Shown: one piece after another, positions 1 through 64,000 of the stretch
How positions within the stretch are numbered: position 1 is the first letter of the stretch
Layout of the letters: each line of letters begins with the position of its first letter
From: Escherichia phage vB_EcoM_VR20
DNA length: 64,000 nucleotides
Reading direction: 5' to 3' (one strand)
Sequence record: NC_028894.1
Notes under the pieces: model-generated
The model's database searches: none
What the model saw: the letters and a program-made list of their open reading frames with translations, nothing else
Told to the model about the DNA's origin: nothing
Program-made: the position numbers and the translations under genes

Positions 1-798
1 GTTAATAAATGGAATGCTCCTGTTAAATCCCGTAAATTGAAAACTGCATTAACTGTTGAGCTTGCTCAGGATATGGAAGCAAATGGCTTTAATGCTCCTG
101 CGTTCCTGGAAGACCTGCTTGCTACTATTATGGCAGATGAAATTAACAAGGATGTTCTTCAGTCTCTTATTACCGTTTCCAAGCGTTATAAAGTAACTGG
201 CGTTTCTGACAATGGCACCATCGATTTAACATATGATGCAGCTCCAGAAGGTGCACGTAAACTGTACGAACTGGTTTGCGAAATGAACTCCGAAATTCAG
301 AAAACTACATCTTATTCCGGTACCTTTGTTGTTGCCTCCAGCCGTGTTGCTGCTATGTTGGCTGGTTCTGGCTGGCTGAAGCATAAACCTGAAGACGAAC
401 AGTGGCTTCCTGAAACAGCGTACGGTTATTTGATTAATGGTCTTCCTGTATTCTGTGATGTTAACAGTCCATTGGATTATGTAACCGTTGGCGTTAAAGA
501 AAATTACGGTGGAAACGAAGTCGTAGGCTCAATCTTCTATGCTCCTTATACCGAAGGCCTGGACTTAGATGATGAAGAACACGTAGGTGCGTTTAAGGTC
601 ATTGTGGACCCAGACAGCTTGCAGCCATCTATCTCCCTGATGGTTCGATATGCGCTTTCAGCTAACCCTTACACCGTTGCTAAAGACGACAAAGAAGCTC
701 GTATTATCGATGCAACTAATATGGATTTAATGGCCGGCCAGAGCAATATGTCTTATCTGCTCGGTGTTAAACTTCCGCCAATCATTTATGAGGCGTAA
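1..798 (+). CDS. 23: Major capsid protein gp23, C-terminal part (5' end lies outside the window)
   Basis: Frame 1 is open from base 1; paralogous to the downstream gp24 ORF; recalled gp23 C-terminal similarity and position upstream of gene 24. Confidence 0.85.
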   Translation, partial: VNKWNAPVKSRKLKTALTVELAQDMEANGFNAPAFLEDLLATIMADEINKDVLQSLITVSKRYKVTGVSDNGTIDLTYDAAPEGARKLYELVCEMNSEIQKTTSYSGTFVVASSRVAAMLAGSGWLKHKPEDEQWLPETAYGYLINGLPVFCDVNSPLDYVTVGVKENYGGNEVVGSIFYAPYTEGLDLDDEEHVGAFKVIVDPDSLQPSISLMVRYALSANPYTVAKDDKEARIIDATNMDLMAGQSNMSYLLGVKLPPIIYEA

Positions 799-2082
799 AT
801 GCAAAAGATTAACGCACTAATTCACGAATCAACATTAACGGCGGCCAACCAGGTCGCCCGTCCTAATTTGCTTTCTTATACTCAGGCCACGAATAAACGA
901 ATTTTTAAAGCACTCGTGGCCGAACAGAAAACTACTCAGCCAGTTGCAGCGTTGTATGGTGTTCGTGTTCTGAACCCAGATGATAAAATGACATATCTTG
1001 GTGGAGCAACGTTTGCGGGTCAAATTGGTATGTTCGAGCGTAAGAATATTCCAGAATTTACAAACAAAGACGAAGCTTATGCAGTCGGCGATATGTTCCA
1101 GTTTGAAAGTGTTGTGTTCAAAGTTTTGGAAGCATCACCATTCGCCGGGACTCTTGAAACTGATTTGGGTGAAGTTATTTCTGAAGCCATTGCTGCTGGC
1201 CATATAAGAATGATGTCGGATGCGGCTTTCACTGATAAATTTGAACAAGGTCATCCTGAAATTGCTGAAGCCGGTTTCCGTATTGATAAATGGCAGACCG
1301 AAGTCAAATCCAGAAAGCTGAAAACTTCTTTAACGGTCGAGCTTGCACAGGACCTGGAAGCAAACGGTTTCGATGCAACAGACTTCATTGATAATATTCT
1401 CGGTATTCAGATGGCAGAGGAAATTAATAAGGATGTACTGCAATCCCTTATTACTGTCAGTTCTCGCTTCAAGGTGCAAGGTGTTTCTGAAAAAGGTGTA
1501 TTGAATCTAACTGACCCGAAATATGATAACGCTCAGGACCGTGCGCGAACCCTGTATTATTATATGTGTGAAATGAACTCCGCAGTTCAACGTCAGACTT
1601 CGTTTGCTGGTACATATGCAGTCGCTTCTTCCCGGTGTGCAGCTATTTTAGCAGCTTCTGGTTGGGTTGAGAAAAAGGAAGACCAGGATGAATTAGCCTA
1701 TGGCGTTCTGAAGAACGGTTTACCACTTTATGCAGATATGAATAGTCCATGTGATTATGTTATTGTTGGTGTAAATGCTGATATGGGTGAAGGTCAGACG
1801 GTCGCATCTTTGTATTATGCGCCTTATACGGAAGGACTTAGTGAAGTTGATGATGAGGGTGATACCTCGGTCGGGGAATTCAAGGTTATTGTTGACCCTG
1901 AAAGCTTGCAGCCTACTGTTGCGCTATTAGCTCGTTATGCATTGACAGCGAACCCTTATACGGTTGCGAAAGATGATAAAGAAGCTCGCATTATTGATGG
2001 TGCTGATATGGATAAGATGGCCAACCAAAGCCAATTGAGTTCTTATCTTGGTGTTAAACTTCCACCACTGGAAAAAGAATAA
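799..2082 (+). CDS. 24: Capsid vertex protein gp24
   Basis: 427 aa, same length as T4 gp24; ATG start; gp23-like fold paralog; followed by hairpin terminator. Confidence 0.88.
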   Translation: MQKINALIHESTLTAANQVARPNLLSYTQATNKRIFKALVAEQKTTQPVAALYGVRVLNPDDKMTYLGGATFAGQIGMFERKNIPEFTNKDEAYAVGDMFQFESVVFKVLEASPFAGTLETDLGEVISEAIAAGHIRMMSDAAFTDKFEQGHPEIAEAGFRIDKWQTEVKSRKLKTSLTVELAQDLEANGFDATDFIDNILGIQMAEEINKDVLQSLITVSSRFKVQGVSEKGVLNLTDPKYDNAQDRARTLYYYMCEMNSAVQRQTSFAGTYAVASSRCAAILAASGWVEKKEDQDELAYGVLKNGLPLYADMNSPCDYVIVGVNADMGEGQTVASLYYAPYTEGLSEVDDEGDTSVGEFKVIVDPESLQPTVALLARYALTANPYTVAKDDKEARIIDGADMDKMANQSQLSSYLGVKLPPLEKE

Positions 2083-2102
2083 GGGCCTTGCGGCCCTTTT
2101 TT
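2083..2102 (+). terminator. Hairpin gggcc-ttgc-ggccc plus T-run after gene 24
   Basis: GC stem followed by TTTTTT seen directly; between convergent genes 24 and rnlB. Confidence 0.6.
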
Positions 2103-3108
2103 ATTCACTAATTAATGCAATCCAAACATGTCTTAATGTTTCTCTTACATTTGCGATGAGTTGCTTTTTAACTTCAACAGGATTTTCCGTCAGAGTCAAT
2201 TCAAGGCCTTCGCGACCGGCTTCTTCCAGAATATCTTGGACCGTTAGCCCCATTACCTTTCCAAAATCCTTCGGTGATACTTCACCAATCTTACTGATAA
2301 CATTATTGATGCGGTTAACAGTCACATAATCAGTGAAATTCCACAGTAAATCCATATCATTTTGGCTCAGAACCACTGCAGCCTTAATAGGCTTATCAGA
2401 CTTTTTCTTTTCACTGAATTTAGAGTTCTTACATTTAATCGCTACGCGCTCGCCGTTAGGTAACCATGCAGGAACATCAGGTTTTAATACAAATCCTTCA
2501 GCAGTGAATACTTTACCTTCCACCTTTGCATCAAAATCAGTGGTATTTGCTGTAGTCAAACCCGCGTTATCCACTGTAAAATTGTAATCAGGGACAACAG
2601 AATCCAGGTCATTAGGGAGCTTAATTAATTCTTCAAAACTACCTGTAGCCAGGCGCGGCGCAACCTTAAACTTATGGATAATACAGAATGCTTCCATAAG
2701 GGTGTCAGTCAGGACAGATTCAGTCCCATCTTCTTTAGTAACGCGGATATCAAATACATAAAAATCTTTATCACCGTAATCCACATTCTTCTGGATACCT
2801 GCCCCGGCAAACTCACCATAAATCTGGTATGCCTGGTAATTAATATCCTGCAAAAGTTTCTGCACAGATTTAATAGAATCTGCATAGTTCTTTAATACAA
2901 TTTCATAACCATAGAAATCTTCTGCAGGCAGGATAGGTCCAGTGCGTTTCGCACATGTCACATTGTCTTGTTCAATGATTAATGAAAAGTTGGTACCATG
3001 AATCTTCTCGCGAGCTACCCATTCACCGCTGGTGAAGCCTTGCAGGCGAATCTTTTCAATGAACTTGTTGTTATAGTGATTTTCAAGGCTGTTGTATTTC
3101 TTAAACAT
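2101..3108 (-). CDS. rnlB: RNA ligase 2
   Basis: 335 aa; N-terminus [14 protein letters not shown] with the ligase lysine motif, matching recalled T4 Rnl2. Confidence 0.85.
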
Positions 3109-3207
3109 AATCTCTCACTTTTGATGTTATAAATATCATTATAAATTAGACCCACTATACTTTCTTTCTCTGAAAGGAATTAATAGTCACAAAGGGGTCT
3201 AGAACCA

Positions 3208-3232
3208 TTATACCACAATTTTATTTTAAGCA
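3208..3232 (-). promoter_or_regulatory. MotA-type middle promoter upstream of rnlB (TGCTTAA box, about 13 bp, TATAAT)
   Basis: Minus strand reads TGCTTAAAATAAAATTGTGGTATAAT; shares the motif ggtctagaaccattata with the uvsY promoter. Confidence 0.45.
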
Positions 3233-3238
3233 AAAAGG

Positions 3239-3502
3239 TCAGAATTTTACATACAATGTTGGTTTGCCTTCTTGCCAATCATAATTCCAGGTAAATGATG
3301 TAAATTTTTCTGCTCGCAGAAATTCAGATATCTTTGCGCGGTTTCCTTCTTCATACTCTTTTTCAGAAACTGCCATATTAACAAAATCTTTGCCATTTTG
3401 AGCAGCGGCAACTGCCACTTTACGGAATATAGCAATAAAATCATTTGCAACTTTATCTTGTGACTCTTTTGCGATTTGACGTAGTTCTTCTGCAAATGTC
3501 AT
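3239..3502 (-). CDS. Hypothetical protein (T4 24.2 position)
   Basis: 87 aa, ATG start with AAAGGTGA Shine-Dalgarno. Confidence 0.55.
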   Translation of the reverse strand: MTFAEELRQIAKESQDKVANDFIAIFRKVAVAAAQNGKDFVNMAVSEKEYEEGNRAKISEFLRAEKFTSFTWNYDWQEGKPTLYVKF

Positions 3503-3702
3503 TTCTTCACCTTTTTGTTATTCAAACGTTTACGATAAACAATCTTTTCTTTTGCTTTAAATTTAGCTTTGGCCTGTTCTACATCAACCCAGGCCTTTGC
3601 CATTTCTTTAGCAGTCCCGCCTAATACCTTGGCGATTTCAATAAATGTCATACCAGATTCATGCAGAAAATGTACTTTAACCTTATCCATAATGATTCTC
3701 AT
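3499..3702 (-). CDS. Small hypothetical protein with helix-turn-helix-like segment (T4 24.3 position)
   Basis: 67 aa; segment MTFIEIAKVLGGTAKEMAK resembles an HTH; start may be the internal ATG at 3690. Confidence 0.5.
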   Translation of the reverse strand: MRIIMDKVKVHFLHESGMTFIEIAKVLGGTAKEMAKAWVDVEQAKAKFKAKEKIVYRKRLNNKKVKK

Positions 3703-3786
3703 GTTGAGTTAGTGAAGCTATCTTAACATGGAATTTTTAACTTGTAAACAGGGTTTTTATGCCAGGCAACGTTTGTACAGTACCAT

Positions 3787-3811
3787 AAAAACAAAGGGAC
3801 CCGAAGGTCCC
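3787..3811 (-). terminator. UUCG-tetraloop hairpin terminator downstream of hoc
   Basis: gggacc-cgaa-ggtccc with flanking A and T runs. Confidence 0.55.
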
Positions 3812-3818
3812 TTTTTAA

Positions 3819-4952
3819 TTAATAAACGTAATCGTATATAATACCAGCTTCTAAAGCGGTGCGATGAATAATTCGACCATTACGAGATTCTTGTACATCA
3901 ACCTCTGGATAGTCGGTAATCATTTTTTGAAGGGTATATCGGTGCAAATAATACGGGCTATCTGGAGCATCAGTTTTCCAGTCTTGCCCAGCAAGAGTCA
4001 TTTTCTGAATTTCGTCCATAACCCACCAACCACACCAGATATAAGCTGAATTACGAACTGGCAGCGGATGAACGTAAGGTAGTTCACCCTCTGGTTCAGG
4101 TGCGACTTTAGCGGTGACTGTTACATTACCAGTTTTTGTTACCGTCACTGGGTTATAATCAGTCGCCGAAACCACAACAGAAACTTCAATAACCTGTGAA
4201 CCTTCGGCGCTTGTATCGATTACCAGAGTATCCGTGGTGCCATCTACAGGAGAACCATCTTTCTTCCAAGAATAAGCAAAAGTAGCTCCACTCGGCGCGC
4301 CGACTACATCCGCTTTAAAAGAAGCTGGAGTACCTTCAGAGACAGTAATAGAAGCAGGCGTTAAAGTAACAGAAACACCCGACATAGTTTTCTTAACAAA
4401 CGTTACCTCAGCTCCTTTAGTTGCGGTGCCATTATTATAATCGGGTGCAGAAACAGTAACTTCGCAGTTCAATGTATAATTTGCTTCTGCTGATTCGGTA
4501 ACAGTAATAGTTTCACCAGTTTGACCTGGGATTACGCTAGTGTTACGTTTCCAAACATAAGCAATTGTTGCACCAGAAGGAGCACCTGTCACGTTAGCAG
4601 TAACAACTTGAGATTGCCCTATTTCTTTAGTAACAGAGGCCGGGTCTAAAGTCAGCGTGATTGCCGGCATTGTTTTATTCTGGATAGTTAAAGTTGTTTC
4701 AGCTTCAGCAGTTTCCGGTTCCCCGTCTGCCGGAGTGGTGGTTGCAACAACTTTAATAGTCTTACTGCCTGCTGGACCAACAGCGACATAATCCATTGCA
4801 GCAGTCACAGAAGATTGAGGAACGCCATCAACGGTCCAGACAAATGATTCGGTACCTTCAGCTGCAGCGCCAGCGCCGGTTGCAGTGAAATTGGTTGTTG
4901 CTCCAATAACGGCCGTAGCCGCCAAAGGAGCAATAGTTACGGTATAAGCCAT
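3819..4952 (-). CDS. hoc: Hoc, highly immunogenic outer capsid protein
   Basis: 377 aa (T4 Hoc 376); repeated Ig-like T/V/S-rich segments; conserved C-terminal capsid-binding region. Confidence 0.8.
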   Translation of the reverse strand: MAYTVTIAPLAATAVIGATTNFTATGAGAAAEGTESFVWTVDGVPQSSVTAAMDYVAVGPAGSKTIKVVATTTPADGEPETAEAETTLTIQNKTMPAITLTLDPASVTKEIGQSQVVTANVTGAPSGATIAYVWKRNTSVIPGQTGETITVTESAEANYTLNCEVTVSAPDYNNGTATKGAEVTFVKKTMSGVSVTLTPASITVSEGTPASFKADVVGAPSGATFAYSWKKDGSPVDGTTDTLVIDTSAEGSQVIEVSVVVSATDYNPVTVTKTGNVTVTAKVAPEPEGELPYVHPLPVRNSAYIWCGWWVMDEIQKMTLAGQDWKTDAPDSPYYLHRYTLQKMITDYPEVDVQESRNGRIIHRTALEAGIIYDYVY

Positions 4953-4961
4953 AATAAACCC

Positions 4962-5627
4962 TTATTTTAAAGTGACAAAAGATGAGTTACGAGTTTCTCG
5001 TACTAGAACAGACCCATTACGATTAATGTAATAAATCAAACTGAATAGAGTTTGGTGCGCGGTGGGATGTGGGAAAGCAGTTGGACGTTCTTTCCAATCT
5101 GGAGTCTCGGCAATCCACTGATAAATCCACCATGGAACAGTACAGAATCCAGGGTTCTTACCAATAAGCATAAGATTTGGGCTAAAGTTTTTTGGCAGAG
5201 CAAATACAGGTTTTTCAGATTCGATAACCTTAGCAACAGCTGCTTCGAACTTTTCTTCGACAAACGGAACGTCCTCTTCGACCACAACAACTGGTTCTTC
5301 GATTTCAACAACTTCAACCTTTGCTTCGGTTGGAGCATCAAATAAGAGCTTAGCTTCTTCTTTAGCTGACTCATCGCCATCAAATTTAGCACCTGACAAT
5401 TCATCATCGGCATCGATAAGGTCAGTGATGCTCAAGCCTTCATTATCATCAGGCATAGGCATGTCAGCAAATGCTTTAAGTCCTGCTTCCAGGTCAGCCA
5501 ACATATTATCAAAGGTTTTTGTTTTCTTAACATCAACACCAAGTGATGCTGCATATTCGGCTAATTTTTCTTTGGCTTCTTTTTTCTCGAGGACACGAAT
5601 TTCCTCAATGTAGTTCTTGTCAATCAT
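4962..5627 (-). CDS. inh: Putative Inh, inhibitor of prohead protease
   Basis: 221 aa acidic protein between hoc and uvsW as in T4; ATG with GAGG Shine-Dalgarno. Confidence 0.55.
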   Translation of the reverse strand: MIDKNYIEEIRVLEKKEAKEKLAEYAASLGVDVKKTKTFDNMLADLEAGLKAFADMPMPDDNEGLSITDLIDADDELSGAKFDGDESAKEEAKLLFDAPTEAKVEVVEIEEPVVVVEEDVPFVEEKFEAAVAKVIESEKPVFALPKNFSPNLMLIGKNPGFCTVPWWIYQWIAETPDWKERPTAFPHPTAHQTLFSLIYYINRNGSVLVRETRNSSFVTLK

Positions 5628-5645
5628 GATGAACCTCGGTTAGTG

Positions 5646-5653
5646 TATAAATA
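5646..5653 (+). promoter_or_regulatory. T4-type late promoter TATAAATA upstream of uvsW
   Basis: Exact TATAAATA about 30 bp upstream of the uvsW ATG. Confidence 0.55.
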
Positions 5654-5681
5654 TAGATATATTTATTACCTTGGAATCATC

Positions 5682-7181
5682 ATGGATATTAAAATCAACT
5701 TTCTAAATTTTAGTCACGTGCATGTTGAATGTGAAGATGGAATCTTCTACGAACTCCGTGATTACTTCAGCTTCGAAGCTGAAAACTATCGCTTCAATCC
5801 AAAGTTCAAGCAGGGAGTTTGGGACGGACGAATCCGCCTCCTGGATTACAATCGTAAATTACCATACGGTTTGGTTAATCAAATTAAAAAGTTCGCTGAC
5901 CAGTTTGGTTATTCATTCTGGATTGACCCGCAAATCACCGAGAAAGAAGAAATCTCTCGCGAAGAATTCGACAAATGGGTCGAGTCAAAAGAAATCTATT
6001 CAGGCAATACCAAGATAACGCCCCATTGGTATCAATCTGACGCCGTATATGATGGTCTGGTCAACAGAAGAAAGATTCTGAACTTACCTACGTCTGCGGG
6101 TAAAAGCCTCATCCAGGCGCTTCTGGCGCGATATTATCTCGAGAACTATGAAGGCAAGGTTCTTATCCTTGTTCCTACAACTGCCCTTGTCGACCAGATG
6201 ATTAATGACTTTGTTGATTATCGGCTTTTCCCTCGTGCAGCTTGTCTGGGTATTCGTTCCGGGACTAAACGCGATTCTGATGCGATGATTTATGTATCGA
6301 CTTATCAGACGGCTGTAAAACAACCTAAAGAATGGTTTGAACAGTTTGGCCAGTTTATGAATGACGAATGCCACATGGCTACAGGTAAATCGATTTCGAC
6401 GGTTATCGAAGGCCTTACGAATTGCATGTTTAAATTTGGTTTGTCAGGTTCACTCCGTGATGGCAAAGCCAACCTTATGCAATATATGGGTCTGTTTGGT
6501 GATATCTTTAAACCAGTATCAACATCTAAATTAATGGAAGATGGCCAGGTTACTGACCTTAAAATAAATAGTATTTTCCTTCGTTACCCTGACGAATTCA
6601 CCGTTAAAATGAAAGGTAAAACTTATCAGGATGAAATCAAGGTAATTACAAAAGCTACACGCAGAAATAAATGGGTAACAAACCTTGCACTCAAGCTTTC
6701 TAAAAAAGATGAAAACGTCTTTTTGATGTTTAAGAATATCGAGCATGGTAAATCGATGTTTGAAATGATTAAAGAAGCTGGTCATGAGAAAGTGTATTAT
6801 GTTTCCGGGGAAGTTGATACCGAAACCCGTAATGCTCTGAAGGTCATGGCAGAGAATGGAAAGGGAATTATTGTTGTAGCTTCATATGGTGTATTCTCAA
6901 CGGGGATTTCCGTTAAAAACCTCCATCATATTATTTTCGCTCACCCGGTCAAGTCAAAGGTAATTGTACTCCAGACAATTGGCCGCGTGCTTCGAAAACA
7001 TGAATCCAAATCGACCGCAAACGTGTGGGACATTGTGGATGATATGGGGGTCAAACCCAAATCAGCAAACGCTAAAAAGAAATATGTTCATATTAACTTT
7101 GCGCTTAAACATGCACTAGAACGTATTCAGCGGTATGCAGACGAAAAATTCAATTATGTAATTAAACAGGTGGAAATATAA
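5682..7181 (+). CDS. uvsW: UvsW RNA-DNA and DNA-DNA helicase
   Basis: Starts MDIKINF..; Walker A TSAGKS; strong recalled identity to T4 UvsW. Track start at 5643 is a GTG. Confidence 0.9.
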   Translation: MDIKINFLNFSHVHVECEDGIFYELRDYFSFEAENYRFNPKFKQGVWDGRIRLLDYNRKLPYGLVNQIKKFADQFGYSFWIDPQITEKEEISREEFDKWVESKEIYSGNTKITPHWYQSDAVYDGLVNRRKILNLPTSAGKSLIQALLARYYLENYEGKVLILVPTTALVDQMINDFVDYRLFPRAACLGIRSGTKRDSDAMIYVSTYQTAVKQPKEWFEQFGQFMNDECHMATGKSISTVIEGLTNCMFKFGLSGSLRDGKANLMQYMGLFGDIFKPVSTSKLMEDGQVTDLKINSIFLRYPDEFTVKMKGKTYQDEIKVITKATRRNKWVTNLALKLSKKDENVFLMFKNIEHGKSMFEMIKEAGHEKVYYVSGEVDTETRNALKVMAENGKGIIVVASYGVFSTGISVKNLHHIIFAHPVKSKVIVLQTIGRVLRKHESKSTANVWDIVDDMGVKPKSANAKKKYVHINFALKHALERIQRYADEKFNYVIKQVEI

Positions 7182-7408
7182 TGAAATCCTTCGAAGAAAT
7201 TATGTACGAAGCATCAATTGAAGGCTTTATGGCTAAGATTGGTTCCTGTCAGACCATGGACGGTCTGAAGGAGTTGGAAGGCTATTATAAGAAACGCAGC
7301 AAAGAAGCTGAACTGAAAGATTCCGATGATATCAGTGTTCGCGATGCTCTTGCCGGTAAACGCGCCGAGCTTGAGGATATGGACGACGAAGAAGACGAAG
7401 ATTTCTAA
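7181..7408 (+). CDS. uvsW.1: UvsW.1
   Basis: 75 aa acidic protein overlapping the uvsW stop, as in T4. Confidence 0.7.
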   Translation: MKSFEEIMYEASIEGFMAKIGSCQTMDGLKELEGYYKKRSKEAELKDSDDISVRDALAGKRAELEDMDDEEDEDF

Positions 7409-7410
7409 AT

Positions 7411-7438
7411 AAAAAGGCCCCAACCAAAAGGAAGGGGC
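7411..7438 (-). terminator. Hairpin plus T-run downstream of the uvsY operon
   Basis: ggcccc..ggggc stem followed on the minus strand by TTTTTATTT. Confidence 0.45.
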
Positions 7439-7465
7439 AAAACCAAAAATGGTTAACAACACTAG

Positions 7466-7633
7466 CTAAATTAAAAGTTGGGTCTCGTTCAGTTGCTCTT
7501 CTGTATTTTCCGTAACTGGCAAACTCTGAACATAATTATAACAGGCGCCCGGATGCACCGGACCTTGGTCTGTATCCACAACCAATGCAGAATCGATTGG
7601 AGTTTTACAGACAACACAAATCTTATCTGACAT
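7466..7633 (-). CDS. Small protein with CxxC..C spacing (T4 uvsY.-2 position)
   Basis: 55 aa, MSDKICVVCKTPID..; below the track length cutoff; ATG with GAGGAGAC Shine-Dalgarno. Confidence 0.5.
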   Translation of the reverse strand: MSDKICVVCKTPIDSALVVDTDQGPVHPGACYNYVQSLPVTENTEEQLNETQLLI

Positions 7634-7661
7634 GATTGTCTCCTCAGTTAAACTTACATAT

Positions 7662-7778
7662 CTATTTAGTGCTCTTCATAATAGCAGCACGAGCTTTCAT
7701 CTCGTTAACAATTTCAGTTATTCGGTTTGCAGAGATAACCATCTCGTCGAGAATCTTACTAATATTCTGTTTCATCAT
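7662..7778 (-). CDS. Small protein (T4 uvsY.-1 position)
   Basis: 38 aa, MMKQNISKILDEMV..; ATG overlaps the uvsY stop (ATGA coupling). Confidence 0.5.
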   Translation of the reverse strand: MMKQNISKILDEMVISANRITEIVNEMKARAAIMKSTK

Positions 7779-8209
7779 TTACCTGCCTCGAATTGTCTTA
7801 TTTCTAACATATGTTTAAGTGCGAAACTTCGTGACTTAACACCATCTAATGCAGCGCTACAGAAGTCCTGGAGCAGTGCCCAATACTGAATTGAAGTATC
7901 AATCTTCAACACGCTTGAATCTGCGGCCATGACTGTTTTCAATTCTGACTTCTCGTATACATCCATGCATACTTCTTCCCCTGGGTCACCCCTTCCCGTA
8001 TAATGGTCTAGTCGTTTTTTCAGTGCAGTTTTCTTCTGAATCTCAAGACGCATTATTTCTTTCTTGCAGTTGGTATACAATCTCAACCATTTGCTATGCA
8101 ACAAAACGTTGTTTTGTGTTTCATATTGAAGTTGTGTACCATCAATTTTTAAATCTGCATCTAACTCGTCCTGAAATACTTCTAACTTATATTCAATCTC
8201 TTTTTTCAT
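7775..8209 (-). CDS. uvsY: UvsY recombination mediator
   Basis: Recalled T4 UvsY identity (QLQYE..HSKWL, C-terminal IRQFEAGK); internal ATG gives 144 aa. Confidence 0.85.
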   Translation of the reverse strand: MKKEIEYKLEVFQDELDADLKIDGTQLQYETQNNVLLHSKWLRLYTNCKKEIMRLEIQKKTALKKRLDHYTGRGDPGEEVCMDVYEKSELKTVMAADSSVLKIDTSIQYWALLQDFCSAALDGVKSRSFALKHMLEIRQFEAGK

Positions 8210-8237
8210 AATGTATCCAATGTAAGGGTCTAGAACC

Positions 8238-8262
8238 ATTATACAGCCATAAAATTAAAGCA
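8238..8262 (-). promoter_or_regulatory. MotA-type middle promoter of uvsY; candidate oriF-like origin element
   Basis: Minus strand GCTTTA box, 12 bp, TATAAT; T4 oriF coincides with the uvsY middle promoter. Confidence 0.45.
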
Positions 8263-8652
8263 TTAACCGTTTTGACTTAGCTGAATCCTGATTTGTTCGA
8301 GGGTATCAGGGTCATCAACAATGCTGAACTGAACCGTTACGATAATGGAGTTATCATCATACATAGGGACAACTGCAACCTGTAGATTGCTTATCCTTGG
8401 TTCGAAGTTCCGCACCGCGGAGACGATGTTGCGTTTAATGGTATCTGTGATTAATGGAGTGATATTCTCAAAAAGCTGATTACTTATATCACATCCAAAT
8501 TCAGGCATAAAAGGCCTTGACCCTTTTCTTGTGGTGATTATTCCCAGAAGACTGTTCTTAACAGACCTTGCACCGGTTACTTTAGCAACGTCTTTATCCC
8601 AACTCATTGACAAGTCAGGAGACACATCGCTATACATTTTGTTTATATTCAT
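8263..8652 (-). CDS. 25: Baseplate wedge subunit gp25
   Basis: 129 aa; recalled T4 gp25 identity (LLGIITTRKGSRPF.PEFGCD). Confidence 0.9.
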   Translation of the reverse strand: MNINKMYSDVSPDLSMSWDKDVAKVTGARSVKNSLLGIITTRKGSRPFMPEFGCDISNQLFENITPLITDTIKRNIVSAVRNFEPRISNLQVAVVPMYDDNSIIVTVQFSIVDDPDTLEQIRIQLSQNG

Positions 8653-9276
8653 TTACATAAACTTAAAGAATTCTTTAAGCCCCTTAATTACATGGACAGA
8701 ATGCGCTCCACACTCGCAAGAGATAGGAATAGCCATTTGGACCTGTGGCTTGAGAAGTTCTTCCGTTAGTGCATTTATATCATCGAGGGTAATTGCATTG
8801 TACAGGTCCTCGATTTCGGCTTCATTTAAGTCATCAACAACGATGCGCTCACCGCCTTCCGTGATAATATATTCGATACAACAAGCAATCATTTTTCCTT
8901 TATCGCCATCTTCAAACAGTCCCGGATAACGGAATTTAATTTTAAACGCCCCGAAATCACGAATAACCTCAGACTCATCCACGATGCTTGCACGACTTAT
9001 AGTCACAGGAATATCTTGTTCCTTTCCACACTCGCATACCCATGTATGCTCGACGTTAACAGCTCCGAGACTATTTGCCCAGAGATTAATAAGAAGCAGT
9101 TCAGCTTCCTGTTTGTTTAACCCTTTAGCATCAGTGCATTTATTAAGCAGTTCAATTATTGCGGGTTCCATACGCTTTTCTAATTTTGCCTGAAGCAAAT
9201 CTTTGTATTCGCGCAAGGTAAAAGCCCTACAATTTATAGTTTTATTTTTAATTTGGACAATAAATTCATAAGTCAT
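8653..9276 (-). CDS. 26: Baseplate hub subunit gp26
   Basis: Internal ATG with AGGAGCA Shine-Dalgarno gives 207 aa (T4 208); gene order 26-25. Confidence 0.75.
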   Translation of the reverse strand: MTYEFIVQIKNKTINCRAFTLREYKDLLQAKLEKRMEPAIIELLNKCTDAKGLNKQEAELLLINLWANSLGAVNVEHTWVCECGKEQDIPVTISRASIVDESEVIRDFGAFKIKFRYPGLFEDGDKGKMIACCIEYIITEGGERIVVDDLNEAEIEDLYNAITLDDINALTEELLKPQVQMAIPISCECGAHSVHVIKGLKEFFKFM

Positions 9277-9293
9277 AATTTGCTCCTTTACTG

Positions 9294-9305
9294 TATTTAT
9301 AAATA
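9294..9305. promoter_or_regulatory. Divergent late promoter tatttataaata serving 26 (minus) and 51 (plus)
   Basis: Palindromic sequence contains TATAAATA on both strands between divergent late genes. Confidence 0.55.
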
Positions 9306-9329
9306 TCAATAAAGATAAAAGGGGATTCT

Positions 9330-10082
9330 ATGGCCAATATCGTAAGATGTGAAATGCCAGACGGAGTTCATCGTTTCAAACCGTTTACAGTCGCTGATTA
9401 CCGTGATTTACTGCTTGTGCGGAATGACATGAACAACAAACCCGTCGAAGAACAAAAACAATTATTAGACGAACTGTTGGAAGATTATTTTGGAGAGTAT
9501 CCGAAAGCATGGAGACCTTACATATTCCTGAAGGTATTCACTTCCTCTATCGGTAAGACAAAAGTCCCGGTAGCGTTCGAATGTCAAAAATGTAAAAAAA
9601 CAAAGCAGACTTTGTTTAACATGAGTCAAGGTCCATTGATAAATCCAACGATGGAAACTGCAGGGATAAAAATACAATTTAAGTTCCCTGAAATGGAATA
9701 TAAAGATAAGTCGGAGCTTGTTCTAAACACCATCCAGACTGTCGAAGACTCAGAACAAAAGTACAATTGGGAAGACCTTCCTGAAGAAACGAAGATGCAG
9801 GTTATTGATGCCATTGATATAGAGAGTCTCGAAGAGCTCCTTAAGAAAATGCATTCAGTTTATATTCCATTTACATATGGTTGCTGCGAAAAACACAAAA
9901 CCGAATATACAGACTTGATTGATGTCTTTAAGCTTATCCTTAACCCGGATGAAGTCTTTGTATTTTATCAAATTAACCACTTGCTGGTAAAGAACCAATA
10001 TACGCTCGATAGCATCATGCACATGATTCCCATCGAACGAGGTATTGCTTTATCGTTAGTTGAGAAGGACTTGAAAAAATGA
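9330..10082 (+). CDS. 51: Baseplate hub assembly catalyst gp51
   Basis: 250 aa (T4 249); position and order. Confidence 0.75.
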
Positions 10083-11248
10083 CAGCTAAATCTATGCAGC
10101 GTGAAGGCTTTCCTAATATCAGCATACGCCTTTACGAAGATTATGATGCCTGGCTCGAACACCGTTTTGTAGAACTGGCTGCAACATTTACAACCATGAC
10201 CATGCGTGATTCTCTTTACGGAAGAAACGAAGGCCTGTTGCAATTCTACGACACAAAGAACTTGCATACAAAAATGAACGGTGAACAAATTATACAAGTC
10301 TCCGTTAAGAATGCCAACTCAGACCGAACCCAATCCAGGATATACGGAAGTAAGCACTTTGCTGTTTCCGTGGATTCAAAGGGTGATAACATAATTACAA
10401 TTCAGCTGGCACCGATTCATGAAATTGAAGACCTGAAATTTAGTCGTATGTTTTATCCGAGTGTGCAAGAAACATTGGTCGAAATGACCGGGGTAATTTA
10501 TCAGGACAGACCTTTGCTTGCTCCTCCGATAAACGGTATAAACGTTTATGCTCCTAATGTTCCATGGTGTGATTCGATGAGCCAATACATGGAATTCATT
10601 AGGGAAGTTGGGCTTGCAGTTGAATCTGATAAATTTGTATTTGTATGGCAGGATATCGACGGCATAAGTATCCAGGATTATGAATGGTTAACTACACAAG
10701 AACCAATTAATTTTGTAGTAGGGGAACCTCGATTGGTTGGTCAGTTTGTACAAAACCTCGAGACTCCATTGGCATTCGATTTCGAATGGTTAACAAAGGC
10801 AAACCAACACACAAGAAAACCATACGAAAACGCAACCGTGTACGCACATTCATTCCTTGATAAGAACGCAACCAGAATAACTTTTGGGGAAGGACAAAAC
10901 AGCATTCTGGTATCTCGTTCCGGTGGCTATTCGGATTACACATATCGAAATGGTTTCGAGGAAGCACAACGATTAATAACCATGTCACAATATGACGGTT
11001 ATGCGCATTGCAAAACATACGGGAACTTTGAATTAACTCCGGGCGATAAGATAAATTTCTATGACCCGAAGAACCAATTCAAATATGATTTTTACGTAGA
11101 CGAAGTTATTCATGAAGTGAGTAACAATACATCAATTACAAACCTCTATATGTTTACCAATGGTAAGCCTATCGAAGTTGAAGAACCACCGAAGGTTAAA
11201 AATGAACTTAAAACTGATTCTGCCGACGAAGAAAATACAGCTGGGTGA
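10079..11248 (+). CDS. 27: Baseplate hub subunit gp27
   Basis: 389 aa (T4 391); ATGA overlap with gene 51. Confidence 0.8.
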
Positions 11249-11720
11249 TAAAGAGATTCACGTTCCCAAGCTTGGACTCAAGCATCACAATCTGATTAAA
11301 AACGAACCTAATCCTTATGTTGCATTAAGAAAGATTATGCAATCGATATTCCCTAATCTTACAGCAGCCGAATCCGACTTTGTATCTTTACATCTTCTGG
11401 AATTCAATGGTAAGCTAAAAGACAAACGCGAGATTAATGGATTTACATATAAGCTGGATGATGTTTATATCTGTCAGCGCCTTGAATTCTCTTATCAAGG
11501 AAAGACATTTAAATTCCGCTCCAATAAACCGTATGAAGAATTCGGACCAGTTGACAATCTCCTGGAGACCCTTTATCTCGGGGAAGATGTTCCAGACTTT
11601 CTGGATATGCCTGCTTTTGTTGCTAAGTGGGCAGACGATATCACAAGCACATTAGCAATCCCGGGTCCGAATGGTCCTGTTAAGGGGTTACTGAAAATAA
11701 TGGAACTCCTAAATGAATAA
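11202..11720 (+). CDS. 28: Baseplate hub distal subunit gp28
   Basis: Internal ATG with GAAGG Shine-Dalgarno gives 172 aa (T4 177); overlaps the end of gene 27. Confidence 0.7.
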
Positions 11721-13458
11721 GAACTCCGAACAAACGAGCTTCAGACGCGGTGGACCTAATAAAAAGCTTATCGAAGAATTAGCACCACAAAGGAGGGCGG
11801 AAGCCCTCTCTGCTGAACAGAATGATGAATTATCGAATCTGAATACAACTCTTACAAATACTCAAGCTGCAACCGAACTTGTGTCGGAAGCTATTGAGGA
11901 TAAGGGTAATCAGATTATTGAGAATATCCAGACCAACAATGGGGTCCTCCAGGATATCAGTGCGGGGGTCGAACTGACGGCTGAAGCCACCGAGAAGACT
12001 CAACAAGGGATTAAAAACCTCACGGATATTCTCTCGGATAAGCTCGACAAACTCAGCGCAATGATAAGCGGTAAAATAGGCGTCACGTCTCCTGTGGCTG
12101 GTTCTGAAAGCCTTAAACCTGTGGAGGACGCACTACCAGAGCCTGAAGAGAATAAGCCCACAGCGAGCGTTCCAGCGCTCATACCGCCAGAAGAACAAAA
12201 GCCCGACGCTGACTTCATTCCGGAACCAGAGCAACCAAAAACCGATGCAGAAGGTAAAGAGACTAATACCTGGTCACTTGGCGATAAGCTTGACACACTT
12301 TCGAAGATAACCGAAAAAGGATTTAAGGCATCGATTTCTGTAGCTGACCGAATCTCCGGGATGCTGTTCAAATATACAATTACGGCAGCAGCCGAAGCAG
12401 CCAAGCTTATTGGTGGATTATTGTTGTTAGTATTCGGTATCGATGCGATACGAGTTTACTTCCAATATTTCATGAAGCAATTCGAAAAAGGATGGGCCGA
12501 ATTTAATGACAAGTTCAAAGAATGGGGACCGTTGCTCGAAGGACTAATGACTTGGGCTAAGAACGCGCAAGCGATGTTTAGTGAAAAGAATTGGTTGGGA
12601 TTAGCTGAAGCTATTATCCGTGGGATGGTCAACTTAACGAAGAACATGGCTCAACTTCTTATGCTTGGTATTTCGAAACTGATTTCAGCTATCTTAAGCA
12701 AAATCCCTGGGATGGGCGATTTAGCAGATAATGTGGAAGCCTCAGCTTTGATGTCTTATCAGCAAAATACAGGGGCAACTCTGGATGATGAAGACCAAAC
12801 CAAGATAGCAAAATATCATGACAAACGTTCGGCCGAAGCAATGGAAGCTGCAGAGAAGATGAATAAGAAGTATAAGGATAAACCTGAACTAATTAATCAA
12901 GCCGAAAAATATGGTAACCTTACCAAGGAGCAAGCTGACCAGCTTCGCGCGGGTGGTATTGACACAAGCTTCAGAGACCTTCCAGAAGAAGAACGTCTGG
13001 ACTATTTCAAGAAGCGTGACAAAGCACAGGCTGATATTATTCGTTTGACCCAAACTGCGGATAACTTAATGAAGCCAGACGCAACCGATAAAAAGAATGC
13101 GATGGAAATGAGAGCTAACATTGAAAAACAATTAGCTGACCCAGCTATGGCAAAAGGTGGAGCTCCGAAAGACCTGAATATGCGCGCCCTGTTGGAAAAA
13201 CTTGATAAGTCTCTTGAGAAGTTCAAAGACGAACCGAAAGTTAAACCGCCGGATGTTAAGACTTCTCCGGATGCACAACAAGCTGCGAAGGTTGACGAAG
13301 GCATGAAGGCCAAAGAAAATAAATACAAGGATGCACCAGCTCAGGCACAAATTAACACGGTCAATAATATTCAGAAGACTTCCAGGACGCAATACAATAT
13401 GCCTCCTCAAAGTTCAACCCCTGCCCCTGGCATGAGACAGGCCACGAGAATTAACTAA
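11713..13458 (+). CDS. 29: Baseplate hub and tail length determinator gp29
   Basis: 581 aa (T4 590); position between 28 and 48. Confidence 0.8.
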   Translation: MNKNSEQTSFRRGGPNKKLIEELAPQRRAEALSAEQNDELSNLNTTLTNTQAATELVSEAIEDKGNQIIENIQTNNGVLQDISAGVELTAEATEKTQQGIKNLTDILSDKLDKLSAMISGKIGVTSPVAGSESLKPVEDALPEPEENKPTASVPALIPPEEQKPDADFIPEPEQPKTDAEGKETNTWSLGDKLDTLSKITEKGFKASISVADRISGMLFKYTITAAAEAAKLIGGLLLLVFGIDAIRVYFQYFMKQFEKGWAEFNDKFKEWGPLLEGLMTWAKNAQAMFSEKNWLGLAEAIIRGMVNLTKNMAQLLMLGISKLISAILSKIPGMGDLADNVEASALMSYQQNTGATLDDEDQTKIAKYHDKRSAEAMEAAEKMNKKYKDKPELINQAEKYGNLTKEQADQLRAGGIDTSFRDLPEEERLDYFKKRDKAQADIIRLTQTADNLMKPDATDKKNAMEMRANIEKQLADPAMAKGGAPKDLNMRALLEKLDKSLEKFKDEPKVKPPDVKTSPDAQQAAKVDEGMKAKENKYKDAPAQAQINTVNNIQKTSRTQYNMPPQSSTPAPGMRQATRIN

Positions 13459-13466
13459 GGAATAAC

Positions 13467-14561
13467 ATGAAAGTAAAAGAACTCGATATTGATATTGCGG
13501 GTTTATTTAACGGAGGTTCTAAGACCTCCGCTGGGCAGTCAAAAGCTGCCCAGACTCAAGCTACTATTGTGGCGCAATATCCAGCAGAACGAGCTTCCGG
13601 TAATGATTCTTCAGATGATATGCGAGTTAATGACCTTTATAAAAATGGTCTGTTATTCACGGCATACAATTTCAGTTCAAGAACATCTCCGGAATTACGC
13701 TCAGACAGGTCAAGCCAATTGACTTCATTAAAGAAAGTTTCCAATGGTGCTTCATTTAACCCGGTTAAAAGTTTAACATCTTTTGCTAAATCGAAATTAA
13801 CCGGTGCTGGGTCAACAGGTAAAAGTTTTGATTCAAACGCTGTCGCAAATATCCTGTTGCCTCGTTCGAAGTCTGATGTAGAATCCGTGTCGCATCGATT
13901 CAACGATGTTGGTGAGTCTCTTATTACGAAAGGCGGTGGCTCAGCTACTGGTATTCTTAGTAACATCGCATCGACCGCAGTTTTTGGTGCACTCGAATCA
14001 GTTACAAACGGTGTAATGGCCGACCATGGTGAACAGATTTACACAACGGCAAGAAGCATGTATGCTGGTCCAGATAACCGGACAAAAGTTTACACATGGG
14101 AAATGACTCCACGTTCGGCCCAGGACTTAATCCAGATAGTGAAGATATACGAGATTTTTAACTATTACTCCTATGGGGAAACCGGTAAAAGTTCGTTTGC
14201 TTCCGAGCTGAAAGAAAAAATCGATACATGGTATAAATCCACCTTCAAAAAAGAAGCAATCGATAACTTTGACGGCAAGTTGCTCGGTGAAGAGATAACA
14301 AGCTTCCTAACGAACGTTCTGGTGGTCTCTAACCCTACTATCTGGTATATCCGCAACTTCGGCGATACAAGCTCGTACGATGGTCGTGGGGAGCTATTTG
14401 GGCCGTGTCAGATTCAGAGCATAAGATTCGATAAATCTCCGGATGGTCATTTCGGTGGATTAGCTATTGCTCCTAACCTGCCATCGACTTTTGTACTTGA
14501 AATCACTTTCCGTGAAATCATTACGCTTAACCGTGGCTCATTATATGCGGAAGGTTTCTAA
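13467..14561 (+). CDS. 48: Baseplate tail tube cap gp48
   Basis: 364 aa, same as T4 gp48. Confidence 0.85.
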   Translation: MKVKELDIDIAGLFNGGSKTSAGQSKAAQTQATIVAQYPAERASGNDSSDDMRVNDLYKNGLLFTAYNFSSRTSPELRSDRSSQLTSLKKVSNGASFNPVKSLTSFAKSKLTGAGSTGKSFDSNAVANILLPRSKSDVESVSHRFNDVGESLITKGGGSATGILSNIASTAVFGALESVTNGVMADHGEQIYTTARSMYAGPDNRTKVYTWEMTPRSAQDLIQIVKIYEIFNYYSYGETGKSSFASELKEKIDTWYKSTFKKEAIDNFDGKLLGEEITSFLTNVLVVSNPTIWYIRNFGDTSSYDGRGELFGPCQIQSIRFDKSPDGHFGGLAIAPNLPSTFVLEITFREIITLNRGSLYAEGF

Positions 14562-15520
14562 TGTTTACTTTACAAGAATTTCAAACACAAGCGATTAATA
14601 TCGACTTGCAGAGGAATAACCTTTTTAGTGTGGTCTTCGCGACCGCACCTTCCTCTAAATCTCAGAATCTTCTGGACCAGTTTGGTGGCGCATTATTCAG
14701 TAACCTTCCTGTTAACTCAGATTGGTTCGGATTAACACAAGGTGACTTAACTCAGGGGATAACAACTCTTGTTACTGCCGGGACACAAAAGCTTATTCGC
14801 AAATCAGGGATAAGCAAATATCTTATTGGGGCAATGAGTAACCGTGTTGTGCAATCATTATTAGGTGAATTTGAGGTTGGTACTTACCTGCTTGATTTCT
14901 TTAATATGGCTTATCCAACGGCTGGTCTATTAGTTCACTCTGTTAAGCTTCCGGATAACACATTGAACTACGAAATGGACCTTAACCATAATGCGCCAAA
15001 TATCAAGATAACAGGGAGAGAATATTCTCCGTTGGTATTGAGCTTTAGAATGGATTCAGAGGCAGGGAACTTCAGAGCATTTAACGATTGGGTTAACTCT
15101 GTACAGGACCCAGTTACCCAGCTAAGGGCTTTGCCTGAAGACGTTGAAGCTGATATTCAGGTTAACCTTCATTCGCGTAATGGGTTACCGCATACGGTTG
15201 TTATGTTAACTGGTTGTGTTCCTGTAAGTGTATCAGCGCCTGAATTGAGTTATGAAGGTGATAATCAGATAGCTACATTTGATGTGACTTTTGCTTATCG
15301 CGTTATGTCAACTGGTGCGGTGGGAAGAGCTGCAGCATTGGAATGGTTGGAAGATAAGGTTATTAAAGGTGTATCTGGTATTAGTTCAGATAACAACTTG
15401 AACGCAGAAGTTGCCAAATTGAGTCGCTTGTCTGGTGCTCAATCTGGATTAACAAGTCTATACAATACGTTTACTGGTTCTGGGAGAACAGTCTCTGGTG
15501 GAAGTCAACGTATATTATAA
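14561..15520 (+). CDS. 54: Baseplate tail tube initiator gp54
   Basis: 319 aa (T4 320); paralogous to gp48 and gp19. Confidence 0.85.
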   Translation: MFTLQEFQTQAINIDLQRNNLFSVVFATAPSSKSQNLLDQFGGALFSNLPVNSDWFGLTQGDLTQGITTLVTAGTQKLIRKSGISKYLIGAMSNRVVQSLLGEFEVGTYLLDFFNMAYPTAGLLVHSVKLPDNTLNYEMDLNHNAPNIKITGREYSPLVLSFRMDSEAGNFRAFNDWVNSVQDPVTQLRALPEDVEADIQVNLHSRNGLPHTVVMLTGCVPVSVSAPELSYEGDNQIATFDVTFAYRVMSTGAVGRAAALEWLEDKVIKGVSGISSDNNLNAEVAKLSRLSGAQSGLTSLYNTFTGSGRTVSGGSQRIL

Positions 15521-15549
15521 AAAGAAAGGGACCCGAAGGTCCCTTTTTT
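15520..15549. terminator. Bidirectional hairpin terminator between gene 54 and the alt block
   Basis: aaaagaaa-gggacccgaaggtccc-tttttt; A-run and T-run flank a perfect stem. Confidence 0.6.
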
Positions 15550-15838
15550 ATTTGCGGAATGAAATGAAACCTGCTGCAGTCATGACAGCTTCTTTCTTAA
15601 CAAATACTGTAATTGCAATTGGTGCTTCAGATTCAAGTTGTCCAGTTACTACACCATTAAAAATATTTTCTGTTTGTTCAGAATTTACAAAGTTTTCAAC
15701 AGGGCGAAGGTCAAACTTCTTATCTTCGCCAAACACGCGCCGCAGTTCATTACCCACTGCGCTGTCAAACTCTTCTGAAGCCGGGATAACATTCTCAACT
15801 ACCAGTTCCTGACCATTAAAGCGAAAAGATGATTTCAT
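15548..15838 (-). CDS. Hypothetical protein (T4 alt.-1 region)
   Basis: Internal ATG with GAGGAAAACAAA Shine-Dalgarno; early promoter GTTTACA-17-TACAAT upstream. Confidence 0.5.
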   Translation of the reverse strand: MKSSFRFNGQELVVENVIPASEEFDSAVGNELRRVFGEDKKFDLRPVENFVNSEQTENIFNGVVTGQLESEAPIAITVFVKKEAVMTAAGFISFRK

Positions 15839-15901
15839 TTTGTTTTCCTCATGTGCAATTGATATGAACATTGTATCGCACTTCCTTGTGCTTGTAAACC
15901 C

Positions 15902-17962
15902 CTACGAAAGGAATTTAGGAGGAATAGCTTCCAAATTAATACAACTAGCAAGAATACCAAGACCTTGATTGACTTTCTTCGTTACCCCAGAGGATGCAAA
16001 CGATGCAAAGTCAACAGATTCTACTGGCTCTTCTGTTTCCTCGCCCTGATAAACGACAAGCTCACCAGTTTCCATCAACACATCACCATCATAGATAACT
16101 GCATTTTCATCCAGTTGGTCCGTAGTCTGGATATCAGCTTCCAGCATTTTGACGTTCGCGTTTCCTTGATACGAAGCATCAGTAATTTTGGTAATCTTAA
16201 CTACAGTCCCACGAGGAAGAATAACTTCCTGCTCGGACGGGTTGCTTGACAATTCACCAGGAACAATTACGTTAATTAAGTCCGCCCCAGAAATTTTCCA
16301 ACCAACATGCATCATTACGTGGTCGCGGCGTGCATCCGGCATATCTGGTAAAACAATTTCGTCATCAGCCTGGAAAGATGTCCCATCACGATAGTCCTGA
16401 TGAACTGCAGCCATAGCAACGTTCGCCACCCAGCCACCAAAGATAATCGGTTTAAACGACGTTGATACATAGTTCCTGAAATAAAATAATTTAGATTTCT
16501 TAATTTTATCAAATGTAGGAACGTTTAAATATTGACCACGCCAAAGAGTTGTATTAGGCGGCAACTTATGTCCAATTTCAAAGGCCGAATCCAATTCCTT
16601 AATTGTTTCGACAACTCTGTCTAGATTTAGGAATTCAGCTTCTTCTTCATAATATTTGCCCATCAAATAATTATTAATATCGGCATAGTTTGCTCCACAA
16701 TAATCTGCAATTGCTTCTCGCTGGCCATAATGGAAACGGTTGTCAGTATACCCTGCTGTGAAATTAAGAGTATTTTCTGATGCTTCTTCGGCAAAGTCTT
16801 TAACTGCAACACGAATGGCGCTTGTGTATTCTTTTTCCCAGAGCGAGGCTGCATAAGTGGCTGCATCCAGGTTAGGAGGAGCATCATTCATTTTTCTTTC
16901 GATAAATGCGGCTTTGCGAAGGTTAAGAATCTCTGCACATGATTCGGCAAAAATCTGCATCTGCTTCATACTGCCAACAGGAGCACGTTTAAGTTCACGA
17001 TGCATACGGTTAAAAATTGGGTCAGAGTCTTCAATACGAATTTCTTCTTTCCAAACACCATTTGCTCGCATAGCCGCATCTGCTGCGCGCATACGAGCCA
17101 TAGTATTCGTTTCGGAAGGTCGAACAAAAATTTCCAGTTCTTCATAATCATCGATAAGTTCTGCCGTAGCCGGTCGACTAAACTTAGCAGCTTCTGCATC
17201 AATTTCGTCCCAGCCATCGGGCACGGAATCACTTGGAGCATACTGGGCTTGTGCAATAGCTCGGCGACTGATTTTAGTTTTCTGGGCAACAGCAGCATCG
17301 GTCTTTTTGTTTGCTGCGTCAATCAGAACTTCGGCTGCGATTTCTTGTTTGGAGACTTGTGCGCCTGTATCTTTATTAGTGAATACATCGCCAACTTTAG
17401 TTTCAACTTTTTGATATTTCTCAGGGACTGGTGGCATACCATCAACCGAAAGCAGGTCAACACCCTTTTTGTACATAATTACATAAGCGTTCTTTTTACC
17501 GAGGCCAGAAGCATTCGGAAGAACATGATAACGCCCGCTGGTTTTCATTTGAATCAGTCGATTCATAATACGAATAACAGCTTGGTCTTGCCCTTTCATT
17601 TTTTTGGATGGGAAACGGAACAAGACTACATCAGGTTTGCCTAGTTTAATGCTTTCCCAGACTGTAACAAAAATCAGGTTAATCGCATCAAGAGGTTTTT
17701 CACCTAGACCACCCTTCAGAGGAACAGCATGGCCATGTGAAGTCCCGGAGAGCAGGAATACCTCGGCAATTGCATCGCCGCGTTTATATTGTTTAACTGT
17801 TTCTTTGCCCGTGAATTGCATCAAACGGGCCATAAGAGAATTGGTCCCAGGAACACCGAATTGCCAAACCTGTGGGACCTTGTATTTCGGATTCATATTA
17901 ATGACAGGATAACCGAAGGCTTCGATATATTTGTCAAAGAGTTCATTTAATTGTTCAGACAT
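15902..17962 (-). CDS. alt: Alt, ADP-ribosyltransferase packaged in the head
   Basis: 686 aa (T4 682); position between gene 54 and gene 30. Confidence 0.75.
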   Translation of the reverse strand: MSEQLNELFDKYIEAFGYPVINMNPKYKVPQVWQFGVPGTNSLMARLMQFTGKETVKQYKRGDAIAEVFLLSGTSHGHAVPLKGGLGEKPLDAINLIFVTVWESIKLGKPDVVLFRFPSKKMKGQDQAVIRIMNRLIQMKTSGRYHVLPNASGLGKKNAYVIMYKKGVDLLSVDGMPPVPEKYQKVETKVGDVFTNKDTGAQVSKQEIAAEVLIDAANKKTDAAVAQKTKISRRAIAQAQYAPSDSVPDGWDEIDAEAAKFSRPATAELIDDYEELEIFVRPSETNTMARMRAADAAMRANGVWKEEIRIEDSDPIFNRMHRELKRAPVGSMKQMQIFAESCAEILNLRKAAFIERKMNDAPPNLDAATYAASLWEKEYTSAIRVAVKDFAEEASENTLNFTAGYTDNRFHYGQREAIADYCGANYADINNYLMGKYYEEEAEFLNLDRVVETIKELDSAFEIGHKLPPNTTLWRGQYLNVPTFDKIKKSKLFYFRNYVSTSFKPIIFGGWVANVAMAAVHQDYRDGTSFQADDEIVLPDMPDARRDHVMMHVGWKISGADLINVIVPGELSSNPSEQEVILPRGTVVKITKITDASYQGNANVKMLEADIQTTDQLDENAVIYDGDVLMETGELVVYQGEETEEPVESVDFASFASSGVTKKVNQGLGILASCINLEAIPPKFLS

Positions 17963-17987
17963 AATAGGTTCCTTATAAAATATGATG

Positions 17988-17995
17988 TATTTATA
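17988..17995 (-). promoter_or_regulatory. Late promoter TATAAATA upstream of alt
   Basis: Minus strand AGTATAAATACAT about 25 bp upstream of the alt ATG. Confidence 0.45.
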
Positions 17996-17996
17996 C

Positions 17997-18015
17997 TAAA
18001 AAAGGGCCGAAGCCC
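17997..18015 (-). terminator. UUCG hairpin terminator downstream of gene 30
   Basis: A-run, gggc-cgaa-gccc, then tttt. Confidence 0.55.
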
Positions 18016-18020
18016 TTTTG

Positions 18021-19553
18021 TTATTTTAATCCAGTCTTTGACCAGTCGCCAAATACATCTTCGAATGTGTCTGCATGGTCTTTATCGAAACGGAACCCTT
18101 TGATAATCGGCAGGAACAATGCAACCGTATTATCTTTACGAGTCTCGGAAGTCAACCAACCATTACATTCACAGTCGGCAATCATTCCAACCAATTCACC
18201 TTTACGGGCTTTAACCATCAAGGCTTCACGGTCCATTTCATGACGCTCCTCAATCGGAATAGTAACCCATTTTTTGGTTTTCTTATCTTTAACTTGAGTT
18301 GTGTCTTTAAAACCAGAACCACAGTTATTTGTAATCTTACCACAAGAAGAACGAAGCACAACACCACCAATCTTATTCGGGTCTTTATCGTGCTCGTAAT
18401 ATCCAATGATTTCCATTGCAATGTCAATTACTTCTTTGAACTTGTACAAGTTCTTTGAGCGCTTGTTTTCCCAAATCGATGCCATGTTCTTAAGGATAAT
18501 ACCTTCAAGACCTTCATCCACATATTTCTTATAGATAACCTTCGCTTCATCGAGATTGTTAACAACATGGTTTTCAATCAGAATCATGCGGTCAAAACCA
18601 TGCAGCACCACGTTATCTGCAATCATCTTTTCCAGAACAGCAAAACGCACATCGTATTTCAACGGATTGAGAATCTTAACATCAGAATAGACTTCAATCA
18701 GTGGAACATAATCCCAAACCTGGAATTTCATACAAGCAGCTTCTGTTGCCGAAATAGTTCCTTTCAATGATTTGTTTGCCAGACCATTTGAAAAGGTTCT
18801 TGATTCCGCAGTTTCTTGTGCAGGGGCAATCTCATTTGAATCGTCAAAAAGGAAGCCCAAACCGTCATTCTGGGGAGCTACTTTCTGTTCATGGTATACT
18901 AACTCACCGTCAATCAAAACGCCCTCAGGATGTCTCTCACGCGCTTCACGAGTAGCTTCAATCAATTCCTTTTTAAGGAGGTCAAGCTTGAGGTATTCGT
19001 TGCCAGCTCGGGATAACAATCGAACATCATCCAACTCATCGCCACGAACTTCTGCAAAACACCGAGCGCCGTCGGCTTTCAATTGTGCAAAGGCCGGGAA
19101 CTTAATGTTCTTGGCAATACCGGCTTCATCATAGGAAGAAGCGAGCATCTGCGGTTGTTCTGGAATTAAACCTTTCCAAACCTTATTTGCAATTGATACG
19201 GATGCCCCGCATTCCAGGTCACGCATCATCACACGGCGCAGGACTTCAACATCTGCTTTTTTACCATCGGCAATATAGCCAGATAATTCCTCGATTGCAG
19301 CATTACCTGTTAATTTACGAGAGGCCAATGTGAATTCGATAAAGTCAAGCATATCATCGATATTCAGCATACCAAAGCTTTGAGTCGTTGTTCCAGGTTT
19401 TGGCCATTTCTTGATATAGAACTGGATGCCTTTGGAATATGTCAAACGATACACACGTTTGAGGGTTTCATTGTCAGAATACGATTCCAGAATAGCTTGT
19501 TTCTCTTTAGTAGAATCGGTTGCAGCAATTTCATTTAAAATATCTAAAATCAT
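18021..19553 (-). CDS. 30: ATP-dependent DNA ligase gp30
   Basis: Adenylation motif KADGARC; strong recalled T4 ligase identity; ATG with AGAGGTGA Shine-Dalgarno. Confidence 0.9.
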   Translation of the reverse strand: MILDILNEIAATDSTKEKQAILESYSDNETLKRVYRLTYSKGIQFYIKKWPKPGTTTQSFGMLNIDDMLDFIEFTLASRKLTGNAAIEELSGYIADGKKADVEVLRRVMMRDLECGASVSIANKVWKGLIPEQPQMLASSYDEAGIAKNIKFPAFAQLKADGARCFAEVRGDELDDVRLLSRAGNEYLKLDLLKKELIEATREARERHPEGVLIDGELVYHEQKVAPQNDGLGFLFDDSNEIAPAQETAESRTFSNGLANKSLKGTISATEAACMKFQVWDYVPLIEVYSDVKILNPLKYDVRFAVLEKMIADNVVLHGFDRMILIENHVVNNLDEAKVIYKKYVDEGLEGIILKNMASIWENKRSKNLYKFKEVIDIAMEIIGYYEHDKDPNKIGGVVLRSSCGKITNNCGSGFKDTTQVKDKKTKKWVTIPIEERHEMDREALMVKARKGELVGMIADCECNGWLTSETRKDNTVALFLPIIKGFRFDKDHADTFEDVFGDWSKTGLK

Positions 19554-19562
19554 AATCACCTC

Positions 19563-19841
19563 TTAGTCGTTGGCTCTATTATATGCCACATCTTCCAAAA
19601 GCAAATCCAGACGCTTATGATAAGAGAACACAAATCTCATTCGCCCATCTGGTTTAAACTTAGACATAAAGTGAACATAGATAAACCCTTGCTCAACGCA
19701 TTCACGCCAAACCGGATGGTCTTTGGCTGGGTTAATATCAAACGAGTAATCATGATTCACATGACGAATAAACTGATTAACATGGCCATAATCCATGGTA
19801 GTAGTAGGACCGTAATCAGAAATAGTATGAACGACAAACAT
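19563..19841 (-). CDS. Hypothetical protein (T4 30.1 position)
   Basis: 92 aa; ATGA overlap with the upstream gene. Confidence 0.5.
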   Translation of the reverse strand: MFVVHTISDYGPTTTMDYGHVNQFIRHVNHDYSFDINPAKDHPVWRECVEQGFIYVHFMSKFKPDGRMRFVFSYHKRLDLLLEDVAYNRAND

Positions 19842-20665
19842 CAATTACCCCCTTGGCCACCGGTCGGTTGATTGTACCAATATTCAATGCCAGTACCTAC
19901 GCGTGGACCATATTGATATGGATATGCTGGATTATATCCAGGGGTCCATGGTTGACCTGGTTGCCAGCCTTGCTGCATTTGTTGTTGAAGACGTCGAGTT
20001 TCACGAAACAGTTCGTCCAGTTTACGGAGTTCATCAGGGGTGAATTCTGGTTTGACTGGTTCATCTTTGTGTTTCAGTTTAAGCTGCCCAGCTACATCGT
20101 CCCAATTAAAAACTTTGGAAGCTGTTTTAGGAATAGCATTACGTTCGCCACGGGCCATCCAATAAACCGGGACTTCAAGGATTTCACTCGCATGGTCGCA
20201 ATGGTGTGCAAGGTCATCAATATAACAAACGACATTATATTTGGTCTTCGCTTTCTGGAATAACTCTTCTTTAGAGGCTGTATGGCCGCACATCATCACT
20301 TCTTTAAATGCACCAGGGAACAAAGCATTCAGGTTGAATTGACGATTCAGACGGGCGTCAATGGAATCACCCAGAGCCGTAACAGCCACAAAATCATATT
20401 GCTCTTTGAGGTTATTAATAACCCTTAACGCATCTGCGTAAGGAGACAAATAACGAATAAAATCTGAACAGTTATATTTCTCAATCAACTGTGCTCCCAA
20501 CTCTTCATCACAATTGAACAGTTTACCAGGGGTCACAAATTTTTCATCCTGAATCATCTTAAGGATATGTTCCAGGGGTAAATTATATTTTTGGGCGAAA
20601 TAAGGCAAGCCTGACTGCCATGACAAACATACGCCATCAATATCTGTTAAAATAACGGGTTTCAT
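19841..20665 (-). CDS. HAD-superfamily phosphatase-like protein with Q/P/G/Y-rich tail (T4 30.2 position)
   Basis: N-terminal ILTDIDGV is an HAD motif I, with a later DD motif; low-complexity C-terminal tail. Confidence 0.6.
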   Translation of the reverse strand: MKPVILTDIDGVCLSWQSGLPYFAQKYNLPLEHILKMIQDEKFVTPGKLFNCDEELGAQLIEKYNCSDFIRYLSPYADALRVINNLKEQYDFVAVTALGDSIDARLNRQFNLNALFPGAFKEVMMCGHTASKEELFQKAKTKYNVVCYIDDLAHHCDHASEILEVPVYWMARGERNAIPKTASKVFNWDDVAGQLKLKHKDEPVKPEFTPDELRKLDELFRETRRLQQQMQQGWQPGQPWTPGYNPAYPYQYGPRVGTGIEYWYNQPTGGQGGN

Positions 20666-21120
20666 AATGCATCTCTCAATTGGTTAAGTATGTCAATAAA
20701 TTCTTGTTCAGTCAATATTGTATCATGAACAGTAAGGTGGCTCGCCATCGAATGCTTTAAAACTTTGCCCTTTGTAGCTTGTAATGCGTCGCGGAATCCT
20801 TTGTTTTGGAGCGCTGCTTCAAAATATGCATTTGTATACAACTCTTTCCATGATGTAGAGTATCTTGAAAAGGGAATTCCAAGCCAGAAAAGCGTCCCAC
20901 GGTCCGCAGCTCTAGCATAAGCTCTTCCACTTTGCTGGGCGGCCAATCCGGACATCCCAAATATACGTTTTTGTTGTTCACAATTTCTCACCTTACACCC
21001 TTGCAGGAAGCCTTCAAGACCTCCAAACTGGATGCCCTCCATAACAAAAGGCCATTTAGCAAAGTTACTTAATGCGCATGATGGCCATGGGAAATTGCTT
21101 CTGATTTCTAACTCAGACAT
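20662..21120 (-). CDS. NADAR/YbiA-like protein, tentative (T4 30.3 position)
   Basis: Motifs LSNFAKWP and EGFLQGCK resemble YbiA/NADAR as recalled; not search-verified. Confidence 0.5.
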   Translation of the reverse strand: MSELEIRSNFPWPSCALSNFAKWPFVMEGIQFGGLEGFLQGCKVRNCEQQKRIFGMSGLAAQQSGRAYARAADRGTLFWLGIPFSRYSTSWKELYTNAYFEAALQNKGFRDALQATKGKVLKHSMASHLTVHDTILTEQEFIDILNQLRDAL

Positions 21121-21325
21121 CTTTGACACTTACTACATCAACGTTTGCCCAATGACCATAACCAGGTAGACGGTCTTTAATAGATAATCCACCGTCAGAT
21201 TTCAGCATTTTAATTGTTTTAGTATATGGTTCAATATTTCGGGCCCATGGACTCACGTCAGTTACGCGATAAGTAACTTCAACCATTTCTGTGCCCAAAA
21301 TTTTCTGAATCAGTTTCTTAAACAT
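21113..21325 (-). CDS. Hypothetical protein
   Basis: 70 aa ORF with ATG start in a tightly packed minus-strand array. Confidence 0.5.
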   Translation of the reverse strand: MFKKLIQKILGTEMVEVTYRVTDVSPWARNIEPYTKTIKMLKSDGGLSIKDRLPGYGHWANVDVVSVKDV

Positions 21326-21326
21326 A

Positions 21327-21521
21327 TTATCCTCGCCTTAAACATTTGATTACAGACAGTTCACCGTCCATGCGAACGTCTTCAGTTCCATCAACCCACA
21401 GGACTACGTAGGCTTCTTTAATTTGTGTATTACCCAATTTAAAAGCAGGCAAAACCTTAGAAATCATTCCAGGAATACCTACGCCTTTTAACTGGACAGT
21501 TTGTGATAAGAATAGTTGCAT
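21327..21521 (-). CDS. Hypothetical protein
   Basis: 64 aa ORF with ATG start. Confidence 0.45.
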   Translation of the reverse strand: MQLFLSQTVQLKGVGIPGMISKVLPAFKLGNTQIKEAYVVLWVDGTEDVRMDGELSVIKCLRRG

Positions 21522-21808
21522 TAAAACCTCATCTGAAACCCGTGTGATTTAACATTGCCACCATAGATGTCAGACGTATTGACTTCACGAGCAGCACTTG
21601 GGTCGATATTGATATCATGGTTGAGCTTAGTGATTGCCAGGGTATCACGACCATTAACAGTACGAAATTCTACCGGACATACAACATCGGCATAAGCCTT
21701 AATAGATTCACGAGTAGGTTGTTTGTCGGCAGGAACGTCTTTACCTGCTTTAGAGAAAACAACTTCACAGAAATTTTTACGAGTATCAAAATAAGTGGTC
21801 ATAAACAT
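21521..21808 (-). CDS. Hypothetical protein
   Basis: Internal ATG with GAGGAAAATATT Shine-Dalgarno; hairpin ggggctttcgcccc just upstream. Confidence 0.5.
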   Translation of the reverse strand: MFMTTYFDTRKNFCEVVFSKAGKDVPADKQPTRESIKAYADVVCPVEFRTVNGRDTLAITKLNHDINIDPSAAREVNTSDIYGGNVKSHGFQMRF

Positions 21809-21844
21809 AATATTTTCCTCAAGGGGCTTTCGCCCCATTTAAGA

Positions 21845-22210
21845 TTAGATATCAAATTCATTAAGAACTACATCAAAGATTGCTTCCAGGTGTTCAGGTT
21901 TTGCTTTGTTACCCAGGATATGACGAATCCAAGTTTTAACCAACAGCTTGCGATTAACACCATTCCAGCAAGGATGAGTACCTAAATCACGCTCGCGGAA
22001 ATCATCATCTAAAGCAATTTTAAAGGTTGAACCAGTCATAGTGATTGAAAGAGTGATACCATTTTCAAATCGCATATAAACGTAGTTAGGAGTCATGTAC
22101 TGTTCAATTTCGCACACTGAACCATTTTTATGTTTCCACAGGCAAATAACTTCAGAAGAACCTGGGATGCAGTTAGAAACATATTTGCGTTCAAAGTTGA
22201 TGTAGTTCAT
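21845..22210 (-). CDS. Hypothetical protein
   Basis: 121 aa; ATG preceded by the conserved GGAGAATAAA leader and promoter/stem-loop cassette. Confidence 0.55.
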   Translation of the reverse strand: MNYINFERKYVSNCIPGSSEVICLWKHKNGSVCEIEQYMTPNYVYMRFENGITLSITMTGSTFKIALDDDFRERDLGTHPCWNGVNRKLLVKTWIRHILGNKAKPEHLEAIFDVVLNEFDI

Positions 22211-22281
22211 TTTATTCTCCAGTTGTTTTCATTTGTTGGTACAGGTCTATAATATCATAACCTGTACCAAAGTAAACTGTT
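22211..22281 (-). promoter_or_regulatory. Early promoter with stem-loop (PeSL-like cassette)
   Basis: Minus strand GTTTAC-17-TATTAT; 8-bp stem ggtacagg/cctgtacc encloses the -10. Confidence 0.45.
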
Positions 22282-22650
22282 TTATGCGACTTTAATCCAA
22301 TTATCTAAATTTAATTCACCCTTAGCTTTCATTTTTTCAATCAAATCATCAGCAGTGGTGCGACCATTTTGATACCATGTAACATCTTCAGAATAACCAG
22401 TTTCTTCATCTTCATAGGTCTTACAACGAATCTTACCAAGAATCAAAGTTTTCAGTTCGTAGGTATCACCAGTAAAAAAGTTTGTTACCATAATTTTCCA
22501 GGAGAAGTCATCAGAAGGACCTTCTGGAGTCATGCAAGAAACGAATTCAAATTGTTCTTTATACAAGTGCCATTGCATTTCTTTAGTTTCAATGGCTTTG
22601 TAGCCGTCGTGGTCTTTACCTTTGATGTATGAGTTAAGATTGATTTTCAT
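22282..22650 (-). CDS. Hypothetical protein
   Basis: 122 aa; ATG preceded by the conserved leader repeat. Confidence 0.55.
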   Translation of the reverse strand: MKINLNSYIKGKDHDGYKAIETKEMQWHLYKEQFEFVSCMTPEGPSDDFSWKIMVTNFFTGDTYELKTLILGKIRCKTYEDEETGYSEDVTWYQNGRTTADDLIEKMKAKGELNLDNWIKVA

Positions 22651-22734
22651 TTTATTCTCCAGTGTTTTATTGTGTAACTCAGTATGGAATCATTATGCAC
22701 TGGACCAACCCTGTTGTAAACCTTTTATGGAAAT
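22651..22734 (-). promoter_or_regulatory. Early promoter plus conserved leader repeat
   Basis: TTTACA-17-CATAAT, then leader TCCATACTGAGTTACAC..CACTGGAGAATAAAATG shared with 38309, 57450 and 61474. Confidence 0.5.
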
Positions 22735-22758
22735 AAAAAAGGGACTCCGAAGAGTCCC
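22735..22758 (-). terminator. UUCG hairpin terminator
   Basis: A-run then gggactc-cgaa-gagtccc directly after the stop of the 53-aa ORF. Confidence 0.55.
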
Positions 22759-22763
22759 TGAAC

Positions 22764-22925
22764 TTATGCTTTCGGCTTACCAAAGCAAGCTGCATCGGCA
22801 CGCAATACCGCACGAGCACGAGCCTGAAGTTTATCAGTTACCTGATTGATTCGCTTGTTGGACGCACGCTTGTAACCAGCGCGTTTGGAGGAGCCATCAA
22901 CAACTTTAACTTCTTTCTTAGCCAT
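22764..22925 (-). CDS. Small basic protein, 53 aa
   Basis: MAKKEVKVVDGSSKRAGYKRASNKR..; AAGAG Shine-Dalgarno; terminator right after the stop; not in the ORF track. Confidence 0.45.
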   Translation of the reverse strand: MAKKEVKVVDGSSKRAGYKRASNKRINQVTDKLQARARAVLRADAACFGKPKA

Positions 22926-23222
22926 ATTAAATTCTCTTTAAAATAGAATGCAGGACTTATTGACATTGCCTGCGCAAGCCCTCGAAGGGAACATTAGGTT
23001 TCGGATATTTAACGACAGGATAACCATAAACCTCGTCATCATACCAACCACGACTTAGACAGATAACCTTTTTCTGACGCGTGATAGTACAAAATACATT
23101 CAAGAGGTACACCGTAAAACTGCTGGGGTCTTAAAACTATAATGATTCACAAATCATTAATCAGGCAGTTCGACAGCTCCTCGATTTTCTAGCCGCACTT
23201 AAGGTAGCGAATCACCTAAAAC

Positions 23223-23477
23223 TTACTTCAGAGTAACGACAAAATGTCGAACAGCTTTGCGAGCAGCAGATGCCAGCGGCTTAGCAAATTTCAGTTCATC
23301 TTTTGCTTCGAGCACAGCGCGAAGGTCGGTTTGTACCGGGTTAAGATGTTTGAAATACTGCAGAATTTCCAGTGCTTCGGCTTCAACATCAATAGATGCG
23401 CCGTAGTTTTCGTGACCGTTATTCCATGCAGTGCGTTGCAGTTCAAGAGCGTGTTGTAATTGTTTGTTTAAAGACAT
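23223..23477 (-). CDS. rIII: rIII lysis inhibition accessory protein
   Basis: Start MSLNKQLQHALELQR.. with GAGG Shine-Dalgarno; about 84 aa, close to T4 rIII. Confidence 0.75.
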   Translation of the reverse strand: MSLNKQLQHALELQRTAWNNGHENYGASIDVEAEALEILQYFKHLNPVQTDLRAVLEAKDELKFAKPLASAARKAVRHFVVTLK

Positions 23478-23617
23478 TTTAGAAGCCTCAATATGAGGTG
23501 AATATTTGGTGGACACGTTCTTCTGAATTTCACTTCCTTTCGACAAGTCTCTCAGTTGTAGTCCACCGTTTAGGATTCTCCGGGTAACTAACTGGTCCGG
23601 CAGCCAATCCATATTAT

Positions 23618-23625
23618 TATTTATA
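23618..23625 (-). promoter_or_regulatory. Late promoter TATAAATA upstream of rIII
   Basis: Minus strand GTTATAAATAATAAT about 140 nt upstream of the rIII ATG. Confidence 0.4.
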
Positions 23626-23634
23626 ACGCTAATT

Positions 23635-23982
23635 TTACTTATAAAGACAAGGAACAGCTTTATAATGACAGGTCACAAATTTCTGCTTAACTTCTTTAGC
23701 CTGCTTAAGTCCCAGAGCAACCAGAGGATGTGGAACGTTTGCAATCTTGCCAACCGGAAGAGGAGTCAAATCGCCTACTTCACAGAAGCCTTCAGGAACA
23801 TCTGAACCAATCGAAAATACTTCACACATCTCGGGAATTTCACCCTGATGAAGTTTTCCGATAACGATACCTGATGCCGTAGTTTCTTCATCACCAGCTT
23901 GCTTTGGCTCAGAAACCAAAATAATATATTCACCTACTGCTTTAATTGGTAATTCCATATTTAATCCATGTTGTTTGGTCAT
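23635..23982 (-). CDS. 31: Co-chaperonin gp31 (GroES-like)
   Basis: C-terminus ..[41 protein letters not shown] matches recalled T4 gp31. Confidence 0.88.
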
Positions 23983-24013
23983 GTATTAATAATAACACGC
24001 GTTGTTTGAAGCA

Positions 24014-24313
24014 TTAAAGGACGAGCAGAGTCTCGGTCTGCAAACCATTCACAGAAATCAATTTATTGAAACAGAATGAACGCCATTCATTAAGCTTGGT
24101 ATCAAATACCCGGATATAGCTAACTGGTTCTTTATGAGCTTCTGGACCAGGGGCCTGGATTTCTTTATACGGCAGCAGGTCCAGGTCGCGAGTGCAAGTC
24201 ATACGACGGATGCTACCATCTGCTTTTTCAAACAGAACTTCGTGAAAACCAACAGACAAAATAGTCTTGACTTTTTCACGGAGACGAATTGTTTCTTGTT
24301 CAGTTAAAATCAT
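24014..24313 (-). CDS. Hypothetical protein (T4 31.1 position)
   Basis: 99 aa, ATG start. Confidence 0.5.
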   Translation of the reverse strand: MILTEQETIRLREKVKTILSVGFHEVLFEKADGSIRRMTCTRDLDLLPYKEIQAPGPEAHKEPVSYIRVFDTKLNEWRSFCFNKLISVNGLQTETLLVL

Positions 24314-24315
24314 AA

Positions 24316-24549
24316 TTATTCCAAAACAGTTTTAATGGTTGTTGCATTACGCTCTTTTAGAGCTCTTAATAGGCTATGGCAATTTTCAAGAATAGGCACC
24401 GTTTTATAGTTCATTTCGGCGCGAGCCCACTCGGATTTATAGTACGATTTCCAACGAGAGAAAAAGTACTTTTTATATTCTACTGAATAGGCTACCAGGT
24501 TTTCACCTTTTGAGTTCAGACCTGAAAACTTAACTAGACGAAATTTCAT
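24316..24549 (-). CDS. Hypothetical protein (T4 31.2 position)
   Basis: 77 aa, ATG start. Confidence 0.5.
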   Translation of the reverse strand: MKFRLVKFSGLNSKGENLVAYSVEYKKYFFSRWKSYYKSEWARAEMNYKTVPILENCHSLLRALKERNATTIKTVLE

Positions 24550-25130
24550 TATTCACCACAAAATTCGTTAATGTTTTCCCAGTTCAATTTGTCTAAACTA
24601 CGCTTAGGCACATTGAACACCTCAATTCCTGCATTCTTCAGGATATCATCCCAACCAGGAATATTCTTATCATACGTTTCACAGTAAACCAATTTCTTGA
24701 TTCCTGATTGAGAAATTGCCTTTGCACAATCAGGACAAGGAGAAAGCGTCACATACATAGTAGCGCCTTCAATTGACGAACCCATTCTGGCTGCGAACAG
24801 AATCGCATTAAGCTCGGCATGAATTTCGTTGTTCTTTGACCATGCAGAATGTTCTTCGCGATGGGCTTTCGCCAATACAAAACGGTCAACCTTACTGAAT
24901 CTCACACATTCTGGCTTATGACCAGGGACGAGAACGGGTTTAGGTTTATTCAGTAACCAACCTTGCTCTTCCGCATGCTCGCAACAGTTGACCCCACCTG
25001 CAGGGGAACCATTATACCCTGTAGAAATAATGCGACCATTCTTTTCAATAACAGCTCCCACTTTCCAGGAGCAACATTTTGATTCTTGAGATACAAGGTA
25101 TGCGATTTGCAGAACAGTAGTTGGTTTCAT
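24549..25130 (-). CDS. cd: dCMP deaminase
   Basis: 193 aa, same as T4 Cd; zinc motifs HAE and PCxxC. Confidence 0.9.
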   Translation of the reverse strand: MKPTTVLQIAYLVSQESKCCSWKVGAVIEKNGRIISTGYNGSPAGGVNCCEHAEEQGWLLNKPKPVLVPGHKPECVRFSKVDRFVLAKAHREEHSAWSKNNEIHAELNAILFAARMGSSIEGATMYVTLSPCPDCAKAISQSGIKKLVYCETYDKNIPGWDDILKNAGIEVFNVPKRSLDKLNWENINEFCGE

Positions 25131-25466
25131 TTACATCACCACGAGATAATTGGTTTTAATAGTTTCAACACGATATAATTCATGTCGCAATTTAGTAATG
25201 CTCTTAACATGTGTTGTAATTATACTATCACCATCGCTGAAGCGTTTTTTCTTATCGTCAAAAATCACCCCAAACATTCGCTCACCAATTTCTACAGGAG
25301 CTTCTGTGATAACAACCGCATCATAATTACTTGGGTGAATACTTTTAAACAGAGCATCATTCGCAAGCGTTACTTTGATAAATGCAGTTGTTTCTGGGTC
25401 CAACTTACGATGGTCACCTAAATCATTTTTAAGTGATTCTTTGAAAATATCCATTAAATTCATCAT
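25131..25466 (-). CDS. Hypothetical protein (cd.1 region)
   Basis: 111 aa, ATG start directly upstream of cd. Confidence 0.5.
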   Translation of the reverse strand: MMNLMDIFKESLKNDLGDHRKLDPETTAFIKVTLANDALFKSIHPSNYDAVVITEAPVEIGERMFGVIFDDKKKRFSDGDSIITTHVKSITKLRHELYRVETIKTNYLVVM

Positions 25467-25708
25467 TGAATATACACTCGCTGCGCTTCAACCAGACCAT
25501 CAGAACCCAATTTCAGTTGGGTCAACTGGTCACCACCTTTTAGAGTAATTTTCGGATTAATGACAATCATAAAACTGCGTGCAGATTCCTGAATAACTTG
25601 CAAAGTCGCAGCAGGGAATCGCTGCGATACGCGGTTAATCATCTCTTGAGCAAATGCCTTCACTTTTTCGTGAAACTCTTCAACAGTAATTGGGGTTTCG
25701 CTAAGCAT
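25463..25708 (-). CDS. Hypothetical protein
   Basis: 81 aa; ATGA overlaps. Confidence 0.5.
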   Translation of the reverse strand: MLSETPITVEEFHEKVKAFAQEMINRVSQRFPAATLQVIQESARSFMIVINPKITLKGGDQLTQLKLGSDGLVEAQRVYIQ

Positions 25709-26250
25709 CAGATTGTCTCCTGTTTTACTTGTTTAACGATAGAAGCTTTTGTGATATCGCCCTTGATAATATAACAATCTTCTGCAGTACCACGGTTTAA
25801 CAGACGCTCTGCCTCGCCTTCCGCATATTCTTTTGACACATGACGAGAGTTAATCTCAATCTTGCCATTTTTAACCACAAGCAATTTCCAAACTGATGCA
25901 AGTTTTACTGGCACAGGTTCAACTTCTGGCTTAACGCCAACTTCCGCTTGGATGAAATAATCAAATTCATCAGACAATGGACCAGCAGAAACAAACATTG
26001 CCCCATGATGCCTGTTTTCTGCACCAGAAATTTTTGCCAAATCCACAAAATTCTTTTCATCAATCAAACGAATCTCACAAACTTTTCTTCCACCGCTAGC
26101 AGTATCAGGGACAATCTTAACTTCAAACGGAGTCATACCGATGTATTTGGCAATTTGGTAATTAGCTGCCCAGCCTCCGGCAATAAACTGTTTTTTGGCA
26201 TTTTCAGATGCGAACTTGTAAAACTTGCCTTCTTCAAAGAAATTACTCAT
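25708..26250 (-). CDS. Hypothetical protein, member of the GKFY..AKKQFIAG paralog family
   Basis: 180 aa; N-terminal motif shared with the ORFs at 38642 and 39359; early promoter upstream. Confidence 0.55.
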   Translation of the reverse strand: MSNFFEEGKFYKFASENAKKQFIAGGWAANYQIAKYIGMTPFEVKIVPDTASGGRKVCEIRLIDEKNFVDLAKISGAENRHHGAMFVSAGPLSDEFDYFIQAEVGVKPEVEPVPVKLASVWKLLVVKNGKIEINSRHVSKEYAEGEAERLLNRGTAEDCYIIKGDITKASIVKQVKQETI

Positions 26251-26279
26251 TTTGTTTTCCTCATGTGTTGATGAAATTC

Positions 26280-26309
26280 ATTATACACCATCCGTGGTGA
26301 AAGTAAACA
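26280..26309 (-). promoter_or_regulatory. T4-type early promoter GTTTAC-17-TATAAT
   Basis: Minus strand GTTTACTTTCACCACGGATGGTGTATAAT, then GAGGAAAACAAA Shine-Dalgarno. Confidence 0.55.
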
Positions 26310-26310
26310 C

Positions 26311-26622
26311 TTAAATTGCTTCGACAACTACCGTTTGTTTCTGGAAGTCCATTTTGCATGAAATGGCCAAAATGTGGTTATCAATTTTAAACGGAACAAT
26401 TGCAAATGCTGCACCAGGCGTGAGTTGAACAGTGATTGCATCAACTGCATCCGGGAACATGATTTCCAGAATAGCAGACAAACGACCATGCACCTTTAGT
26501 TCAGTCGACACGTCGACGCTTTCGTATAGATAATCAGATACAATCTGACTAAAAACTACTTTAACAATTTCAGAATACGTAGGAAACATTTTCTTTTCTC
26601 GCTTAGTTATTGGGGTATCCAA
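26311..26622 (-). CDS. Hypothetical protein
   Basis: 103 aa, ATG start. Confidence 0.5.
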   Translation of the reverse strand: MDTPITKREKKMFPTYSEIVKVVFSQIVSDYLYESVDVSTELKVHGRLSAILEIMFPDAVDAITVQLTPGAAFAIVPFKIDNHILAISCKMDFQKQTVVVEAI

Positions 26623-26636
26623 AGGACCTAGACCCC

Positions 26637-26660
26637 ATTATAACATAAAATTTTTAAAGC
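26637..26660 (-). promoter_or_regulatory. MotA-type middle promoter (GCTTTA box, 12 bp, TATAAT)
   Basis: GCTTTAAAAATTTTATG is nearly identical to the element upstream of rnh. Confidence 0.45.
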
Positions 26661-26661
26661 G

Positions 26662-26877
26662 TTAATGAACGGTATGCACCTTGACATTAACGATAAATCG
26701 GTCAATGACTTCAGTCAGCGGAACAAACTCAACATAGTACTCGCCTTTGTAACGTTCATTGAGGTCATTACGAAGGGCCGCTAGCGAGTTAATGAGGGCA
26801 GGAGACATATTCTGCCCTACCAGTTTCTGAAGCTCTTTATAAGCTTCTTCTTCAACTTCATGGTGTTTGTTATACAT
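26662..26877 (-). CDS. Hypothetical protein
   Basis: Internal ATG gives 71 aa; the track ORF with an alternative start overlaps its neighbour. Confidence 0.4.
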   Translation of the reverse strand: MYNKHHEVEEEAYKELQKLVGQNMSPALINSLAALRNDLNERYKGEYYVEFVPLTEVIDRFIVNVKVHTVH

Positions 26878-27066
26878 AATGTTCTTCCAAGAAGGCCAAG
26901 AGTTCTGGAGCGGATTTAAAAATACCACCATCGACCTTGTCTTCATCTTTATAGTCCATCACATCCAGGCCAATACGTCCATCAGTTAAAGGCCATACGC
27001 CGAAGAAAAAGCATTTACGTTTTTCAATTTCTTCGATTGTACGAAAAATCTTTTCGATATTATTCA

Positions 27067-27067
<1 letters not shown>
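26870..27067 (-). CDS. Hypothetical protein
   Basis: 65 aa from the internal ATG, which overlaps the pseT stop. Confidence 0.4.
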
Positions 27068-28285
<1,218 letters not shown>

Positions 28286-28289
<4 letters not shown>

Positions 28290-28768
28290 ACACCAAGCTC
28301 CTTATAAAGTTCTTCGCGACAGGTTTTAAGGATTTTACCAGTTTCATAAGCTGCACTTTCAGAAACATCACCAAGTGCAGCGGCAGATTGCATTTGTCCA
28401 TGGCGTTTAGCTGCATATTCAAAACTTTTTACTAGCTCACGAATACGTTCTTTTTCATTGTATTCTTCAATGAATTCAGGGTATTCCCAAACTGGGCGCA
28501 TCATACGATACCAATGCTGAATAGTAATATAATTACTTCCATCCAGATTAATAATTTGCGAAGGCTTAATAGCGCCCGGAGCATAAAAAGTTACCTGTCT
28601 TACTACATCAATACCGTCCACAATAGCCCAAGCAAAATCGAAAGTTGCCTTCTTTTCAATTGGTGTACTTGCACAGGACCCTAATTTTAAGAGCTTTTGT
28701 AATGCAGGGGATTTAACACCTGAAATGTATTCAGGATTAGCCACAAAACTGTTATCGCGTAATGACAT
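28286..28768 (-). CDS. Hypothetical protein
   Basis: Internal ATG with GAGGAAAATATT Shine-Dalgarno gives 160 aa; promoter/stem-loop cassette directly upstream. Confidence 0.5.
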
Positions 28769-28775
28769 AATATTT

Positions 28776-28840
28776 TCCTCAAATATTTTATAATCCGTGG
28801 GAGCATTATACTCTGCTCCCATGAGTTTGTACACTACTTT
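28776..28840 (-). promoter_or_regulatory. Early promoter with stem-loop (PeSL-like)
   Basis: TGTACA-17-TATAAT; stem gggagca/tgctccc encloses the -10. Confidence 0.45.
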
Positions 28841-28937
28841 CCAAAAAGACCCTGAACACATAAAGTGGCCGCAATTCCAAAACAAAAACAGAATGCACCA
28901 AATCTAACAATATCCCAACCAAGGCTACAGGTCTCTA

Positions 28938-29228
28938 TCATTTGCAACGTTCCTCTTTTAGTTCAGAACGATAATAACATAACATACCTTTTTGGTCACG
29001 TACATATCTTTTTACATCATTCATCCAAATCCTGAATTCTTGCGATGCTTCAAAAGGCATACCAACCCAGGCTTGACCCTCAATTACCTTCACTTCCCAT
29101 TGCTGCTTATAATCAGCCAATGCAACAGGCCAATTAGGATGAACTTGGATTGTGGGCTCCACAACGGGCTTCTGGGCGCATGAAACGAGTCCAATAGCCA
29201 AACATACTGCCATGATAGATTTCATCAT
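28938..29228 (-). CDS. Outer-membrane spanin lipoprotein (T4 pseT.2-like)
   Basis: 96 aa; signal peptide with lipobox LVSC-A; start overlaps the end of the upstream membrane/coiled-coil ORF. Confidence 0.6.
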   Translation of the reverse strand: MMKSIMAVCLAIGLVSCAQKPVVEPTIQVHPNWPVALADYKQQWEVKVIEGQAWVGMPFEASQEFRIWMNDVKRYVRDQKGMLCYYRSELKEERCK

Positions 29229-29578
29229 TTGGTGAGCTCCTGGAAGTCCTGGGCGAACTTATCAAAAGACTGATTAATCTGTTTTTCAACTAATTTAGGC
29301 TTCGCTGCCACAACCTTAGTACGTTTTGCATCTGCGCGAAGTTTATCATTTTCCTTCTGCAGGTGTTCAACATATTCCTGGCGCTGTTGGTCAAGGAGAT
29401 TAATTTGATTAACCTGGTCTTTTATTGATTGCAGATTTTTCGCATTATCTTCTGCGACTTTGGTGACTTCCGCCACCGCTGTCTTGAGATTATCCACTTT
29501 TGCTTTTAGATAGAAACCACTACCAGCAGTTACTACCAGGGCGAGCATAAGCCCTGCGGTGAGATTACTTATTTGCAT
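29225..29578 (-). CDS. Inner-membrane spanin (T4 pseT.3-like)
   Basis: 117 aa; N-terminal transmembrane helix then coiled-coil periplasmic domain. Confidence 0.6.
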   Translation of the reverse strand: MQISNLTAGLMLALVVTAGSGFYLKAKVDNLKTAVAEVTKVAEDNAKNLQSIKDQVNQINLLDQQRQEYVEHLQKENDKLRADAKRTKVVAAKPKLVEKQINQSFDKFAQDFQELTK

Positions 29579-30072
29579 AACTTGATGATTACCTCAACAA
29601 TATCATCCTGGGATAAACCATTCAGGAGGATGTGATTTGTACTGTCAGATGCTGAAATGCGGAACTGATTACCAACTTCATCCGCCATATCATCCTGGGT
29701 TAATACTGGGTGTTTAATTCCCAGGCGGTGCTGAAGTGTCAGGGGTTCAACCACAACATAACAAACACATCCATTGATATGCACATTAGGTTGGGTCTGA
29801 TTGATGAACACTTCTGCATCATATTTAACCAAATGGTTCTTTAAGAAGTCAACCATTTCAGGAACAGATTCATGCAGCGCTTCTTTCCGCTCTTCTGATT
29901 TTTTATCACGATATTCTTTTTGTTTCGCCTTCAACTTTTTATTGGAGGCGAGTTTTTTCCGCAAGTCAGTCATGAGACCAATTTTCTTGGTCCCTTTATA
30001 GACATAAATTCCGTCATGACGGTCACCATATTCATTGACAATCATTTCATTTGAAATCAGTTGCATATCCAT
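29569..30072 (-). CDS. alc: Putative Alc, host transcription shutoff factor
   Basis: 167 aa from the internal ATG with GAGGAAAATATT Shine-Dalgarno, same length as T4 Alc; position between the spanins and rnlA. Confidence 0.55.
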   Translation of the reverse strand: MDMQLISNEMIVNEYGDRHDGIYVYKGTKKIGLMTDLRKKLASNKKLKAKQKEYRDKKSEERKEALHESVPEMVDFLKNHLVKYDAEVFINQTQPNVHINGCVCYVVVEPLTLQHRLGIKHPVLTQDDMADEVGNQFRISASDSTNHILLNGLSQDDIVEVIIKLCK

Positions 30073-30085
30073 AATATTTTCCTCA

Positions 30086-30319
30086 TTAGTAGCGGTTGTA
30101 ACCCCGGGGGCCAAAAGAGTTGGCACCCAGACGTTCATCTTTCTTTTTGGCTCTTGCTCTAAACCCAGAATCACCTGTTTGAGCTTTCAGTTCTTTTAAC
30201 AATTTGGCCTTCAGGTCAGTAATGAAACCAATCCGGCGGTCTCCCTTGTAGACATAGATTCCATCATTTCTGTCGCCATATGCCTTTGTAACTCTGTCAT
30301 TTGAAATTAAGTTTAACAT
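30086..30319 (-). CDS. Small protein paralogous to the Alc N-terminal domain
   Basis: 77 aa; ..LISNDRVTKAYGDRNDGIYVYKGDRRIGFITDLKAKL aligns with Alc residues 1 to 45; basic tail. Confidence 0.5.
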   Translation of the reverse strand: MLNLISNDRVTKAYGDRNDGIYVYKGDRRIGFITDLKAKLLKELKAQTGDSGFRARAKKKDERLGANSFGPRGYNRY

Positions 30320-30390
30320 GTTTTGGTCCTCATCAGTAGTTGATGGAACCATTATGTATAGAAAGAAGGGGCTTGTACACCCCTTTTTTA
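30320..30390 (-). promoter_or_regulatory. Terminator/promoter cassette downstream of rnlA
   Basis: Hairpin gggg-tgtacaag-cccc overlaps the -35; TGTACA-17-CATAAT; leader CATCAACTACTGATGAGGACC. Confidence 0.45.
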
Positions 30391-31527
30391 TTATTCAGGC
30401 AGGATTACATCCGCTTGGTAGTCCACCGGGATGTAAAGTTTATGATTTTTAAGGAAAACATTATTGATTTGAGCGATGGTTTGCTCTGTTTCCTGGGGAC
30501 GTTGATAGGTGTTCATTAATACGGAGAACAAACCCGGATATGGTTTACACAACTCTTGACCTTTAATCGCAAACTCGCGTCGGTCTTTTCCCGCCAACTG
30601 TTTCTGGGCATCAAGCAACAGTCCCAGGGTATTGGACAGATAATCCAGATGTGCAATGGTAAAGGCATTAACTTTTTCACGAGCATAATCATCGCCAGTA
30701 AACATGGCAATAACATCATCTGCACCGCCTGCAACAACAACTTCAAACAGACGCTGGTTATTGTTAACAGAATCCTTTGTATGGTGTAAAGCACAATACC
30801 ATTCTGTCTTAACTTTAAATTTGCGACCATCGACCAGCTCATAGACAAAGCCTTCAATCTCTTTCATATCACGGACGTTTTCAATTGTAGTCGGGTCATA
30901 TGCTTCAACCAGGAATGGACGAAGCGCGGCATCTTTAAACAAATCCTGATAAGGGATATATTCGCCAGTTTCATTATGGCGAACGTTCAGTAAAATCAGG
31001 TCACGTTCCTGGTAAGGCAAAACAATGCGGTTGGTTGGTGCAACATATTCCATATTGCATGTATAACCAGCTTCAGTAATTTCAGTTACACGCTCACGGA
31101 AAGCTATACGGTGTTCTTGTTTGAATACCTGCAGTGCTTCTGCTGCCTGGGAGCTTTTGATTGACCCTTTGGATTTAAAAGCAATATTGGTCTGGTCCAT
31201 ATAAGTGGAGACAAGAGAGCCATCAGCCTTGGTCATGACCAGCGCAACTTCATCCATATTGATATCCATGGTCAACGGATTTTCACCCAGATTAAAGAAT
31301 TTTTCCATAGGACGAGCAGCAATGCGAACTGGACCATCGTCATCCATTTCAAACATAATACCACGGCACTCCAGTGCGTCATCAAGAAGCCAATCACTAT
31401 AGGAAGCATAGTTATAGCTAAAGATGCGGAACTTAGTTTCAAATGGAGAAACAAAATCCGTATAGAAAAACTTACCTTTATCGGATTCGGCGCAAAGCTT
31501 CATTAAGTTATCATATAATTCAATCAT
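30391..31527 (-). CDS. rnlA: RNA ligase 1
   Basis: 378 aa (T4 374); RIFSYNYASYSDWLL, ECRGIMFE and KADGSLVSTY match recalled T4 Rnl1. Confidence 0.88.
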   Translation of the reverse strand: MIELYDNLMKLCAESDKGKFFYTDFVSPFETKFRIFSYNYASYSDWLLDDALECRGIMFEMDDDGPVRIAARPMEKFFNLGENPLTMDINMDEVALVMTKADGSLVSTYMDQTNIAFKSKGSIKSSQAAEALQVFKQEHRIAFRERVTEITEAGYTCNMEYVAPTNRIVLPYQERDLILLNVRHNETGEYIPYQDLFKDAALRPFLVEAYDPTTIENVRDMKEIEGFVYELVDGRKFKVKTEWYCALHHTKDSVNNNQRLFEVVVAGGADDVIAMFTGDDYAREKVNAFTIAHLDYLSNTLGLLLDAQKQLAGKDRREFAIKGQELCKPYPGLFSVLMNTYQRPQETEQTIAQINNVFLKNHKLYIPVDYQADVILPE

Positions 31528-31934
31528 TTCTTCACCTTATGTTGGTAATTCCACGGGGGATTAAAAAGCTTGATGAACATCGGCTCTTCCAGAGACATCG
31601 TTTCGACTGACATTGTGCCAAGTTCATTGGTCATTGACAGATTGAAACATTGTCGTGCATAGAATACCACCTTTTTGCCTTCTTGTAAAGCTTCATGTAT
31701 CATCCGGGATTTGTTTGAATCACTCGTCTGGTCGATTCTGTTAATCGCAGTCCGGTAATAGTTGATACGCTTCTTAAGGTTGTTCGTCTTACCAATATAC
31801 ACTAGTTCATCATCAACTGAAATAGCATAGATAACATTTTTCTTGTTTGCGAGAGTAAGGATAGGGATTTTACCATCGACTAACTCTAACTCCGCGTATT
31901 TTATAAAACTGTATTCATCAGCGATTTGTTTCAT
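31524..31934 (-). CDS. denA: Endonuclease II, GIY-YIG family
   Basis: 136 aa from the internal ATG, same as T4 EndoII; GIY-YIG motif VIYAISVDDELVYIGKT. Confidence 0.7.
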   Translation of the reverse strand: MKQIADEYSFIKYAELELVDGKIPILTLANKKNVIYAISVDDELVYIGKTNNLKKRINYYRTAINRIDQTSDSNKSRMIHEALQEGKKVVFYARQCFNLSMTNELGTMSVETMSLEEPMFIKLFNPPWNYQHKVKK

Positions 31935-31936
31935 GG

Positions 31937-31955
31937 GCAAAAAGGGCCGAAGCCC
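31937..31955 (-). terminator. UUCG hairpin between nrdB and denA
   Basis: A-run then gggc-cgaa-gccc. Confidence 0.5.
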
Positions 31956-31960
31956 TTTCC

Positions 31961-33139
31961 TTATAGATATTTACGGAAACCAGCAAGAACGTTCTCATCG
32001 ACGTCATTGTCAATCTGGGCTACCAGGTAAGCGGACAACTCAACTTCTTGTGGTGCTGATTGCACATTATCAGAGTTAAGATATTCGCGAATCCATGGAA
32101 TCGGGTGCTTAGTAGATTCTAACACGATTTCACACGGGAGTCCACATTGCTTCATACGAGAAACCGTCAGGTAATCGATGAACCGGTTAAGAATCTCGAC
32201 GCTCAGCCCAGGGAGTCCACCATCTTTAAACAGATGCACGGCCCATTCTTTTTCCTGACGATTAACTTCCATGAAAATGGCTGCGGCTTCTGCTTCGCAT
32301 TCGTGAGCGATTTTAACCCATTCGTCACCGTCAACACCAGTCTGCAGTTGACGAAGAATATATTGGGTCCCCTTAAGGTGGAGCTGTTCATCACGGGCGA
32401 TGAACTTCATTATCTTCGCATTGCCTTCCATGATTTCCATGTTCTTATGGAAGTTGAAAGTACAAGCAAAAGATACATAAAAACGAATGGCTTCCAGGGC
32501 GTTAATAACATGCAGGCAGAGATAAAGAGACTTCATTAATGCTCGTTTGGCGATAGCTTCTTGTTTGATAGCACGTTCCAAACGTTCGTCCGCTTCGGGA
32601 GTTTCTTTGGCCAGTTCAACAAAAGCAATCTGGTTTTGCCATTGACGAGTTTTATTCAGAACATCATCATAGTAATGACCGATGGATTCAGCTCGCTTCA
32701 TGATTGCATCATCCAACAGGATTTCGTCGAATACCTTCGCCGGGTCCGTGTAGAGATTTCGCATGATGTGCGTATAAGAACGAGAGTGAATTGTCTCACT
32801 GAATGTCCAGGTCTGAATCCATGTATCAAGACTCGGGTCAGAAACTAATGCGGCTAATGCTGCAGCTGGAGCACGACCCTGGATACTATCCAGAAGTGAT
32901 TGGTATTTCAGGTTGTTGGTAAAAATATTTTGTTGATGTTCAGGAAGCTTATTAAATTGGGCTCCATCCATCATCAGGTTGACTTCCTCGGGTCGCCAGA
33001 AAAAACTCAACTGCTTTTCTGTTAATTCTTCGAAAACTTTATGACGCTGGATATCATAACGGGCGATGCCCAATCCTGAACCGAAGAACATTGGCTCGGC
33101 TAAAACATCCACCGGAGTGGTATTAAAAACTGTACTCAT
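31961..33139 (-). CDS. nrdB: Ribonucleotide reductase beta subunit
   Basis: 392 aa uninterrupted ORF with recalled NrdB identity; no intron. Confidence 0.9.
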   Translation of the reverse strand: MSTVFNTTPVDVLAEPMFFGSGLGIARYDIQRHKVFEELTEKQLSFFWRPEEVNLMMDGAQFNKLPEHQQNIFTNNLKYQSLLDSIQGRAPAAALAALVSDPSLDTWIQTWTFSETIHSRSYTHIMRNLYTDPAKVFDEILLDDAIMKRAESIGHYYDDVLNKTRQWQNQIAFVELAKETPEADERLERAIKQEAIAKRALMKSLYLCLHVINALEAIRFYVSFACTFNFHKNMEIMEGNAKIMKFIARDEQLHLKGTQYILRQLQTGVDGDEWVKIAHECEAEAAAIFMEVNRQEKEWAVHLFKDGGLPGLSVEILNRFIDYLTVSRMKQCGLPCEIVLESTKHPIPWIREYLNSDNVQSAPQEVELSAYLVAQIDNDVDENVLAGFRKYL

Positions 33140-33177
33140 TTTATTTCCTCAATAGCTCATCCATGAGCATAATTATA

Positions 33178-35433
33178 TCAAAGTTTACAGGCGGAGCAGT
33201 CTTCTGCTTTAGGAGCTTCGATTTCGTAATCGTCTGTACCGGAACCATCTCTAGTGTTATGATAATAAAGGTTTTTTCCACCAAAATACCAGAAGTACAT
33301 CAAGTCGTCAAGCATAACTGACATCGGAACTTTTCCTTTCGGATAATTCTGCGGGTCATAATACGTATTCGCCGATGCTGACTGACAAATCCATTTCAAC
33401 ATAATCGCGACTTGGGTCAGATAAGGTTTGTTACCCTGCTTAGCTAACACCCATGCGTAATCGTACAATCCTTTATTGTGCTCAATATTGGGCACGACTT
33501 GATTAAAGGAACCCTCTTTTGACTCTTTAATAGAGACTGGTCCACGCGGAGGTTCGATACCGTTTGTACTGTTAGAAACTTGGGAAGATGACTCACAAGG
33601 CATAAGTGCTGATAATGTGCTATTACGGATGCCATGTTCAACCAGGTCTTCCCGCAACTGCGCCCAGTCACAAACGTAGTTTGGAGCTGCGATTTGGTCA
33701 ATCTTTTTATTGTACCAGTCGATAGGTAATTCGCCTCGAGCCCAACGAGTGTCTGAATAATATTCGCAAGGTCCTTTTTCTTTGGCGAGCTTGATTGATG
33801 CTCGGATAAGGCCATATTGTAATCTCTCGAACAGTTCATGCGTTAAATCGTTTGCATCAGCGTAGGAAGCGAAATTGCTTGCCAGCCATGCAGCATAGTT
33901 AGTAACCCCAACACCCAGGTTGCGGCGTTTTTTGGCTTTCAGAGCTTCTTTAACCGGATAACCCTGATAGTCCAACAGGTTGTCAAGAGCACGAACTTGA
34001 ACTTCGGCTAGCTCGTTAATCTTATCTTGGTCCTGCCAGTCAAAACTATCCAGAACAAATGCAGACAATGTGCACAATCCGATTTCAGCATCTTCGCTGT
34101 TTACATCAGTGGTCGGGATTGCAATTTCGCAGCAAAGGTTCGATTGACGAATCGGAGCCTTGTCACGGATGAACGGAGTGTAGTCATTCACGTTGTCAAC
34201 GAACTGTGGATAAACCCTGGCTGTCCCGGAACGTTCGGTCATGAATAATTCAAATACATCTTTTGCTTTGATACGTTTCTTACGAACTGTCGGGTCTTTT
34301 TCTAAGGCTTCATATAACTCACGGAATTTATCCGGGTTATCAAAATATGAATAATACAATTCACCGCCAGCTTCGTGTGGACTAAACAGAGTGATGTAAT
34401 CATTCTTGGCCAGTCGTTCCATCATCAGGTTATTCAACTGGACACCATAGTCCATATGCCTGATACGGTTTTCTTCAACGCCTTTGTTGTTCTTCAGAAC
34501 GAGTAAATTTTCAACTTCCAAATGCCAAATAGGATAATAAGCAGTAGCAGCGCCGCCACGGATTCCACCTTGTGAACATGATTTAACAGCCGTTTGGAAA
34601 TGTTTCCAGAACGGAATAACACCAGTATGCTTGACTTCACCCATACCGATTTTCGAACCTTCAGCACGAATCATGCCAACGTTGATACCGATACCTGCAC
34701 GCTTACTGATATATTCGATGATTGAATTAGCAGTCTTATTGATTGACTTCAGGGAGTCAGCCGCTTCGATAACCACGCAGGAACTGAACTGTCTTGTAGG
34801 TGTTCTGGCGCCCGCCATGATAGGTGTGGGCAACGAAACCTGTCGTGTAGATACTGCATCATAAAAACGGCAAACGTGCTTCAGACGGTCCGTTGGTTCA
34901 TCCTGGTGCAGTGCCATGCCGATAGCCATGATAGCGAATTGCGGAGTCTCGTAAATTTTACCGGTGGTTTTATCTTTAACCAGGTATTTCTCTTTCAACT
35001 GCATCGCGCCTGCATAAGTCAGGTCAAAATCACGTTCGTGCTTGATACGAGATTCCAGATAAGTAATCTCTTCGGCAGAATAACTTGACAACAGTTCCGG
35101 GTCGTATTTGCCTTCATTGACACAATAAGAAATCTGGTCAATAAAAGAACGCGGTTCGAACTGGCCATAAACATCTTTACGCAGAGCAAACATCGTAGCC
35201 TTCGCTGCAACGTATTGGTAATCTGGTTCTTCAACCGAGATAAGCCCAGCAGACACTTTGATGATAACCGTCTGAATATCGCGAGTAGTCATACCATCGC
35301 GCAGATGTGGTTTGATTGTTTCGTATAATTCATACGGGTCGATATTGGTTCCTTCACATGACCAGGAAAGAACTTTAATAATTTTCTGGCCATCAAAATC
35401 TTGAGATACGCCACTACTTTTTTGTACTTGCAT
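33178..35433 (-). CDS. nrdA: Ribonucleotide reductase alpha subunit
   Basis: 751 aa (T4 754); ATP-cone N-terminus; uninterrupted; GAGGAAAACATG Shine-Dalgarno. Confidence 0.9.
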   Translation of the reverse strand: MQVQKSSGVSQDFDGQKIIKVLSWSCEGTNIDPYELYETIKPHLRDGMTTRDIQTVIIKVSAGLISVEEPDYQYVAAKATMFALRKDVYGQFEPRSFIDQISYCVNEGKYDPELLSSYSAEEITYLESRIKHERDFDLTYAGAMQLKEKYLVKDKTTGKIYETPQFAIMAIGMALHQDEPTDRLKHVCRFYDAVSTRQVSLPTPIMAGARTPTRQFSSCVVIEAADSLKSINKTANSIIEYISKRAGIGINVGMIRAEGSKIGMGEVKHTGVIPFWKHFQTAVKSCSQGGIRGGAATAYYPIWHLEVENLLVLKNNKGVEENRIRHMDYGVQLNNLMMERLAKNDYITLFSPHEAGGELYYSYFDNPDKFRELYEALEKDPTVRKKRIKAKDVFELFMTERSGTARVYPQFVDNVNDYTPFIRDKAPIRQSNLCCEIAIPTTDVNSEDAEIGLCTLSAFVLDSFDWQDQDKINELAEVQVRALDNLLDYQGYPVKEALKAKKRRNLGVGVTNYAAWLASNFASYADANDLTHELFERLQYGLIRASIKLAKEKGPCEYYSDTRWARGELPIDWYNKKIDQIAAPNYVCDWAQLREDLVEHGIRNSTLSALMPCESSSQVSNSTNGIEPPRGPVSIKESKEGSFNQVVPNIEHNKGLYDYAWVLAKQGNKPYLTQVAIMLKWICQSASANTYYDPQNYPKGKVPMSVMLDDLMYFWYFGGKNLYYHNTRDGSGTDDYEIEAPKAEDCSACKL

Positions 35434-35499
35434 GTTTTCCTCTGTTATAAAATGGGGTCATGCTTATACTAACACATGACCCCTGGAGCGGAATCGTAT

Positions 35500-35799
35500 T
35501 TATGCGCCCAAATCCTCGAGCGAAAAGGTGTCTTTGAAAAGTTTGTTAACAACCAGAGCGATGATATCCCCATGACATGACTTTGGTTTGCATGTACAAG
35601 CTAATCGCATTCCGCGAAGGGTTTCAAGGTGTTCTCTTTTGATTTCACCCGATTTAATCTTTGATATGAAATATTCTTTAAAGTTCTTTATGTTTTCTTC
35701 TCGGGTACCATCTTTATATGGGTTTCCCCACATGGTACCCCGTTGAATATTCACATCAAAGTCGGATTGATATTTGTTAACAACCCGACAGGCTTTCAT
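35500..35799 (-). CDS. Conserved hypothetical protein, DUF4326-like (nrdA.1 region)
   Basis: 99 aa; MWGNPYK and CxCxxxxCHGD resemble the DUF4326 pattern as recalled. Confidence 0.45.
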   Translation of the reverse strand: MKACRVVNKYQSDFDVNIQRGTMWGNPYKDGTREENIKNFKEYFISKIKSGEIKREHLETLRGMRLACTCKPKSCHGDIIALVVNKLFKDTFSLEDLGA

Positions 35800-35860
35800 A
35801 GTAGGAAGTTAAGCCCGACCATTATGGCCAGAAATAAAATACCGGCAATTTGAATTTTCA

Positions 35861-36057
35861 TTATACCTCGACAATAAACCAGATAGACCGATTGAAATCA
35901 TCATATTCATACGATTTAATCACACGCATAACATAAAGTTCTTTACCCTGGACAAAAATCGTTGTTTTCTCTTTAGGCAGTTCATCGAGACTTATATTCA
36001 TTTTTTCAAACAGCACCTCATTGGTGCCGTATCTATTGTTTACTATACGAATATTCA

Positions 36058-36058
<1 letters not shown>
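35861..36058 (-). CDS. Hypothetical protein
   Basis: 65 aa; overlaps the td start. Confidence 0.4.
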
Positions 36059-37716
<1,658 letters not shown>

Positions 37717-37720
<4 letters not shown>

Positions 37721-38058
37721 TTTAATTCCTTAACTGCCTTTTTGATGGCAGTAAAATCTTTGCGAATATCAAGAACCAATTTGTAAAGATGTTTAATTGT
37801 ATCTGTATCAAAATATGATACCACACAACGAGAATTGCGAATATCTTCTAATGAATACTTGCTTTCACTTGTGCCATATCCAATGATACCACTAATGCAC
37901 TTGTCATTAAGCGTATATTTCTGTGGACCATCAATAATATTTTTAGGATAGATGTAAAGACTCCAATCAAATTTTTGTTCAAGCGTATTAACCTTAACTT
38001 CAAGAATCAGTTCAGGATGTGCATCATCTTTAGCAAAACAAGTGTATTCAGTAAGCAT
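37717..38058 (-). CDS. Hypothetical protein
   Basis: Internal ATG with GAGGAAAATATA Shine-Dalgarno gives 113 aa; the longer track ORF overlaps its neighbour. Confidence 0.45.
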
Positions 38059-38068
38059 TATATTTTCC

Positions 38069-38308
38069 TCACGCTTTCTTAGCGACTTTCCAGTCAGCTT
38101 TAAATTGGTCAACGTCAGAGTGATGAATCCAGAAACCAGATGAGCTACCATCTTCATAAAGAGGACAACCATCACACTCATCTTTCCAACCCATTGCACA
38201 CAAAGTTTCTTCAGCTTTTTCTAGAGCTTCTGGATTGTTACCCTGGATTGTGAAATACCATTTGCCTTTAACTTCTGAATCTTTGATGCTCTCACGTTGT
38301 AATTTCAT
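38069..38308 (-). CDS. Hypothetical protein
   Basis: 79 aa, acidic with cysteine pairs; preceded by the conserved leader repeat. Confidence 0.5.
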   Translation of the reverse strand: MKLQRESIKDSEVKGKWYFTIQGNNPEALEKAEETLCAMGWKDECDGCPLYEDGSSSGFWIHHSDVDQFKADWKVAKKA

Positions 38309-38400
38309 TTTATTCTCCAGTGTTTTAGTTGTTAACTCAGTATGGGACCATTATGTCATAGCCCCATTTGGTTGTACACTACTTTTTAAATTTTATCAAG
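38309..38400 (-). promoter_or_regulatory. Early promoter plus conserved leader repeat
   Basis: TTGTACACTACTTTTT upstream element, -10 CATAAT, leader ..CCCATACTGAGTTAACAACTAAAACACTGGAGAATAAAATG. Confidence 0.5.
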
Positions 38401-38640
38401 CCATTTTCCAAGTTTAGTCATTTCCTTGGTGGCCTTTTCCATACTTCTGAACTTAACTAATAAAGGATGAACATCCATACCCATCACCAGATTGGTTGCA
38501 AGACTATGTTCACCAACAAGCCATAATGAGTATGTTTGAACATCCAAACCATAATTTCTGTCTTTATGCAAACGCACACCCATCACTTCAAATTGCTCAC
38601 TCGCCTTTTCTACTGCATCCAGGAAATCATCTTTAGTCAT
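38386..38640 (-). CDS. Hypothetical protein
   Basis: 84 aa from the internal ATG; overlaps the upstream promoter cassette region. Confidence 0.4.
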   Translation of the reverse strand: MTKDDFLDAVEKASEQFEVMGVRLHKDRNYGLDVQTYSLWLVGEHSLATNLVMGMDVHPLLVKFRSMEKATKEMTKLGKWLDKI

Positions 38641-38641
38641 A

Positions 38642-39010
38642 TTAGACCTCAAAAGTTGCTTTAATCAGTGCAATGACTTCTGCGGCATTTTTGTGATTGA
38701 CTTGCACATGAATGGTTTGGGTATCAACATCAGGAGCATCACTATCAACTTCCAGGAAGTGACAGAATTCCCATTCAGCGAGTTCAAAGTACTCATCAGC
38801 GTCACACATACTATTCAGGATGGTACCATCTTTCATTTCAACTTTTTCAACAAAATAATCACCTTCAATATAACACATATCCAGGATTTTGAAGGAATTG
38901 CCGTGTTGTTCCATCAACTTGACCATGCACGAATTATCATCAGGACTACCAGCGATGAATTGTTTTTTAGCAGCAGGGTCTAATACGTAAAATTTACCAG
39001 TTTCCATCAT
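38642..39010 (-). CDS. Hypothetical protein, GKFY..AKKQFIAG paralog family
   Basis: Start MMETGKFY.. with GAGGAAATTAAA Shine-Dalgarno; 8-bp hairpin gggaacat/atgttccc upstream. Confidence 0.5.
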   Translation of the reverse strand: MMETGKFYVLDPAAKKQFIAGSPDDNSCMVKLMEQHGNSFKILDMCYIEGDYFVEKVEMKDGTILNSMCDADEYFELAEWEFCHFLEVDSDAPDVDTQTIHVQVNHKNAAEVIALIKATFEV

Positions 39011-39068
39011 TTTAATTTCCTCATTTTTGTTGAGGGAACATATTATCATGTTCCCGTTGGTTTGTATA

Positions 39069-39296
39069 CTAAGCTTGAATCAAGCCCATATAAAATTCAG
39101 CGTCTTCCGGGTGCATCCCTTCGCAATATTCATTTTGCATAAAGCGAGTAAGGTCTTCAAGAGGACCTTGAACTTCAATTTGAATACTAAAGAATTGGGT
39201 ATCTTTAATGTAAGTCATACACAAAGAAGGATACCGATTACGAATAACTTCGTAAGTGTATTCAAAATCAACGATATCAATATTAACCTTAGCCAT
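39069..39296 (-). CDS. Hypothetical protein
   Basis: 75 aa acidic; GAGGAAAATAAA Shine-Dalgarno; hairpin ggtctat..atagacc upstream. Confidence 0.5.
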
Positions 39297-39358
39297 TTTA
39301 TTTTCCTCATGTAGTTGATAGGTCTATAATAACATAATCATAGACCCGTTGTAAACTG

Positions 39359-39722
39359 CTATTTGAAGGCTTTTTGTAGAAGTTCAATGATTTGGTCGAC
39401 GTTATTAGCATCTACAACACAATTAATAGAAACCGCCCCTGAAGGTGTTTTTGTATAACTGGAGTATTCACGGAAGCAATAAAACTCTTCTTCACTAAGT
39501 TCAAAATAATCATCACCCATACCATCATCATTATAGATTGCACCATTAGCACAAATTATTTCGGTTACATAATCATAGCCGTCTGCACTTGATATTGATT
39601 TAACTTCAAAACCAATCACCATTTTCTTGGATGATGTCGACCATACTAGCATTCGATGAACTAATATCAATGAAAGATTTAATACGATGTGGATTGAACT
39701 CATATTTTTTGCCAATTTCCAT
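39359..39722 (-). pseudogene. Frameshifted paralog of the 38642 gene: 38-codon frame A (39606..39722) plus 80-codon frame B (39359..39605)
   Basis: Both halves align in register with the paralog; the frames break at UGG-UUU-UGA over the A4 run at 39608..39611. Confidence 0.45.
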
Positions 39723-39803
39723 TTTTATTTCCTCAGTGGTTATCAGTAGTTGATGGAATCATTATGCACCGGGTCAAGGGACTTGTACACTACTTTTTGA
39801 AAA
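39723..39803 (-). promoter_or_regulatory. Promoter cassette, near-duplicate of the one at 57450
   Basis: TGTACA-17-CATAAT; leader CATCAACTACTGATAACCACTGAGGAAATAAAAATG. Confidence 0.5.
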
Positions 39804-39826
39804 TAAAAAAGGGACCCGAAGGTCCC
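39804..39826 (-). terminator. UUCG hairpin terminator downstream of gene 32
   Basis: A-run then gggacc-cgaa-ggtccc. Confidence 0.6.
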
Positions 39827-39832
39827 CTTATA

Positions 39833-40744
39833 TTAAAGGCCAGCCAGAAGGTCGTCAAGACCATCATCAGAAGGCTCTGGAGTGCTTGGAGCAGTCGCAG
39901 TGCGTTCAGACTTAGCAGGTTTGCTGGAAGTGAAGTCTTCCATATCTTTATCAAAATCGTCCAGGTCAGCGCCCAGTTTATCGGCTTGCGCAGCAGCTTT
40001 AGAAGCAGCACCACCGAGAGCAGCTGTACCCATTACTTTAGCGAATTTCTTCTGATTCTCTTCAAGAGATTTAAATACCAGCAATTCATTCAGGTCAGAC
40101 ATTTCGTCCCAAAGTTTTTTCTGGAATGCTTCATCATTGATGCCAGCGATTTCAGACTGGTTCATGAATTTGGAATCATCGTAGTTTTTATAGCCGGAAA
40201 CCATTTTAGATTTCAGTACGAAGTTCGCACCTTCAAAAGGACAGGTTACATCAATAGCTGTTTCGCCCATGTCAACATCGACTTCAACCATCTGGTTGAT
40301 TTTGTCCATGATTTTCTTACCAAAGCGATATTTGAATACTTGGCCTTCGTTAGACGGAACAGCAGGGTCTTTAATGACCAGGATGTTAGCCCAGTAAGAA
40401 GTATTACGCTTCAGTTTACGATATTCGGATTCGTTTGTATTGTACAGGTCATTCTTATTCATGTACGCACACACAGGGCAGTTTTCATAATCGCCGTGAG
40501 TAGAAGTACAGTTTTCAATATACCATTGACCAGCATTTTTAAAGCCGTGGTTAACGAGCTTGATGAATGGAGATGGATTTTCTTCATTCTTAGAAGGCAG
40601 GAAACGAATAACCGCAGAGCCGACGCCATCAGTATCTTTCAGTTTCCATTCTTTTTTATCGTCAGAAGAGAAACCAGCACCACCTTTCAGTGCATTAAGG
40701 GAAGCAGCCAGGTCAGCAGGGTTTTTACGTTTAAACATAGACAT
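39833..40744 (-). CDS. 32: Single-stranded DNA-binding protein gp32
   Basis: 303 aa (T4 301); strong recalled identity; zinc ligand residues and acidic C-terminus. Confidence 0.92.
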
Positions 40745-40804
40745 ATGATTTTCCTTAGATTATTTGATTTTTAGCAGTTGTTTTGATTACGTATTAATTA
40801 TACT
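40745..40804 (-). promoter_or_regulatory. Candidate gene 32 translational operator
   Basis: Hairpin cttcaa-tcact-ttgaag followed by an A/U-rich stretch before the Shine-Dalgarno, as in T4 gp32 autoregulation. Confidence 0.35.
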
Positions 40805-41473
40805 TCAAAGTGATTGAAGCGTTATTTGACAGTTTTTAACGGTCTCGATGAACAATTTACGAGCTTCAAGAGAATCTATATTTAAGATTTTCTTATAGGC
40901 ATTTAGTTTGGTCGAATACTTTTCCCAAACCAAGTCGTTAGTCTGTTCATCATGTTTATTTATAATACCTAAAAATGAATCAAGCAAACAAAACGTTTCA
41001 AATGAGATAACATTCGATTGGAGAAGTTTGAAAATATAACTTGTATTCACTTTAGTATTATACTCGAAAATCTCTTGGAGCGATTTGACTTCGACTTTCT
41101 TACTGAAGTAATAGATGTTCTTTATATCATCTTCGTATACTTGTCTAATTCTTTTAAGTCTGCCAATGTATTCTCTATAAAATATCAGAGCATCGGCATC
41201 ACTTATATCGCCTATCCATGCATCCTGGTTTGCAACCAGGTTTGACATGAATATTAACGTTAATTCTTTGAGAGTGTACTTATCGCTAAGCTTTTCGAAA
41301 AAATACTTATCGCGACGTTTTTGATAAGCACTATCGGAGATTCGCATGGTCCAGTTATATTTGATAATATCATAACGACCCGAAAAATGCTGTTTGATGG
41401 ATAAGTACAGTTGGTATACTGATTTACCATTTATATATCGGTTGTTATTTGGAGGCATGCGAATCGTAATCAT
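40805..41473 (-). CDS. 59: Helicase loader gp59
   Basis: 222 aa (T4 217); strong recalled identity (KYDIIKYNW.MR.SD.AYQKRRDKYFF). Confidence 0.88.
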   Translation of the reverse strand: MITIRMPPNNNRYINGKSVYQLYLSIKQHFSGRYDIIKYNWTMRISDSAYQKRRDKYFFEKLSDKYTLKELTLIFMSNLVANQDAWIGDISDADALIFYREYIGRLKRIRQVYEDDIKNIYYFSKKVEVKSLQEIFEYNTKVNTSYIFKLLQSNVISFETFCLLDSFLGIINKHDEQTNDLVWEKYSTKLNAYKKILNIDSLEARKLFIETVKNCQITLQSL

Positions 41474-41763
41474 AACAAAAAGTCCAGCGTATTAGTTTTC
41501 TGTGTACGAGACATACTCGGACGAAGCAGGTTATCATCATATGCTTCATTCATAATCTTATCGATGATTCCCGCAGGGATATATCGAGCAAAATTGCCTT
41601 CAGGGATTCCACGTTCTTCCAACCAGGCAGTCGCAGCTTCCAGATAAGACATTTCAGTTGACTCAACCATGGCTTCAATATCAAGCCCGTTTTGCTGCTT
41701 ACTAATCGCCCCGGAAGGCGATTCAGTTTTCTGTGTATCGAAATTAACTAAAGAGGACATCAT
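41470..41763 (-). CDS. 33: Late transcription co-activator gp33
   Basis: C-terminus ..LLRPS...KTNTLDFLL as recalled for T4 gp33; start at MMSSLVNFD with GGAG Shine-Dalgarno; start uncertain. Confidence 0.65.
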   Translation of the reverse strand: MMSSLVNFDTQKTESPSGAISKQQNGLDIEAMVESTEMSYLEAATAWLEERGIPEGNFARYIPAGIIDKIMNEAYDDNLLRPSMSRTQKTNTLDFLL

Positions 41764-42013
41764 AGAGCTCCACAGCTTCGGTTTTTTCATCTTCAAAACG
41801 TTCACGAGTGCCTTTATGATACAAGCCGAGCTGTGTATTGAACATCTTACCGTCAACGCCTAATTCAGTTTTTGCCTTATCTTTAAGGTCTTTAATTTCG
41901 TCTGCATATGCTTCCATTTTTAATTTGGTATCGGAAGCAGCTTTAATCAGCTTGGCCAGTTCAGCGCCATGAGTATCAGGGCAAAATTCAACTTTCACTT
42001 TTTTCTCTTTCAT
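41744..42013 (-). CDS. dsbA: DsbA double-stranded DNA-binding protein
   Basis: 89 aa, same as T4 DsbA; AAGG Shine-Dalgarno. Confidence 0.75.
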   Translation of the reverse strand: MKEKKVKVEFCPDTHGAELAKLIKAASDTKLKMEAYADEIKDLKDKAKTELGVDGKMFNTQLGLYHKGTRERFEDEKTEAVELYDVLFS

Positions 42014-42021
42014 AATATACC

Positions 42022-42966
42022 TTAATAAAATTCAGCAATATTTGCAGTTAGTTTAGACAGACCAGACTTAACAAAGTAAGGATAAACTTTACTTTTGGCT
42101 GGGATAACGTAGTTATTATATCGTTCTAAGATTGAAGCGGATATTTCCGTTGGGATAAAGTCCATATCAATCAACAATTGGTTTTCACAGAATCTATTAT
42201 ATTGCTCTTCTGTTAAAAGCGTTTTCAAAACGTCATGGTCGTAATAGTTGAGTGCAATTTGTTCAAGCTCAGCTGCGCGGGTTGGCGGAGTACGTTCACC
42301 TTCTTCATGAGTGTAATAAAAATCACCACGAACCTTGATGCTCGACACGTTATCTTTTTTGTCGCCTTTAACAACCTTTGTCACGCAATCCATAAGGGCA
42401 TCGCCTGATTTAGTTTTGACATATTTTTTCTGCATCGGGGACCATTGTTTCACCCCAGGGAATTTATGCAACTGCGTAAAGTCACCATCCGAAGAAACAA
42501 TCATAACCGGATGTCCGAGACCAGTGAGCAACTTCGTTAATACTGCAATATGGTCATCAGCCTCAACTTTATCCATATTCATCACGATGTAAGGCATATG
42601 TTTTTCCATTTCATCGATAATGATGTGCATAGCAGCATGTAGACCTTCCCAATCGAATTGAGACTCTTCACGAGCTTTCGCTCGGTTTTTCTTATAATAA
42701 TAAGATTTCGTCCGGCGCCAATAACCATTCTTCGAGTTATCAACACAAATAATTGGAATCGTATAACCGAGCTTCTTGAACTGCACAATATTTTTTCTGA
42801 TGGAGTTCAGAACCAGGTGACGGGTCATTGCGGTTGTTACCTTTGGATAACCAGCGTCTTTGCCGAATTCCTGGAAGGCTGCAGCCATGATGAGCTGACT
42901 AAAATCGAGTAACTGAAAACCATCTTTTTGACGGTCTTCTTCAGGGAGTAAAAAATCTAAATTCAT
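42022..42966 (-). CDS. rnh: RNase H, 5'-3' exonuclease
   Basis: 314 aa (T4 305); FEN-like acidic motifs; between dsbA and gene 34. Confidence 0.85.
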   Translation of the reverse strand: MNLDFLLPEEDRQKDGFQLLDFSQLIMAAAFQEFGKDAGYPKVTTAMTRHLVLNSIRKNIVQFKKLGYTIPIICVDNSKNGYWRRTKSYYYKKNRAKAREESQFDWEGLHAAMHIIIDEMEKHMPYIVMNMDKVEADDHIAVLTKLLTGLGHPVMIVSSDGDFTQLHKFPGVKQWSPMQKKYVKTKSGDALMDCVTKVVKGDKKDNVSSIKVRGDFYYTHEEGERTPPTRAAELEQIALNYYDHDVLKTLLTEEQYNRFCENQLLIDMDFIPTEISASILERYNNYVIPAKSKVYPYFVKSGLSKLTANIAEFY

Positions 42967-42997
42967 ATGAACCTCTGTTCAATTAGTTGACTCGATT

Positions 42998-43021
42998 ATA
43001 TTAGCATAAAATTTTTAAAGC
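42998..43021 (-). promoter_or_regulatory. MotA-type middle promoter upstream of rnh
   Basis: Minus strand TTGCTTTAAAAATTTTATGCTAATAT, same module as at 26637. Confidence 0.4.
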
Positions 43022-43023
43022 AA

Positions 43024-43031
43024 TATAAATA
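43024..43031 (+). promoter_or_regulatory. Late promoter TATAAATA of gene 34
   Basis: Exact TATAAATA about 30 bp upstream of the gene 34 ATG. Confidence 0.6.
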
Positions 43032-43061
43032 CACGTATACCAATCAATAAGGATAAAGCAC

Positions 43062-46000
43062 ATGGCCGATATTTTAAAACCAGCATTCAGAGCAACATCC
43101 GGTCTCGATGCTGCTGGTGAGAAAGTCATTAATGTCGCGAAAGCTGATTACTCAGTTTTGTCAGACGGCGTTAACGTAGATTTCTTTATAGAAGAAAACA
43201 CAGTTCAACAATATGATGCAACGCGCGGATACAAAAAGAACTTCGCAGTTATTAATGATAACCGTATTTGGGTTGCTCAGCGTGATATTGATGCTCCAGC
43301 AGGAGCATTTACCCCTCAGTATTGGTTAGCAACCCGTACTGACCCTAAATGGGAAACTGTTGCATCTCCAACTCGTCAGCTTAATTCAGGTGAATTTATC
43401 GCAGTCGACTCAGCTGCAAGCTTTACCACATTTACATTGCCTCCGAACCCGACTGATGGTGATACCATCGTTATTAAAGATATCGGCGGCAATACTGGTT
43501 ATAATGAAATCAAAGTTCAATCGAGCAACGTGCCTGGTCAAGGTAACCAAAAAATTGTTCGTTTTGGTAATCAGTATTCAGAAGTTTTAATTACCAAACC
43601 GTTCTCTTATAATATGCTTATTTTCTCCAACCGCCTTTGGCAGTTCTGGGAAGCAGGTAACGAAGAACGCGGAATAAGAATTGAACCAAGCTCTGGTAAA
43701 TATCGAACTCAAGCATCAGATTTTATTATGCGTCATTATACGACTGCAGAAAAAATTACATTTGTTCTTCCTAAGTATGCTAACCAAGGTGATATTGTCA
43801 AATCGGTAGACATAGATGGATTAGGGCCATTATATCACCTGGATGTTGAAACGTTTGACGAGTCAAGCTCTCTGGGTAAACAGGGCCAACACAGTATGGA
43901 ATTCCGTACAACTGGTGATGGCTTCTTCGTGTATAACGCAGTTGAAAAACTGTGGGTAACCTGGGACGGTGATAACAAAACTCGTTTGCGTGTAATTCGT
44001 GACAATGTAAAATTGTTACCAAACGAAAGTATCATCGTGTTCGGTAATGATAACAACACCTCGCAGACAATTAACATTGACCTTCCAACAGGTGTTCGTC
44101 AGGGTGATGTTGTTAAGATTGCTCTGAACTATCTCCGCAAGGCACAGACGGTTAATATTAGAGCTTCGGCTACTGATAAAATTGCATCTTCTGTTCAGTT
44201 GCTTCAGTTCCCGAAACGTTCGGAATATCCGCCGGACACTGAATGGGTATTTGTTGACTCTTTGACTTTCAATGGTAATATAAGTTATACTCCGGTTATT
44301 GAATTAAGTTACATGGAAGATACGGTTAATAACATTAACTACTGGGTTGTTGCTCAGAACGTTCCGACTATTGAGCGTGTTGACTCGAAGGATGATTTGA
44401 CCCGTGCTCGTCTGGGTGTTATTGCATTAGCTAACCAGGCTCAGGCTAACGTTGACCATGAAAATAACCCTGAAAAAGAATTAGCAATTACCCCGCAGAC
44501 TTTGGCTAACCGTGTGGCTACTGAATCACGTCGTGGTATTGCACGAATTGCTAACACTGCCCAGGTGAACCAGGATACGACTTTTGCTTTCCAGGACGAC
44601 ATCATCATCTCTCCGAAAAAGTTAAACGAACGTACAGCTACAGAAACACGTCGTGGTGTCGCAGAAATCGCCACACAACAAGAAACTGATGCAGGCACTG
44701 ATGATACTACCATCATCACTCCACGCAAGCTACAAGCTCGTCAGGGCTCAGAAAGCCTATCTGGTATCGTTAAGTATGTTCCTACTACCGGGACTACTCC
44801 AGCGACTTCTAGAGCAACTATAGGTACTAACGTTTATAATAAAAATACAACTACTCTGGTAATTTCTCCGAAAGCTTTGGACCAATATAAAGCTGACCAG
44901 AACAACCAAGGTGCTGTATATCTGGCTACTCAGTCAGAAGTTAACGCGGGGGCAACAAATACAGGATTCAGTAACTCGGCAGTGACTCCTGAAACATTAG
45001 GTGCCCGCAGAGCAACAGATTCAAACCATGGTTTAATCGAGATTGCAACTCAAGCAGAAGTTAATACAGGAACCGATTATACCAGAGCTGTGACTCCTAA
45101 AACGTTGAATGACCGTAAAGCAACAGAATCATTATCCGGCATAGCCGAGATTGCTACGCAATCAGAATTTGATAGTGGTACTGATGATACTCGTATTGCA
45201 ACGCCATTAAAAATTAAAACTAGACTGAATGATACTGCTCGTACTTCTGTTATTGCAGCAAGTGGTTTAGTAGAAACAGGGACGCTCTGGGACCATTATA
45301 CGCTGAATATTCTTGAAGCAAATGAGACTCAACGTGGCACCGCAAGACTGGCTACTCAACTTGAAGTTAATACTGGTACTGACGATAAAACAATCGTTAC
45401 TCCGCTTAAGTTGATGTCGAAAAAAGCCACAGAAGGCACCGAAGGTATTGTTCGCATCGCTACTCGTGCAGAAACTATCGCAGGAACAAGTTCAATCCTG
45501 GCTGTTTCTCCGGTTAGTCTGAAATGGATTGCACAGTCCGAACCAACATGGGCAGCAACCACGACGACCCGCGGCTTTGCTAAGATGTCTGAAGGCGCAA
45601 TTACTTTTGTCGGTAATGCAACTGCAGGTTCGACCCAGGCTCTTGACCTGTACGAGAAAAATAGCTATGCTATCTCTCCGTATGAGTTAAACAAAACCCT
45701 TGGTAACTTCCTGCCGCGTTTGGCTAAAGCAGCAGACTCGGATAAACTGGATAACCTGGATAGCACGCAGTTCATTCGTCGTGATATTGACCAAATCGTT
45801 GAAGGTACATTAACCCTTAGAAAGAACATAAGAGTTGATGGTCAGCTGGCGACTGGTGGTACCGGTGAATTTGGCGGCTCGTTGGCGGCTAACTCCACAT
45901 TTACTATACGCAACACAGGAACTCCGACCCGTATCGTTTTCGAAAAAGGTCCTGCCTCCGGTGCAAACCCGGTTCAGTCAATGAGCATCCGTGTATGGGG

Positions 46001-46961
46001 TAACCAGTATGGTGGCGGTTCGGATACGACTCGTTCTACCGTGTTTGAAGTCGGTGATGAAACATCTAACCACTTTTATTCGCAACGGAATAATCTTGGT
46101 AATATTACTTTCAGCATAAACGGTACAGTTCAACCGATTAACGTTAATGCATCCGGAACATTGAATGCTAATGGCGCGGCAACATTTGGACGTTCGGTGA
46201 CAGCACAAGGTGAATTTATAACCTATAGTGCAAACGCATTTAGAGCTATTAATGGTAATTACGGATTCTTTATTCGTAACGATAATGCTAATATCTATTT
46301 TATGCTAACTAATTCAGGTGACCAGACCGGTGGTTTTAATGGATTACGTCCTTTAGCTATTAATAATGCATCTGGCCAGGTTACAATTGGCGAAGGATTA
46401 ATTATTGCTAAAGGAGCTACTATAAATTCAGGTGGTTTAACTGTTAACTCAAGAATTCGTTCTCAAGGTGCTAAACCCGCTGACCTTTATTCTAGAAAAC
46501 CTGATGCAGATAATACAGGCTTCTGGTCTGTTGAAGTTAATGACTCTGCGACATATAATCAGTTCCCGGGTTATTTCAAAATGGTTGAAAAGACCAATGA
46601 AGTAACTGGCCTGCCTTATTTGGAGCGTGGTGAAGAAGTTAAATCACCGGGTACATTAACTCAGTTTGGTAATACGCTGAATTCACTCTATCAAGACTGG
46701 ATTACTTATCCGAATACGGCTAATGCCAGCACGACCCGCTGGACTCGTACATGGCAGCAGAACAAAAACGCATGGTCTGGTTTTGTTCAGGTCTTTGATG
46801 GTGGTAACCCGCCGCAGCCGTCGGATATTGGTGCATTGCCTGCTGATAACGCTTCGATGAGTAACCTGACCATCAGGGATTGGTTAAGAATCGGTAACGT
46901 ACGTATTGTTCCGGACCCAGTAACTAAATCCGTTAAATTCGAATGGATTGATACACCATAA
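43062..46961 (+). CDS. 34: Long tail fibre proximal subunit gp34
   Basis: 1299 aa (T4 1289); internal repeats of the ..ETRRG.AEIATQ.E.. type. Confidence 0.9.
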   Translation: MADILKPAFRATSGLDAAGEKVINVAKADYSVLSDGVNVDFFIEENTVQQYDATRGYKKNFAVINDNRIWVAQRDIDAPAGAFTPQYWLATRTDPKWETVASPTRQLNSGEFIAVDSAASFTTFTLPPNPTDGDTIVIKDIGGNTGYNEIKVQSSNVPGQGNQKIVRFGNQYSEVLITKPFSYNMLIFSNRLWQFWEAGNEERGIRIEPSSGKYRTQASDFIMRHYTTAEKITFVLPKYANQGDIVKSVDIDGLGPLYHLDVETFDESSSLGKQGQHSMEFRTTGDGFFVYNAVEKLWVTWDGDNKTRLRVIRDNVKLLPNESIIVFGNDNNTSQTINIDLPTGVRQGDVVKIALNYLRKAQTVNIRASATDKIASSVQLLQFPKRSEYPPDTEWVFVDSLTFNGNISYTPVIELSYMEDTVNNINYWVVAQNVPTIERVDSKDDLTRARLGVIALANQAQANVDHENNPEKELAITPQTLANRVATESRRGIARIANTAQVNQDTTFAFQDDIIISPKKLNERTATETRRGVAEIATQQETDAGTDDTTIITPRKLQARQGSESLSGIVKYVPTTGTTPATSRATIGTNVYNKNTTTLVISPKALDQYKADQNNQGAVYLATQSEVNAGATNTGFSNSAVTPETLGARRATDSNHGLIEIATQAEVNTGTDYTRAVTPKTLNDRKATESLSGIAEIATQSEFDSGTDDTRIATPLKIKTRLNDTARTSVIAASGLVETGTLWDHYTLNILEANETQRGTARLATQLEVNTGTDDKTIVTPLKLMSKKATEGTEGIVRIATRAETIAGTSSILAVSPVSLKWIAQSEPTWAATTTTRGFAKMSEGAITFVGNATAGSTQALDLYEKNSYAISPYELNKTLGNFLPRLAKAADSDKLDNLDSTQFIRRDIDQIVEGTLTLRKNIRVDGQLATGGTGEFGGSLAANSTFTIRNTGTPTRIVFEKGPASGANPVQSMSIRVWGNQYGGGSDTTRSTVFEVGDETSNHFYSQRNNLGNITFSINGTVQPINVNASGTLNANGAATFGRSVTAQGEFITYSANAFRAINGNYGFFIRNDNANIYFMLTNSGDQTGGFNGLRPLAINNASGQVTIGEGLIIAKGATINSGGLTVNSRIRSQGAKPADLYSRKPDADNTGFWSVEVNDSATYNQFPGYFKMVEKTNEVTGLPYLERGEEVKSPGTLTQFGNTLNSLYQDWITYPNTANASTTRWTRTWQQNKNAWSGFVQVFDGGNPPQPSDIGALPADNASMSNLTIRDWLRIGNVRIVPDPVTKSVKFEWIDTP

Positions 46962-46969
46962 GAGGTATT

Positions 46970-48106
46970 ATGGAAAGATTTATGGCTGAATTTGGACAGG
47001 GATATGTCCATGTTCCCGTGCTTTCTGAAAATAACGCAGTAAGATATAAATTGTCGATTGCTGGGACTTGTACCAAATCGCCAAACTATCCCTACGTTAA
47101 GTTTCAAGATGAGGCCTTCGGGCCTCAGACATTCCAGAATGGATTAAACCTTATTGAGATTGACCCAGTAACAAATACAATCACTGCAACCAAAAACTAT
47201 GGTTTCACAAAAGACTATGATGTCATTTCACAGGCCTTTGTGACTTATATTAATTCCATCCCAGCGGGTAGGATTGTTTGTTTGATATCGCAGGGAAAAT
47301 TGAATGCTTCCCAAACTTTAATTGATTGGTTCAGAACACATGGCTCGACTGCATTTCCGGATAAGTGGTTGATTGACCAAGTTGATACTTCGTATTCGGC
47401 TTTTTATATCTCTGGTCGAAATGCAATCGTTAAAGAGCATGTGCTATATAATGACGGGGTAACTGTTGAGGATGTATTGACTCCATTGGAAATGGTGTAC
47501 GACGACTTCGCTGATGTGGGTGGCACAGGATTCCCTCTGCGCATCGTGGAAGACGGAAACACATATTATAGTAATAGTACACAAGAAATAAAACGCTTCC
47601 CCACAGACTCCCCCATCACTCCTGCGGCCGATTATAATATGGCCCCTGGTGATACTTTTTATCTGAAGTTTCAGCTGACATATGACCAGGCACTTAAAGA
47701 CCTTGGAACAACTCAGATGTCTGTTCGATTCTTTAGTGGTCAGACGATGATTCAGTCAAACGATTATGATATCCCATCTACAGGTCAAGCAAGTCCACCG
47801 GCTGGCGCATGGATGACGTTTGAACGTTATGTAGTTGTTCCACCGAATGCTGATGGATTTACATTGTATGCAAGGAAGACCGTTGCTGCTGGACAAGGTG
47901 GAGTAAGGAATATTTTCTTTACAGAAATCGCGCGACAAGAAACACAAGCTAAATCTGCAGAAATCGGTGTCAACGGCATAAGAATGGTTGTAGCTGGAGA
48001 ACCGGGAAATCTTGGTAATGTCATTGCACAATTGAATGATAAAAATGCAACTAAAGCAAGTCAATCTGGATTTGTATTTGCTGCAGAATTCCGTGAAAAA
48101 GAATAA
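46970..48106 (+). CDS. 35: Long tail fibre hinge gp35
   Basis: 378 aa (T4 372); position. Confidence 0.85.
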   Translation: MERFMAEFGQGYVHVPVLSENNAVRYKLSIAGTCTKSPNYPYVKFQDEAFGPQTFQNGLNLIEIDPVTNTITATKNYGFTKDYDVISQAFVTYINSIPAGRIVCLISQGKLNASQTLIDWFRTHGSTAFPDKWLIDQVDTSYSAFYISGRNAIVKEHVLYNDGVTVEDVLTPLEMVYDDFADVGGTGFPLRIVEDGNTYYSNSTQEIKRFPTDSPITPAADYNMAPGDTFYLKFQLTYDQALKDLGTTQMSVRFFSGQTMIQSNDYDIPSTGQASPPAGAWMTFERYVVVPPNADGFTLYARKTVAAGQGGVRNIFFTEIARQETQAKSAEIGVNGIRMVVAGEPGNLGNVIAQLNDKNATKASQSGFVFAAEFREKE

Positions 48107-48126
48107 GGACCTTCGGGTCCTTTTTT
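48107..48126 (+). terminator. UUCG hairpin terminator after gene 35
   Basis: ggacc-ttcg-ggtcc followed by TTTTTT. Confidence 0.6.
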
Positions 48127-48129
48127 CAT

Positions 48130-48137
48130 TATAAATA
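48130..48137 (+). promoter_or_regulatory. Late promoter TATAAATA of gene 36
   Basis: Exact motif about 25 bp upstream of the gene 36 ATG. Confidence 0.6.
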
Positions 48138-48162
48138 CTCTTATCTAATAAAGGGGAATATT

Positions 48163-48822
48163 ATGGCCGATTTAAGAGTAGGCTCAACGACTGGGGGCTC
48201 AGTTATCTGGCACCAGGGCAACTTTCCGTTGACGCCAGTAAGCAATGATTTATTTTACAAAACATATAAAGTATATACAGAATTCAATAAACCGCAAGCA
48301 GCAGATAACGACTTTGTTTCTAAAGCTAATGGTGGGAATTATTTAAGTACAGTAAACTTTGATAAAGACTTACAATTTAAAGATTCCGATGGGTATTGGG
48401 TTAAATTGGGTAGAAAAACCAATACATCCCCAATGTCTGCTACATATTCTTTCTCATTTAGAATGAGCAAAGGTATGGGTCTTGAGACATCGGATGGTAC
48501 ACCGTTTGTAATTTTCGACCCGACTACTGTTATAGGTGCAAACCGTCTTACTGTAATGGGTGATATCCTTGGTCGTCAAATTAAAGACGAATCAGGTCGA
48601 GTGTTTTCTCCAGGGAATACTCCGTCAAAAGCACAAGTTGGATTAAGTGATGTGGATAACGCAAAACAGGTCCAAATAAATAATAGTAACATACAATCTA
48701 TGGCTGGCGTTCTTTCAGCCCCGAATTTCATATCTAGGAACCCAGGTACATTGAACGAACACGTTCCTCGTATTGACCAGGTTGTTCTTAGAGGCACATC
48801 TGAAGATTTTGGATATTATTAA
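48163..48822 (+). CDS. 36: Long tail fibre distal connector gp36
   Basis: 219 aa (T4 221). Confidence 0.85.
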   Translation: MADLRVGSTTGGSVIWHQGNFPLTPVSNDLFYKTYKVYTEFNKPQAADNDFVSKANGGNYLSTVNFDKDLQFKDSDGYWVKLGRKTNTSPMSATYSFSFRMSKGMGLETSDGTPFVIFDPTTVIGANRLTVMGDILGRQIKDESGRVFSPGNTPSKAQVGLSDVDNAKQVQINNSNIQSMAGVLSAPNFISRNPGTLNEHVPRIDQVVLRGTSEDFGYY

Positions 48823-48830
48823 GAGGCATT

Positions 48831-51800
48831 ATGGCTACTTTAAAATCAATACAATTTAAAAGAAGTAAAATAGCAGGAGCCAAGCCTACTGCAGCTCAGT
48901 TAGATGAAGGTGAACTGGCTATTAACTTACGCGACCGCACGATTTATACCAAAACCGACCAGAACCAGATTATTGACCTGGGTTTTGCTAAAGGTGGACA
49001 GGTTGATGGTGATATTCTCCAGAACGGCACATTTAACCTCAATGGTAATATGTTCGTTTACGCTGGTAAGTATATTGAATTTTTACCTAAAACTGCCGGT
49101 AATGGTGCCTGGGCTAACCAGCACTTGAATAAAGCTCCTATCTTTGCAGATTTAAGTTCAACTACCTCAGTATCAGAATATCATCCTCTGATTAAGCAAC
49201 GTTATAAAGACGGTACTTTTTCTGCTGGTACATTAGTAAACGAAGGTAGTTTTAAATTCCATTATATTGATGAAACCGGTGATTCGAAATATTGGACTTT
49301 TAATCGAAATGGTAATTTCATCGTAGATTCCGGTAGTATTGAAGTTCGTACCGGTAATATTTCTGCTTCAGGCAATATAAACTCTGCTAATGGTATTATC
49401 ACCGGTCCTGAAATTGTTACTAAAAATATTAATTTTAGTACAAAAACATTTGTAGCTAATGCTAACATTGGATATGATTGGGTTTCTTTACCTACTTGGG
49501 TTTATAACCCACCGGCTGATGGTTCTGATAATACTACTAACGGTTTAAACTATTTGCGTAAATTACGTGCATCAAGTGCATCAAGTATTTTCCATGAAAT
49601 TGCCGATTGCCGAAAAGGCAAGCCACAAGAAATTTCTTGGTGGACCGGTGTAGGTCCGGCATCTTTCCAATGGGCGTTTGATACTAGTGGGCGTATTACT
49701 GCAGGTAAATCTATTTCTGTTGGTCTTCCTGATAGTGGTACAAACGGCCGTTATCCTTTAGATTCTGCGATTTCTATAGGTATTGCCATCGGTGATAACG
49801 ATACAGGTATTAAATGGGTCCGTGACGGCGTTATCGATTTAATGGCCAATGGTATTTCATCTGCAACTATTCTTAATAACGGTATTAATAGTACTAAAAA
49901 ATTGATGGTTGGATATAGTCGAGATTCTGGTTCTACTTGGGATTTCCCAAATAACAACCAAGCAATGTTTACTGCTCGTACTGATATTGATGGCAATAAT
50001 AACGGTGATGGTCAGACTCATATCGGTTATAACAGCAATTCTAAAATGTATCACTATTTCCGTGGCACGGGTCGTATGGCTGTTGGTATGGCCGAAGGGC
50101 TTATTGTTGAACCAGGAATTTTAGATATTAAAACCGGTTCTAATAGCGTTGCTATTAGAGCGGACGGAACAATTAACTCCACCCAGCGTATTTCTATGCG
50201 TACGGGCTTGTTTTTAAATGGTGATGATAATACTAATGCTTTATCGTTTAAAGCGCCTTCTGGTGTTGATGGTACTAAAACTATCAATTGGGACGCAGGT
50301 ATTCGTAACGGTCAAAACAAAAACACTGTAACACTTAAAGCTTGGGGTAACTCCTTTAACGCAGGCGGCGGTAACAGAGAAACTGTATTTGAAGTATCAG
50401 ATTCACAAGGTTATTATTTTTATGCCCAGCGTACAAATCCGGCCGTTGCCGGAGGTATAGGACCTGTCAACTTTAAGTTTAACGGAACTGTTGAAACAGG
50501 CCATATCATAGGCCTTGGTGATATTACTGCTTCCGGTACAGGTTCTTTTGGTGGCAATGTTACCATGACTAATGGCCTGTTTGTCCAAGGTGGTTCTTCT
50601 ATTACTGGCCAAGTTAAAATTGGTGGAACGGCAGATGCATTAAGAATTTGGAATGCTGAATACGGTGCTATTTTCCGTCGTTCAGAAACAGCATTACATA
50701 TTATCCCGACTAATAAAGATGCCGGTGAAAGCGGTGGAATAAGTAATCTTCGCCCATTAAGTATTGGTCTTGATAATGGTATGGTACAAATGCGCCATTC
50801 TGTCACGATAGGCGATAATGGTACTGGCGGTAATATGATTACTGTGGACAACGATAGCAAACTTGTTGTTGTTACTAGTAATAGTCGCATTTCTCCTAAT
50901 TTCCGTATGCAGATAGGACAAGCATCGTATATTGATGCTGAATGTACTGACACAGTTCGCCCTGCGGGAGCTGGTTCTTTTGCTTCACAGAATAATGAAA
51001 ACGTCCGTGCTCCGTTCTATATGAATATTGATAGAGCTGATACTGGTACATATGTTCCGATTTTGAAACAACGTTATGTTCAAGGCAACGGCTGCTATTC
51101 ATTAGGGACTTTAATTAATAATGGTAACTTTAGAGTTCATTATCATGAAGGCGGAGATAACGGTTCTTCAGGTCCACAGACTGCTGATTTTGGATGGGAA
51201 TTTATTAAAAACGGTGATTTTATTTCACCTCGCGATTTAATAGCAGGCAAAGTCAGATTTGATAGAAATGGTAACATCACGGGTGGTTCTGGTAATTTTG
51301 CTAACTTGAACACAACTTTAGACCGCAAAGTTACCACGGGCTGGATTAATTATGTTGATAGTGGTTGGTATAAATTAGCAACAGTAACTATGCCTCAGGG
51401 TGTGGCTACGGCCCAATTTAAAATTACCGGTGGTTCTGGATTTAACGTTGGTATTTTCAGACAAGCAACAATTAATGAAATTGTATTACGCTCGGGTAAT
51501 AATACACCTAAAGGAATTAATGGCGTTTTATGGCAGCGTGAAACGGATGCTATTAAAGACATAGCATATATTAATATCTCTGGCGATGAATATGATGTTT
51601 ATATTAATTGTGGCACCTATTTAAATAGACTTACAATCGAATATAGCACGTCAGAAAATGCTTCAGTAGTAGTTCATGGATTATACGGGCCTACCCAATC
51701 ACCAATAGCAGAACTTCCTGTAGACAGTGTTAAAGGACGCGTTTTTAAACTTCTTAACAATAGCTCAGGTGTTTTTGATGCAGGTAGTTCTAATATTTCT

Positions 51801-52799
51801 ACAAACGCTACATTTGTTGCTAATACAACCATTGGATTCCGTCACAAATCTAATGGTGACGAAAGCGGTTCCGCTGCTACTTTGTTTTATAATGATGGTA
51901 CTACGTTCCACATATTATTAACAGATAAAAATACCGATGCTGATAAAACTAAAGCCTCAGGTTCTTATAATAGCTTGAGACCTTTTTCTATTAATATTGC
52001 TTCCGGTAAAGTAACTATTTCAAACTCTATGAGCGTTTCTGGGTTATCAGAGTTTTATAATGGCCTTAACATCAAAAATAATGGAAGCATTAACTTTGAT
52101 AAATCAGGTACTAACCCGAGAAACATGCGTATATTCCATGCTGGCGATGCTTCTCGTGGAAACCGTATTGAAATAGCTGATGACAGTAGTTACTTGGTTT
52201 ATTTTCAACGTTATGCAGCCGGCGGCATTGTTTGTTCATTTAACAACTCTGATATGACCGGGGTGCAAACTCTTAACGTCGAGACCAAAATTAATACCCC
52301 ACAAATTGGCTCATTTGGCGTTAATACGACCAACGCACTTGGTGGTAACTCGATTGCAATCGGTGATACTGACACTGGTATTAAACAGAGTGGTGATGGT
52401 ATTTTTGATATTATTACTAATGCCGCCCGCCGCATGAGATTCCAGTCAGGTGATACTTATTCGGATATGAATATTAACGCCCCGAACGTTTATATTCGTT
52501 CTGATATTCGTTTGAAATCTAACTTCAAACCTATTGAAAATGCTCTTGACAAGGTTGAACAACTAGACGGTTTAATCTACGATAAAGCAGACTACATTGG
52601 CGGTGAAGTTGTTCATACCGAAGCAGGTGTTATTGCACAGAGTTTAGAAAAAGTATTACCTGAAGCTATTCGTGAAGTTGACGACATTAAAGGTAACAAA
52701 GTTCTTACCGTTTCAACCCAGGCACAAGTTGCTCTGTTAATTGAAGCAGTTAAAACTCTGTCGGCTAAAGTTAAAGAACTTGAAGCAAAACTTAATTAA
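48831..52799 (+). CDS. 37: Long tail fibre distal subunit gp37, T2-type with C-terminal chaperone-like domain
   Basis: 1322 aa; N-terminal half matches recalled T4 gp37; last ~110 aa resemble an intramolecular chaperone domain with coiled-coil end. Confidence 0.85.
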   Translation: MATLKSIQFKRSKIAGAKPTAAQLDEGELAINLRDRTIYTKTDQNQIIDLGFAKGGQVDGDILQNGTFNLNGNMFVYAGKYIEFLPKTAGNGAWANQHLNKAPIFADLSSTTSVSEYHPLIKQRYKDGTFSAGTLVNEGSFKFHYIDETGDSKYWTFNRNGNFIVDSGSIEVRTGNISASGNINSANGIITGPEIVTKNINFSTKTFVANANIGYDWVSLPTWVYNPPADGSDNTTNGLNYLRKLRASSASSIFHEIADCRKGKPQEISWWTGVGPASFQWAFDTSGRITAGKSISVGLPDSGTNGRYPLDSAISIGIAIGDNDTGIKWVRDGVIDLMANGISSATILNNGINSTKKLMVGYSRDSGSTWDFPNNNQAMFTARTDIDGNNNGDGQTHIGYNSNSKMYHYFRGTGRMAVGMAEGLIVEPGILDIKTGSNSVAIRADGTINSTQRISMRTGLFLNGDDNTNALSFKAPSGVDGTKTINWDAGIRNGQNKNTVTLKAWGNSFNAGGGNRETVFEVSDSQGYYFYAQRTNPAVAGGIGPVNFKFNGTVETGHIIGLGDITASGTGSFGGNVTMTNGLFVQGGSSITGQVKIGGTADALRIWNAEYGAIFRRSETALHIIPTNKDAGESGGISNLRPLSIGLDNGMVQMRHSVTIGDNGTGGNMITVDNDSKLVVVTSNSRISPNFRMQIGQASYIDAECTDTVRPAGAGSFASQNNENVRAPFYMNIDRADTGTYVPILKQRYVQGNGCYSLGTLINNGNFRVHYHEGGDNGSSGPQTADFGWEFIKNGDFISPRDLIAGKVRFDRNGNITGGSGNFANLNTTLDRKVTTGWINYVDSGWYKLATVTMPQGVATAQFKITGGSGFNVGIFRQATINEIVLRSGNNTPKGINGVLWQRETDAIKDIAYINISGDEYDVYINCGTYLNRLTIEYSTSENASVVVHGLYGPTQSPIAELPVDSVKGRVFKLLNNSSGVFDAGSSNISTNATFVANTTIGFRHKSNGDESGSAATLFYNDGTTFHILLTDKNTDADKTKASGSYNSLRPFSINIASGKVTISNSMSVSGLSEFYNGLNIKNNGSINFDKSGTNPRNMRIFHAGDASRGNRIEIADDSSYLVYFQRYAAGGIVCSFNNSDMTGVQTLNVETKINTPQIGSFGVNTTNALGGNSIAIGDTDTGIKQSGDGIFDIITNAARRMRFQSGDTYSDMNINAPNVYIRSDIRLKSNFKPIENALDKVEQLDGLIYDKADYIGGEVVHTEAGVIAQSLEKVLPEAIREVDDIKGNKVLTVSTQAQVALLIEAVKTLSAKVKELEAKLN

Positions 52800-52802
52800 C
52801 AA

Positions 52803-52818
52803 GAGGGCTTCGGCCCTC
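52803..52818 (+). other. UUCG stem-loop between genes 37 and 38
   Basis: gagggc-ttcg-gccctc without a strong T-run. Confidence 0.4.
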
Positions 52819-52830
52819 TAAGGATTTTTA

Positions 52831-53619
52831 ATGGCAATTGTAGGTGTTCCTGGTTGGATTGGACAATCTGCCGTAGATGAAACGGGACAACGTTGGATGG
52901 ATGCCGCTATGCGCGATGTGCGAGTTGCAGTACCCGGTTGGATGGGGTCGATGGCAGGACAATCAAAAGAAATTTATCTATCTATAGGGGCTAATAACTC
53001 TTATGATAGAAACTCCCTTATTAACTGGATGAGGGCTCAAGGTGGTGCGCCTGTAGTTATTACAATCACCGGTAACTTAGTATCCAATAGCACCGGTAAC
53101 GCTTGTTTGGAATTTCCTAGCAATCTTCCTAACGCGTATATTCAACTTATCATTAATAGCGGTGTGACTGTTTATGGCCGAGGAGGTAATGGTTCTACTA
53201 ATGGTTCGGCAGGTGGAAACGGTGGTACAGCTATCCATAACGCAGCCGGAACTAAACTCCGTATTCGTAATAACGGCGCTATTGCCGGTGGTGGCGGTGG
53301 CGGTGGCGCAGTATCATTGCAAAATAGCTACCCGACTAATGGTACATGCGGTGGTGGTGGTGGTAGACCATTTGGCGTAGGTGGCAAAATAGGCTCTGAC
53401 GCTATATTGTCCGGTTCGAATGCGTCTTTAACAGCTGCCGGTACAGGTGGTGCTACAGTCCAATATGGTGGAGGTAATGGCGGTAACGTTGGAGCTGGCG
53501 GTGGACGAGGATGGGGCAAAAATGTTTATACCTCTGCAGGTGGCTCAGCTGGTGCTGCTGTCACTGGCAATGCTCCTAACTGGCAAAACGTAGGAACTAT
53601 TTACGGCTCAAGAGTCTAG
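52831..53619 (+). CDS. 38: gp38 receptor-recognising adhesin, T2/T6 type
   Basis: 262 aa; conserved N-terminus MAIVGVPGWIGQSAV.ETGQRWM, poly-glycine blocks, C-terminal GTIYGSRV. Confidence 0.75.
   Translation: MAIVGVPGWIGQSAVDETGQRWMDAAMRDVRVAVPGWMGSMAGQSKEIYLSIGANNSYDRNSLINWMRAQGGAPVVITITGNLVSNSTGNACLEFPSNLPNAYIQLIINSGVTVYGRGGNGSTNGSAGGNGGTAIHNAAGTKLRIRNNGAIAGGGGGGGAVSLQNSYPTNGTCGGGGGRPFGVGGKIGSDAILSGSNASLTAAGTGGATVQYGGGNGGNVGAGGGRGWGKNVYTSAGGSAGAAVTGNAPNWQNVGTIYGSRV
53287..53307 (+). repeat. GGY codon microsatellite encoding poly-Gly inside gene 38
   Basis: ggtggtggcggtggcggtggc seen directly. Confidence 0.6.
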
Positions 53620-53630
53620 TGCAAAAGCAT

Positions 53631-53638
53631 TATAAATA
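53631..53638 (+). promoter_or_regulatory. Late promoter TATAAATA of holin gene t
   Basis: Exact motif about 20 bp upstream of the t ATG, with AAAGGAGAAAAG Shine-Dalgarno. Confidence 0.6.
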
Positions 53639-53656
53639 TCTTTAAAGGAGAAAAGT

Positions 53657-54310
53657 ATGGAACCAAAAGTAGGAATCTCAATACCCGACCTACTTTTTGG
53701 ACTTCTTGATAGAATTTTTAAAGATAATGCAACCGGGAAAGTTGTCTTTTCCCGGGTACTAGTTATTGTTCTATTATTTTTAATGGCGGTAATCTGGTAT
53801 AAAGGTGATGCAATTTTAGATGCGTATAGGGATGCTTCATATGCCTCGTACACAGAAATGATAAGGCAAGACCAGGATAACAGATTTAAAATTGCAGCTA
53901 TCGAGCAAATCCAGATAGTTCACTCATCAAGCGGAGCAGACTTTACAGCGATATATTCCTTTAGACCAACTAACCTTAACTACTTCGTGGATATGGTGGG
54001 GTACGAGGGGATATTACCTGAATCAGTTGACGAAAAAAATTTGGGTGGGTTTCCAATAGATAAGACTTCAGCGGAATATTTGGCGGGGGTTAATGGTAAT
54101 TATTTTGAATCCGGCACGGAATCTGTATTCTTACCAACAAAGAAAAAAAGCAGCTTCGAATATATGTTCAGCTGCCCATTCTTTAATTTGGAAAACGTTT
54201 ACGCAGGCACAGTCTCGTTGTACTGGTATAAGCAAAAACCCGACCTTAGTTTTGATAGGCTTTCTGCTATGTGTGGGCAAGCAGGTCGTACGCTCGGGCG
54301 TACACGTTAG
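53657..54310 (+). CDS. t: Holin T
   Basis: 217 aa (T4 218); single N-terminal transmembrane helix; LFG.LDR.FKDNATGKV matches recalled T4 T. Confidence 0.88.
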   Translation: MEPKVGISIPDLLFGLLDRIFKDNATGKVVFSRVLVIVLLFLMAVIWYKGDAILDAYRDASYASYTEMIRQDQDNRFKIAAIEQIQIVHSSSGADFTAIYSFRPTNLNYFVDMVGYEGILPESVDEKNLGGFPIDKTSAEYLAGVNGNYFESGTESVFLPTKKKSSFEYMFSCPFFNLENVYAGTVSLYWYKQKPDLSFDRLSAMCGQAGRTLGRTR

Positions 54311-54582
54311 AATCCGGAGGTATACATCATCAGATATCGGTGTATATCTTCGAATCCTTCGTTAAATTGTTCAATGATTTGTTCAATTTCATCTTCAGAT
54401 AAACTTTTAAACAACTTGTTAAACGATACATTGTTTAACTCATTACCATTCTCATTCCTTAATCCCAACTCATTCAAAAACGCGATAAACACATCACGCT
54501 TCATCGTAATATCTTCCCGGTCGGTTTTAATCAAAATAGATGTAACGGTAACAATTTCAGAAACGATTTCAAATTTAGTCAT
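54307..54582 (-). CDS. asiA: Anti-sigma-70 protein AsiA
   Basis: 91 aa (T4 90); ..VTSILIK..REDI....FIAFLNE.G and FNEGFE..HRYL.MYT match recalled T4 AsiA. Confidence 0.82.
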   Translation of the reverse strand: MTKFEIVSEIVTVTSILIKTDREDITMKRDVFIAFLNELGLRNENGNELNNVSFNKLFKSLSEDEIEQIIEQFNEGFEDIHRYLMMYTSGF

Positions 54583-54622
54583 TTTAATTTACTCAAGTAT
54601 TCAATAAGACATTCAATTATTC

Positions 54623-54805
54623 AGTAAGGATATTGTACTATTATTCCTCTGGGTTGTACACATGATTTTCCATCTGTACAACATATGTCTGATACATATC
54701 TTCAATTGGTTCCTGGAACTTAAAATCAGCTCCAAGGAATTCCTCAAAGCAAGCTTGCTCGCGTGTACGCTGACCAGTAACGGTGTTCTCTAAGTTATGA
54801 CTCAT
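54623..54805 (-). CDS. Small hypothetical protein, 60 aa
   Basis: ATG overlaps the arn stop (ATGA); open frame found by hand, not in the ORF track. Confidence 0.3.
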
Positions 54806-55098
54806 ATGTTATTCCCCATTTCAATATAATCTTCTAGACCAAAATCATCGATTTCTTCTTGGATTTCTCTTAAAATTTGTTCTTCATCTAAGCCAGCGCC
54901 AAAGGTCACTTTAACATAACCGGGACGTTCACTAGAGAACCGAATTGTGTATTCCGGTTGGATATAGCCAAAACTACTATCCAAATCACAAAGAATTTCT
55001 GCATAGATTTCGTCGCCGACATCAGCATGAATTTTAAAAAGTTCATCAATGAGAATAACTAGTTCAGTTGCTTTGTACGTATGGAGTTTAGTAATCAT
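54802..55098 (-). CDS. arn: Putative Arn, anti-restriction nuclease
   Basis: 98 aa, strongly acidic, next to asiA as in T4; not sequence-verified. Confidence 0.45.
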   Translation of the reverse strand: MITKLHTYKATELVILIDELFKIHADVGDEIYAEILCDLDSSFGYIQPEYTIRFSSERPGYVKVTFGAGLDEEQILREIQEEIDDFGLEDYIEMGNNI

Positions 55099-55207
55099 AG
55101 CCTTTACCCTTGTGTTTCTGCTTGCGATTGGATTCTTTAAAGTTTTTCTTCTTGTCCTTATGGACAGACGCCTTATTGAAATCGTGCTTAGCTACCAAAT
55201 TGTTCAT
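55088..55207 (-). CDS. Lysine-rich micro-ORF, 39 aa
   Basis: MNNLVAKHDFNKASVHKDKKKNFKESNRKQKHKGKGYDY; TTGAGGAAATTAC Shine-Dalgarno; overlaps flanking genes in other frames. Confidence 0.3.
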   Translation of the reverse strand: MNNLVAKHDFNKASVHKDKKKNFKESNRKQKHKGKGYDY

Positions 55208-55469
55208 GTAATTTCCTCAATTGATATTCCAAAGAGCTAATAATTTCTTTATTAGTAGCAATATACATATCACGTAAAAATGGTTTTAAGCCGTTCATAA
55301 TTTTGTGAATATTATCAGGAGAAATATGGTTTATATATTCGTGGTCTAAAGCATCCCAGGCGGGTTGGTTAACATAAGTTCCCCAGTTATCTTCCATCAT
55401 AGCATTCAGACGTTTGATATGATTAATATGACCTTCGATTGCATCAATCTGGAGTTGTTTAAGGTTCAT
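55188..55469 (-). CDS. Hypothetical protein (arn to motA island)
   Basis: 93 aa, ATG start. Confidence 0.5.
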   Translation of the reverse strand: MNLKQLQIDAIEGHINHIKRLNAMMEDNWGTYVNQPAWDALDHEYINHISPDNIHKIMNGLKPFLRDMYIATNKEIISSLEYQLRKLHEQFGS

Positions 55470-55951
55470 TAGTAAAGGTCCTCTGAATAAAGTTCGTCTT
55501 CGCGTCCACCACGTTCAATACGTACCTGGCCTGCATAAGTAGCAATAATCATGGCTTCTTTACGAGTCCAATAATTGCTGTATTGGTCGATAAATCCTTG
55601 GTCGTCACCACATACCTGACATGAAACCACTTTGTCTTCAACTGCATCCAATACTGCAGCCATGTCTTTAGAATAATGACGAGCACCCGGAATAACGAGT
55701 GTTCCACCTTCCTTTAATTTAAAACGGTTCGCTGCTGAAACAATACGTCGTTGGAATTTCTGGTCATTACACCAGTACCCGAGTTCCCAACAGATTTCTG
55801 GGACTTCATCCAGGACATCTTGTTCTGTATATTCACCACCATAAGAAGCTAATTTAGCAGCCAGACTTTCAGGAGTCTCGCGTGACAGAGCCTTATCTAA
55901 CAGAGCTAAACGTTCTTCAAAGGATAATTCTTTACCTTTTAATGGATTCAT
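55469..55951 (-). CDS. Hypothetical protein
   Basis: 160 aa; ATGA overlaps on both sides. Confidence 0.5.
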
Positions 55952-56295
55952 TTGATATTCACCTTATAACCATTATATTTCACGAATTCATGAATTTTAT
56001 CACCAATACCAATCAGCTCGCCTTTATCAGGAGAAGCTAATTTGATATCAACTGTTTGACATACACCAAACGAAGTTATGGATACTTTTTCTATAGTAAT
56101 AATCTCAAGAAAACGTGATAACTGCATACCAAATTCAAGAGTAACATTATCAATTTGGAGATGAAGGTTATAAATTACCTTAATACCATTCACCAGGGCA
56201 CAGCGCTCATCCCAAGCGTTACGTTGCTCTTCAATCAATTTAAGGGAATGGCCTTCGCCATCCCAATTTAGTTCCATAGGAATCATTTGAACCAA
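55948..56295 (-). CDS. Hypothetical protein
   Basis: 115 aa. Confidence 0.5.
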
Positions 56296-56615
56296 CCTTT
56301 AACACGTTGCCACAGACTTTTCTGTTGAGCTTTATTAACACCAATTGAGCGAATAACTGGTTGTGATTCCTGGTATTCTTTGTAGTCAGCTTTATATACT
56401 TCATATGCTGCTGGAACAAAGGCACCAATCGCTGCCATGAAGTTCTTGCGTGCACCAAATGGAGCTACTGCATCATCTTGGCGGTGGATAAGATACTGAC
56501 CAGCTTTAACCTTGACAATAGTTCCAAGGTAAGCGCCATGATACCAAACATCCCAACCCTCTTGAGTAGGTTCTACACAAGCGCGCAATTCATTAACAAT
56601 ATTCAGCTTATTCAT
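56283..56615 (-). CDS. Hypothetical protein
   Basis: 110 aa. Confidence 0.5.
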   Translation of the reverse strand: MNKLNIVNELRACVEPTQEGWDVWYHGAYLGTIVKVKAGQYLIHRQDDAVAPFGARKNFMAAIGAFVPAAYEVYKADYKEYQESQPVIRSIGVNKAQQKSLWQRVKGWFK

Positions 56616-56622
56616 AATTTCC

Positions 56623-57231
56623 TCACTTTAAGATGTTAATAACATGTTGAATGTTTTCAGTTGACATAACGTTGTCAATGTAGGTATTCAATCCACCCAC
56701 TTTAACGCTAAATCCCACGTCTGTAAACTGTTTTACTATCTTTTGTTCAGTATTATACGCATGCACGCGAATCTGACCATCACGACGAACATCAATCTGT
56801 TTTAATGTCTTGACACGCTTGAACTTCACAATCAGATTGCTGCGGTCTTCTGAAATGCTCTTAAAGTCAATACCAATAGACAACAATTGCTCTTTGATAT
56901 ATTCTGCAGTCGCTTCCATTTCATCAGTCACACCGCGTTTTGTTCTTGTCTTCTTCACTTCCAGAAGGTCGGGATTATTTTCATTCGCCCAAAGTTCAGC
57001 TGCATCCAGAATAAGGTCAACACCTTTTTCTGTAACCATCAAACCATCACCAGAAGCTTCAACATAGTTGTTATTCAACAATGTCTGTACGCTATCAATT
57101 GATGTGTTCTGCTGGTCTAAAACAACCTCTGGACTCACAAAGTTGTTTTTGTATACAAACACCAGAGCATTGACATCAGTCTCATGCAGCGCGTTCTGGG
57201 AGCATTTAACGATATAATTTAACTTGTTCAC
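56623..57231 (-). CDS. motA: Middle transcription activator MotA
   Basis: 202 aa (T4 211); matches recalled T4 MotA (..ASGDGL..TEKG.DLI..AAELWA.EN.P.LL). Confidence 0.85.
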   Translation of the reverse strand: MNKLNYIVKCSQNALHETDVNALVFVYKNNFVSPEVVLDQQNTSIDSVQTLLNNNYVEASGDGLMVTEKGVDLILDAAELWANENNPDLLEVKKTRTKRGVTDEMEATAEYIKEQLLSIGIDFKSISEDRSNLIVKFKRVKTLKQIDVRRDGQIRVHAYNTEQKIVKQFTDVGFSVKVGGLNTYIDNVMSTENIQHVINILK

Positions 57232-57233
57232 AA

Positions 57234-57449
57234 TTATCCCTTAATAGATTTCATGTAATTTGATGCATATGATTGTACCACAGTACGTTTCATATGGGAA
57301 GTAGAAACAATCACATCAATCGCTTGTTTACGTTCTTCTTTAGAATTCGCCAGTTTGAACATGTCAAAGTAATAATAGCAAGCTTCTTTGTTAGATTTGA
57401 ATTTGATGTTGATGTATTCTTGACCTTCATTCTGTTGTGCAGTAAACAT
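57234..57449 (-). CDS. Hypothetical protein (motA.1 position)
   Basis: 71 aa from the internal ATG with GGAGAATAAA Shine-Dalgarno. Confidence 0.5.
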   Translation of the reverse strand: MFTAQQNEGQEYINIKFKSNKEACYYYFDMFKLANSKEERKQAIDVIVSTSHMKRTVVQSYASNYMKSIKG

Positions 57450-57540
57450 TTTATTCTCCAAAGTTTTTGTGATTCAGTGTGTAACTCAGTATGGAATCAT
57501 TATGCATCAGGTCAAGGGAATTGTACACTACTTTTTAAAA
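57450..57540 (-). promoter_or_regulatory. Promoter cassette, near-duplicate of the one at 39723
   Basis: AAAAAGTAGTGTACAATTCCCTTGACCTGATGCATAATGATTCCATACTGAGTTACAC. Confidence 0.5.
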
Positions 57541-57541
57541 T

Positions 57542-57563
57542 AAAAAAGGACCCCGAAGGGTCC
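57542..57563 (-). terminator. UUCG hairpin terminator
   Basis: A-run then ggaccc-cgaa-gggtcc. Confidence 0.55.
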
Positions 57564-57661
57564 TAGTCTTTATCTATCTTATTGCCAATAAACATACCAA
57601 CAATCACACCCGCGATTGCCGCGAAAACACAAAGTAATGCAAACTCCACTCCAAAACTCAT
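57563..57661 (-). CDS. Hydrophobic micro-ORF, 32 aa
   Basis: MSFGVEFALLCVFAAIAGVIVGMFIGNKIDKD; ATG overlaps the gene 52 stop; below the track cutoff. Confidence 0.35.
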   Translation of the reverse strand: MSFGVEFALLCVFAAIAGVIVGMFIGNKIDKD

Positions 57662-59037
57662 AGAGCCTCCAAGTCATTAAGGTATTCAGTTTTAACATCA
57701 GTTGCCTTCCAGTACTCATGCTCAGCTTTCTTAGCCTTTGCTTCGTCTGCAAGCTTCTTGGCTTCGTCAGAGGTCATATGGTAGATGTTCATCGCCACTA
57801 ACTTCTCTGCATAATCGCCATATATTTCGCTTGCCTGGAGCTCCTCAATCAACTTCTTACGAGGTTTCCCCTGGATAACAACCTTACCGTCAATCACTTC
57901 TTTAATAAAGAAGACTTTCGCCCGGGCCAGTTTAAATGCTGCTTCAGTTTCTTTAATCTTACTGTCAATTCGCACTTGGACATAAGTCTTACGGACATCA
58001 ACGAAATCGCGAATCAAGTCAAGCGTGTTGGTGTATTCAGCCAGCTTGCCTTTGTGATTAAGCACTGTTAAGTTCTGGGAGAGTTTCTCAATCAGACCAA
58101 AGTCTTTCATGATTTTCTCATGATTCTCTTCTTCAGTGCCGTCCAGCTTGTATTCTTTACGGAATTTAATCTTAAACCCAAAACCATGCTCGCCGCAATT
58201 ATCTTTCCAGGTTATAAAACCTTTCTCTTCCAGCGGGTCCAGGATTTTACTTGTATACTTTTCCAGGTTCCATTGAACTGGAATTTCAGTAATTTCCATT
58301 TGAGTTCTGGAGGTCATTTTGTATGTGCCATGGAGCTCATACTTACCAGGCTCTTCCAGCTCAACAACTTCACCACGGAATTCTGGATATTTTACTTTCG
58401 GAGCAACCGGCTCACGACCTTCCACGATAGCTTTAACAGCTTCCTTGACGTCCTGGAACGAATGAGGAAGAATATCAGTAGCGAAGCCAACAGCAATCCC
58501 AGAAGTGGCGTTAAGTAATACAGTAGGAATAACAGGAAGATAAAAAGCAGGAGGCTTATGTTCTTCATCAGGATGGACCGGAGCATATTCTGTATCCTTA
58601 AACAAGTTGTAAAAGTTCTTTGAAACCCTTGCGAATACATAACGAGCTGATGATGCTTCTGGAACCATTCTGGAACCAAAGTTGCCCTGTCCATCAAACA
58701 TGGGGTATTCATTTTTATATGTTGCGACCAAACCGGATGTTGCTTCTTCAGCTGATGCTTCACCATGGTGATAACCATAATCAGCTACGCCACCTGCGAT
58801 GGATGCAACCTTATGGAATTTATTCTTATCGCCACGAGCCAGGTCTAATGCTCTCGCCATAACAAATCTGTGAACTGGTTTAAAACCATCAATCATGTTT
58901 GGGATGGCGCGACCTTCCACAGTGTAGATAGCATATGACAATGCTTCCACATCAATAATGTCTTTTAGACTACGTGGGTTAAGGGACCCCATGGAATCAC
59001 TGAACTGTTTGGACATCATACTTAAAACGTCAGACAT
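57658..59037 (-). CDS. 52: DNA topoisomerase II medium subunit gp52
   Basis: 459 aa (T4 442); GyrA-like; TAAGGTGA Shine-Dalgarno. Confidence 0.9.
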   Translation of the reverse strand: MSDVLSMMSKQFSDSMGSLNPRSLKDIIDVEALSYAIYTVEGRAIPNMIDGFKPVHRFVMARALDLARGDKNKFHKVASIAGGVADYGYHHGEASAEEATSGLVATYKNEYPMFDGQGNFGSRMVPEASSARYVFARVSKNFYNLFKDTEYAPVHPDEEHKPPAFYLPVIPTVLLNATSGIAVGFATDILPHSFQDVKEAVKAIVEGREPVAPKVKYPEFRGEVVELEEPGKYELHGTYKMTSRTQMEITEIPVQWNLEKYTSKILDPLEEKGFITWKDNCGEHGFGFKIKFRKEYKLDGTEEENHEKIMKDFGLIEKLSQNLTVLNHKGKLAEYTNTLDLIRDFVDVRKTYVQVRIDSKIKETEAAFKLARAKVFFIKEVIDGKVVIQGKPRKKLIEELQASEIYGDYAEKLVAMNIYHMTSDEAKKLADEAKAKKAEHEYWKATDVKTEYLNDLEAL

Positions 59038-59045
59038 ATATCACC

Positions 59046-59186
59046 TTACCAGATTAACGAATGTACTGCCATTATAGCATCAGAAATAAAAAGCACAACC
59101 TGCACTAATGCAAACATAACTCCATAATACAGCGCTACCAATAAGGTAGCAAGGGCTAATGAATAGCCCAAGATTTTCTTAATCAT
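59046..59186 (-). CDS. Small membrane protein, 46 aa
   Basis: MIKKILGYSLALATLLVALYYGVMFALVQVVLFISDAIMAVHSLIW; ATGA overlap with the upstream ORF. Confidence 0.4.
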   Translation of the reverse strand: MIKKILGYSLALATLLVALYYGVMFALVQVVLFISDAIMAVHSLIW

Positions 59187-59347
59187 TTATTAACCGCTGA
59201 TTCCAGAAATTTGACTAAGGCATCCAGTACAAACCATGTGCAAATAAATCCTGCAAAAAGAGTACTTGGGACCCATACACCTGTAGCAAAAAGAGTCACA
59301 GCAACGATAACAGCTACGAGCCAGATAAAAGTAAAAACTGTTTGCAT
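59183..59347 (-). CDS. Small membrane protein, 54 aa (possibly ac-like)
   Basis: Internal ATG with GAGGAAAATATG Shine-Dalgarno; two predicted transmembrane helices. Confidence 0.4.
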   Translation of the reverse strand: MQTVFTFIWLVAVIVAVTLFATGVWVPSTLFAGFICTWFVLDALVKFLESAVNK

Positions 59348-59436
59348 ATTTTCCTCAAGGGCGTCCAAAGACGCCAGTTAATTTCAGATTATGACGATGC
59401 CATTGCATCACATGTTCGTTATGGAAATTACTCATA

Positions 59437-59886
59437 TTAATAGCTCTGCAGAATGAATTTAAAGTTATCAGCAAGCATGCGATTCATTTCTGAAAGGGTC
59501 TGGCAATCAGAACTATGCGAGCGAGTGAACGCCATCGCAATTTGACCTTTACCATAACCAGTTGTCAGAGGTTTCATTTTAGAAACCGGGACAAACAGGA
59601 CTTCATAGATAACCCCATTGTTCGCCATTGTGCGAGACAGTTGTGAACGCTGTTTGCGGATGTGACTTAATACAGTGTCAAACCCTTGTTGTGAACGTTG
59701 GTTACCAACATAAAAACGTGCAGCAACAATACGTGATTCGCCTTCACCTTTGACCACGAAATAAAAACCTGGTTGGGTAATAGCTTCTTTAGTTGGACGA
59801 CCCGCCACATAATTACCATTATGGATGTAAGCAATAGTGGTAGCGCCAGCATTCAGTACGTCACGACGAGTCATGTAAGTAGTCAT
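59437..59886 (-). CDS. ndd: Nucleoid disruption protein Ndd
   Basis: 149 aa (T4 151); [21 protein letters not shown] and [13 protein letters not shown] match recalled T4 Ndd. Confidence 0.85.
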
Positions 59887-59960
59887 ATTAATTTCCTCAG
59901 TAAGTTAAAGTTTTGTGCTCCAGTGGGGTCATTATACTCTGACCCCAAGAGTTTGTACAC
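59887..59960 (-). promoter_or_regulatory. Early promoter with stem-loop upstream of ndd
   Basis: TTGTACA-17-TATAAT; stem ggggtca/tgacccc encloses the -10. Confidence 0.45.
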
Positions 59961-60304
59961 TATTTTTGAAGCTGTTCTAAAATAAATCCGCTGGTGTAAA
60001 GGCTTGCATTATACAGGCGGTCAAGAGACAATGAATCCAATCCATAAGCTTCACGAATTGCATTGATAGCACTTTCGTAACTTGTATAATAAACATCGCG
60101 ATAATCACGGTCCATAGTCATGCGGAACTTAATAAATTTATAGAAACCAGTTTCAGGGTCCTGATAGAATGCAAATTCTGCAGACATCAAATTTTTAAGG
60201 TGAACAACTTTTGTGCCACCCGAATAACTTAAATCAAAGGCTTCTGATACGCTAATTTGTTTAAAGAACATAATGTTGCGATTACCAAAAAAGACTTTAG
60301 ACAT
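59960..60304 (-). CDS. Hypothetical protein (ndd.x region)
   Basis: 114 aa; GAGGAAATCATT Shine-Dalgarno. Confidence 0.5.
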   Translation of the reverse strand: MSKVFFGNRNIMFFKQISVSEAFDLSYSGGTKVVHLKNLMSAEFAFYQDPETGFYKFIKFRMTMDRDYRDVYYTSYESAINAIREAYGLDSLSLDRLYNASLYTSGFILEQLQK

Positions 60305-60320
60305 AATGATTTCCTCAATT

Positions 60321-60566
60321 TTATTCAGGGTCTACCGAGCCATCCCACAAGTCAACTTCTTCTGATGATTCCATCAGTTCATCGACCGTGAAGCACTCAG
60401 TATTATTTTCAATTGCAAAGCGCTTGCGATACCAGGGGTAATCCAAACAGTTTTCAGTGCGCACTGGATGTTCATTTGAATCCATCAATGGACTAATGCG
60501 AATCAGTTGTTGTCCATTACTCAGGACAAATTTTTCACCAACTACAATGTCTTTAAAAAGTTTCAT
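60321..60566 (-). CDS. Hypothetical protein
   Basis: 81 aa; GGAGCTAAGCA Shine-Dalgarno. Confidence 0.5.
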   Translation of the reverse strand: MKLFKDIVVGEKFVLSNGQQLIRISPLMDSNEHPVRTENCLDYPWYRKRFAIENNTECFTVDELMESSEEVDLWDGSVDPE

Positions 60567-60769
60567 TGCTTAGCTCCATTCCAAATTACGTCAACAACAG
60601 ACTTCAGACCATTATCCTGGATTTGCGTGAACACTTCAGCAGCAATCCAGACCTGGAAACCAATCATTGCAATGGCACCAATGAAAATCAGGATAATCAT
60701 CGCCACAATAAACTTGAACATAAAGTCAAAGCGACGATTGGATTTCTGAAAGTTTGAACTATACCGCAT
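60563..60769 (-). CDS. Small membrane protein
   Basis: 68 aa with one strong transmembrane helix; TGAGGAAAATATT Shine-Dalgarno. Confidence 0.5.
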   Translation of the reverse strand: MRYSSNFQKSNRRFDFMFKFIVAMIILIFIGAIAMIGFQVWIAAEVFTQIQDNGLKSVVDVIWNGAKQ

Positions 60770-60787
60770 AATATTTTCCTCAGTAAA

Positions 60788-60934
60788 TTAAAGAACTTCT
60801 TCAATTTGGATGTATTTGCTATAACCTTCCTCGATGAGGATATCACGAGCGCAGTCAGCACTAATATAAGCATTAAAGCTAAGAGTTTTAATCACTTTAC
60901 CGTGCAGCTTTACTTTATAAATTCGGTTACCCAT
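60788..60934 (-). CDS. Hypothetical protein
   Basis: 48 aa from the internal ATG with GAGGAT Shine-Dalgarno. Confidence 0.4.
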   Translation of the reverse strand: MGNRIYKVKLHGKVIKTLSFNAYISADCARDILIEEGYSKYIQIEEVL

Positions 60935-60944
60935 AATATTATCC

Positions 60945-61061
60945 TCAAAAGAAATAGTTAAAGTAAACACGCACATGGTCAATCATAAAAACAATTGGGA
61001 AAATGCTCAGGACAACAAACAGTACAAACATGTTCCAAATGGCTTTAAGTAACTTTTTCAT
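60945..61061 (-). CDS. Hydrophobic micro-ORF, 38 aa
   Basis: MKKLLKAIWNMFVLFVVLSIFPIVFMIDHVRVYFNYFF; GGAGATGATT Shine-Dalgarno; promoter upstream. Confidence 0.35.
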   Translation of the reverse strand: MKKLLKAIWNMFVLFVVLSIFPIVFMIDHVRVYFNYFF

Positions 61062-61206
61062 AATCATCTCCAGTAGTTGATAGGTTCATTATACTACAAC
61101 CACCGGAGATGTACACTCTTTTATGTAAGTTTCATTAATAATAAACTAAAACAAACACAAATTACTGGGATACACAACATCCAGATAAGACACCACATTT
61201 TGCTGC

Positions 61207-61473
61207 TCAAAATATCACCTCCTTTATCTCAATCAATCCCCTGTACAATGCAGTGCGGAGGTCATAAAGAATATCTATGCCATCAACATTATCCAGCTTG
61301 CCATCAATAAGCTTTTCCAAATCTTCCTTTGATGCAACCAATGGGCGAAGAAATTTACAATCAGAAAGAGATAACTCTGTAGTAACATCATCACCATCAC
61401 CTGACGCATCATACATAACGGCAACAACCATACCTGTAACTTTGTGTTTGGCGTAGTATAATTTAATATCCAT
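61207..61473 (-). CDS. Hypothetical protein
   Basis: 88 aa from the internal ATG; preceded by a promoter/stem-loop cassette and GGAGAAAAA Shine-Dalgarno. Confidence 0.5.
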   Translation of the reverse strand: MDIKLYYAKHKVTGMVVAVMYDASGDGDDVTTELSLSDCKFLRPLVASKEDLEKLIDGKLDNVDGIDILYDLRTALYRGLIEIKEVIF

Positions 61474-61550
61474 TTTTTCTCCAGTTGTTTGGTAACTCAG
61501 TATGGAATCATTATACATAGACTCCATACTGATGTACACTATTTTTTAAT
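61474..61550 (-). promoter_or_regulatory. Early promoter with stem-loop plus conserved leader
   Basis: TGTACA-17-TATAAT; 9-bp stem cagtatgga/tccatactg encloses the -10. Confidence 0.5.
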
Positions 61551-61825
61551 TAATTGTGCATTTGTTCTTTAACTTCTTTGTATGCGCCAACTGCATTCAC
61601 GACCCCAGTAAAATCTGCAGTCCCACGATAGAGATAGAAAGCGATTTCAGTCAAGTGGTAAACTTCAAATTCTGAAAGATAAACGATAACGTCATAATAG
61701 GCAACTTGACCCTGGACTTCATTGAATACTACATCAAAAATTTCATGGGTTGGAAAATTGATGTTGTTGTTTTTGAGTGCTTGAATGAGAATTTGTTTGA
61801 TGTGATGAGTAGTAACGTGTTCCAT
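61550..61825 (-). CDS. Hypothetical protein
   Basis: 91 aa from the internal ATG; its Shine-Dalgarno lies inside an 8-bp hairpin. Confidence 0.45.
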   Translation of the reverse strand: MEHVTTHHIKQILIQALKNNNINFPTHEIFDVVFNEVQGQVAYYDVIVYLSEFEVYHLTEIAFYLYRGTADFTGVVNAVGAYKEVKEQMHN

Positions 61826-61872
61826 GATAATGTCCTCATTTGTTGGTGTGAGGACATTATTACACAGTTGGT

Positions 61873-62466
61873 TCAGCTTGTAAACCGGTGATAGGGAAAT
61901 TTTTCTTCTGAACAAGAACGGAGGTACCAACCATCCCCTTGTGACTTCTGCACAAGACCAGACTCAGGAACGAAAGCACCAGGCCCAGCAAGGAATTTTG
62001 GTTTAAATCTATAACCTTTGATAGTCTCTTTAACATTGAACATAATCATAAGGTCAGCAAGCTTGTGTTGCATAAAAGGACCAAGATTAACCCCATAACC
62101 ATGTGGATAATCGCCCTGGTGGCCAGTATGCACTGATATCCATTTGGAACCAGACTGATGGGTCTTGACTTCGATTCTCACACCTTCCTTCGAAACTACA
62201 TCAAATGCAAAGGAATACGGATTATCGTAATCTTCATCACCACCGCATAAAAAGCCGGAGGTCCATTTGGCAATAGCTTGTTCAGCCATTGTAGCTACCA
62301 TACATCTTTGCATGACTTGCTCACGGTCCTGACCTGGGTCTTTACGCAATGAATACCTGGCAGTGTCTACAATCTTTTGCAGGGATTCAGGGGTTAAGTC
62401 TTCTTTTGTATAAAGAAAGGAGGGCATCTTTTTCAGATGCTCCCATGTTTTACTCTTCTGAATCAT
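61873..62466 (-). CDS. Hypothetical protein (in the region where T4 has denB)
   Basis: 197 aa from the internal ATG with AAAGGATGA Shine-Dalgarno; identity to endonuclease IV not verifiable. Confidence 0.4.
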   Translation of the reverse strand: MIQKSKTWEHLKKMPSFLYTKEDLTPESLQKIVDTARYSLRKDPGQDREQVMQRCMVATMAEQAIAKWTSGFLCGGDEDYDNPYSFAFDVVSKEGVRIEVKTHQSGSKWISVHTGHQGDYPHGYGVNLGPFMQHKLADLMIMFNVKETIKGYRFKPKFLAGPGAFVPESGLVQKSQGDGWYLRSCSEEKFPYHRFTS

Positions 62467-62470
62467 CAGC

Positions 62471-62791
62471 TCATCCTTTAAAATACATATCGGATTTTTC
62501 GACAATATCCAAAGAATTTTGCTCAGCTTGCTCTTGATAATCACTGCCAATATAAACTTTGTCTACATGAACGACGCCATAATAAATTCTGGCACTTTCG
62601 GCCAGAGTAGAATGGTCCAGACTACGAAGTTCTTCTTTCGTTGCAAGAATGATGTTCCCTGCATATAACCGACCAGTTGACTTTGTAGAAGCATAATGAC
62701 AATCCACACAATAAACAATATCCGCAACATGATTCCCATGCAACCGGATTTCGTTAATAGATTCATCGCCAACGTTCATATAGTTAATCAT
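62471..62791 (-). CDS. Hypothetical protein
   Basis: 106 aa, ATG start. Confidence 0.45.
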   Translation of the reverse strand: MINYMNVGDESINEIRLHGNHVADIVYCVDCHYASTKSTGRLYAGNIILATKEELRSLDHSTLAESARIYYGVVHVDKVYIGSDYQEQAEQNSLDIVEKSDMYFKG

Positions 62792-62794
62792 AAT

Positions 62795-62992
62795 TTATTC
62801 ACCAAAATAAGAGATACGAATTGCCAGAACATGAGCATAAGCACTCATTGCATCTAACTGGGCATTCAAAAGACCTTGTTGACGAGCATCGAGAGTTTCA
62901 AAAACTCCACCCTTAATAAACTCTTCAAGAGCATTAATTTTCAAAACCAGCTGGTCATATTCTTCAACTACACGTGCTTGGAAACCTAACAT
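62795..62992 (-). CDS. Hypothetical protein
   Basis: 65 aa, coiled-coil-like. Confidence 0.4.
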   Translation of the reverse strand: MLGFQARVVEEYDQLVLKINALEEFIKGGVFETLDARQQGLLNAQLDAMSAYAHVLAIRISYFGE

Positions 62993-63004
62993 AAAGCCTC
63001 ATTA

Positions 63005-63018
63005 GGGGCCGAAGCCCC
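63005..63018 (-). other. UUCG stem-loop downstream of rIIB
   Basis: ggggc-cgaa-gcccc without a T-run. Confidence 0.4.
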
Positions 63019-63025
63019 GATTAAT

Positions 63026-64000
63026 TTAGAATTGTTCAGTTACATCATCAAGGACCAGATAACCACAGACCCTCATTTTGGAATCATTATAATCCACCGG
63101 GATGCTTACAACATCACGCGGGTGAACTTTACAGGATACGATGCGCCCATCACCATGGCCAAAACCACTTCCGATATAGCCTTTAGAGCAAACATGCAGC
63201 CCGGTTGAACAGGTTTGCTCGTCATTATCGTTCACACGAGAGCGCGGCATTTTAACATATTGACCAGGGCTGTTGTCGAATGTATTTGAGTGACAATCTT
63301 TGTAAGTTGCACGAACCATTTTCCATGCGATGAAATGACCGTCTTCGGTGATTTCGATATCGTTCGCAACCAGGAAGTCAAACAAACGCTGTACGGCTTT
63401 CTCACTCGGGTTCTCAAGGAGATTCTCAAGGAACGGCAGATAGAATTCAAAGTCTTCGCCATTTTGCATTGAATCAATGATACGAGTAACCAGACCAGAG
63501 CGCAGTTCAATTCCCTGATAGAACAGACTACCGCCTTCAATACGCACATCGCCTTTCACATATTTTTGTACTGCAGCTTTGATTGAGATAAACTCGATAG
63601 CATCATCAAAACGAGATTCAATCAATGCCTGAATAATATCATTAAAGTGTTTATGGTCTTTTGTTGCGTTCCAGACCGTACGACCTTCGGTGATGGAAAC
63701 GAATTTGCTTGATGCATTCCATACGATTTCCGGGCGGCTTCCGCCGATTGTATCTTCAACAACCGGGACTTCAACCGTTACTGTCACCGGAGCATTAATC
63801 GCCACACCAACAGCTGCTTTCAGTGATGCAGAAATGGTTTTAGATAATTTTGATTCTTTATCATTTTTCAAAACACGGCGAATGGTGTCAACCGATACAC
63901 CGAAATTATCTGCTAGTTCCTGTTGGGTATAATTACCAGTTTTATAAAGAGAAACTACCTGGTTTTGGTCAAATTTGGATAAAGCTTTAATATTAAACAT
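63026..64000 (-). CDS. rIIB: rIIB
   Basis: 324 aa; strong recalled T4 rIIB identity (GNYTQQELAD..GVSVDTIRRVLKN, YFPFLENLLENPS); its ATG is the last three bases of the window. Confidence 0.88.
   Translation of the reverse strand: MFNIKALSKFDQNQVVSLYKTGNYTQQELADNFGVSVDTIRRVLKNDKESKLSKTISASLKAAVGVAINAPVTVTVEVPVVEDTIGGSRPEIVWNASSKFVSITEGRTVWNATKDHKHFNDIIQALIESRFDDAIEFISIKAAVQKYVKGDVRIEGGSLFYQGIELRSGLVTRIIDSMQNGEDFEFYLPFLENLLENPSEKAVQRLFDFLVANDIEITEDGHFIAWKMVRATYKDCHSNTFDNSPGQYVKMPRSRVNDNDEQTCSTGLHVCSKGYIGSGFGHGDGRIVSCKVHPRDVVSIPVDYNDSKMRVCGYLVLDDVTEQF

What the first reader, a model, noticed from the sequence alone, without database searches (positions are those of the whole stretch)
53283..53340. 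GGY codon microsatellite inside the adhesin gene
The run ggtggtggcggtggcggtggc and further GGN repeats are prone to slipped-strand mispairing. Expansion or contraction would change the length of the poly-Gly scaffold that displays the variable loops, giving a route to host-range variation.
Basis: inference. Interest (0 to 1): 0.35.

Follow-up and report, generated by a model that had tools for sequence, protein, structure and literature searches.

The report
Glycine codon runs in gp38 adhesin
The GGT/GGC run is the coding sequence for a well-known polyglycine structural core of a T2-type phage tail-fibre adhesin; its length never varies in this phage's lineage, though related phages occasionally show slippage-type changes there.

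Summary
(GGY)7 lies at 53287-53307 and (GGT)5 at 53350-53364, inside a 262-aa T2-type gp38 long-tail-fibre adhesin (52831-53619). The gene sits between gp37 and holin t.

The two runs encode conserved polyglycine type-II helices. Between them lies receptor loop B (HVS2, 53308-53349). This architecture has been described since 1987-2018.

In this allele's own lineage the Gly count is fixed at 7+5. That holds in 23 proteins, 7 genomes and 3 further public read sets, even though the GGT/GGC spelling differs between genomes. It therefore does not behave as a hypermutable contingency repeat.

The slippage idea is not baseless. In the sister RB5-type lineage, viable cultured isolates carry 9->12 Gly (one extra GGCGGCGGT unit), 5->4 Gly, and two independent 51/54-bp duplications of the whole loop. 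Those duplications join the two Gly tracts through a shared 14-nt match. Five of seven indel events fall in this 10% of the gene.

The window gene is also a mosaic, with one switch falling inside the G7 tract. This fits the published view that these motifs act as recombination sites.

No effect of Gly-run length on host range has been shown. Verdict: known feature, interpretation partly supported, low to moderate interest.

The parts
52831..53619 (+). gene 38: T2-type receptor-recognising adhesin, 262 aa
   Evidence: ORF. Pfam GP38 (aa 47-262, 1.3e-78) and Gp38_N (aa 1-42, 6.8e-16). PDB 6F45_D 1.5e-43 and 9V85 1.9e-39. AF2 model pLDDT 89.9, TM 0.80-0.91 to 6F45_D and 9V85. 92% nt identity to T2 gene 38.
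53287..53307 (+). G7 tract, GGT GGT GGC GGT GGC GGT GGC (aa 153-159). It corresponds to PGII helix 3 of S16 gp38 (151-GGGGGGGG-158); in the older five-motif scheme it appears to be GRM2.
   Evidence: Aligned to the S16 G8 run. Columns are 91-100% Gly in 108 homologues. pLDDT is 97 for the block 151-160 with no helix or strand assignment, as expected for PGII.
53308..53349 (+). Hypervariable segment 2 / loop B (aa 160-173, AVSLQNSYPTNGTC), the receptor-contacting distal loop
   Evidence: Gaps and high variability at columns 160-173. pLDDT is 61 for the block 161-170. T2 residues 160-172 correspond to PP01 loop B (158-170), which is essential for adsorption.
53350..53376 (+). G5 tract (GGT)5 plus the invariant RPFG (aa 174-182), the next PGII helix motif
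   Evidence: G175-178, P180 and G182 are 92-100% conserved, and R179 and F181 are 94-96% conserved.
53176..53226 (+). First glycine-rich motifs GRGGNG ... GGNGG (aa 116-132), PGII helices 1-2
   Evidence: G116, R117, G118, G119, G131 and G132 are invariant in 108 homologues. Domain description.
53301..53320 (+). Mosaic patch: six consecutive informative sites match phage dhaeg rather than T2. Gene nt 457-496 (53287-53326) are identical to dhaeg, so the switch lies inside the G7 tract.
   Evidence: dhaeg has 2 mismatches in gene nt 449-509 against about 11 expected (nominal P 6e-4). T2 has 12 mismatches in nt 471-531 (nominal P 3e-3).
48831..52799 (+). gene 37, distal long-tail-fibre subunit (1322 aa) with a C-terminal Peptidase_S74 chaperone domain
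53657..54310 (+). gene t, T-holin (217 aa)
   Evidence: Phage_holin_T 2.9e-66.

Best explanation
The GGY runs are the coding sequence of two conserved polyglycine type-II helices of a T2-type gp38 adhesin: a G7 tract (helix 3 in S16 numbering) and the GGGGGRPFG motif. [quoted passage not shown] The repeat exists because the protein needs consecutive glycines, spelled with the phage's normal GGT/GGC preference. In this lineage the number of Gly codons is held constant (7+5) by structural selection while synonymous third positions drift. At the DNA level the tracts have two secondary consequences. (i) They are short islands of similarity where recombination between co-infecting T-even phages can switch templates; the window gene is itself a mosaic with one switch inside the G7 tract. 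(ii) They are occasional substrates for slipped or unequal pairing. In related lineages this has produced in-frame 3-, 9- and 15-nt changes in the run and 51/54-bp duplications of the whole loop. The identity, the conservation, the lineage invariance and the natural indels in relatives are shown by the data. The selection argument and the slippage and recombination mechanisms are inferred.
For: Identity and fold: Pfam, PDB and structure matches, and the published S16 and PP01 structures with GRM3 as the central H-bonded PGII helix. Conservation: Gly at aa 153-159 in 91-100% and at aa 175-178 in 92-100% of 108 homologues, with indels concentrated at 162-173. Lineage invariance: 23/23 T2-type proteins have 7+5 Gly. 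The window, IME341, T2, AnYang, dhaeg, CJ20 and fDHCT2 all have 7 and 5 codons, with six different GGT/GGC spellings of the G7 tract. No full-length member of ten 90%-identity clusters differs in run length. The exact allele occurs in 3 independent read sets with identical tract DNA. Codon usage is ordinary. Mosaicism: the backbone is T2-like, the 5' end CJ20-like, and a dhaeg-like patch begins in the G7 tract. Similarity to CJ20 stays high (76-90% per 60-nt block) through gene nt 537 and falls to 53-68% from the block at nt 508-567 onward, that is, at and just beyond the G5 motif (nt 520-546); the megablast match to CJ20 ends at nt 555. Slippage in relatives: PYps14T and AV121 have (GGCGGCGGT)3 against x2 in PYps15T, PYps32T has +9 nt, D5505 has -GGT, and ZN18 and PYps47T have duplications whose junctions lie in a 14-nt match shared by the two tracts. 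Five of 7 indel events among 53 RB5-type phages fall in this interval (P about 1e-5 to 2e-4). Literature: GRMs are strictly conserved, their deletion is not recovered, and they are proposed recombination sites.
Against: The recombination evidence in the window rests on short patches with nominal, uncorrected P values. Synonymous scrambling also means real nucleotide identity within the tracts is limited between lineages. Purifying selection on run length is inferred from invariance, not measured; a low mutation rate would give the same pattern. Contraction alleles (9->4 and 7->4 Gly) occur in intact ORFs from single assemblies, so the core tolerates more change than 'fixed' suggests. No population-level data exist for this phage.
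Confidence: 0.8

Rival explanations
1. One reading: the GGY run is a slippage-prone microsatellite whose expansion and contraction is a regular, selectable route to host-range variation, making it a contingency-type locus.
For: Natural in-frame length alleles exist in homologous tracts of related, viable phages: 9->12 Gly, G10-V-G, 5->4 Gly. Contractions occur in assemblies. Indels are strongly enriched in the Gly-tract interval. The PYps phages carrying these alleles differ in host range.
Against: There is no variation in the window's own lineage or allele. The repeats reach at most 5 perfect units, or 3.2 hexamer units. The unit is in frame, so no on/off switch is possible. Experimental host-range evolution in T2 and PP01 gave loop point mutations, not Gly-run changes. 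GRM deletions in T6 were not recoverable. PYps15T (9 Gly), PYps14T (12 Gly) and PYps32T lyse similar numbers of strains (85, 78 and 87 of 128), which argues against a large effect, although these phages are not isogenic.
Confidence: 0.15
2. The main DNA-level role of the conserved GGY tracts is as crossover points for homologous or homeologous recombination that swaps loop cassettes between co-infecting T-even phages (the Tetart/Krisch model). Slippage is incidental.
For: The window gene is a three-source mosaic with a switch inside the G7 tract, and similarity to CJ20 is lost at and beyond the G5 motif. Run length co-segregates with loop type across 212 sequences, as expected if tract and loop move together. 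The literature supports this model.
Against: The patches are short and the P values nominal. The tracts are only 15-21 nt and differ at synonymous sites between lineages, so they offer little perfect homology. Breakpoints cannot be placed more precisely than about 15 nt.
Confidence: 0.5
3. The run is a compositional or chance feature with no significance, or lies in a non-coding or mis-called ORF.
For: TRF scores are no higher than for other trivial arrays in the window.
Against: The (GGY)5 pattern is absent from all shuffles. The ORF has strong family, PDB and fold matches. The Gly columns are near-invariant across 108 homologues.
Confidence: 0.01

Closest known systems
Phage T2 gene 38 (receptor-recognising protein; receptors OmpF/FadL)
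   Same: 92% nt and 92% aa identity over the full length. Same gene order gp37-gp38-t. Same 7+5 Gly tracts and nearly the same loop B (AASLKNSYPTNGSC vs AVSLQNSYPTNGTC). D190, the site of a T2 escape mutation, is conserved.
   Different: The window phage backbone is Gaprivervirus/Dhakavirus-like (CJ20 94.6%, SP18, VR7), not Tequatrovirus. The gene is a mosaic with a CJ20-like 5' end and a dhaeg-like patch in the G7 tract and loop B. Receptor use has not been tested.
Salmonella phage S16 gp38 (PDB 6F45) and PP01 gp38 (PDB 9V85): the polyglycine type-II sandwich
   Same: Sequence E-values of 1.5e-43 and 1.9e-39. The model superposes at TM 0.80-0.91. The G7 tract aligns to S16 helix 3 (151-GGGGGGGG-158).
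   Different: There are 7 Gly followed by Ala instead of 8 Gly. Loop B is 5 residues longer than in S16. The loops differ, and so presumably do the receptors.
T4 gp37 His-box duplications (Tetart et al. 1996, cited) and recombination at conserved motifs in T-even adhesins (Tetart et al. 1998)
   Same: Short conserved repeated motifs flank specificity segments and mediate duplications or exchanges. The ZN18 and PYps47T loop-B duplications through the Gly tracts are the gp38 analogue.
   Different: No such duplication is present in the window. Its two tracts share only 8 nt perfectly (GGTGGTGG), against 14 nt in ZN18 and PYps47T.
Bacterial simple-sequence contingency loci (phase-variable SSRs)
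   Same: A tandem short-unit repeat inside a surface-interaction gene.
   Different: The repeat is far shorter and imperfect, its unit is in frame so there is no on/off switching, and it shows no polymorphism in this lineage. The comparison rests on general knowledge of such loci.

Membership tests
T2-type gp38 adhesin (Pfam PF05268 GP38 + PF21721 Gp38_N) | Profile match above the curated cut-off for both domains | tested here: met
   264.3 bits (cut-off 25) and 58.4 bits (cut-off 25).
T2-type gp38 adhesin (Pfam PF05268 GP38 + PF21721 Gp38_N) | Alternating conserved glycine-rich motifs and hypervariable segments, with a conserved C-terminal end | tested here: met
   Column conservation over 108 homologues. 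The Gly motifs are invariant or near-invariant, gaps and variability fall between them, and the C-terminal block (query GNAPNWQNVGTIYGSRV) is largely conserved, with G246, P249, W251, G255 and G259 at 98-99%.
T2-type gp38 adhesin (Pfam PF05268 GP38 + PF21721 Gp38_N) | Encoded directly downstream of gp37 and upstream of holin t | tested here: met
   gp37 at 48831-52799, gp38 at 52831-53619, t at 53657-54310. T2, AnYang, dhaeg and CJ20 have the same order.
T2-type gp38 adhesin (Pfam PF05268 GP38 + PF21721 Gp38_N) | Binds an outer-membrane receptor and determines host range | not testable with these tools
   Known for T2, PP01 and S16 from the literature. Not measured for this allele.
Polyglycine type-II sandwich fold (S16 gp38, 6F45) | Three-domain fold with a PGII lattice formed by the Gly motifs, and the long Gly run as the central helix 3 | tested here: met
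   AF2 model pLDDT 89.9. Foldseek gives 6F45_D E 3.4e-22 with TM 0.80/0.84, and 9V85_C with TM 0.78/0.91. Residues 151-160 have pLDDT 97 with no alpha or beta assignment. PGII geometry itself was not measured because no coordinates are returned.
Hypermutable simple-sequence (contingency) repeat | Long perfect tandem array, typically many identical units | tested here: not met
   The best arrays are GGT x5 (15 nt) and GGTGGC x3.2 (19 nt), scoring 30 and 38.
Hypermutable simple-sequence (contingency) repeat | Repeat-number polymorphism among otherwise near-identical genomes | tested here: not met
   For this allele and lineage there were 0 variants in 23 proteins, 7 genomes and 3 read sets. The feature is met at about 10% of phages in the sister RB5-type lineage.
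Hypermutable simple-sequence (contingency) repeat | Repeat-number change switches expression or reading frame | tested here: not met
   The unit is 3 or 6 nt inside an ORF, so changes stay in frame.

The most novel reading that the evidence does not exclude
The GGY tracts flanking loop B of gp38 are a genuine family-wide hot spot for slipped or unequal pairing. They generate in-frame loop-length alleles: +/-3 Gly (a change of 3 Gly equals one PGII turn) and whole-loop duplications joined through a ~14-nt match between the two tracts. T-even phages would use such alleles to retune receptor binding. Both loop duplications found here are in phages isolated on Yersinia pseudotuberculosis. The window allele would do the same at low frequency.
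Probability: 0.3. Interest if true: 0.45.

Novelty: already known. Interest (0 to 1): 0.25.

Why it matters
gp38 is the main host-range determinant of most T-even phages and a target for engineering therapeutic phages. Two practical points follow from knowing that the Gly tracts are a length-constrained structural core in this lineage that can still mis-pair occasionally to lengthen or duplicate the receptor loop. First, engineers should keep the Gly count when grafting loops. Second, surveys of host-range evolution should look for in-frame indels and loop duplications at these tracts, not only for point mutations. For the window itself the feature is ordinary and already explained.

Tried and rejected
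1. tblastn against phages: the low-complexity filter masked the Gly-rich half, so it could not be used to compare run lengths.
2. Single-protein locus search in IMG/VR found only 2 loci. I repeated it with an alignment and obtained 62 loci.
3. Apparent run-length outliers from a regular expression were checked one by one. P0175 is a G->A substitution, not a length change. P0117 (7->4 Gly) sits in a gp38 also broken by a 1-nt insertion, so it is not evidence for a functional variant. For P0058 (6 Gly), no other sequence with its exact loop was retrieved; its nearest relatives (YYSPMPQMKLTF loop) have 9 Gly.
4. The within-cluster protein length differences turned out to be alternative starts, N-terminal module swaps or partial sequences, not Gly-run changes.
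5. The DNA of the frameshifted HP3 gp38 (P0231) could not be retrieved.
6. I tested for special codon choice that would favour or avoid repeat purity. Usage is ordinary, and (GGT)5 has P about 0.05.
7. A full-text search for gp38 with 'slippage' returned nothing relevant.

Full report
WHAT IS THERE

The sequence ggtggtggcggtggcggtggc occupies window 53287-53307. It lies in a 262-codon ORF at 52831-53619 on the + strand, where it encodes Gly153-Gly159. A second run, (GGT)5, lies at 53350-53364 (Gly174-178), and ten shorter GGN doublets or triplets are scattered from 53041 to 53544. The stated range 53283-53340 covers the G7 tract and most of the following 14-residue variable segment. The (GGT)5 run lies just outside it.

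The pattern (GGY)5 occurs four times in the 64-kb window, all here, and never in 100 dinucleotide-preserving shuffles. As tandem repeats the runs are minimal. TRF reports GGTGGC x3.2 (score 38) and GGT x5 (score 30), which is comparable to 14 other trivial arrays in the window. Gly codon usage in the gene is GGT 35, GGC 14, GGA 11 and GGG 2, which resembles gp37 and the other long ORFs. Five identical Gly codons in a row has a probability of about 0.05 under this usage. The repeat is therefore what consecutive glycines look like in this genome.

WHAT THE GENE IS

The ORF matches Pfam GP38 (aa 47-262, 1.3e-78) and Gp38_N (aa 1-42). The upstream 1322-aa ORF is gp37, with a C-terminal Peptidase_S74 chaperone domain. 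The downstream ORF is the T holin.

The protein matches two solved structures by sequence: the S16 gp37-gp38 tip (6F45_D, 1.5e-43) and the PP01 gp38 receptor-binding domain (9V85, 1.9e-39). An AlphaFold2 model built on 36 homologues has mean pLDDT 89.9. It superposes on 6F45_D (TM 0.80/0.84) and on 9V85_C (TM 0.78/0.91, rmsd 2.0).

Residues 151-160 have pLDDT 97 and no alpha or beta assignment. Residues 161-170 drop to pLDDT 61, which fits a rigid non-canonical helix followed by a flexible loop.

The nearest DNA is T2 gene 38 at 92% identity. The surrounding genome is closest to CJ20, SP18 and VR7-type phages at about 94%.

WHAT THE GLY TRACTS DO

The authors of the S16 structure describe ten glycine-rich motifs that fold as left-handed polyglycine type-II helices into a three-layer 'sandwich'. 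The long run 151-GGGGGGGG-158 is helix 3, the central helix with a saturated hydrogen-bond network. The hypervariable segments form the distal receptor loops. In the alignment, G153-A160 of the window protein aligns with S16 151-158.

In the older five-motif scheme this tract appears to be GRM2 and the GGGGGRPFG motif GRM3. I infer this because T2 D190G is placed in 'H3', and from the segment ranges given.

The segment between the two tracts (aa 160-173, nt 53308-53349) corresponds to T2 residues 160-172, which is PP01 loop B. Chimera and point-mutant experiments showed that loop to be essential for adsorption.

Trojet et al. reported strict conservation of the glycine-rich motifs. They could not recover T6 phages with any of GRM2, GRM3 or GRM4 deleted among 220 screened.

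DOES THE LENGTH VARY? THIS LINEAGE

I aligned 108 full-length homologues drawn from a 5.8-billion-protein collection.
- Columns 153-159 are 91-100% Gly and columns 175-178 are 92-100% Gly.
- Gaps concentrate at columns 162-173.
- The contiguous Gly run is 7, 8 or 9 residues long with a fixed N-terminal edge, and its length co-segregates with the type of loop that follows.

All 23 sequences with the window's loop type have 7+5 Gly. In ten 90%-identity clusters (about 130 further members), no full-length member differs in run length. All protein-length differences there are alternative starts, N-terminal module swaps or partial sequences.

At the DNA level I compared the window with IME341, T2, AnYang, dhaeg, CJ20 and fDHCT2. 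All have 7 and 5 Gly codons, yet the G7 tract is spelled six different ways in GGT/GGC. The count has therefore stayed constant over a period long enough to scramble the synonymous sites.

The exact window protein is present in three independent public read sets. The gene has 0-1 mismatches there and the tract DNA is identical.

DOES THE LENGTH VARY? THE WIDER FAMILY

Here the picture differs. Among 53 named cultured phages with RB5-type gp38, 45 have a 783-nt gene and 8 do not. Reading the DNA showed the following.
- PYps14T and AV121 have (GGCGGCGGT)3 GGCGGCGGA, which is 12 Gly. PYps15T has (GGCGGCGGT)2 GGCGGCGGA, which is 9 Gly. This is a gain of one 9-nt unit.
- PYps32T has an independent 9-nt insertion, giving G10-V-G.
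- D5505 has lost one GGT from the second tract (5->4 Gly).
- ZN18 carries a 51-bp tandem duplication of loop B and PYps47T a 54-bp one. Each junction joins the 5' part of the second tract to the 3' end of the first, through a 14-nt sequence that the two tracts share in those phages.
- The two duplications differ in length and in flanking synonymous sites, so they are independent events.
- The remaining two variants lie elsewhere: a 1-codon loss in PYps15T and an 11-nt deletion in the laboratory-evolved HP3.2.

Five of seven indel events thus fall in an interval that makes up 5-10% of the gene (P about 1e-5 to 2e-4).

Single assemblies also contain intact ORFs with 9->4 Gly (a 15-nt deletion; L071) and 7->4 Gly (L072). 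A third contraction, in L079, lies in a gene that is also broken by a frameshift.

Slipped or unequal pairing at these tracts is therefore real in the family. Viable phages tolerate it, at least for +3 Gly and for loop duplication.

HOST RANGE

No causal link is shown. PYps15T (9 Gly), PYps14T (12 Gly) and PYps32T lyse 85, 78 and 87 of 128 Yersinia pseudotuberculosis strains. The loop-duplicated PYps47T lyses 52. These phages are not isogenic, and the authors only note 'insertions'.

Experimental evolution of T2 and PP01 produced point substitutions in the loops: D190G in T2, and Y159H, Q161H, N163H and T207I in PP01.

RECOMBINATION

The window gene has a T2-like backbone. Its 5' end is CJ20-like: 16 of 17 informative sites across gene nt 24-120. 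A dhaeg-like patch is marked by six consecutive informative sites at nt 471-490, and nt 457-496 are identical to dhaeg. The switch therefore falls inside the G7 tract (nominal P 6e-4 and 3e-3, not corrected for multiple testing).

Similarity to CJ20 stays at 76-90% per 60-nt block through gene nt 537 and falls to 53-68% from the block at nt 508-567 onward, that is, at and just beyond the G5 motif, nt 520-546. The megablast match to CJ20 ends at nt 555.

This agrees with the published proposal that the glycine-rich motifs serve as exchange points for modular shuffling. The evidence here is suggestive only.

VERDICT

The feature is the long-known polyglycine core motif of a T2-type gp38 adhesin.

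Slippage-type events occur at homologous tracts in relatives, including viable isolates. However, the window's own allele and lineage show none. The repeats are short, imperfect and in frame, and no host-range effect of Gly number has been demonstrated.

The most likely description is a structurally constrained coding repeat that secondarily offers microhomology for recombination and for rare slippage. Novelty is low and interest is low to moderate.

Noticed in passing
L026 (Yersinia phage vB_YepM_ZN18, MN716856) 1201-2034; L077 (PYps47T, MT515755) 1101-1937: Two independent tandem duplications of gp38 loop B, of 51 bp and 54 bp. Each junction lies in a 14-nt match shared by the flanking Gly tracts. 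Both phages were isolated on Yersinia pseudotuberculosis. The PYps paper mentions only an 'insertion of 15 aa'.
   Followed up: yes
L081 (PYps14T), L082 (AV121), L075 (PYps32T), L083 (D5505), L074 (PYps15T): Cultured RB5-type phages show Gly-run length alleles. PYps14T and AV121 have 12 Gly through one extra GGCGGCGGT unit. PYps32T has G10-V-G. D5505 has 4 instead of 5 Gly in the second tract. PYps15T has lost one Asn codon in HVS3.
   Followed up: yes
L076 (PYps55T) vs L078 (PYps35T): PYps55T has a tandem GGQ|GGQ three-codon duplication in the first glycine-rich region and an extra Ser codon after the G8 run. PYps35T lacks QYGN in a later loop. This is more small in-frame indel variation next to Gly motifs.
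   Followed up: partly
L084 (phage HP3.2, OP978391) vs L085 (HP3.1); protein P0231 (HP3): [quoted passage not shown] I could not tell whether these are real changes or sequencing errors.
   Followed up: partly
L071 (Logan ERR689735), L072 (ENA ERZ27280761), L079 (ENA ERZ28619516): Assemblies carry contracted Gly runs. 9->4 and 7->4 Gly occur in intact ORFs. A further 7->4 Gly contraction occurs in a gp38 that is also split by a 1-nt insertion. All three contractions end at 4 Gly.
   Followed up: partly
window 52831-53619 vs window 30000-52800: The adhesin gene is T2-like (Tequatrovirus, 92%) while the neighbouring 23 kb is CJ20/SP18/VR7-like (about 94%). The first ~75 nt of gene 38 are identical to CJ20, which implies an intergeneric cassette exchange with a junction inside the N-terminal attachment domain.
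   Followed up: partly
window 53328-53519, minus strand: This 63-aa antisense ORF is rich in Pro (PPPAPTLPPLPPP...). It is simply the complement of the Gly codons (GGN/NCC) and not a gene.
   Followed up: no
protein P0119 (phage M1 gp38): Loop B reads YWNASITRYRYRYVV, with three RY repeats, where related sequences have ...TRYVV. This looks like a small tandem expansion inside the loop itself.
   Followed up: no
window 53396-53398 (aa D190): The residue equivalent to T2 gp38 D190 is conserved here. In T2, the D190G change lets the phage escape the PinQ/StfE2 adsorption block.
   Followed up: no

What the first reader, a model, noticed from the sequence alone, without database searches (positions are those of the whole stretch)
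55088..55207. Lysine-rich 39-aa micro-ORF overlapping two genes
A peptide with 13 Lys/Arg of 39 residues has a strong Shine-Dalgarno (GAGGAAATTAC). It overlaps the 3' end of the upstream gene and the first codons of arn in different frames. Such basic peptides can bind nucleic acid or ribosomes.
Basis: seen in the sequence. Interest (0 to 1): 0.35.

Follow-up and report, generated by a model that had tools for sequence, protein, structure and literature searches.

The report
Conserved tiny basic phage gene (DUF7230)
The 39-codon ORF is a real protein-coding gene kept under purifying selection in well over a thousand T4-like phages, already catalogued as an uncharacterised family (Pfam DUF7230) but missing from the phage T4 reference annotation; what it does is still unknown.

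Summary
The ORF is on the minus strand at 55088..55207 and encodes MNNLVAKHDFNKASVHKDKKKNFKESNRKQKHKGKGYDY. A GAGGA Shine-Dalgarno ends 7 nt before the ATG. The ORF overlaps the stop of the arn.2-like gene by 20 nt and the start of the arn-like gene by 11 nt, in different frames. It has 11 Lys and 1 Arg (12, not 13) plus 3 His.

Length alone is not remarkable: the window holds 428 ORFs of 39 aa or more, against about 307 in shuffles. Conservation is what shows it to be a gene:
- It matches Pfam DUF7230 (49 bits, cut-off 27) and PHROG 1359 over its full length.
- At E<=1e-5 it occurs once each in 1181 phage genomes, about as many as carry AsiA (1090).
- In relatives found through neighbouring genes, all 21 third-codon positions vary, against 8 and 7 of the first and second (pS 0.68, pN 0.13).
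- All 12 asiA-anchored loci carry it; one copy is frameshifted.

It is annotated "hypothetical" in RB3 and P479 but not in the T4 or VR25 RefSeq records. The first 21 residues also occur fused to acidic tails in rV5-like and T5-like phages.

No relation to ArfA, any solved structure or any Rfam family was found. AlphaFold2 gives no fold.

Function is unknown. My best guess is a disordered host-targeting peptide.

The parts
55088..55207 (-). Coding sequence of the 39-aa micro-protein, a DUF7230 / PHROG 1359 family member: MNNLVAKHDFNKASVHKDKKKNFKESNRKQKHKGKGYDY
   Evidence: The ORF is listed. It matches Pfam PF23876 at E 5.9e-13 (49.2 bits, cut-off 27) and PHROG 1359 at E 4.9e-23 over positions 1-39 of 39. 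The peptide is identical to the annotated P479 protein QWQ55875.1. The coding signature in this frame is shown.
55214..55218 (-). Shine-Dalgarno GAGGA; the GAGG core ends 7 nt before the ATG
   Evidence: Read directly from the sequence. Relatives carry AAGGAAATTAC or GAGAGG upstream of their start codons.
55145..55207 (-). Codons 1-21: the conserved N-terminal module, MNNxVAK(H/N)DFN(K/R)AxxHxD(K/R)K(K/R). This is the part shared with the acidic-tailed relatives.
   Evidence: Invariant or near-invariant residues N3, V5, A6, K7, F10, N11, H16, D18 and K20 in 95 sequences. The same module heads 52-99 aa proteins in rV5-like and T5-like phages.
55106..55126 (-). Codons 28-34: the second conserved motif, RKQKHKG, in the basic tail. 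It is specific to the T4-like form.
   Evidence: R28 and K29 are conserved in at least 90% of 95 sequences, and K31, H32 and K33 are invariant. The motif is absent from the acidic-tailed forms.
55188..55469 (-). Upstream arn.2-like gene (93 aa). Its last 20 nt overlap the micro-ORF start in another frame.
   Evidence: PHROG 1844, E 1.2e-40. The RB3, T4 and P479 annotations show the same gene order.
54802..55098 (-). Downstream arn-like gene (98 aa). Its first 11 nt overlap the micro-ORF end (TATGATTACTAA).
   Evidence: PHROG 8202, E 2e-44. Weak match to PHROG 3151 'inhibitor of MrcBC restriction', E 6.4e-5. Weak BLASTP match to T4 Arn.

Best explanation
This is a genuine small protein-coding gene of the arn/asiA operon of a T4-like phage (Tevenvirinae, Gaprivervirus-like). 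It belongs to the catalogued but uncharacterised family DUF7230 / PHROG 1359.

Shown:
- The reading frame is conserved under purifying selection.
- The gene occurs as a single copy in about as many phage genomes as carry AsiA.
- It is packed against its neighbours with short overlaps and has its own Shine-Dalgarno, so it is most likely translated from the polycistronic arn transcript.
- The peptide is polycationic and has no predicted stable fold.

Inferred, with my probability about 0.3-0.35 that this general mechanism is right: the product is an intrinsically disordered host-takeover peptide made early or in the middle period of infection.
- Its near-invariant 21-residue N-terminal motif (NxVAKHDFNxAxxHxDxK) would dock onto a host macromolecule conserved across gamma-proteobacteria.
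- Its charged tail (KESNRKQKHKGK in T4-like phages) would add affinity for a polyanionic surface, most plausibly RNA or the ribosome.

The target and the phenotype are unknown. The confidence value given here refers to the gene identity, not to this mechanism.
For: Family membership:
- Pfam DUF7230 at 49.2 bits against a cut-off of 27; all 20 diverse members tested hit it.
- PHROG 1359 matched over its full length.
- NCBI names a fragment 'DUF7230 family protein'.

Prevalence:
- tblastn at E<=1e-5 finds 1181 phage records, one place each, 1179 of them near full length.
- AsiA is found in 1090 records, with near-identical counts per host genus.
- The exact T4-type peptide is seen on 919 contigs.
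- About 299 clusters at 90% identity match the family profile.

Coding signature:
- In 15 distinct sequences from loci anchored on neighbouring genes, codons 14-34 give pS 0.68 and pN 0.125.
- In those codons, third positions vary in 21 of 21 columns, against 8 of 21 and 7 of 21 for first and second positions.
- The two other sense frames give pN/pS of about 1.9-2.0.
- Antisense frames carry stops in 12 to 25 of 25 relatives.
- All 12 asiA-anchored loci carry the ORF.

Operon context:
- The order arn.4-arn.3-arn.2-(arn.1)-ORF-arn-asiA.1-asiA is seen in RB3, T4 and P479.
- In T2 the arn genes form one abundant middle transcript (bioRxiv 10.64898/2026.06.19.733364).

Disorder and charge:
- AlphaFold2 gives pLDDT 69.8 and pTM 0.29, with only two short helices.
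- pI 10.1, net charge +7.8.

Docking-motif idea:
- The same N-terminal 21 residues are kept while the tail is basic in T4-like phages and acidic in rV5-like and T5-like phages.
- The conserved positions are mostly not basic residues: N, V, A, D, F, N, H, D.
Against: - There is no direct evidence of translation. No Ribo-seq or mass-spectrometry data were found, and trypsin would cut this peptide into very small pieces.
- No function can be transferred. Every named homologue is 'hypothetical', no fusion to a known domain exists, and no solved structure is related.
- Gene neighbourhood outside Tevenvirinae is not conserved, so association with neighbours gives nothing.
- One relative (L045) carries a frameshifted copy, so the gene is probably dispensable at least under some conditions, unless that is an assembly error.
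- The acidic-tailed relatives weaken the RNA/ribosome part of the inference.
- The pS and pN values are uncorrected proportions over related sequences.
Confidence: 0.88

Rival explanations
1. The peptide is a counter-defence (anti-restriction or anti-immunity) factor. In this reading it binds and blocks a host defence protein, as the 26-aa T4 Stp peptide or its neighbour Arn do, and it is kept in the arn operon for that reason.
For: In Tevenvirinae the gene sits immediately upstream of arn, or of asiA.1 where arn is missing. Arn inhibits McrBC, and the T2 study suggests that the other arn-operon genes could also be counter-defence genes. Small early phage proteins are often anti-defence factors (general knowledge). 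One frameshifted copy would fit an accessory role that depends on the host.
Against: Defence systems are patchy among strains, whereas this gene is nearly universal and highly conserved across T4-like phages of Escherichia, Klebsiella, Yersinia, Serratia, Proteus and Aeromonas. That pattern fits a conserved core host target better. Outside Tevenvirinae the gene is not linked to arn. Phages without arn keep it (L019, L020, L036). No anti-defence homology was found.
Confidence: 0.2
2. The peptide is an ArfA/ArfT-like ribosome factor. In this reading its basic tail enters the empty mRNA channel of ribosomes stalled on cleaved mRNAs, or otherwise binds the 30S subunit. This would rescue or reprogramme ribosomes during infection, when host and early phage mRNAs are being cut.
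For: Size and composition resemble ArfA's active part and the 40-aa ArfT, which was itself unannotated and has a KKGGSTNKK tail (PMC6299226). The window peptide ends in KHKGKGY, compared with ArfA's KKGKGSY. hhalign lays residues 12-35 of the peptide on ArfA residues 26-48 with 35% identity. Arf-type factors arose independently several times and are hard to find by homology.
Against: The similarity is not significant: hhalign probability 0.3-0.5%, E 0.11-0.23. No family member hits Pfam ArfA (PF03889) even at E<=10. A profile search of PDB sequences, which include ArfA chains, finds nothing at E<=10. The GKG of the window peptide is not conserved in the family; position 34 onward varies. rV5-like and T5-like relatives replace the basic tail with an acidic one. 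The ArfA profile used was shallow, built from Enterobacteriaceae sequences of at least 80% identity.
Confidence: 0.1
3. The ORF is only a translational-coupling bridge or leader. In this reading, translating it brings ribosomes from arn.2/arn.1 to the arn start, and the peptide itself has no function.
For: There are overlaps at both ends, 20 nt upstream and 11 nt downstream, and the same tight packing is seen in all relatives inspected. The last residues of the peptide change with the identity of the downstream gene: YDY before arn, YES before asiA.1.
Against: A bridge needs no amino-acid conservation. Here the amino-acid sequence is strongly constrained while all synonymous sites drift. The same peptide family also occurs in unrelated gene contexts in Proteus, Klebsiella, Citrobacter, rV5-like and T5-like phages.
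Confidence: 0.04
4. The ORF is not a gene: it is a chance ORF, the mirror image of a gene on the plus strand (the 63-aa ORF at 55049..55240), or a structured RNA element.
For: ORFs of this size are common by chance (428 in the window against about 307 in shuffles). The T4 and VR25 RefSeq records do not annotate it. A 63-aa plus-strand ORF overlaps it.
Against: The frame-specific selection signature. Antisense frames are interrupted in 12-25 of 25 relatives. There is no Rfam match below E 0.9 and no excess RNA folding (z +0.58). All surrounding genes are on the minus strand. The hydrophobic plus-strand ORF is what the reverse complement of Lys codons (AAA/AAG to TTT/CTT) produces.
Confidence: 0.02

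Closest known systems
Pfam DUF7230 (PF23876) / PHROG 1359: uncharacterised 37-46 aa proteins of T4-like phages, such as RB3_253, P479 QWQ55875.1, VR7ORF270c and JS10_0247
   Same: The window peptide matches over its full length and above the curated threshold. It is identical to the P479 protein. [quoted passage not shown]
   Different: Nothing of substance; the window copy is an ordinary member. In the window phage arn.1 is absent, so the ORF abuts arn.2 directly.
Acidic-tailed DUF7230 relatives (PHROGs 5724, 4586, 15229) in rV5-like (about 145-157 kb) and T5-like (Epseptimavirus) phages
   Same: They share the N-terminal module MRN(F/Y)VAK(H/N)DFNRAxxHxD(K/R)K, they are small, and they are also uncharacterised.
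   Different: Their tails are acidic and 30-60 residues long, and they lack the RKQKHKG motif. Their gene neighbourhoods are different.
ArfA (PF03889) and ArfT, small lysine-rich alternative ribosome-rescue factors
   Same: About 40-55 aa of active peptide, a disordered and lysine-rich tail, a KGKG(S)Y-like string in the window copy, and a history of being missed by annotation.
   Different: There is no significant sequence relation. The KGKG string is not conserved in the family. There is no sign of an ArfA-type regulatory hairpin with non-stop expression. The conserved part is the N-terminal motif, which has no ArfA counterpart.
T4 Stp and other very small early phage peptides that act on host proteins
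   Same: A tiny, basic peptide of an early or middle phage operon that contains a known anti-restriction gene (general knowledge; context).
   Different: No sequence comparison was made. Stp is sporadic and targets a strain-specific system, whereas DUF7230 is near-universal in T4-like phages.

Membership tests
Pfam DUF7230 (PF23876) / PHROG 1359 | Score above the curated Pfam gathering threshold | tested here: met
   49.2 bits against a cut-off of 27, E 5.9e-13, residues 2-37.
Pfam DUF7230 (PF23876) / PHROG 1359 | Full-length match to the 39-position PHROG 1359 profile | tested here: met
   E 4.9e-23, positions 1-39 of 39.
Pfam DUF7230 (PF23876) / PHROG 1359 | The family's invariant residues are present (N3, K7, N11, K31, H32, K33; near-invariant V5, A6, F10, H16, D18, K20, R28, K29) | tested here: met
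   All are present in the window peptide, judged on an alignment of 95 family members.
Pfam DUF7230 (PF23876) / PHROG 1359 | Encoded by large virulent phages and not by bacterial chromosomes | tested here: met
   All named homologues are from phages. A scan of 185,579 species genomes for the VAKHDFN(K/R) codon pattern gave 28 hits. My own estimate of the chance expectation is of that order (not a tool result). None of the 28 scored above 18 bits against the family HMM, whereas true members score 39-80 bits. Only this exact motif was scanned.
ArfA (PF03889), alternative ribosome-rescue factor A | Significant sequence or profile similarity to ArfA | tested here: not met
   No PF03889 hit for any of 20 members at E<=10. 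hhalign probability 0.3-0.5%. The PDB profile search found nothing.
ArfA (PF03889), alternative ribosome-rescue factor A | Conserved KGKGS motif in the C-terminal tail | tested here: not met
   The window copy has KGKGY, but the family consensus is RKQKHKG followed by variable residues (KKK, KKD, KGN, KVK and others).
ArfA (PF03889), alternative ribosome-rescue factor A | [quoted passage not shown] | not testable with these tools
   This needs biochemistry or cryo-EM.
Regulatory leader or coupling ORF whose peptide is irrelevant | Fixed position upstream of one regulated gene, with little constraint on the peptide sequence | tested here: not met
   The peptide is strongly constrained (pN/pS 0.18), and the downstream gene differs among lineages (arn, asiA.1 or unrelated genes).
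Arn (McrBC inhibitor, PHROG 3151), applied to the downstream gene that the finding calls 'arn' | Significant similarity to T4 Arn | tested here: inconclusive
   The best family is PHROG 8202 (unknown function). PHROG 3151 is matched weakly but nearly end to end (E 6.4e-5). BLASTP to T4 Arn gives 31% identity over 36 aa, E 1e-4 for that single comparison.

The most novel reading that the evidence does not exclude
DUF7230 could be a near-universal host-takeover micro-protein of T4-like phages, with cousins in rV5-like and T5-like phages, that acts directly on the host translation apparatus. One possibility is that it occupies the mRNA channel or another rRNA site of ribosomes left on cleaved mRNAs, in an ArfA/ArfT-like way. 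That would make it a candidate for the T4-induced ribosome alterations described in the old T4 literature (general knowledge; not checked here). It has been overlooked because the T4 reference annotation lacks the gene.
Probability: 0.08. Interest if true: 0.75.

Novelty: already known. Interest (0 to 1): 0.3.

Why it matters
The result is mainly an annotation point.
- A 39-codon gene as widespread among T4-like phages as asiA is absent from the T4 (NC_000866) and VR25 RefSeq records.
- It is also not mentioned in a 2026 study of the arn operon.
- Proteomic and genetic work based on those annotations therefore cannot see it.

Its very strong conservation points to a conserved host target worth testing experimentally. 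So does the reuse of its 21-residue N-terminal motif in three large groups of virulent enterobacterial phages. As a discovery it is modest: the family is already catalogued (DUF7230, PHROG 1359), and nothing here establishes a function.

Tried and rejected
**ArfA homology.** This started as a resemblance recalled from memory. My recalled ArfA sequence was confirmed against PDB entry 5h5u. hhalign of two family profiles against ArfA, as a single sequence and as a 20-sequence profile, was not significant. The Pfam ArfA model was not hit. The ArfA profile was shallow, because the search lists only the 120 closest homologues.

**Solved structures.** Searches with the single sequence and with two profiles gave no hits at E<=10.

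**NCBIfam.** No match.

**AlphaFold2.** With a 95-sequence alignment it gave no fold (pLDDT 69.8, pTM 0.29). I therefore ran no fold search, since matches to such a model would be meaningless.

**Structured RNA.** Rfam gave nothing below E 0.9. Folding was no better than shuffles (z +0.58).

**Promoters.**
- Sigma-70-like sites were at the chance level.
- No MotA-box middle promoter pattern lies near the operon.

**Association with neighbouring genes.** Neighbours are not conserved outside Tevenvirinae. No fusion to a known domain appeared among 178 acidic-tail relatives.

**Literature.** Nothing was found for DUF7230, for the peptide's motifs, or for T4 Ribo-seq.

**ArcZ pairing at the micro-ORF start.** The T4 arn.2 3' end pairs with ArcZ (-26.3 kcal/mol; 0.4% of shuffles do as well). 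The window does not (-19.5 kcal/mol; 20% of shuffles do as well).

**Tool limits.** I worked around this with alignments and degenerate DNA patterns.

Full report
**Observation**

The window carries a minus-strand ORF at 55088..55207: ATG, 39 codons, TAA. It encodes MNNLVAKHDFNKASVHKDKKKNFKESNRKQKHKGKGYDY.

- The string GAGGAAATTAC precedes the ATG. Its GAGGA is at 55214..55218, and the GAGG core ends 7 nt before the start.
- The ORF overlaps the last 20 nt of the upstream gene (55188..55469) and the first 11 nt of the downstream gene (54802..55098), each in another frame. In effect it fills an 89-nt gap between two genes.
- The peptide has 11 Lys, 1 Arg and 3 His, with pI 10.1 and net charge about +7.8.
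- An ORF of this length is not unusual by itself. The window holds 428 ORFs of 39 aa or more, and shuffles give 307 +/- 12. Its K+R fraction is, however, the highest of the 205 ORFs of 39-60 aa.

**Where we are**

The region is the asiA-arn-motA block of a T4-like phage.

- The nearest relatives are Gaprivervirus phages: VR25 at 97% and P479 at 87% DNA identity.
- On the minus strand the order is MotA-like (my reading of the 202-aa ORF at 56623..57231; not run through a family search), two arn.4-region genes, arn.3-like (55469..55951), arn.2-like (55188..55469), the micro-ORF, an arn-like gene (54802..55098), asiA.1-like (54641..54805) and asiA (54307..54582; Pfam AsiA, E 8e-21).
- Holin t and a gp38-type adhesin lie on the plus strand (compare).
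- The downstream "arn" is only a distant relative of T4 Arn. Its best match is PHROG 8202. It matches PHROG 3151 weakly (E 6e-5), and is 31% identical to T4 Arn over 36 aa.
- The window lacks arn.1, which in T4 and RB3 sits between arn.2 and the micro-ORF.

**It is a real, conserved gene**

Family membership:
- The peptide matches Pfam DUF7230 (PF23876) at 49.2 bits against a cut-off of 27.
- It matches PHROG 1359 end to end (E 5e-23).
- It is identical to the annotated hypothetical protein QWQ55875.1 of phage P479, and is seen on 27 contigs.
- The T4-type version, 36 of 39 residues identical, is seen on 919 contigs.

Prevalence:
- tblastn at E<=1e-5 finds it in 1181 phage records, once per record, and 1179 of these are near full length.
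- AsiA is found in 1090 records, with nearly the same numbers per host genus: Escherichia 556 against 548, Shigella 79 against 79, Yersinia 32 against 31.
- A profile search of 5.8 billion proteins finds 299 clusters. Every one that carries a name is a phage "hypothetical protein".

A first sample used 25 distinct nucleotide versions found through a degenerate motif pattern.
- The ORF frame has pS 0.71 and pN 0.18.
- The two other sense frames give pN/pS of about 1.5-1.6.
- The antisense frames contain stops in 12, 14 and 25 of the 25 sequences.

That sample was ascertained through the peptide itself, so I repeated the test on loci anchored on neighbours (asiA or the whole region).
- In 15 distinct sequences, codons 14-34 lie outside both overlaps and outside the search pattern. 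They give pS 0.68 and pN 0.125.
- There, 21 of 21 third positions vary, against 8 and 7 of 21 first and second positions.
- The other two frames give ratios of 1.9-2.0.
- All 12 asiA-anchored loci contain the ORF just upstream of asiA.
- One locus (L045) has an internal deletion of about 17 nt that breaks the frame.

So the proposed refutation was looked for and essentially not found. The values are uncorrected proportions over related sequences.

**Alternatives to a coding gene**

- There is no Rfam match below E 0.9.
- RNA folding is no better than shuffles (z +0.58).
- The 63-aa plus-strand ORF (55049..55240) is the hydrophobic mirror image of the Lys codons and is interrupted in relatives.

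**Annotation status**

The ORF is annotated as hypothetical in RB3 (RB3_253), P479, VR7, JS10, RB68 and T2. It is not annotated in the T4 reference NC_000866, where it lies intact in the gap between arn and arn.1. It is also not annotated in the VR25 RefSeq record. A 2026 preprint lists the T2 arn operon as arn.4-arn.3-arn.2-arn.1-arn, one abundant middle transcript stabilised by the host sRNA ArcZ, and does not mention this ORF (bioRxiv 10.64898/2026.06.19.733364).

**Anatomy of the family**

- Across 95 members, N3, K7, N11, K31, H32 and K33 are invariant. V5, A6, F10, H16, D18, K20, R28 and K29 are conserved in at least 90%.
- This gives two motifs: an N-terminal module NxVAK(H/N)DFN(K/R)AxxHxD(K/R)K, and RKQKHKG in the tail.
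- The last residues follow the overlapping downstream start: YDY before arn, YES before asiA.1.
- The N-terminal module alone heads 52-99 aa proteins with acidic tails. These occur in rV5-like phages of about 145-157 kb and in T5-like Epseptimavirus phages, where the gene lies in the early region near thymidylate synthase and RNase H.
- No member is fused to a known domain.
- A scan of 185,579 species genomes for the motif's codon pattern gave 28 hits. My own estimate of the chance expectation is of that order, and none scored as a family member.
- Gene neighbourhood is conserved only within Tevenvirinae.

**Function**

- AlphaFold2 with the 95-sequence alignment gives no fold: pLDDT 69.8, pTM 0.29, two short helices.
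- No solved structure is related at E<=10.
- I tested one specific lead, a resemblance to ArfA ([26 protein letters not shown]...RKGKH). The recalled ArfA sequence is exact, but profile comparisons are not significant (probability 0.3-0.5%, E 0.11-0.23).
- Pfam ArfA is not hit by any member, and the window's KGKGY is not conserved in the family.
- ArfT shows that 40-aa lysine-rich rescue factors can be unannotated and unrelated in sequence (PMC6299226). An ArfA-like way of working is therefore not excluded, but nothing supports it, and the acidic-tailed relatives speak against a tail-driven mechanism.

**Best reading**

Shown: this is a conserved, selected, single-copy micro-gene of the arn operon with its own Shine-Dalgarno and short overlaps, encoding a polycationic peptide without a stable fold.

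Inferred: the peptide is translated from the middle transcript. Its near-invariant and mostly non-basic N-terminal motif would dock onto a host component conserved across gamma-proteobacteria, and the charged tail would add affinity for a polyanionic surface, perhaps RNA or the ribosome. I give this general mechanism about 0.3-0.35.

Rivals:
- a counter-defence peptide (0.2);
- a specifically ArfA-like ribosome factor (0.1);
- a mere coupling ORF (0.04);
- not a gene (0.02).

**Verdict**

The ORF is an ordinary member of an already catalogued family of unknown function, so novelty is low. The points worth keeping are that the T4 reference annotation misses a gene as widespread as asiA, and that its 21-residue motif is shared by three groups of virulent phages.

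Noticed in passing
L003 (T4 NC_000866.4, about 161580-161700); L002 (VR25 NC_028925, locus 988-1107): The reference annotations of T4 and of VR25, the window's closest relative, leave this intact 39-codon ORF unannotated in the gap next to arn. RB3, P479, VR7, JS10 and RB68 annotate it.
   Followed up: yes
L012, L015, L018, L013, L078:3501-3713; proteins P0063, P0095, P0304, P0344, P0345: The N-terminal 21-residue module (MRNFVAKxDFNRAxxHxDxK) is reused with acidic tails of 30-60 residues in rV5-like phages (about 145-157 kb) and in T5-like (Epseptimavirus) phages. No known domain is attached.
   Followed up: partly
window 55188-55230 compared with L003 (3' end of T4 arn.2): The T4 arn.2 gene ends in GCCAGGGAAA, a perfect 10-nt complement to the 5' end of processed ArcZ (duplex -26.3 kcal/mol; 0.4% of shuffles do as well). 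This fits the T2 preprint. The window phage lacks this site, the intergenic region (70 nt in T2 by the preprint) and arn.1; its arn.2 runs straight into the micro-ORF start (-19.5 kcal/mol; 20% of shuffles do as well).
   Followed up: partly
L045:2110-2220 (IMGVR_UViG_2974741249_000001): One relative has an internal deletion of about 17 nt (removing FNKASV) that frameshifts the micro-ORF. This is either a pseudogene or an assembly error. The contig is also about 15 kb shorter than its relatives.
   Followed up: no
window 54802-55098 (-): The gene the finding calls 'arn' is only distantly related to T4 Arn. Its best match is PHROG 8202 of unknown function, and it matches the McrBC-inhibitor PHROG 3151 weakly (E 6e-5). 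Some relatives (L019, L020, L036) lack it altogether, and there the micro-ORF overlaps asiA.1 instead.
   Followed up: partly
window 55049-55240 (+): A 63-aa hydrophobic ORF lies antisense to the micro-ORF. It is the mirror image of the Lys/Asn codon run (AAA/AAG read as TTT/CTT), and its frame is interrupted by stops in many relatives.
   Followed up: yes
L006, L030, L031, L032, L042-L044: Several relatives start the micro-ORF with GTG instead of ATG, behind the same AAGGAAATTAC Shine-Dalgarno. T4-type phages instead have GAGAGG about 12 nt upstream, a longer spacing, and a 26-nt overlap with arn.1, which suggests coupling to arn.1 there.
   Followed up: no
L026:2895-4250: In one metagenomic phage contig the family member sits between two ORFs that look to me, by eye, like a DprA/SLOG-like protein (185 aa) and a nucleotidyltransferase, possibly of the CCA-adding type (232 aa). 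Neither was checked with a family search.
   Followed up: no
window 52831-53619 (+): The 262-aa ORF upstream of holin t is glycine-rich (GGGGGG runs). I read it as the T2/T6-type gp38 adhesin and not the T4-type gp38 assembly chaperone.
   Followed up: no

Follow-up and report, generated by a model that had tools for sequence, protein, structure and literature searches.

A CmdA-like helical hairpin in Arn.3, encoded in the motA–arn interval of a T-even phage

The motA–arn interval

The DNA analysed here, hereafter the window, is a stretch of 64,000 nucleotides from Escherichia phage vB_EcoM_VR20 (NC_028894.1). In this Gaprivervirus-type T-even phage, the interval from motA to an arn-like gene holds four closely packed genes, all on the minus strand. 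The features of this block and its flanks are as follows.

54802..55098, minus strand: arn-like gene, 98 aa (phrog_8202, E=2e-44; phrog_3151, 'inhibitor of MrcBC restriction', E=6e-5)
55088..55207, minus strand: lysine-rich ORF of 39 aa bridging arn.2 and the arn-like gene, translation MNNLVAKHDFNKASVHKDKKKNFKESNRKQKHKGKGYDY
55188..55469, minus strand: arn.2 orthologue, 93 aa (phrog_1844, E=1e-40; 85–96% identical to SP18 and VR25)
55469..55951, minus strand: arn.3 orthologue, 160 aa, a two-part protein (phrog_839, E=7e-68)
55469..55819, minus strand: core of Arn.3, residues about 45–160 (precomputed Pfam label PF26092)
55841..55927, minus strand: residues 9–37 of Arn.3, CmdA-like two-helix hairpin (PADLOC PD-T4-9_B, E=1.7e-10, model positions 2–30 of 77)
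55948..56286, minus strand: insert, SP18 gp271-like, 112 aa, or 115 aa from the TTG at 56295 (phrog_14178, E=5e-68)
56283..56615, minus strand: arn.4 orthologue, 110 aa (phrog_1594, E=1.5e-52; 100% identical to SP18 Arn.4)
56623..57231, minus strand: motA, 202 aa, GTG start (Pfam MotA_activ, E=6e-12, and MotCF, E=5e-9; phrog_1345, E=2e-71)

A first-pass annotation had described four translationally coupled open reading frames of 93, 160, 115 and 110 aa, and these lie on the minus strand exactly where it placed them (55188–55469, 55469–55951, 55948–56295 and 56283–56615). The length of 115 aa holds for the third frame when read from TTG; translation most likely begins at the ATG at 56286, for a product of 112 aa. 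This start agrees with the annotation of SP18 gp271 and generates an ATGA stop/start overlap with the upstream gene. Coupling is borne out by the junctions themselves, with ATGA overlaps at both the arn.4/insert and insert/arn.3 boundaries and a 1-base overlap (TAATG) between arn.3 and arn.2. At the upstream edge, a 7-nt gap containing GAGG separates the motA stop from the arn.4 start. At the downstream edge, the apparent 89-nt gap 3' of the 93-aa gene is occupied by the conserved 39-aa lysine-rich ORF (55088–55207), which takes the slot of T4 arn.1 and is equivalent in sequence and position to SP18 gp268 and JS98 gp248; arn.1 itself is absent from the block. All four genes give strong matches to PHROG families (E 1e-40 to 1e-68) and are therefore real and conserved.

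Of the two flanks named in the first pass, motA was recovered with both of its Pfam domains and phrog_1345, whereas the downstream neighbour can be called no more than arn-like, its similarity to T4 Arn amounting to 31% identity over 36 aa (E=0.002). The location between motA and arn/asiA on one strand follows the same gene order in T4, SP18, VR25 and 13 BASEL phages, with the difference from T4 that arn.1 is missing here and a gp271-like insert is present. The best explanation is that the block constitutes the arn.4 / gp271-like / arn.3 / arn.2 part of a conserved motA-arn-asiA host-takeover operon and that its genes form a single unit of coupled translation downstream of motA, which probably belongs to the same transcription unit. 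Upstream of motA lie a terminator (57547–57564) and promoter-like sites (57488–57527); a MotA-box middle promoter within the block was considered and rejected, as no strict match was found. The neighbours of arn.3 (the arn-like gene, asiA and motA) are host-takeover genes. In T2, the region from arn.4 to arn is an early-acting middle transcript, and T2 depends on this operon to withstand McrBC (2026 preprint on the T2 arn operon).

Orthology of the four genes

Judged by sequence, T4 Arn.2, Arn.3 and Arn.4 (phrog_1844, phrog_839 and phrog_1594) have their orthologues in the ORFs of 93, 160 and 110 aa, respectively, with identities to the T4 proteins of 40%, 68% and 80%, the last over the C-terminal 60 aa, and BLASTP E values of 8e-22, 1e-78 and 3e-35. 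The earlier verdict that none of the four could be assigned thus no longer holds for orthology, given three named T4 genes and SP18 gp271, but it does hold for function. No published function was found for any of the four genes, and arn.1 to arn.4 are listed as being of unknown function in the 2026 preprint on the T2 arn operon. Searches of Pfam, NCBIfam, PHROGs and PDB sequences with the four proteins yielded nothing informative, profile searches of the PDB were likewise empty, and a concatenated query of Arn.2, gp271, Arn.4 and CmdA returned nothing from the database. The four genes share an operon with Arn, a McrBC inhibitor and DNA mimic, but none of the four proteins displays significant similarity to T4 Arn or phrog_3151; the name 'anti-restriction nuclease' that several database records attach to Arn.2, Arn.3 and Arn.4 is an annotation carry-over from the gene names.

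Arn.4 has a beta-rich N-terminal half followed by a conserved, helical and basic C-terminus, and alignment indicates that the annotated 68-aa Arn.4 of T4 is N-terminally short. Sequence and profile comparisons of Arn.4 with the PDB produced no match, and a single-sequence AF2 model (pLDDT 44) was unusable. The insert is 94% identical to SP18 gp271 and was not found in T4, VR25 or the BASEL phages; by tblastn it occurs in only 48 phage records (JS98, JS10, SP18, IME08, Bp7, WG01 and similar phages), always in the arn.4/arn.3 interval, and is Gaprivervirus/Dhakavirus-specific. Some metagenomic phage proteins carry a gp271-like N-terminus (MIPMELDWDG...) fused to Arn.3, and these fusions appear to be recombination scars. 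Arn.2 is probably helical, as far as its sequence indicates, and gave no match to the PDB by sequence or profile. The arn.2 gene of T2 is a published target of ArcZ (2026 preprint on the T2 arn operon), and the target sequence CCAGGGAAA is present at the 3' end of T4 arn.2. ArcZ/RNase E regulation of the T2 type was rejected for VR20, where CCAGGGAAA is absent and the duplex energy is no better than that of shuffled sequence. Pfam, NCBIfam, PHROGs and PADLOC gave no defence-related family matches for Arn.2, Arn.4 or the insert. These three are probably further accessory host-interaction proteins.

From location, the first-pass annotation had suggested anti-defence or host-modifying roles for the whole island and had recommended remote-homology and structure-based searches. 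The anti-defence suggestion now has sequence evidence for arn.3, whose N-terminus is homologous to CmdA, and for none of the other three; correspondingly, the searches uncovered the CmdA-like hairpin in Arn.3 and nothing informative for Arn.2, Arn.4 or the insert. They did not lead to housekeeping assignments for all four genes.

Arn.3 carries a CmdA-like hairpin

CmdTAC (PD-T4-9), a toxin-antitoxin-chaperone system found in P2-like prophages of E. coli, has CmdA as its antitoxin and confers protection that is specific to Tevenvirinae. The system is triggered when a T-even capsid protein displaces the SecB-like chaperone CmdC from the C-terminal tail of CmdA; freed CmdA is degraded by ClpXP via its C-terminal Ala-Ala, and the released toxin, CmdT, ADP-ribosylates mRNA, such that the infection is aborted.

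Residues 9–37 of Arn.3 align without gaps with residues 2–30 of E. coli CmdA, the reference sequence being that of a P2-like prophage with a cmdT-cmdA-secB-like operon, with 19 of 29 positions identical (66%) and 24 of 29 similar. The Smith-Waterman score of 91 compares with a shuffle mean of 22 (z=16) and was reached by none of 5000 shuffles, and the Arn.3 hairpin was the sole match among 1047 six-frame segments of the window (E=1.5e-7). In an AF2 model of Arn.3 built from 59 sequences (mean pLDDT 90, pTM 0.71), the predicted helix pair sits where the CmdA helices are described, and the match ends at the start of CmdA's unstructured tail. This sequence evidence makes the N-terminus of Arn.3 a homologue of CmdA's N-terminal two-helix module. 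The homology is newly reported here, Arn.2, Arn.3 and Arn.4 having been known but uncharacterised. A published AlphaFold model, together with the general layout of TAC antitoxins, suggests that CmdA binds its toxin through the hairpin.

The hairpin is conserved in hundreds of T-even genomes (293 records), and one protein carries it duplicated in tandem. The window's Arn.3 shares 19 of 30 hairpin positions with CmdA, compared with 11 of 30 for T4 Arn.3. Searches with the Arn.3 5' end gave nothing in E. coli genomes by blastn and chance-level matches only in plasmids by tblastn, and a 49-aa N-terminal database query returned only three short fragments.

Although the N-terminal helix pair with its CmdA signature is present, Arn.3 departs from CmdA in several respects. 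It is phage-encoded, twice as long, and fused to a globular domain of 100 aa. In place of the long unstructured C-terminal chaperone-addiction extension, residues 50–160 are confidently predicted to form a folded domain (pLDDT 96–98). The C-terminal Ala-Ala degron for ClpXP is lacking as well, with Arn.3 ending in an invariant SEDLY and CmdA sequences in LAA or FAA. Finally, arn.3 has no adjacent CmdT or SecB-like gene, its neighbours being the gp271-like gene, arn.4 and arn.2.

The core domain of Arn.3

The core carries the motifs RIVsAANR, GARHYS, QGFIDQ, TRxEA and a C-terminal LYSEDLY, and thereby displays the motifs of the PF26092-labelled family, which extend over about 95 aa (RIVxAANR, GxRH, QGFxD, RxEA and a C-terminal SEDLY). 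The family comprises about 3000 clusters, is represented in 1572 phage genomes and has 18 invariant residues, mostly polar. Its predicted fold is confident, and searches found no solved structural relative; related folds in phage 'large polyvalent protein' arrays are weak (E about 1e-3, TM about 0.35). Such arrays are rich in counter-defence enzymes. Pfam searches of ten long fused homologues disclosed no partner domains. The hairpin occurs in 1 of 145 distant representatives, nearly all clusters are without it, and the hairpin-core fusion is confined to the T-even branch; the core therefore has a function independent of CmdA mimicry. As a very large and strictly conserved phage family without a solved relative, it is a good target for structure determination.

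The hairpin in other phages

The hairpin also occurs outside Arn.3. Vibrio phage 1.103.O encodes it as a stand-alone ORF of 51 aa among head and neck genes, with identities of 20/30 and 11/15 to Vibrio-type CmdA and of 15/30 and 3/15 to E. coli CmdA. Both this ORF and Vibrio-type CmdA carry a SYEAKGPLA-DFL extension. The phage copy thus tracks the CmdA of Vibrio past the hairpin, which suggests cmdA itself as its source or exchange partner. In a Klebsiella Jedunavirus and an Acinetobacter phage, the hairpin lies inside proteins of 320–324 aa, in the 320-aa protein at a mid-protein position and with helicase genes adjoining. On these sequence comparisons, the module moves between phages and follows the CmdA of the host. 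It is enticing to speculate further that virulent phages of unrelated lineages (T-even, Vibrio siphovirus, Klebsiella Jedunavirus and Acinetobacter) repeatedly captured the toxin-binding hairpin of CmdA and deployed it degron-less, stand-alone or grafted, as a general class of toxin-antitoxin-chaperone inhibitors, and that the domain of the T-even graft may itself act on ADP-ribosylation; we consider this broader scenario rather doubtful.

A possible role against CmdTAC

The reading we tentatively prefer, while giving it somewhat less than an even chance, is that Arn.3 acts as a degron-less, chaperone-independent mimic of the antitoxin. Because arn.3 belongs to a coupled unit directly downstream of motA, Arn.3 would be expressed early and would thus precede the capsid protein. 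On CmdT-type toxins the hairpin would take the site used by CmdA, presuming that Arn.3 binds CmdT, and would stay there after the destruction of CmdA, to the presumed benefit of the phage. In place of the unstable CmdA tail, Arn.3 would have its stable C-terminal domain, which may also contribute a separate activity. A match that ends at the CmdA tail, combined with a terminal SEDLY rather than Ala-Ala, gives an architecture that fits a stabilised mimic. The idea that the hairpin serves a phage-encoded CmdT-like enzyme was rejected, as tblastn found no CmdT homologue in T-even phages.

Published plaquing data are weakly consistent with the mimic reading. The two T-even BASEL phages that escape CmdTAC, Bas35 (EOP 0.85) and Bas38 (EOP 0.32), both possess an arn.3 allele with an intact helix. 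In the T4-type allele, helix 1 contains a proline, and every one of the 8 phages that carry this allele is restricted (1e-3 to 1e-7). Yet Bas36 (EOP 5e-6) and Bas46 (3e-5) are fully restricted despite intact-type hairpins, that of Bas36 being the closest to CmdA among the tested phages (16–17/30). With both escapers but also two restricted phages among the four of intact type (Fisher one-sided P=0.09), the intact allele is insufficient against CmdTAC from ECOR22, and the hairpin allele alone was rejected as the cause of escape. The escapers also differ from Bas36 by common capsid substitutions (A138S, D199 and G201; T4 also has A138), such that evasion of the trigger could explain their escape. 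T4 itself possesses Arn.3 yet is sensitive to CmdTAC, and published T4 escape mutants map to alt.-3, not arn.3.

The restriction of Bas36 and Bas46 agrees with a different view, in which the hairpin is a generic small structural module for dimerisation or for docking to a conserved host factor, common to CmdA and several phage proteins by descent or shuffling, and Arn.3 is unrelated to CmdT, its activity residing in the core as an enzyme or small-molecule binder. The core is ancient, its 18 invariant residues are mostly polar and it nearly always lacks the hairpin, while the settings of the hairpin differ widely (N-terminal in Arn.3, central in a 320-aa protein and alone in a 51-aa ORF). Many of its conserved positions are hydrophobic, as in a helix-helix core, and a short helical hairpin could be kept for structural reasons. 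We nevertheless regard this view as somewhat unlikely: identity of 66% over 29 residues, surface charges included, exceeds what fold maintenance usually demands, the Vibrio phage copy matches Vibrio CmdA beyond the hairpin, and the PADLOC match is specific to the CmdA model. Another account treats all four as ordinary accessory genes of the early/middle phase, dispensable and tuning host takeover (transcription, RNA or membrane physiology), with no anti-defence role and with the CmdA similarity as an evolutionary relic. Their co-transcription with motA and proximity to asiA would suit such a role, as would the lack of defence-related matches for Arn.2, Arn.4 and the insert and the variable content of the slot, where arn.1 has been lost, a gp271-like gene gained, T4 Arn.4 truncated and gp271-like/Arn.3 fusions formed. 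This account is improbable given a hairpin clearly conserved across 293 records and duplicated in tandem in one protein, and given that the adjacent arn is a proven anti-restriction factor in an operon that matters for McrBC escape in T2.

It is also conceivable that Arn.3 counters ADP-ribosylation chemically, with a core that removes or prevents ADP-ribose on RNA, or consumes NAD+ or ADP-ribose, and a hairpin that merely tethers it to CmdT. By Rosetta-stone logic, the fusion of a toxin-binding module to a domain whose invariant Arg, His, Asp, Gln and Glu residues look enzyme-like would hint at such chemistry, as would the related folds in polyvalent-protein arrays (E about 1e-3). The latter matches are weak, however (TM about 0.35), the fusion is limited to the T-even branch, and in neither fold nor sequence does the core resemble macrodomain, ARH or NADAR hydrolases, or indeed any solved structure, which makes this the case to which we assign very little likelihood.

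Comparison with phage antitoxin substitutes

CmdTAC belongs to the small group of defence systems known for stopping T-even phages efficiently. No report of a natural phage inhibitor of it was found in the literature searched. If Arn.3 neutralises CmdT, this would supply a function for a gene retained across hundreds of T4-like genomes and would help to explain the ability of some T-even phages to plaque on cmdTAC hosts. The arn.3 gene could then also serve as a predictive marker in the design of phage-therapy cocktails.

Several phage substitutes for antitoxins have been described, including T4 Dmd (against RnlA/LsoA), T4 TifA (against ToxN), T4 AdfA (against DarT) and phage pseudo-ToxI. The logic proposed for Arn.3 matches theirs: a virulent phage provides a stable neutraliser for a host toxin whose antitoxin is lost in the course of infection. 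Dmd, TifA and AdfA are also products of small T-even accessory genes. To our knowledge, no sequence similarity of Dmd, TifA or AdfA to the cognate antitoxins has been reported. Arn.3 differs in that, at the level of sequence, it is directly similar to the antitoxin through one module of a larger protein. If the mimic reading is correct, Arn.3 would exemplify an antitoxin mimic recognisable directly from sequence, a principle by which other inhibitors of toxin-antitoxin systems could be mined.

Gene content and expression of the arn-motA interval

By sequence, the region comes from a Gaprivervirus-type T-even phage, and the 3.2 kb around the four-gene block is 91–96% identical to phages TH57, VR25, SP18, and VR7. 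Locally, the plus strand carries gp37, T2-type gp38, and holin t in that order, and the minus strand carries asiA, asiA.1, an arn-like gene, the four ORFs, motA, a motA.1-like ORF, and gene 52. All four ORFs reported by the first-pass annotation are present, and the block also contains further elements:

55188–55469, minus: arn.2 (93 aa)
55469–55951, minus: arn.3 (160 aa)
55948–56286, minus: gp271-like insert (112 aa)
56283–56615, minus: arn.4 (110 aa)
55088–55207, minus: 39-aa lysine-rich ORF (MNNLVAKHDFNKASVHKDKKKNFKESNRKQKHKGKGYDY), overlapping the last bases of arn.2 and the first bases of the arn-like gene
57547–57564, minus: strong intrinsic terminator (AGGACCCTTCGGGGTCCT, then a T-run) between gene 52 and the motA.1-like ORF
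57488–57527: promoter-like sites just downstream of the terminator

The third ORF had been read as 115 aa from a TTG codon; the gene stands, with the ATG at 56286 (112 aa), annotated in SP18, as the preferred start. The junctions fit the translationally coupled unit proposed earlier: 7 bases, including GAGG, separate the motA stop from the arn.4 start, ATGA overlaps join arn.4 to the gp271-like gene and the latter to arn.3, and arn.3 and arn.2 share one base in TAATG. What looks like 89 nt of intergenic DNA downstream of the 93-aa gene is covered by the conserved 39-aa ORF, which is equivalent to SP18 gp268 and JS98 gp248 and takes the position of T4 arn.1, itself missing from the block. The terminator probably marks the start of a motA-arn-asiA transcription unit. 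Because it lies upstream of the motA.1-like ORF and no strict MotA-box promoter was found inside the four-gene block, we infer that the four genes are probably co-transcribed with motA.

In a June 2026 preprint on T2, arn.4-arn.3-arn.2-arn.1-arn was treated as one transcript stabilized by the host sRNA ArcZ, the published ArcZ target in T2 being arn.2, and arn.1 to arn.4 were described as having no known function. The pairing site CCAGGGAAA, complementary to the 5′ end of processed ArcZ, lies at the 3′ end of T4/T2 arn.2 (1877–1920 of the T4 comparison locus, L004). It is absent from arn.2 of the window (55188–55230, minus) and from the whole 54.3–57.5 kb block, so protection of the arn transcript by a host sRNA is probably not conserved here.

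On the plus strand, gp38 (52831–53619) is a T2-type adhesin of 262 aa with glycine-rich repeats, whereas in SP18 and VR25, which are its nearest relatives here, gene 38 is shorter (546 nt) and, as in T4, annotated 'tail fiber assembly'; the tail-fibre module is therefore mosaic.

Identity of the four proteins

The earlier statement that none of the four could be assigned holds for function and fails for orthology. BLASTP against the translated T4, SP18, and VR25 loci identifies the 93-, 160-, and 110-aa proteins as the respective orthologues of Arn.2 (40% identity to T4), Arn.3 (68%), and Arn.4 (80% across the 60 residues annotated there), and the product of the third gene has 94% identity to gp271 of SP18. 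The gp271-like gene is limited to 48 phage records of the JS98/SP18 group, in each of which it sits between arn.4 and arn.3; T4, VR25, and all BASEL phages lack it. PHROG matches for all four proteins are families of unknown function, and searches of Pfam, NCBIfam, and PDB, by sequence and by profile, returned nothing significant. The label 'anti-restriction nuclease' in some records is a carry-over from gene names, without basis in sequence. T4 Arn.4 as annotated (L004 2628–2834) has 68 aa matching only the C-terminal part of longer relatives, which number 109–114 aa in the window (56283–56615), SP18, VR25, Erwinia phage FBB1, and the aligned BASEL phages; T4 arn.4 thus looks 5′-truncated or mis-started. 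Arn.2 and Arn.4 can be described no further than as conserved accessory proteins of the operon, and the gp271-like protein as a lineage-specific one. The gene cluster as such is already known and unremarkable.

A CmdA-like hairpin in Arn.3

What raises the interest of the cluster is a specific, statistically solid, and directly testable homology between the N-terminus of Arn.3 and the antitoxin CmdA. Across all the family searches, the sole informative match was one from the PADLOC library, PD-T4-9_B to Arn.3 residues 9–37 (E=1.7e-10); PD-T4-9 is CmdTAC (PMC9519451, PMC11618068). With a reference cmdTAC operon taken from a P2-like prophage of E. coli and retrieved via a published primer sequence, the 77-aa E. 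coli CmdA aligned ungapped to Arn.3 with 19/29 identities and 24/29 positives, scored 16 SD above composition-preserving shuffles (Smith-Waterman), and matched only one of 1047 six-frame segments of the window, Arn.3. In an AlphaFold2 model built for Arn.3 on an alignment of 59 sequences (mean pLDDT 90), helices at 11–23 and 27–36 are followed by a linker and a compact alpha/beta domain (pLDDT 96–98). The similarity stops exactly at the start of CmdA's disordered tail. The literature searched contained no link of arn.3, or of any phage gene, to CmdA, and as far as we can tell this homology is unreported.

Within the core-domain family, the hairpin is restricted to the T-even branch (38 of 119 close homologues vs 1 of 145 distant representatives). 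The core domain, residues ~45–160, has 18 invariant residues; its relatives form 3153 clusters at 50% identity, and it is found in 1572 phage records, Vi1-like, rV5-like, and jumbo phages among them. In BFVD it matches uncharacterised phage proteins and, weakly, proteins labelled 'large polyvalent protein associated domain'. PF26092 is the Pfam label precomputed for all Arn.3 homologues (55469–55951, minus, in the window); the local Pfam-A library returned no such model for Arn.3. The Arn.3 variant P0005 (203 aa) has a tandem duplicate hairpin, a window-type copy followed by a T4-type copy. Four homologues (P0021, P0058, P0077, and P0105) start with the gp271-like N-terminus MIPMELDWDG, indicating deletions or recombination by which the two neighbouring genes became fused.

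A tblastn search with CmdA matched 293 of 50,697 phage records, and among the matches listed most lie in or beside T-even arn.3. The search also retrieved two proteins of 320–324 aa with an internal hairpin (KPFEERLELLDKALSKETPESLAEKLQSY):

L021 1686–2660: Acinetobacter phage LAPP1
L023 1689–2651: Klebsiella phage PCCM_KpP_22 (Jedunavirus)

Both belong to phrog_11133 (unknown function) and adjoin helicase genes, and LAPP1 has a Cas4-like gene next door as well. CmdA also matches a stand-alone ORF of 51 aa (L022 1986–2141) that lies among the head and neck genes of Vibrio phage 1.103.O. In essence this ORF corresponds to the first 45 residues of a Vibrio-type CmdA. It is much closer to the CmdA of a complete cmdTAC in a P2-like Vibrio phage (20/30 + 11/15 identities, SYEAKGPLA-DFL extension included) than to E. 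coli CmdA (15/30 + 3/15); enterobacterial phage hairpins lean the opposite way, nearer to E. coli CmdA. The 51-aa ORF is a candidate minimal anti-CmdTAC protein. No CmdT homologue was found in T-even phages.

Arn.3 alleles and escape from CmdTAC

Vassallo et al. plated 12 BASEL T-even phages on cmdTAC cells, and only Bas35 (EOP 0.85) and Bas38 (EOP 0.32) escaped. Among Arn.3 proteins extracted from all 13 BASEL T-even genomes, eight are of T4 type at the N-terminus (NPFINRLKMLNVPL...; helix 1 contains a proline; 10–11/30 identities to CmdA), and all eight phages are restricted. The intact-helix type occurs in Bas35, Bas36, Bas38, Bas46, and Bas47, the last outside the 12 plated. Both escapers are thus intact-type; Bas36 and Bas46, also intact-type, are fully restricted, and the Bas36 allele is the nearest to CmdA among tested phages, yet Bas36 is restricted. 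Allele type against escape gave a one-sided Fisher P=0.09. These data are compatible with a hairpin necessary but not sufficient for escape, offer some evidence against simple sufficiency of Arn.3, and do not establish its role. Trigger evasion via the capsid accounts equally well for the escape of Bas35 and Bas38, whose Gp23 proteins (L027 1750–3315 and L028 1759–3324) share A138S, D199, and G201 relative to that of Bas36 (L029 1750–3315). All 19 variable sites among the three Gp23 proteins fall within residues 138–220.

Proposed role of Arn.3 and comparison with known systems

The best-supported mechanism, put forward tentatively, is that Arn.3 may act as an antitoxin mimic. The putative toxin-binding hairpin of CmdA would be freed from chaperone dependence and proteolysis by its fusion to a stable domain, and synthesis of the protein from the takeover operon would precede the capsid synthesis that triggers CmdTAC. 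The main rival, which we rate somewhat lower, takes the hairpin for a generic module with a structural or host-factor-binding role and places Arn.3 function in the core domain. Less likely are a version with a core domain that acts on ADP-ribosylation and the null reading of ordinary accessory genes. The first-pass finding was real, and its cautious suggestion of a typical anti-defence or host-modifying location was reasonable.

Arn.3 and the CmdA family have the hairpin in common. Arn.3 is not a member of that family, however, because the tail, degron, and operon context are absent, its C-terminus being an invariant SEDLY with no Ala-Ala. As an antitoxin mimic, Arn.3 would act in the same manner as the phage anti-TA proteins Dmd, TifA, and AdfA.

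Follow-up and report, generated by a model that had tools for sequence, protein, structure and literature searches.

Gene content of the cluster around gene 52

The small hydrophobic open reading frames (ORFs) on either side of the topoisomerase gene 52 of phage vB_EcoM_VR20 are, with strong support, genuine conserved protein-coding genes whose products are small, helical and hydrophobic. The cluster to which they belong very probably represents, in Gaprivervirus, the early accessory genes that T4 has between rIIB and motA. The sequence analysed here (the window) is a stretch of 64,000 nucleotides, and the coliphage it comes from is T4-like and falls in the VR7/VR25 group of Gaprivervirus. The nearest records to the window are those of VR7, VR25 and PSD2001, also Gaprivervirus, in which the micro-ORFs are annotated, and the T4 gene order (motA.1, 52, 52.1, ac, stp, ndd, ndd.1-6) is identical.

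The original prediction placed three ORFs of 32, 46 and 54 aa, each with its own Shine-Dalgarno (SD) sequence or ATGA coupling, around gene 52 and a fourth of 38 aa at 60945..61061. All four are present on the minus strand, and their translation signals can be read directly from the sequence. However, the cluster is not limited to these four, as it also includes stp and two further hydrophobic ORFs of 68 and 29 aa. The features of the region are as follows.

57492..57538, minus strand: early promoter of the T4 type, TGTACA-N17-CATAAT, immediately following the terminator; repeat family D1
57547..57564, minus strand: intrinsic terminator, AGGACCCTTCGGGGTCCT then TTTTTTATTTT, with the stem beginning within the TAG stop of the 32-aa ORF
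57563..57661, minus strand: 32-aa single-pass hydrophobic ORF MSFGVEFALLCVFAAIAGVIVGMFIGNKIDKD, last cistron of the early unit, in the motA.1 position
57658..59037, minus strand: gene 52, DNA topoisomerase II medium subunit, 459 aa
59046..59186, minus strand: gp52.1 orthologue, 46 aa; ATGA overlap (59186-59183) with the TGA of the 54-aa ORF
59183..59347, minus strand: predicted two-helix membrane hairpin protein, 54 aa, phrog_9347; ac position, different family
59355..59435, minus strand: stp, 26 aa, not hydrophobic; starts 1 nt past the ndd stop
59360..59375, minus strand: hairpin GGCGTC-TTTG-GACGCC in the last stp codons, 2 nt before the SD of the 54-aa ORF
59437..59886, minus strand: ndd, encoding the nucleoid disruption protein; the early unit begins with this gene
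59924..59970, minus strand: T4-type early promoter TGTACA-N17-TATAAT, predicted driver of ndd-stp-54aa-52.1-52-32aa
60563..60769, minus strand: 68-aa membrane protein, Pfam DUF7248 (PF23906), E 3e-25; phrog_2401
60945..61061, minus strand: 38-aa single-pass orthologue of Ndd.4, lysine-rich at the N-terminus; phrog_3098
61083..61122, minus strand: T4-type early promoter directly upstream of ndd.4; repeat families D8 and D15
61121..61210, minus strand: 29-aa hydrophobic ORF with a TTG start, resembling T4 Ndd.6; phrog_8851, E 4e-15

The cluster was correctly recognised but is ordinary, consisting of T4-type early genes that are already known and annotated. All of its ORFs already carry annotation in GenBank relatives, and the 32-aa ORF or stp is left out of the annotation of several of these. 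Length cut-offs in gene callers lead to micro-genes being missed, and the value of the cluster lies mainly in annotation and experimental design.

Coding evidence and early transcription

The membrane-peptide character proposed for the 32-, 46-, 54- and 38-aa proteins is supported by their GRAVY values (1.3-1.7), by stretches of 17-39 residues without a charge, and by helices in the AlphaFold2 models of the 46- and 54-aa proteins. Of the 323 ATG-initiated ORFs between 25 and 70 aa long found in all six frames of the window, just 19 are as hydrophobic. Six of the 19 fall within 3.7 kb (57.5-61.2 kb; binomial P about 5e-4), and all six occupy gaps between genes. The frames are conserved in relatives, as the original prediction required. 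With dN/dS values of 0-0.36 overall and an excess of synonymous-only changes among the variable sites, the substitution patterns indicate that the micro-genes are under purifying selection.

That the micro-ORFs are untranslated chance open frames in AT-rich DNA is a highly improbable explanation. They are very short, and chance alone makes about 6% of the window's small ORFs just as hydrophobic, but they fit the inter-gene gaps exactly, with SD sites or ATGA coupling, are conserved across genera with synonymous change in excess, and match curated Pfam or PHROG families, whereas ORFs that overlap the micro-genes in other frames are unconserved among relatives. One such other-frame ORF of 46 aa, lying across the junction of gene 52 and the 32-aa ORF, was judged spurious, being truncated or altered in relatives. 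Searches of NCBIfam and PDB sequences with the micro-proteins gave nothing meaningful, and a search of the 55-63 kb segment against Rfam revealed no RNA family. A scan of IMG/VR with gp52 (100% identical in amino acid sequence to that of VR7 and 69% to that of T4) returned three loci only, and the annotated phage collection was used instead.

A 47-nt promoter repeat was among the signals identified, together with the early promoters and the terminator. It is strongly supported that ndd, stp, the 54-aa gene, 52.1, 52 and the 32-aa gene form one early unit between the early promoter upstream of ndd and the intrinsic terminator, and that ndd.4 and its neighbours are transcribed from a second early promoter (61122-61083). 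Translation from cistron to cistron through close spacing or ATGA overlaps is likewise strongly supported.

Orthologues of T4 52.1, stp and ndd genes

The original prediction had pointed to T4 ac, stp and 52.1 for comparison, and T4 proved to be the appropriate reference. By sequence, the 46-aa ORF is identified as gp52.1, though the 54-aa ORF is not a homologue of Ac (see below). The 46-aa protein matches Pfam DUF7396 (PF24129) over its full length (residues 1-46; E 1.8e-20, 73.2 bits against a cut-off of 27), and 40 of its 46 residues are identical in T4 gp52.1 (NP_049876), which is of the same length. The invariant motif YYGV.F...QVVLFISD is present, and dN/dS is 0-0.1. As in T4, the gene is directly upstream of gene 52 and overlaps the preceding small gene. 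It ends 8 nt before the gene 52 start, an arrangement common to T4 and 12 other loci. The differences from T4 are six substitutions and the length of the overlap with the upstream ORF (4 nt, against 8 nt in T4). The AlphaFold2 model is a single uninterrupted helix of 44 residues (residues 2-45; pLDDT 96).

Stp is the activator of the host PrrC anticodon nuclease. The stp gene, to which the prediction referred only by way of comparison, is present in the window itself and had been overlooked. Its product is a clear orthologue of T4 Stp (NP_049878) by both HMM and position, matching Pfam PF08133 (Nuclease_act; E 4e-15, 55.3 bits against a cut-off of 25) and sharing 20 of 26 residues with the T4 protein, so that six differ. 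Among eight phages, 11 variable sites in stp are synonymous and none is non-synonymous.

The 38-aa protein has the same sequence as Ndd.4 of VR7. It also clearly resembles T4 Ndd.4 (NP_049884; phrog_3098), of which it is, by HMM match and position, a clear orthologue without the four N-terminal residues of the T4 protein. It matches phrog_3098 over residues 1-37 (E 1.9e-23) and has an uncharged run at residues 11-27. The SD sequence GGAG (61071-61068) lies 6 nt upstream, and the start at 61061 is the better one because the alternative ATG at 61067 abuts the GGAG. The 68-aa protein is annotated as Ndd.3 in relatives, and its C-terminus resembles T4 Ndd.2a. The 29-aa ORF is TTGA-coupled to the upstream gene and is annotated in VR25.

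Exchangeable genes in the ac and motA.1 positions and their proposed role

The 54-aa ORF lies between stp and 52.1, where T4 has ac. It is preceded by the SD sequence GAGG (59356-59353), located 5 nt upstream of the ATG at 59347. A 61-aa form with a TTG start was rejected, as that start falls inside stp and the SD and all homologues fit ATG 59347. The protein belongs to phrog_9347 (E 1e-26) and is modelled by AlphaFold2 as a two-helix hairpin (helices 2-21 and 28-52; pLDDT 76). The gene was found in 51 phage records with the frame intact, and its dN/dS is 0.1-0.3. Its family is narrow, with three clusters in a set of 5.8 billion proteins and two representatives among 1.8 billion proteins. Homology to the 57-61-aa family found between ndd and stp was rejected (hhalign probability 0.5%).

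Like T4 Ac (NP_049877; phrog_2501), the 54-aa protein is about 50 aa long, is a predicted two-helix membrane hairpin, and is encoded in the early unit with an identical RBS context TGAGGAAAATATG. It is nevertheless unlikely that this phage has its ac gene in the 54-aa ORF, with a product that works in the manner of T4 Ac. The position, the similar size and the hairpin model speak for it, and the ORF is the top tblastn match of T4 Ac in the window, though with E 0.37. However, the proteins are assigned to different PHROGs (9347 and 2501), hhalign between the two families gives a probability of 0.6%, and the congeneric phages 212 and UPEC01 carry a true Ac-type gene in place of the 54-aa ORF. 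Moreover, JS98 and CIP9 hold an Ac-type gene beside a 53-aa member of the 54-aa family. Hence, the 54-aa type and Ac are not orthologues, and location between stp and 52.1 is not by itself diagnostic of Ac. Ac and the VR7 allele both finish in 'ND-stop', an ending imposed by an overlap of 8 nt with the start of 52.1 ATGATTAA. Identity with Ac was thus ruled out by PHROG assignment, hhalign and the co-occurrence of both families. The two proteins have no detectable sequence homology, and the acridine phenotype is established for T4 Ac only. As no Ac homologue was found in the window, the phage is predicted to be naturally resistant to acriflavine. In Gaprivervirus, the ac position is taken in some phages by a true Ac-type gene and in others by a hairpin protein of 54/55 aa that is unrelated to it. 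This constitutes a natural allelic series, and such phage pairs are ready-made material for testing the function of Ac-like proteins.

The start of the 32-aa ORF overlaps the gene 52 stop as ATGA (57661-57658), with GGAGG (57670-57666) 4 nt upstream. The ORF belongs to phrog_16377 (E 1e-8) and was found by tblastn with the frame intact in 80 phage records, in 25 of them at ≥90% identity. Its dN/dS is 0.04-0.36, and in five phages there are five synonymous-only variable sites against one that changes an amino acid. VR7 and VR26 have a third allele at this position (29 aa, phrog_28787) that is weakly similar (E 1e-3). No homology of the 32-aa ORF to T4 MotA.1 was detected: T4 MotA.1 (NP_049874; 49 aa) matches phrog_3487 only and gives no tblastn match at E<0.5. 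The two genes are nonetheless alike in that the start overlaps the gene 52 stop, the SD is supplied by conserved C-terminal codons of gp52, and the hydrophobic product is encoded by the last cistron ahead of a terminator and the next early promoter. A hydrophobic ORF overlapping the gene 52 stop and followed by a terminator occurs in 10 of 11 Tevenvirinae-type loci, and no such gene-52-coupled ORF was found in six more distant T4-like phages. The conservation of position and character but not of sequence is a small unexplained regularity of T4-like genomes.

The 32-aa ORF might act mainly in cis, so that translation to a stop inside the terminator stem modulates termination or 3'-end stability of the gene 52 mRNA and the peptide is unimportant. 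Consistent with this, the terminator follows the equivalent ORF by 0-6 nt also in VR7, JS98, VR5, T4, RCIP0032 and JS09, the stop overlapping the hairpin or lying within 6 nt of it in all of these and in the window, and the peptide sequence is poorly conserved between genera. However, a purely cis action does not require a membrane-like peptide, yet every version, from 23 to 59 aa, is hydrophobic. In addition, dN/dS is <1 within alleles, and in CIP9 and PWKp16 another hydrophobic ORF, also coupled, precedes any terminator. A mainly cis-acting role is improbable.

There is strong support for gene-precise exchange of the 32-aa and 54-aa genes, which pass between near-identical phages as cassettes whose junctions are conserved. 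Sequence identity drops to 50-70% exactly at these two ORFs while gp52 remains 99-100% identical; all combinations of their alleles were found, with breakpoints at the start codons. For the 32-aa gene, identity falls to 50% in comparison with VR7 and VR26, and the boundary is formed by the terminator (57564-57547) and the early promoter (57538-57492), which together are a junction of the PeSL kind. PeSLs are promoter/stem-loop cassettes of T4-like phages, for which shuffling of ndd.4/.5 has been described (PMC4122927). Like them, the 32-aa gene is variable among otherwise near-identical genomes and is bounded by a terminator followed by an early promoter, as defines a PeSL-bounded mobile cassette. 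Unlike a full PeSL, the 54-aa cassette has at one end the stp 3' hairpin (59360..59375), its conserved left junction, together with the RBS, and at the other the 52.1 start.

The likeliest role of the micro-proteins would be to alter the host envelope as non-essential early proteins of the inner membrane. The hydrophobic products, with one or two helices each, would enter the host inner membrane in the first minutes of infection and there bind or perturb envelope components. The genes may be individually dispensable and host-specific, which would account for a fast turnover of sequence alongside constant position, size and hydrophobicity. The closest precedent is T4 Ac, by which acridine accumulation is increased, a block of AcrAB-TolC being a preprint hypothesis (bioRxiv 10.1101/2025.06.30.662393). 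A second is the T4 sa-delta-9 deletion, which spans the whole region from 52.1 through denB; with it, burst size falls by half and phosphatidylglycerol synthesis is no longer stimulated (PMC6071114). Neither Ribo-seq nor gene-level fitness data for T4 52.1, motA.1 or ndd.4 were found in the literature.

A more specific joint reading, which is speculative and unlikely, is that the gene-52-coupled micro-protein would be a stoichiometric membrane partner of the topoisomerase subunit, tethering the T4-type topoisomerase II, and hence early replication, to the inner membrane. The nearby swappable two-helix cassettes (the Ac type, the 54-aa type and the 57-61-aa 'CFERLC' type) would then serve as host-specific alternatives for inhibiting machines of the inner membrane, for example efflux pumps or membrane-anchored defence effectors. 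The basis named for the tether is the presence of the coupled ORF in 10/11 Tevenvirinae-type loci with almost no sequence conservation.

Hydrophobic micro-genes in the gene 52 region

The minus strand carries every gene from 55 to 62.5 kb of the window. The 2.1 kb around the micro-ORF cluster matched 506 phage records, with the best matches (93–97% identity) to VR7/VR25/SP18-group phages of Escherichia and Shigella (genus Gaprivervirus, subfamily Tevenvirinae). The gene order is that of T4, annotated as motA, motA.1, 52, 52.1, ac, stp, ndd, ndd.1 to ndd.6, denB and rIIB. T4 and the closest relatives already have annotations for these micro-genes; therefore, the cluster is not new in kind.

Four hydrophobic ORFs, of 32, 46 and 54 aa around gene 52 (57658..59037) and of 38 aa further upstream, had been described as probable membrane peptides, the first three each with a Shine-Dalgarno (SD) sequence or ATGA coupling of its own. 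All four are present with such signals; stp and the 68-aa and 29-aa ORFs had been overlooked.

57563..57661, minus: 32-aa ORF; ATG overlaps the gene 52 TGA as ATGA (57661-57658), GGAGG upstream at 57670-57666
59046..59186, minus: 46-aa ORF; ATG overlaps the TGA of the 54-aa ORF as ATGA (59186-59183)
59183..59347, minus: 54-aa ORF; GAGG 5 bases upstream of the start
59355..59435, minus: stp, 26 aa, between ndd and the 54-aa ORF
60563..60769, minus: 68-aa hydrophobic ORF encoding a DUF7248 protein
60945..61061, minus: 38-aa ORF; GGAG 6 bases upstream of the start
61121..61210, minus: 29-aa hydrophobic ORF resembling T4 Ndd.6; TTG start, TTGA-coupled to the upstream gene

The start listed for the 38-aa ORF is the better one, because the alternative ATG at 61067 abuts the GGAG. 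The 32-, 46-, 54- and 38-aa proteins are all strongly hydrophobic (GRAVY 1.3–1.7, uncharged runs of 17–39 residues). With the corrections made here, their interpretation as probable membrane peptides is supported. Equally hydrophobic small frames arise by chance in ~6% of cases (19/323 in the window), and six of these 19 fall within 3.7 kb at the cluster (P about 5e-4), each filling an inter-gene gap. AlphaFold2 modelled the 46-aa protein as a single continuous helix (residues 2–45, pLDDT 96), which may span the membrane a single time or fold back, and the 54-aa protein as a hairpin of helices 2–21 and 28–52 (pLDDT 76).

Comparison with relatives indicates that the micro-ORFs are coding. The frames are kept, the 32-aa ORF being intact in 80 phage records and the 54-aa ORF in 51, and relatives break the overlapping frame across the junction of gene 52 and the 32-aa ORF. 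Nei-Gojobori comparisons gave dN/dS of 0–0.1 for 52.1, 0.1–0.3 for the 54-aa gene (a range that also covers the VR7 allele, 59% identical), and 0.04–0.36 for the 32-aa gene. Variable sites that were synonymous only and those in amino-acid-changing codons numbered, respectively, 5 and 1 in the 32-aa allele (5 phages), 14 and 3 in 52.1 (7 phages), and 11 and 0 in stp (8 phages).

Identities of the encoded proteins

The 46-aa protein matches Pfam DUF7396 (73 bits, cut-off 27), shares 40 of 46 residues with T4 gp52.1 and includes the invariant core YYGV.F...QVVLFISD; by sequence, it is gp52.1. The stp product matches PF08133 (55 bits, cut-off 25) and is identical to T4 Stp at 20 of 26 positions, and the 38-aa protein is Ndd.4 by its match to phrog_3098 (E 2e-23).

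Of T4 ac, stp and 52.1, which had been suggested for comparison, the last two were recovered, but the 54-aa ORF is not ac. Its product belongs to phrog_9347 and T4 Ac, the acridine sensitivity protein, to phrog_2501, and profile-profile comparison of the two families (six members each) gave a homology probability of 0.6%. In JS98 and CIP9, an Ac-type gene adjoins a 53-aa member of the 54-aa family; hence these are separate genes and not diverged orthologues. No Ac homologue was found in the window, and the congeneric phages 212 and UPEC01 have a true Ac-type 51-aa gene instead of the 54-aa gene between stp and 52.1. The C-terminal ND common to Ac and the VR7 allele was rejected as a sign of homology, because the 8-nt overlap with the start of 52.1, ATGATTAA, dictates these residues.

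The 32-aa ORF is like T4 motA.1 in position and ATGA overlap but differs in PHROG (phrog_16377 and phrog_3487, respectively). The 29-aa VR7 version (phrog_28787) is weakly similar to the 32-aa protein (E 1e-3).

Allele exchange at fixed positions

In comparison with phages whose gp52 is 99–100% identical to that of the window, nucleotide identity drops to 50% precisely over the 32-aa ORF (VR7, VR26) and to 48–72% precisely over the 54-aa ORF (VR7, VR25, 212, UPEC01). All combinations of alleles were found at the two positions.

Alleles after gene 52 and at the ac position
Window: 32 aa; allele A
VR25: 32 aa; allele B
VR7: 29 aa; allele B
VR26: 29 aa; allele A
212: 32 aa; Ac type

The 54-aa cassette is bounded by its own start codon, after the conserved stp hairpin and ribosome-binding site GGCGTCTTTGGACGCCCTTGAGGAAAATATG, and by the 52.1 start. 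The 32-aa cassette lies between the end of gene 52 and a terminator-plus-promoter junction of the PeSL (promoter/stem-loop cassette) kind; exchange of ndd.4/.5 between T4 and PST has been described as PeSL-mediated (PMC4122927).

Among 23 sequences (the window and 22 fetched loci), 10 of 11 Tevenvirinae-type loci have a hydrophobic 23–59-aa ORF with a start codon that overlaps the stop of gene 52; here the window, VR7, VR25, VR26, PSD2001, 212 and UPEC01 are counted jointly as one genus. The other carriers are T4, JS98, VR5, JS09, CIP9, PWKp16 and RCIP0032. In the locus comparison, this ORF was missing in Karamvirus KMB20 and absent from KVP40, Aeh1, avDM4, Cronuts, Makalu and ZZ1. Its SD comes from conserved gp52 C-terminal codons (D-L-E-E/A), and most such ORFs are followed by a terminator after 0–6 nt. 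It is modestly useful to know that this gene keeps its position and character, not its sequence.

In JS09 (L011, 4820..4900), this ORF is unannotated and encodes 26 hydrophobic aa, MSALALGFLSAIAALVIWLYWLDKHD; it starts with a TTG that overlaps the stop of gene 52 (TTGA), and a terminator begins at its own stop codon. CIP9 (L012, 5008..5085) and PWKp16 (L013, about 5040..5118) have a second hydrophobic micro-ORF of ~25 aa, MTFYGLFVGMIFFLWIIYLVIEYFF, ATGA-coupled to the ORF after gene 52.

A third family, of 57–61-aa two-helix proteins with a conserved ...CFERLCKMCG... motif, lies between ndd and stp in six phages; the window lacks this family, and no homology between it and the 54-aa family was detectable.

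UPEC01, L009: 2566..2739
JS98, L010: 2328..2501
CIP9, L012: 2899..3072
PWKp16, L013: 3013..3198
VR5, L014: 3771..3950
RCIP0032, L017: 3125..3298

In the GenBank record of UPEC01 (L009, 4436..4594, record-oriented locus), stp is given as 52 aa long, with a hydrophobic stretch added at the N-terminus. As this stretch is read from a different frame of the inserted 57-aa gene, the true stp start is probably the internal ATG.

A 48-aa soluble ORF, MGNRIYKVKLHGKVIKTLSFNAYISADCARDILIEEGYSKYIQIEEVL (60788..60934, minus), occurs in the window, PSD2001 and 212, whereas VR7, VR25 and UPEC01 lack it cleanly (0% identity bins). The 114-aa, 81-aa (Ndd.1) and 68-aa genes at 60000..60750 (minus) are near-identical in VR7 and VR25; in PSD2001 and 212, they have been replaced or have diverged strongly (identity 0–70%), which makes this another mosaic block.

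Early transcription and putative functions

A 47-nt T4-type early promoter motif, with an A-rich upstream element and GTGTACA-N16/17-TATAAT, has four minus-strand copies.

57538-57492, minus: early promoter, directly after the terminator ending the gene 52 unit
57564-57547, minus: strong intrinsic terminator, starting inside the 32-aa ORF stop codon
59970-59924, minus: early promoter
61122-61083, minus: early promoter, directly before ndd.4
61549-61503, minus: early promoter

These positions define one early unit of promoter, ndd (59437..59886), stp, 54-aa gene, 52.1, 52, 32-aa gene and terminator. The SD sequences of ndd.4 and the 32-aa ORF include GGAG, which is the cleavage motif of T4 RegB, and we infer that RegB may act there.

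The last stp codons (G-V-F-G-R) form a hairpin, GGCGTC-TTTG-GACGCC (59360..59375, minus), 2 nt ahead of the SD of the gene that follows; its T4 counterpart has a UUCG loop. Three independent stem substitutions (212, UPEC01, JS98) all keep pairing as G.U, which is weak evidence for a possible structural constraint (about 1 in 8 by chance).

Activities are known for just two members of the T4 cluster, Stp and Ac. Through its inhibition of EcoprrI, Stp activates PrrC (family annotation, established knowledge). T4 Ac makes infected or expressing cells acriflavine-sensitive, and a block of AcrAB-TolC by Ac has been proposed in a preprint (10.1101/2025.06.30.662393). When the sa-delta-9 deletion takes out 52.1 through denB, T4 stays viable with its burst size roughly halved, and infection no longer stimulates phosphatidylglycerol synthesis (PMC6071114). 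The hydrophobic micro-proteins of the window would be early, dispensable inner-membrane proteins that may modify host envelope functions in a host-specific manner, and fast allelic turnover at fixed positions fits this role. As the 54-aa gene is not ac, natural acriflavine resistance of VR20 is predicted, which is of modest use.
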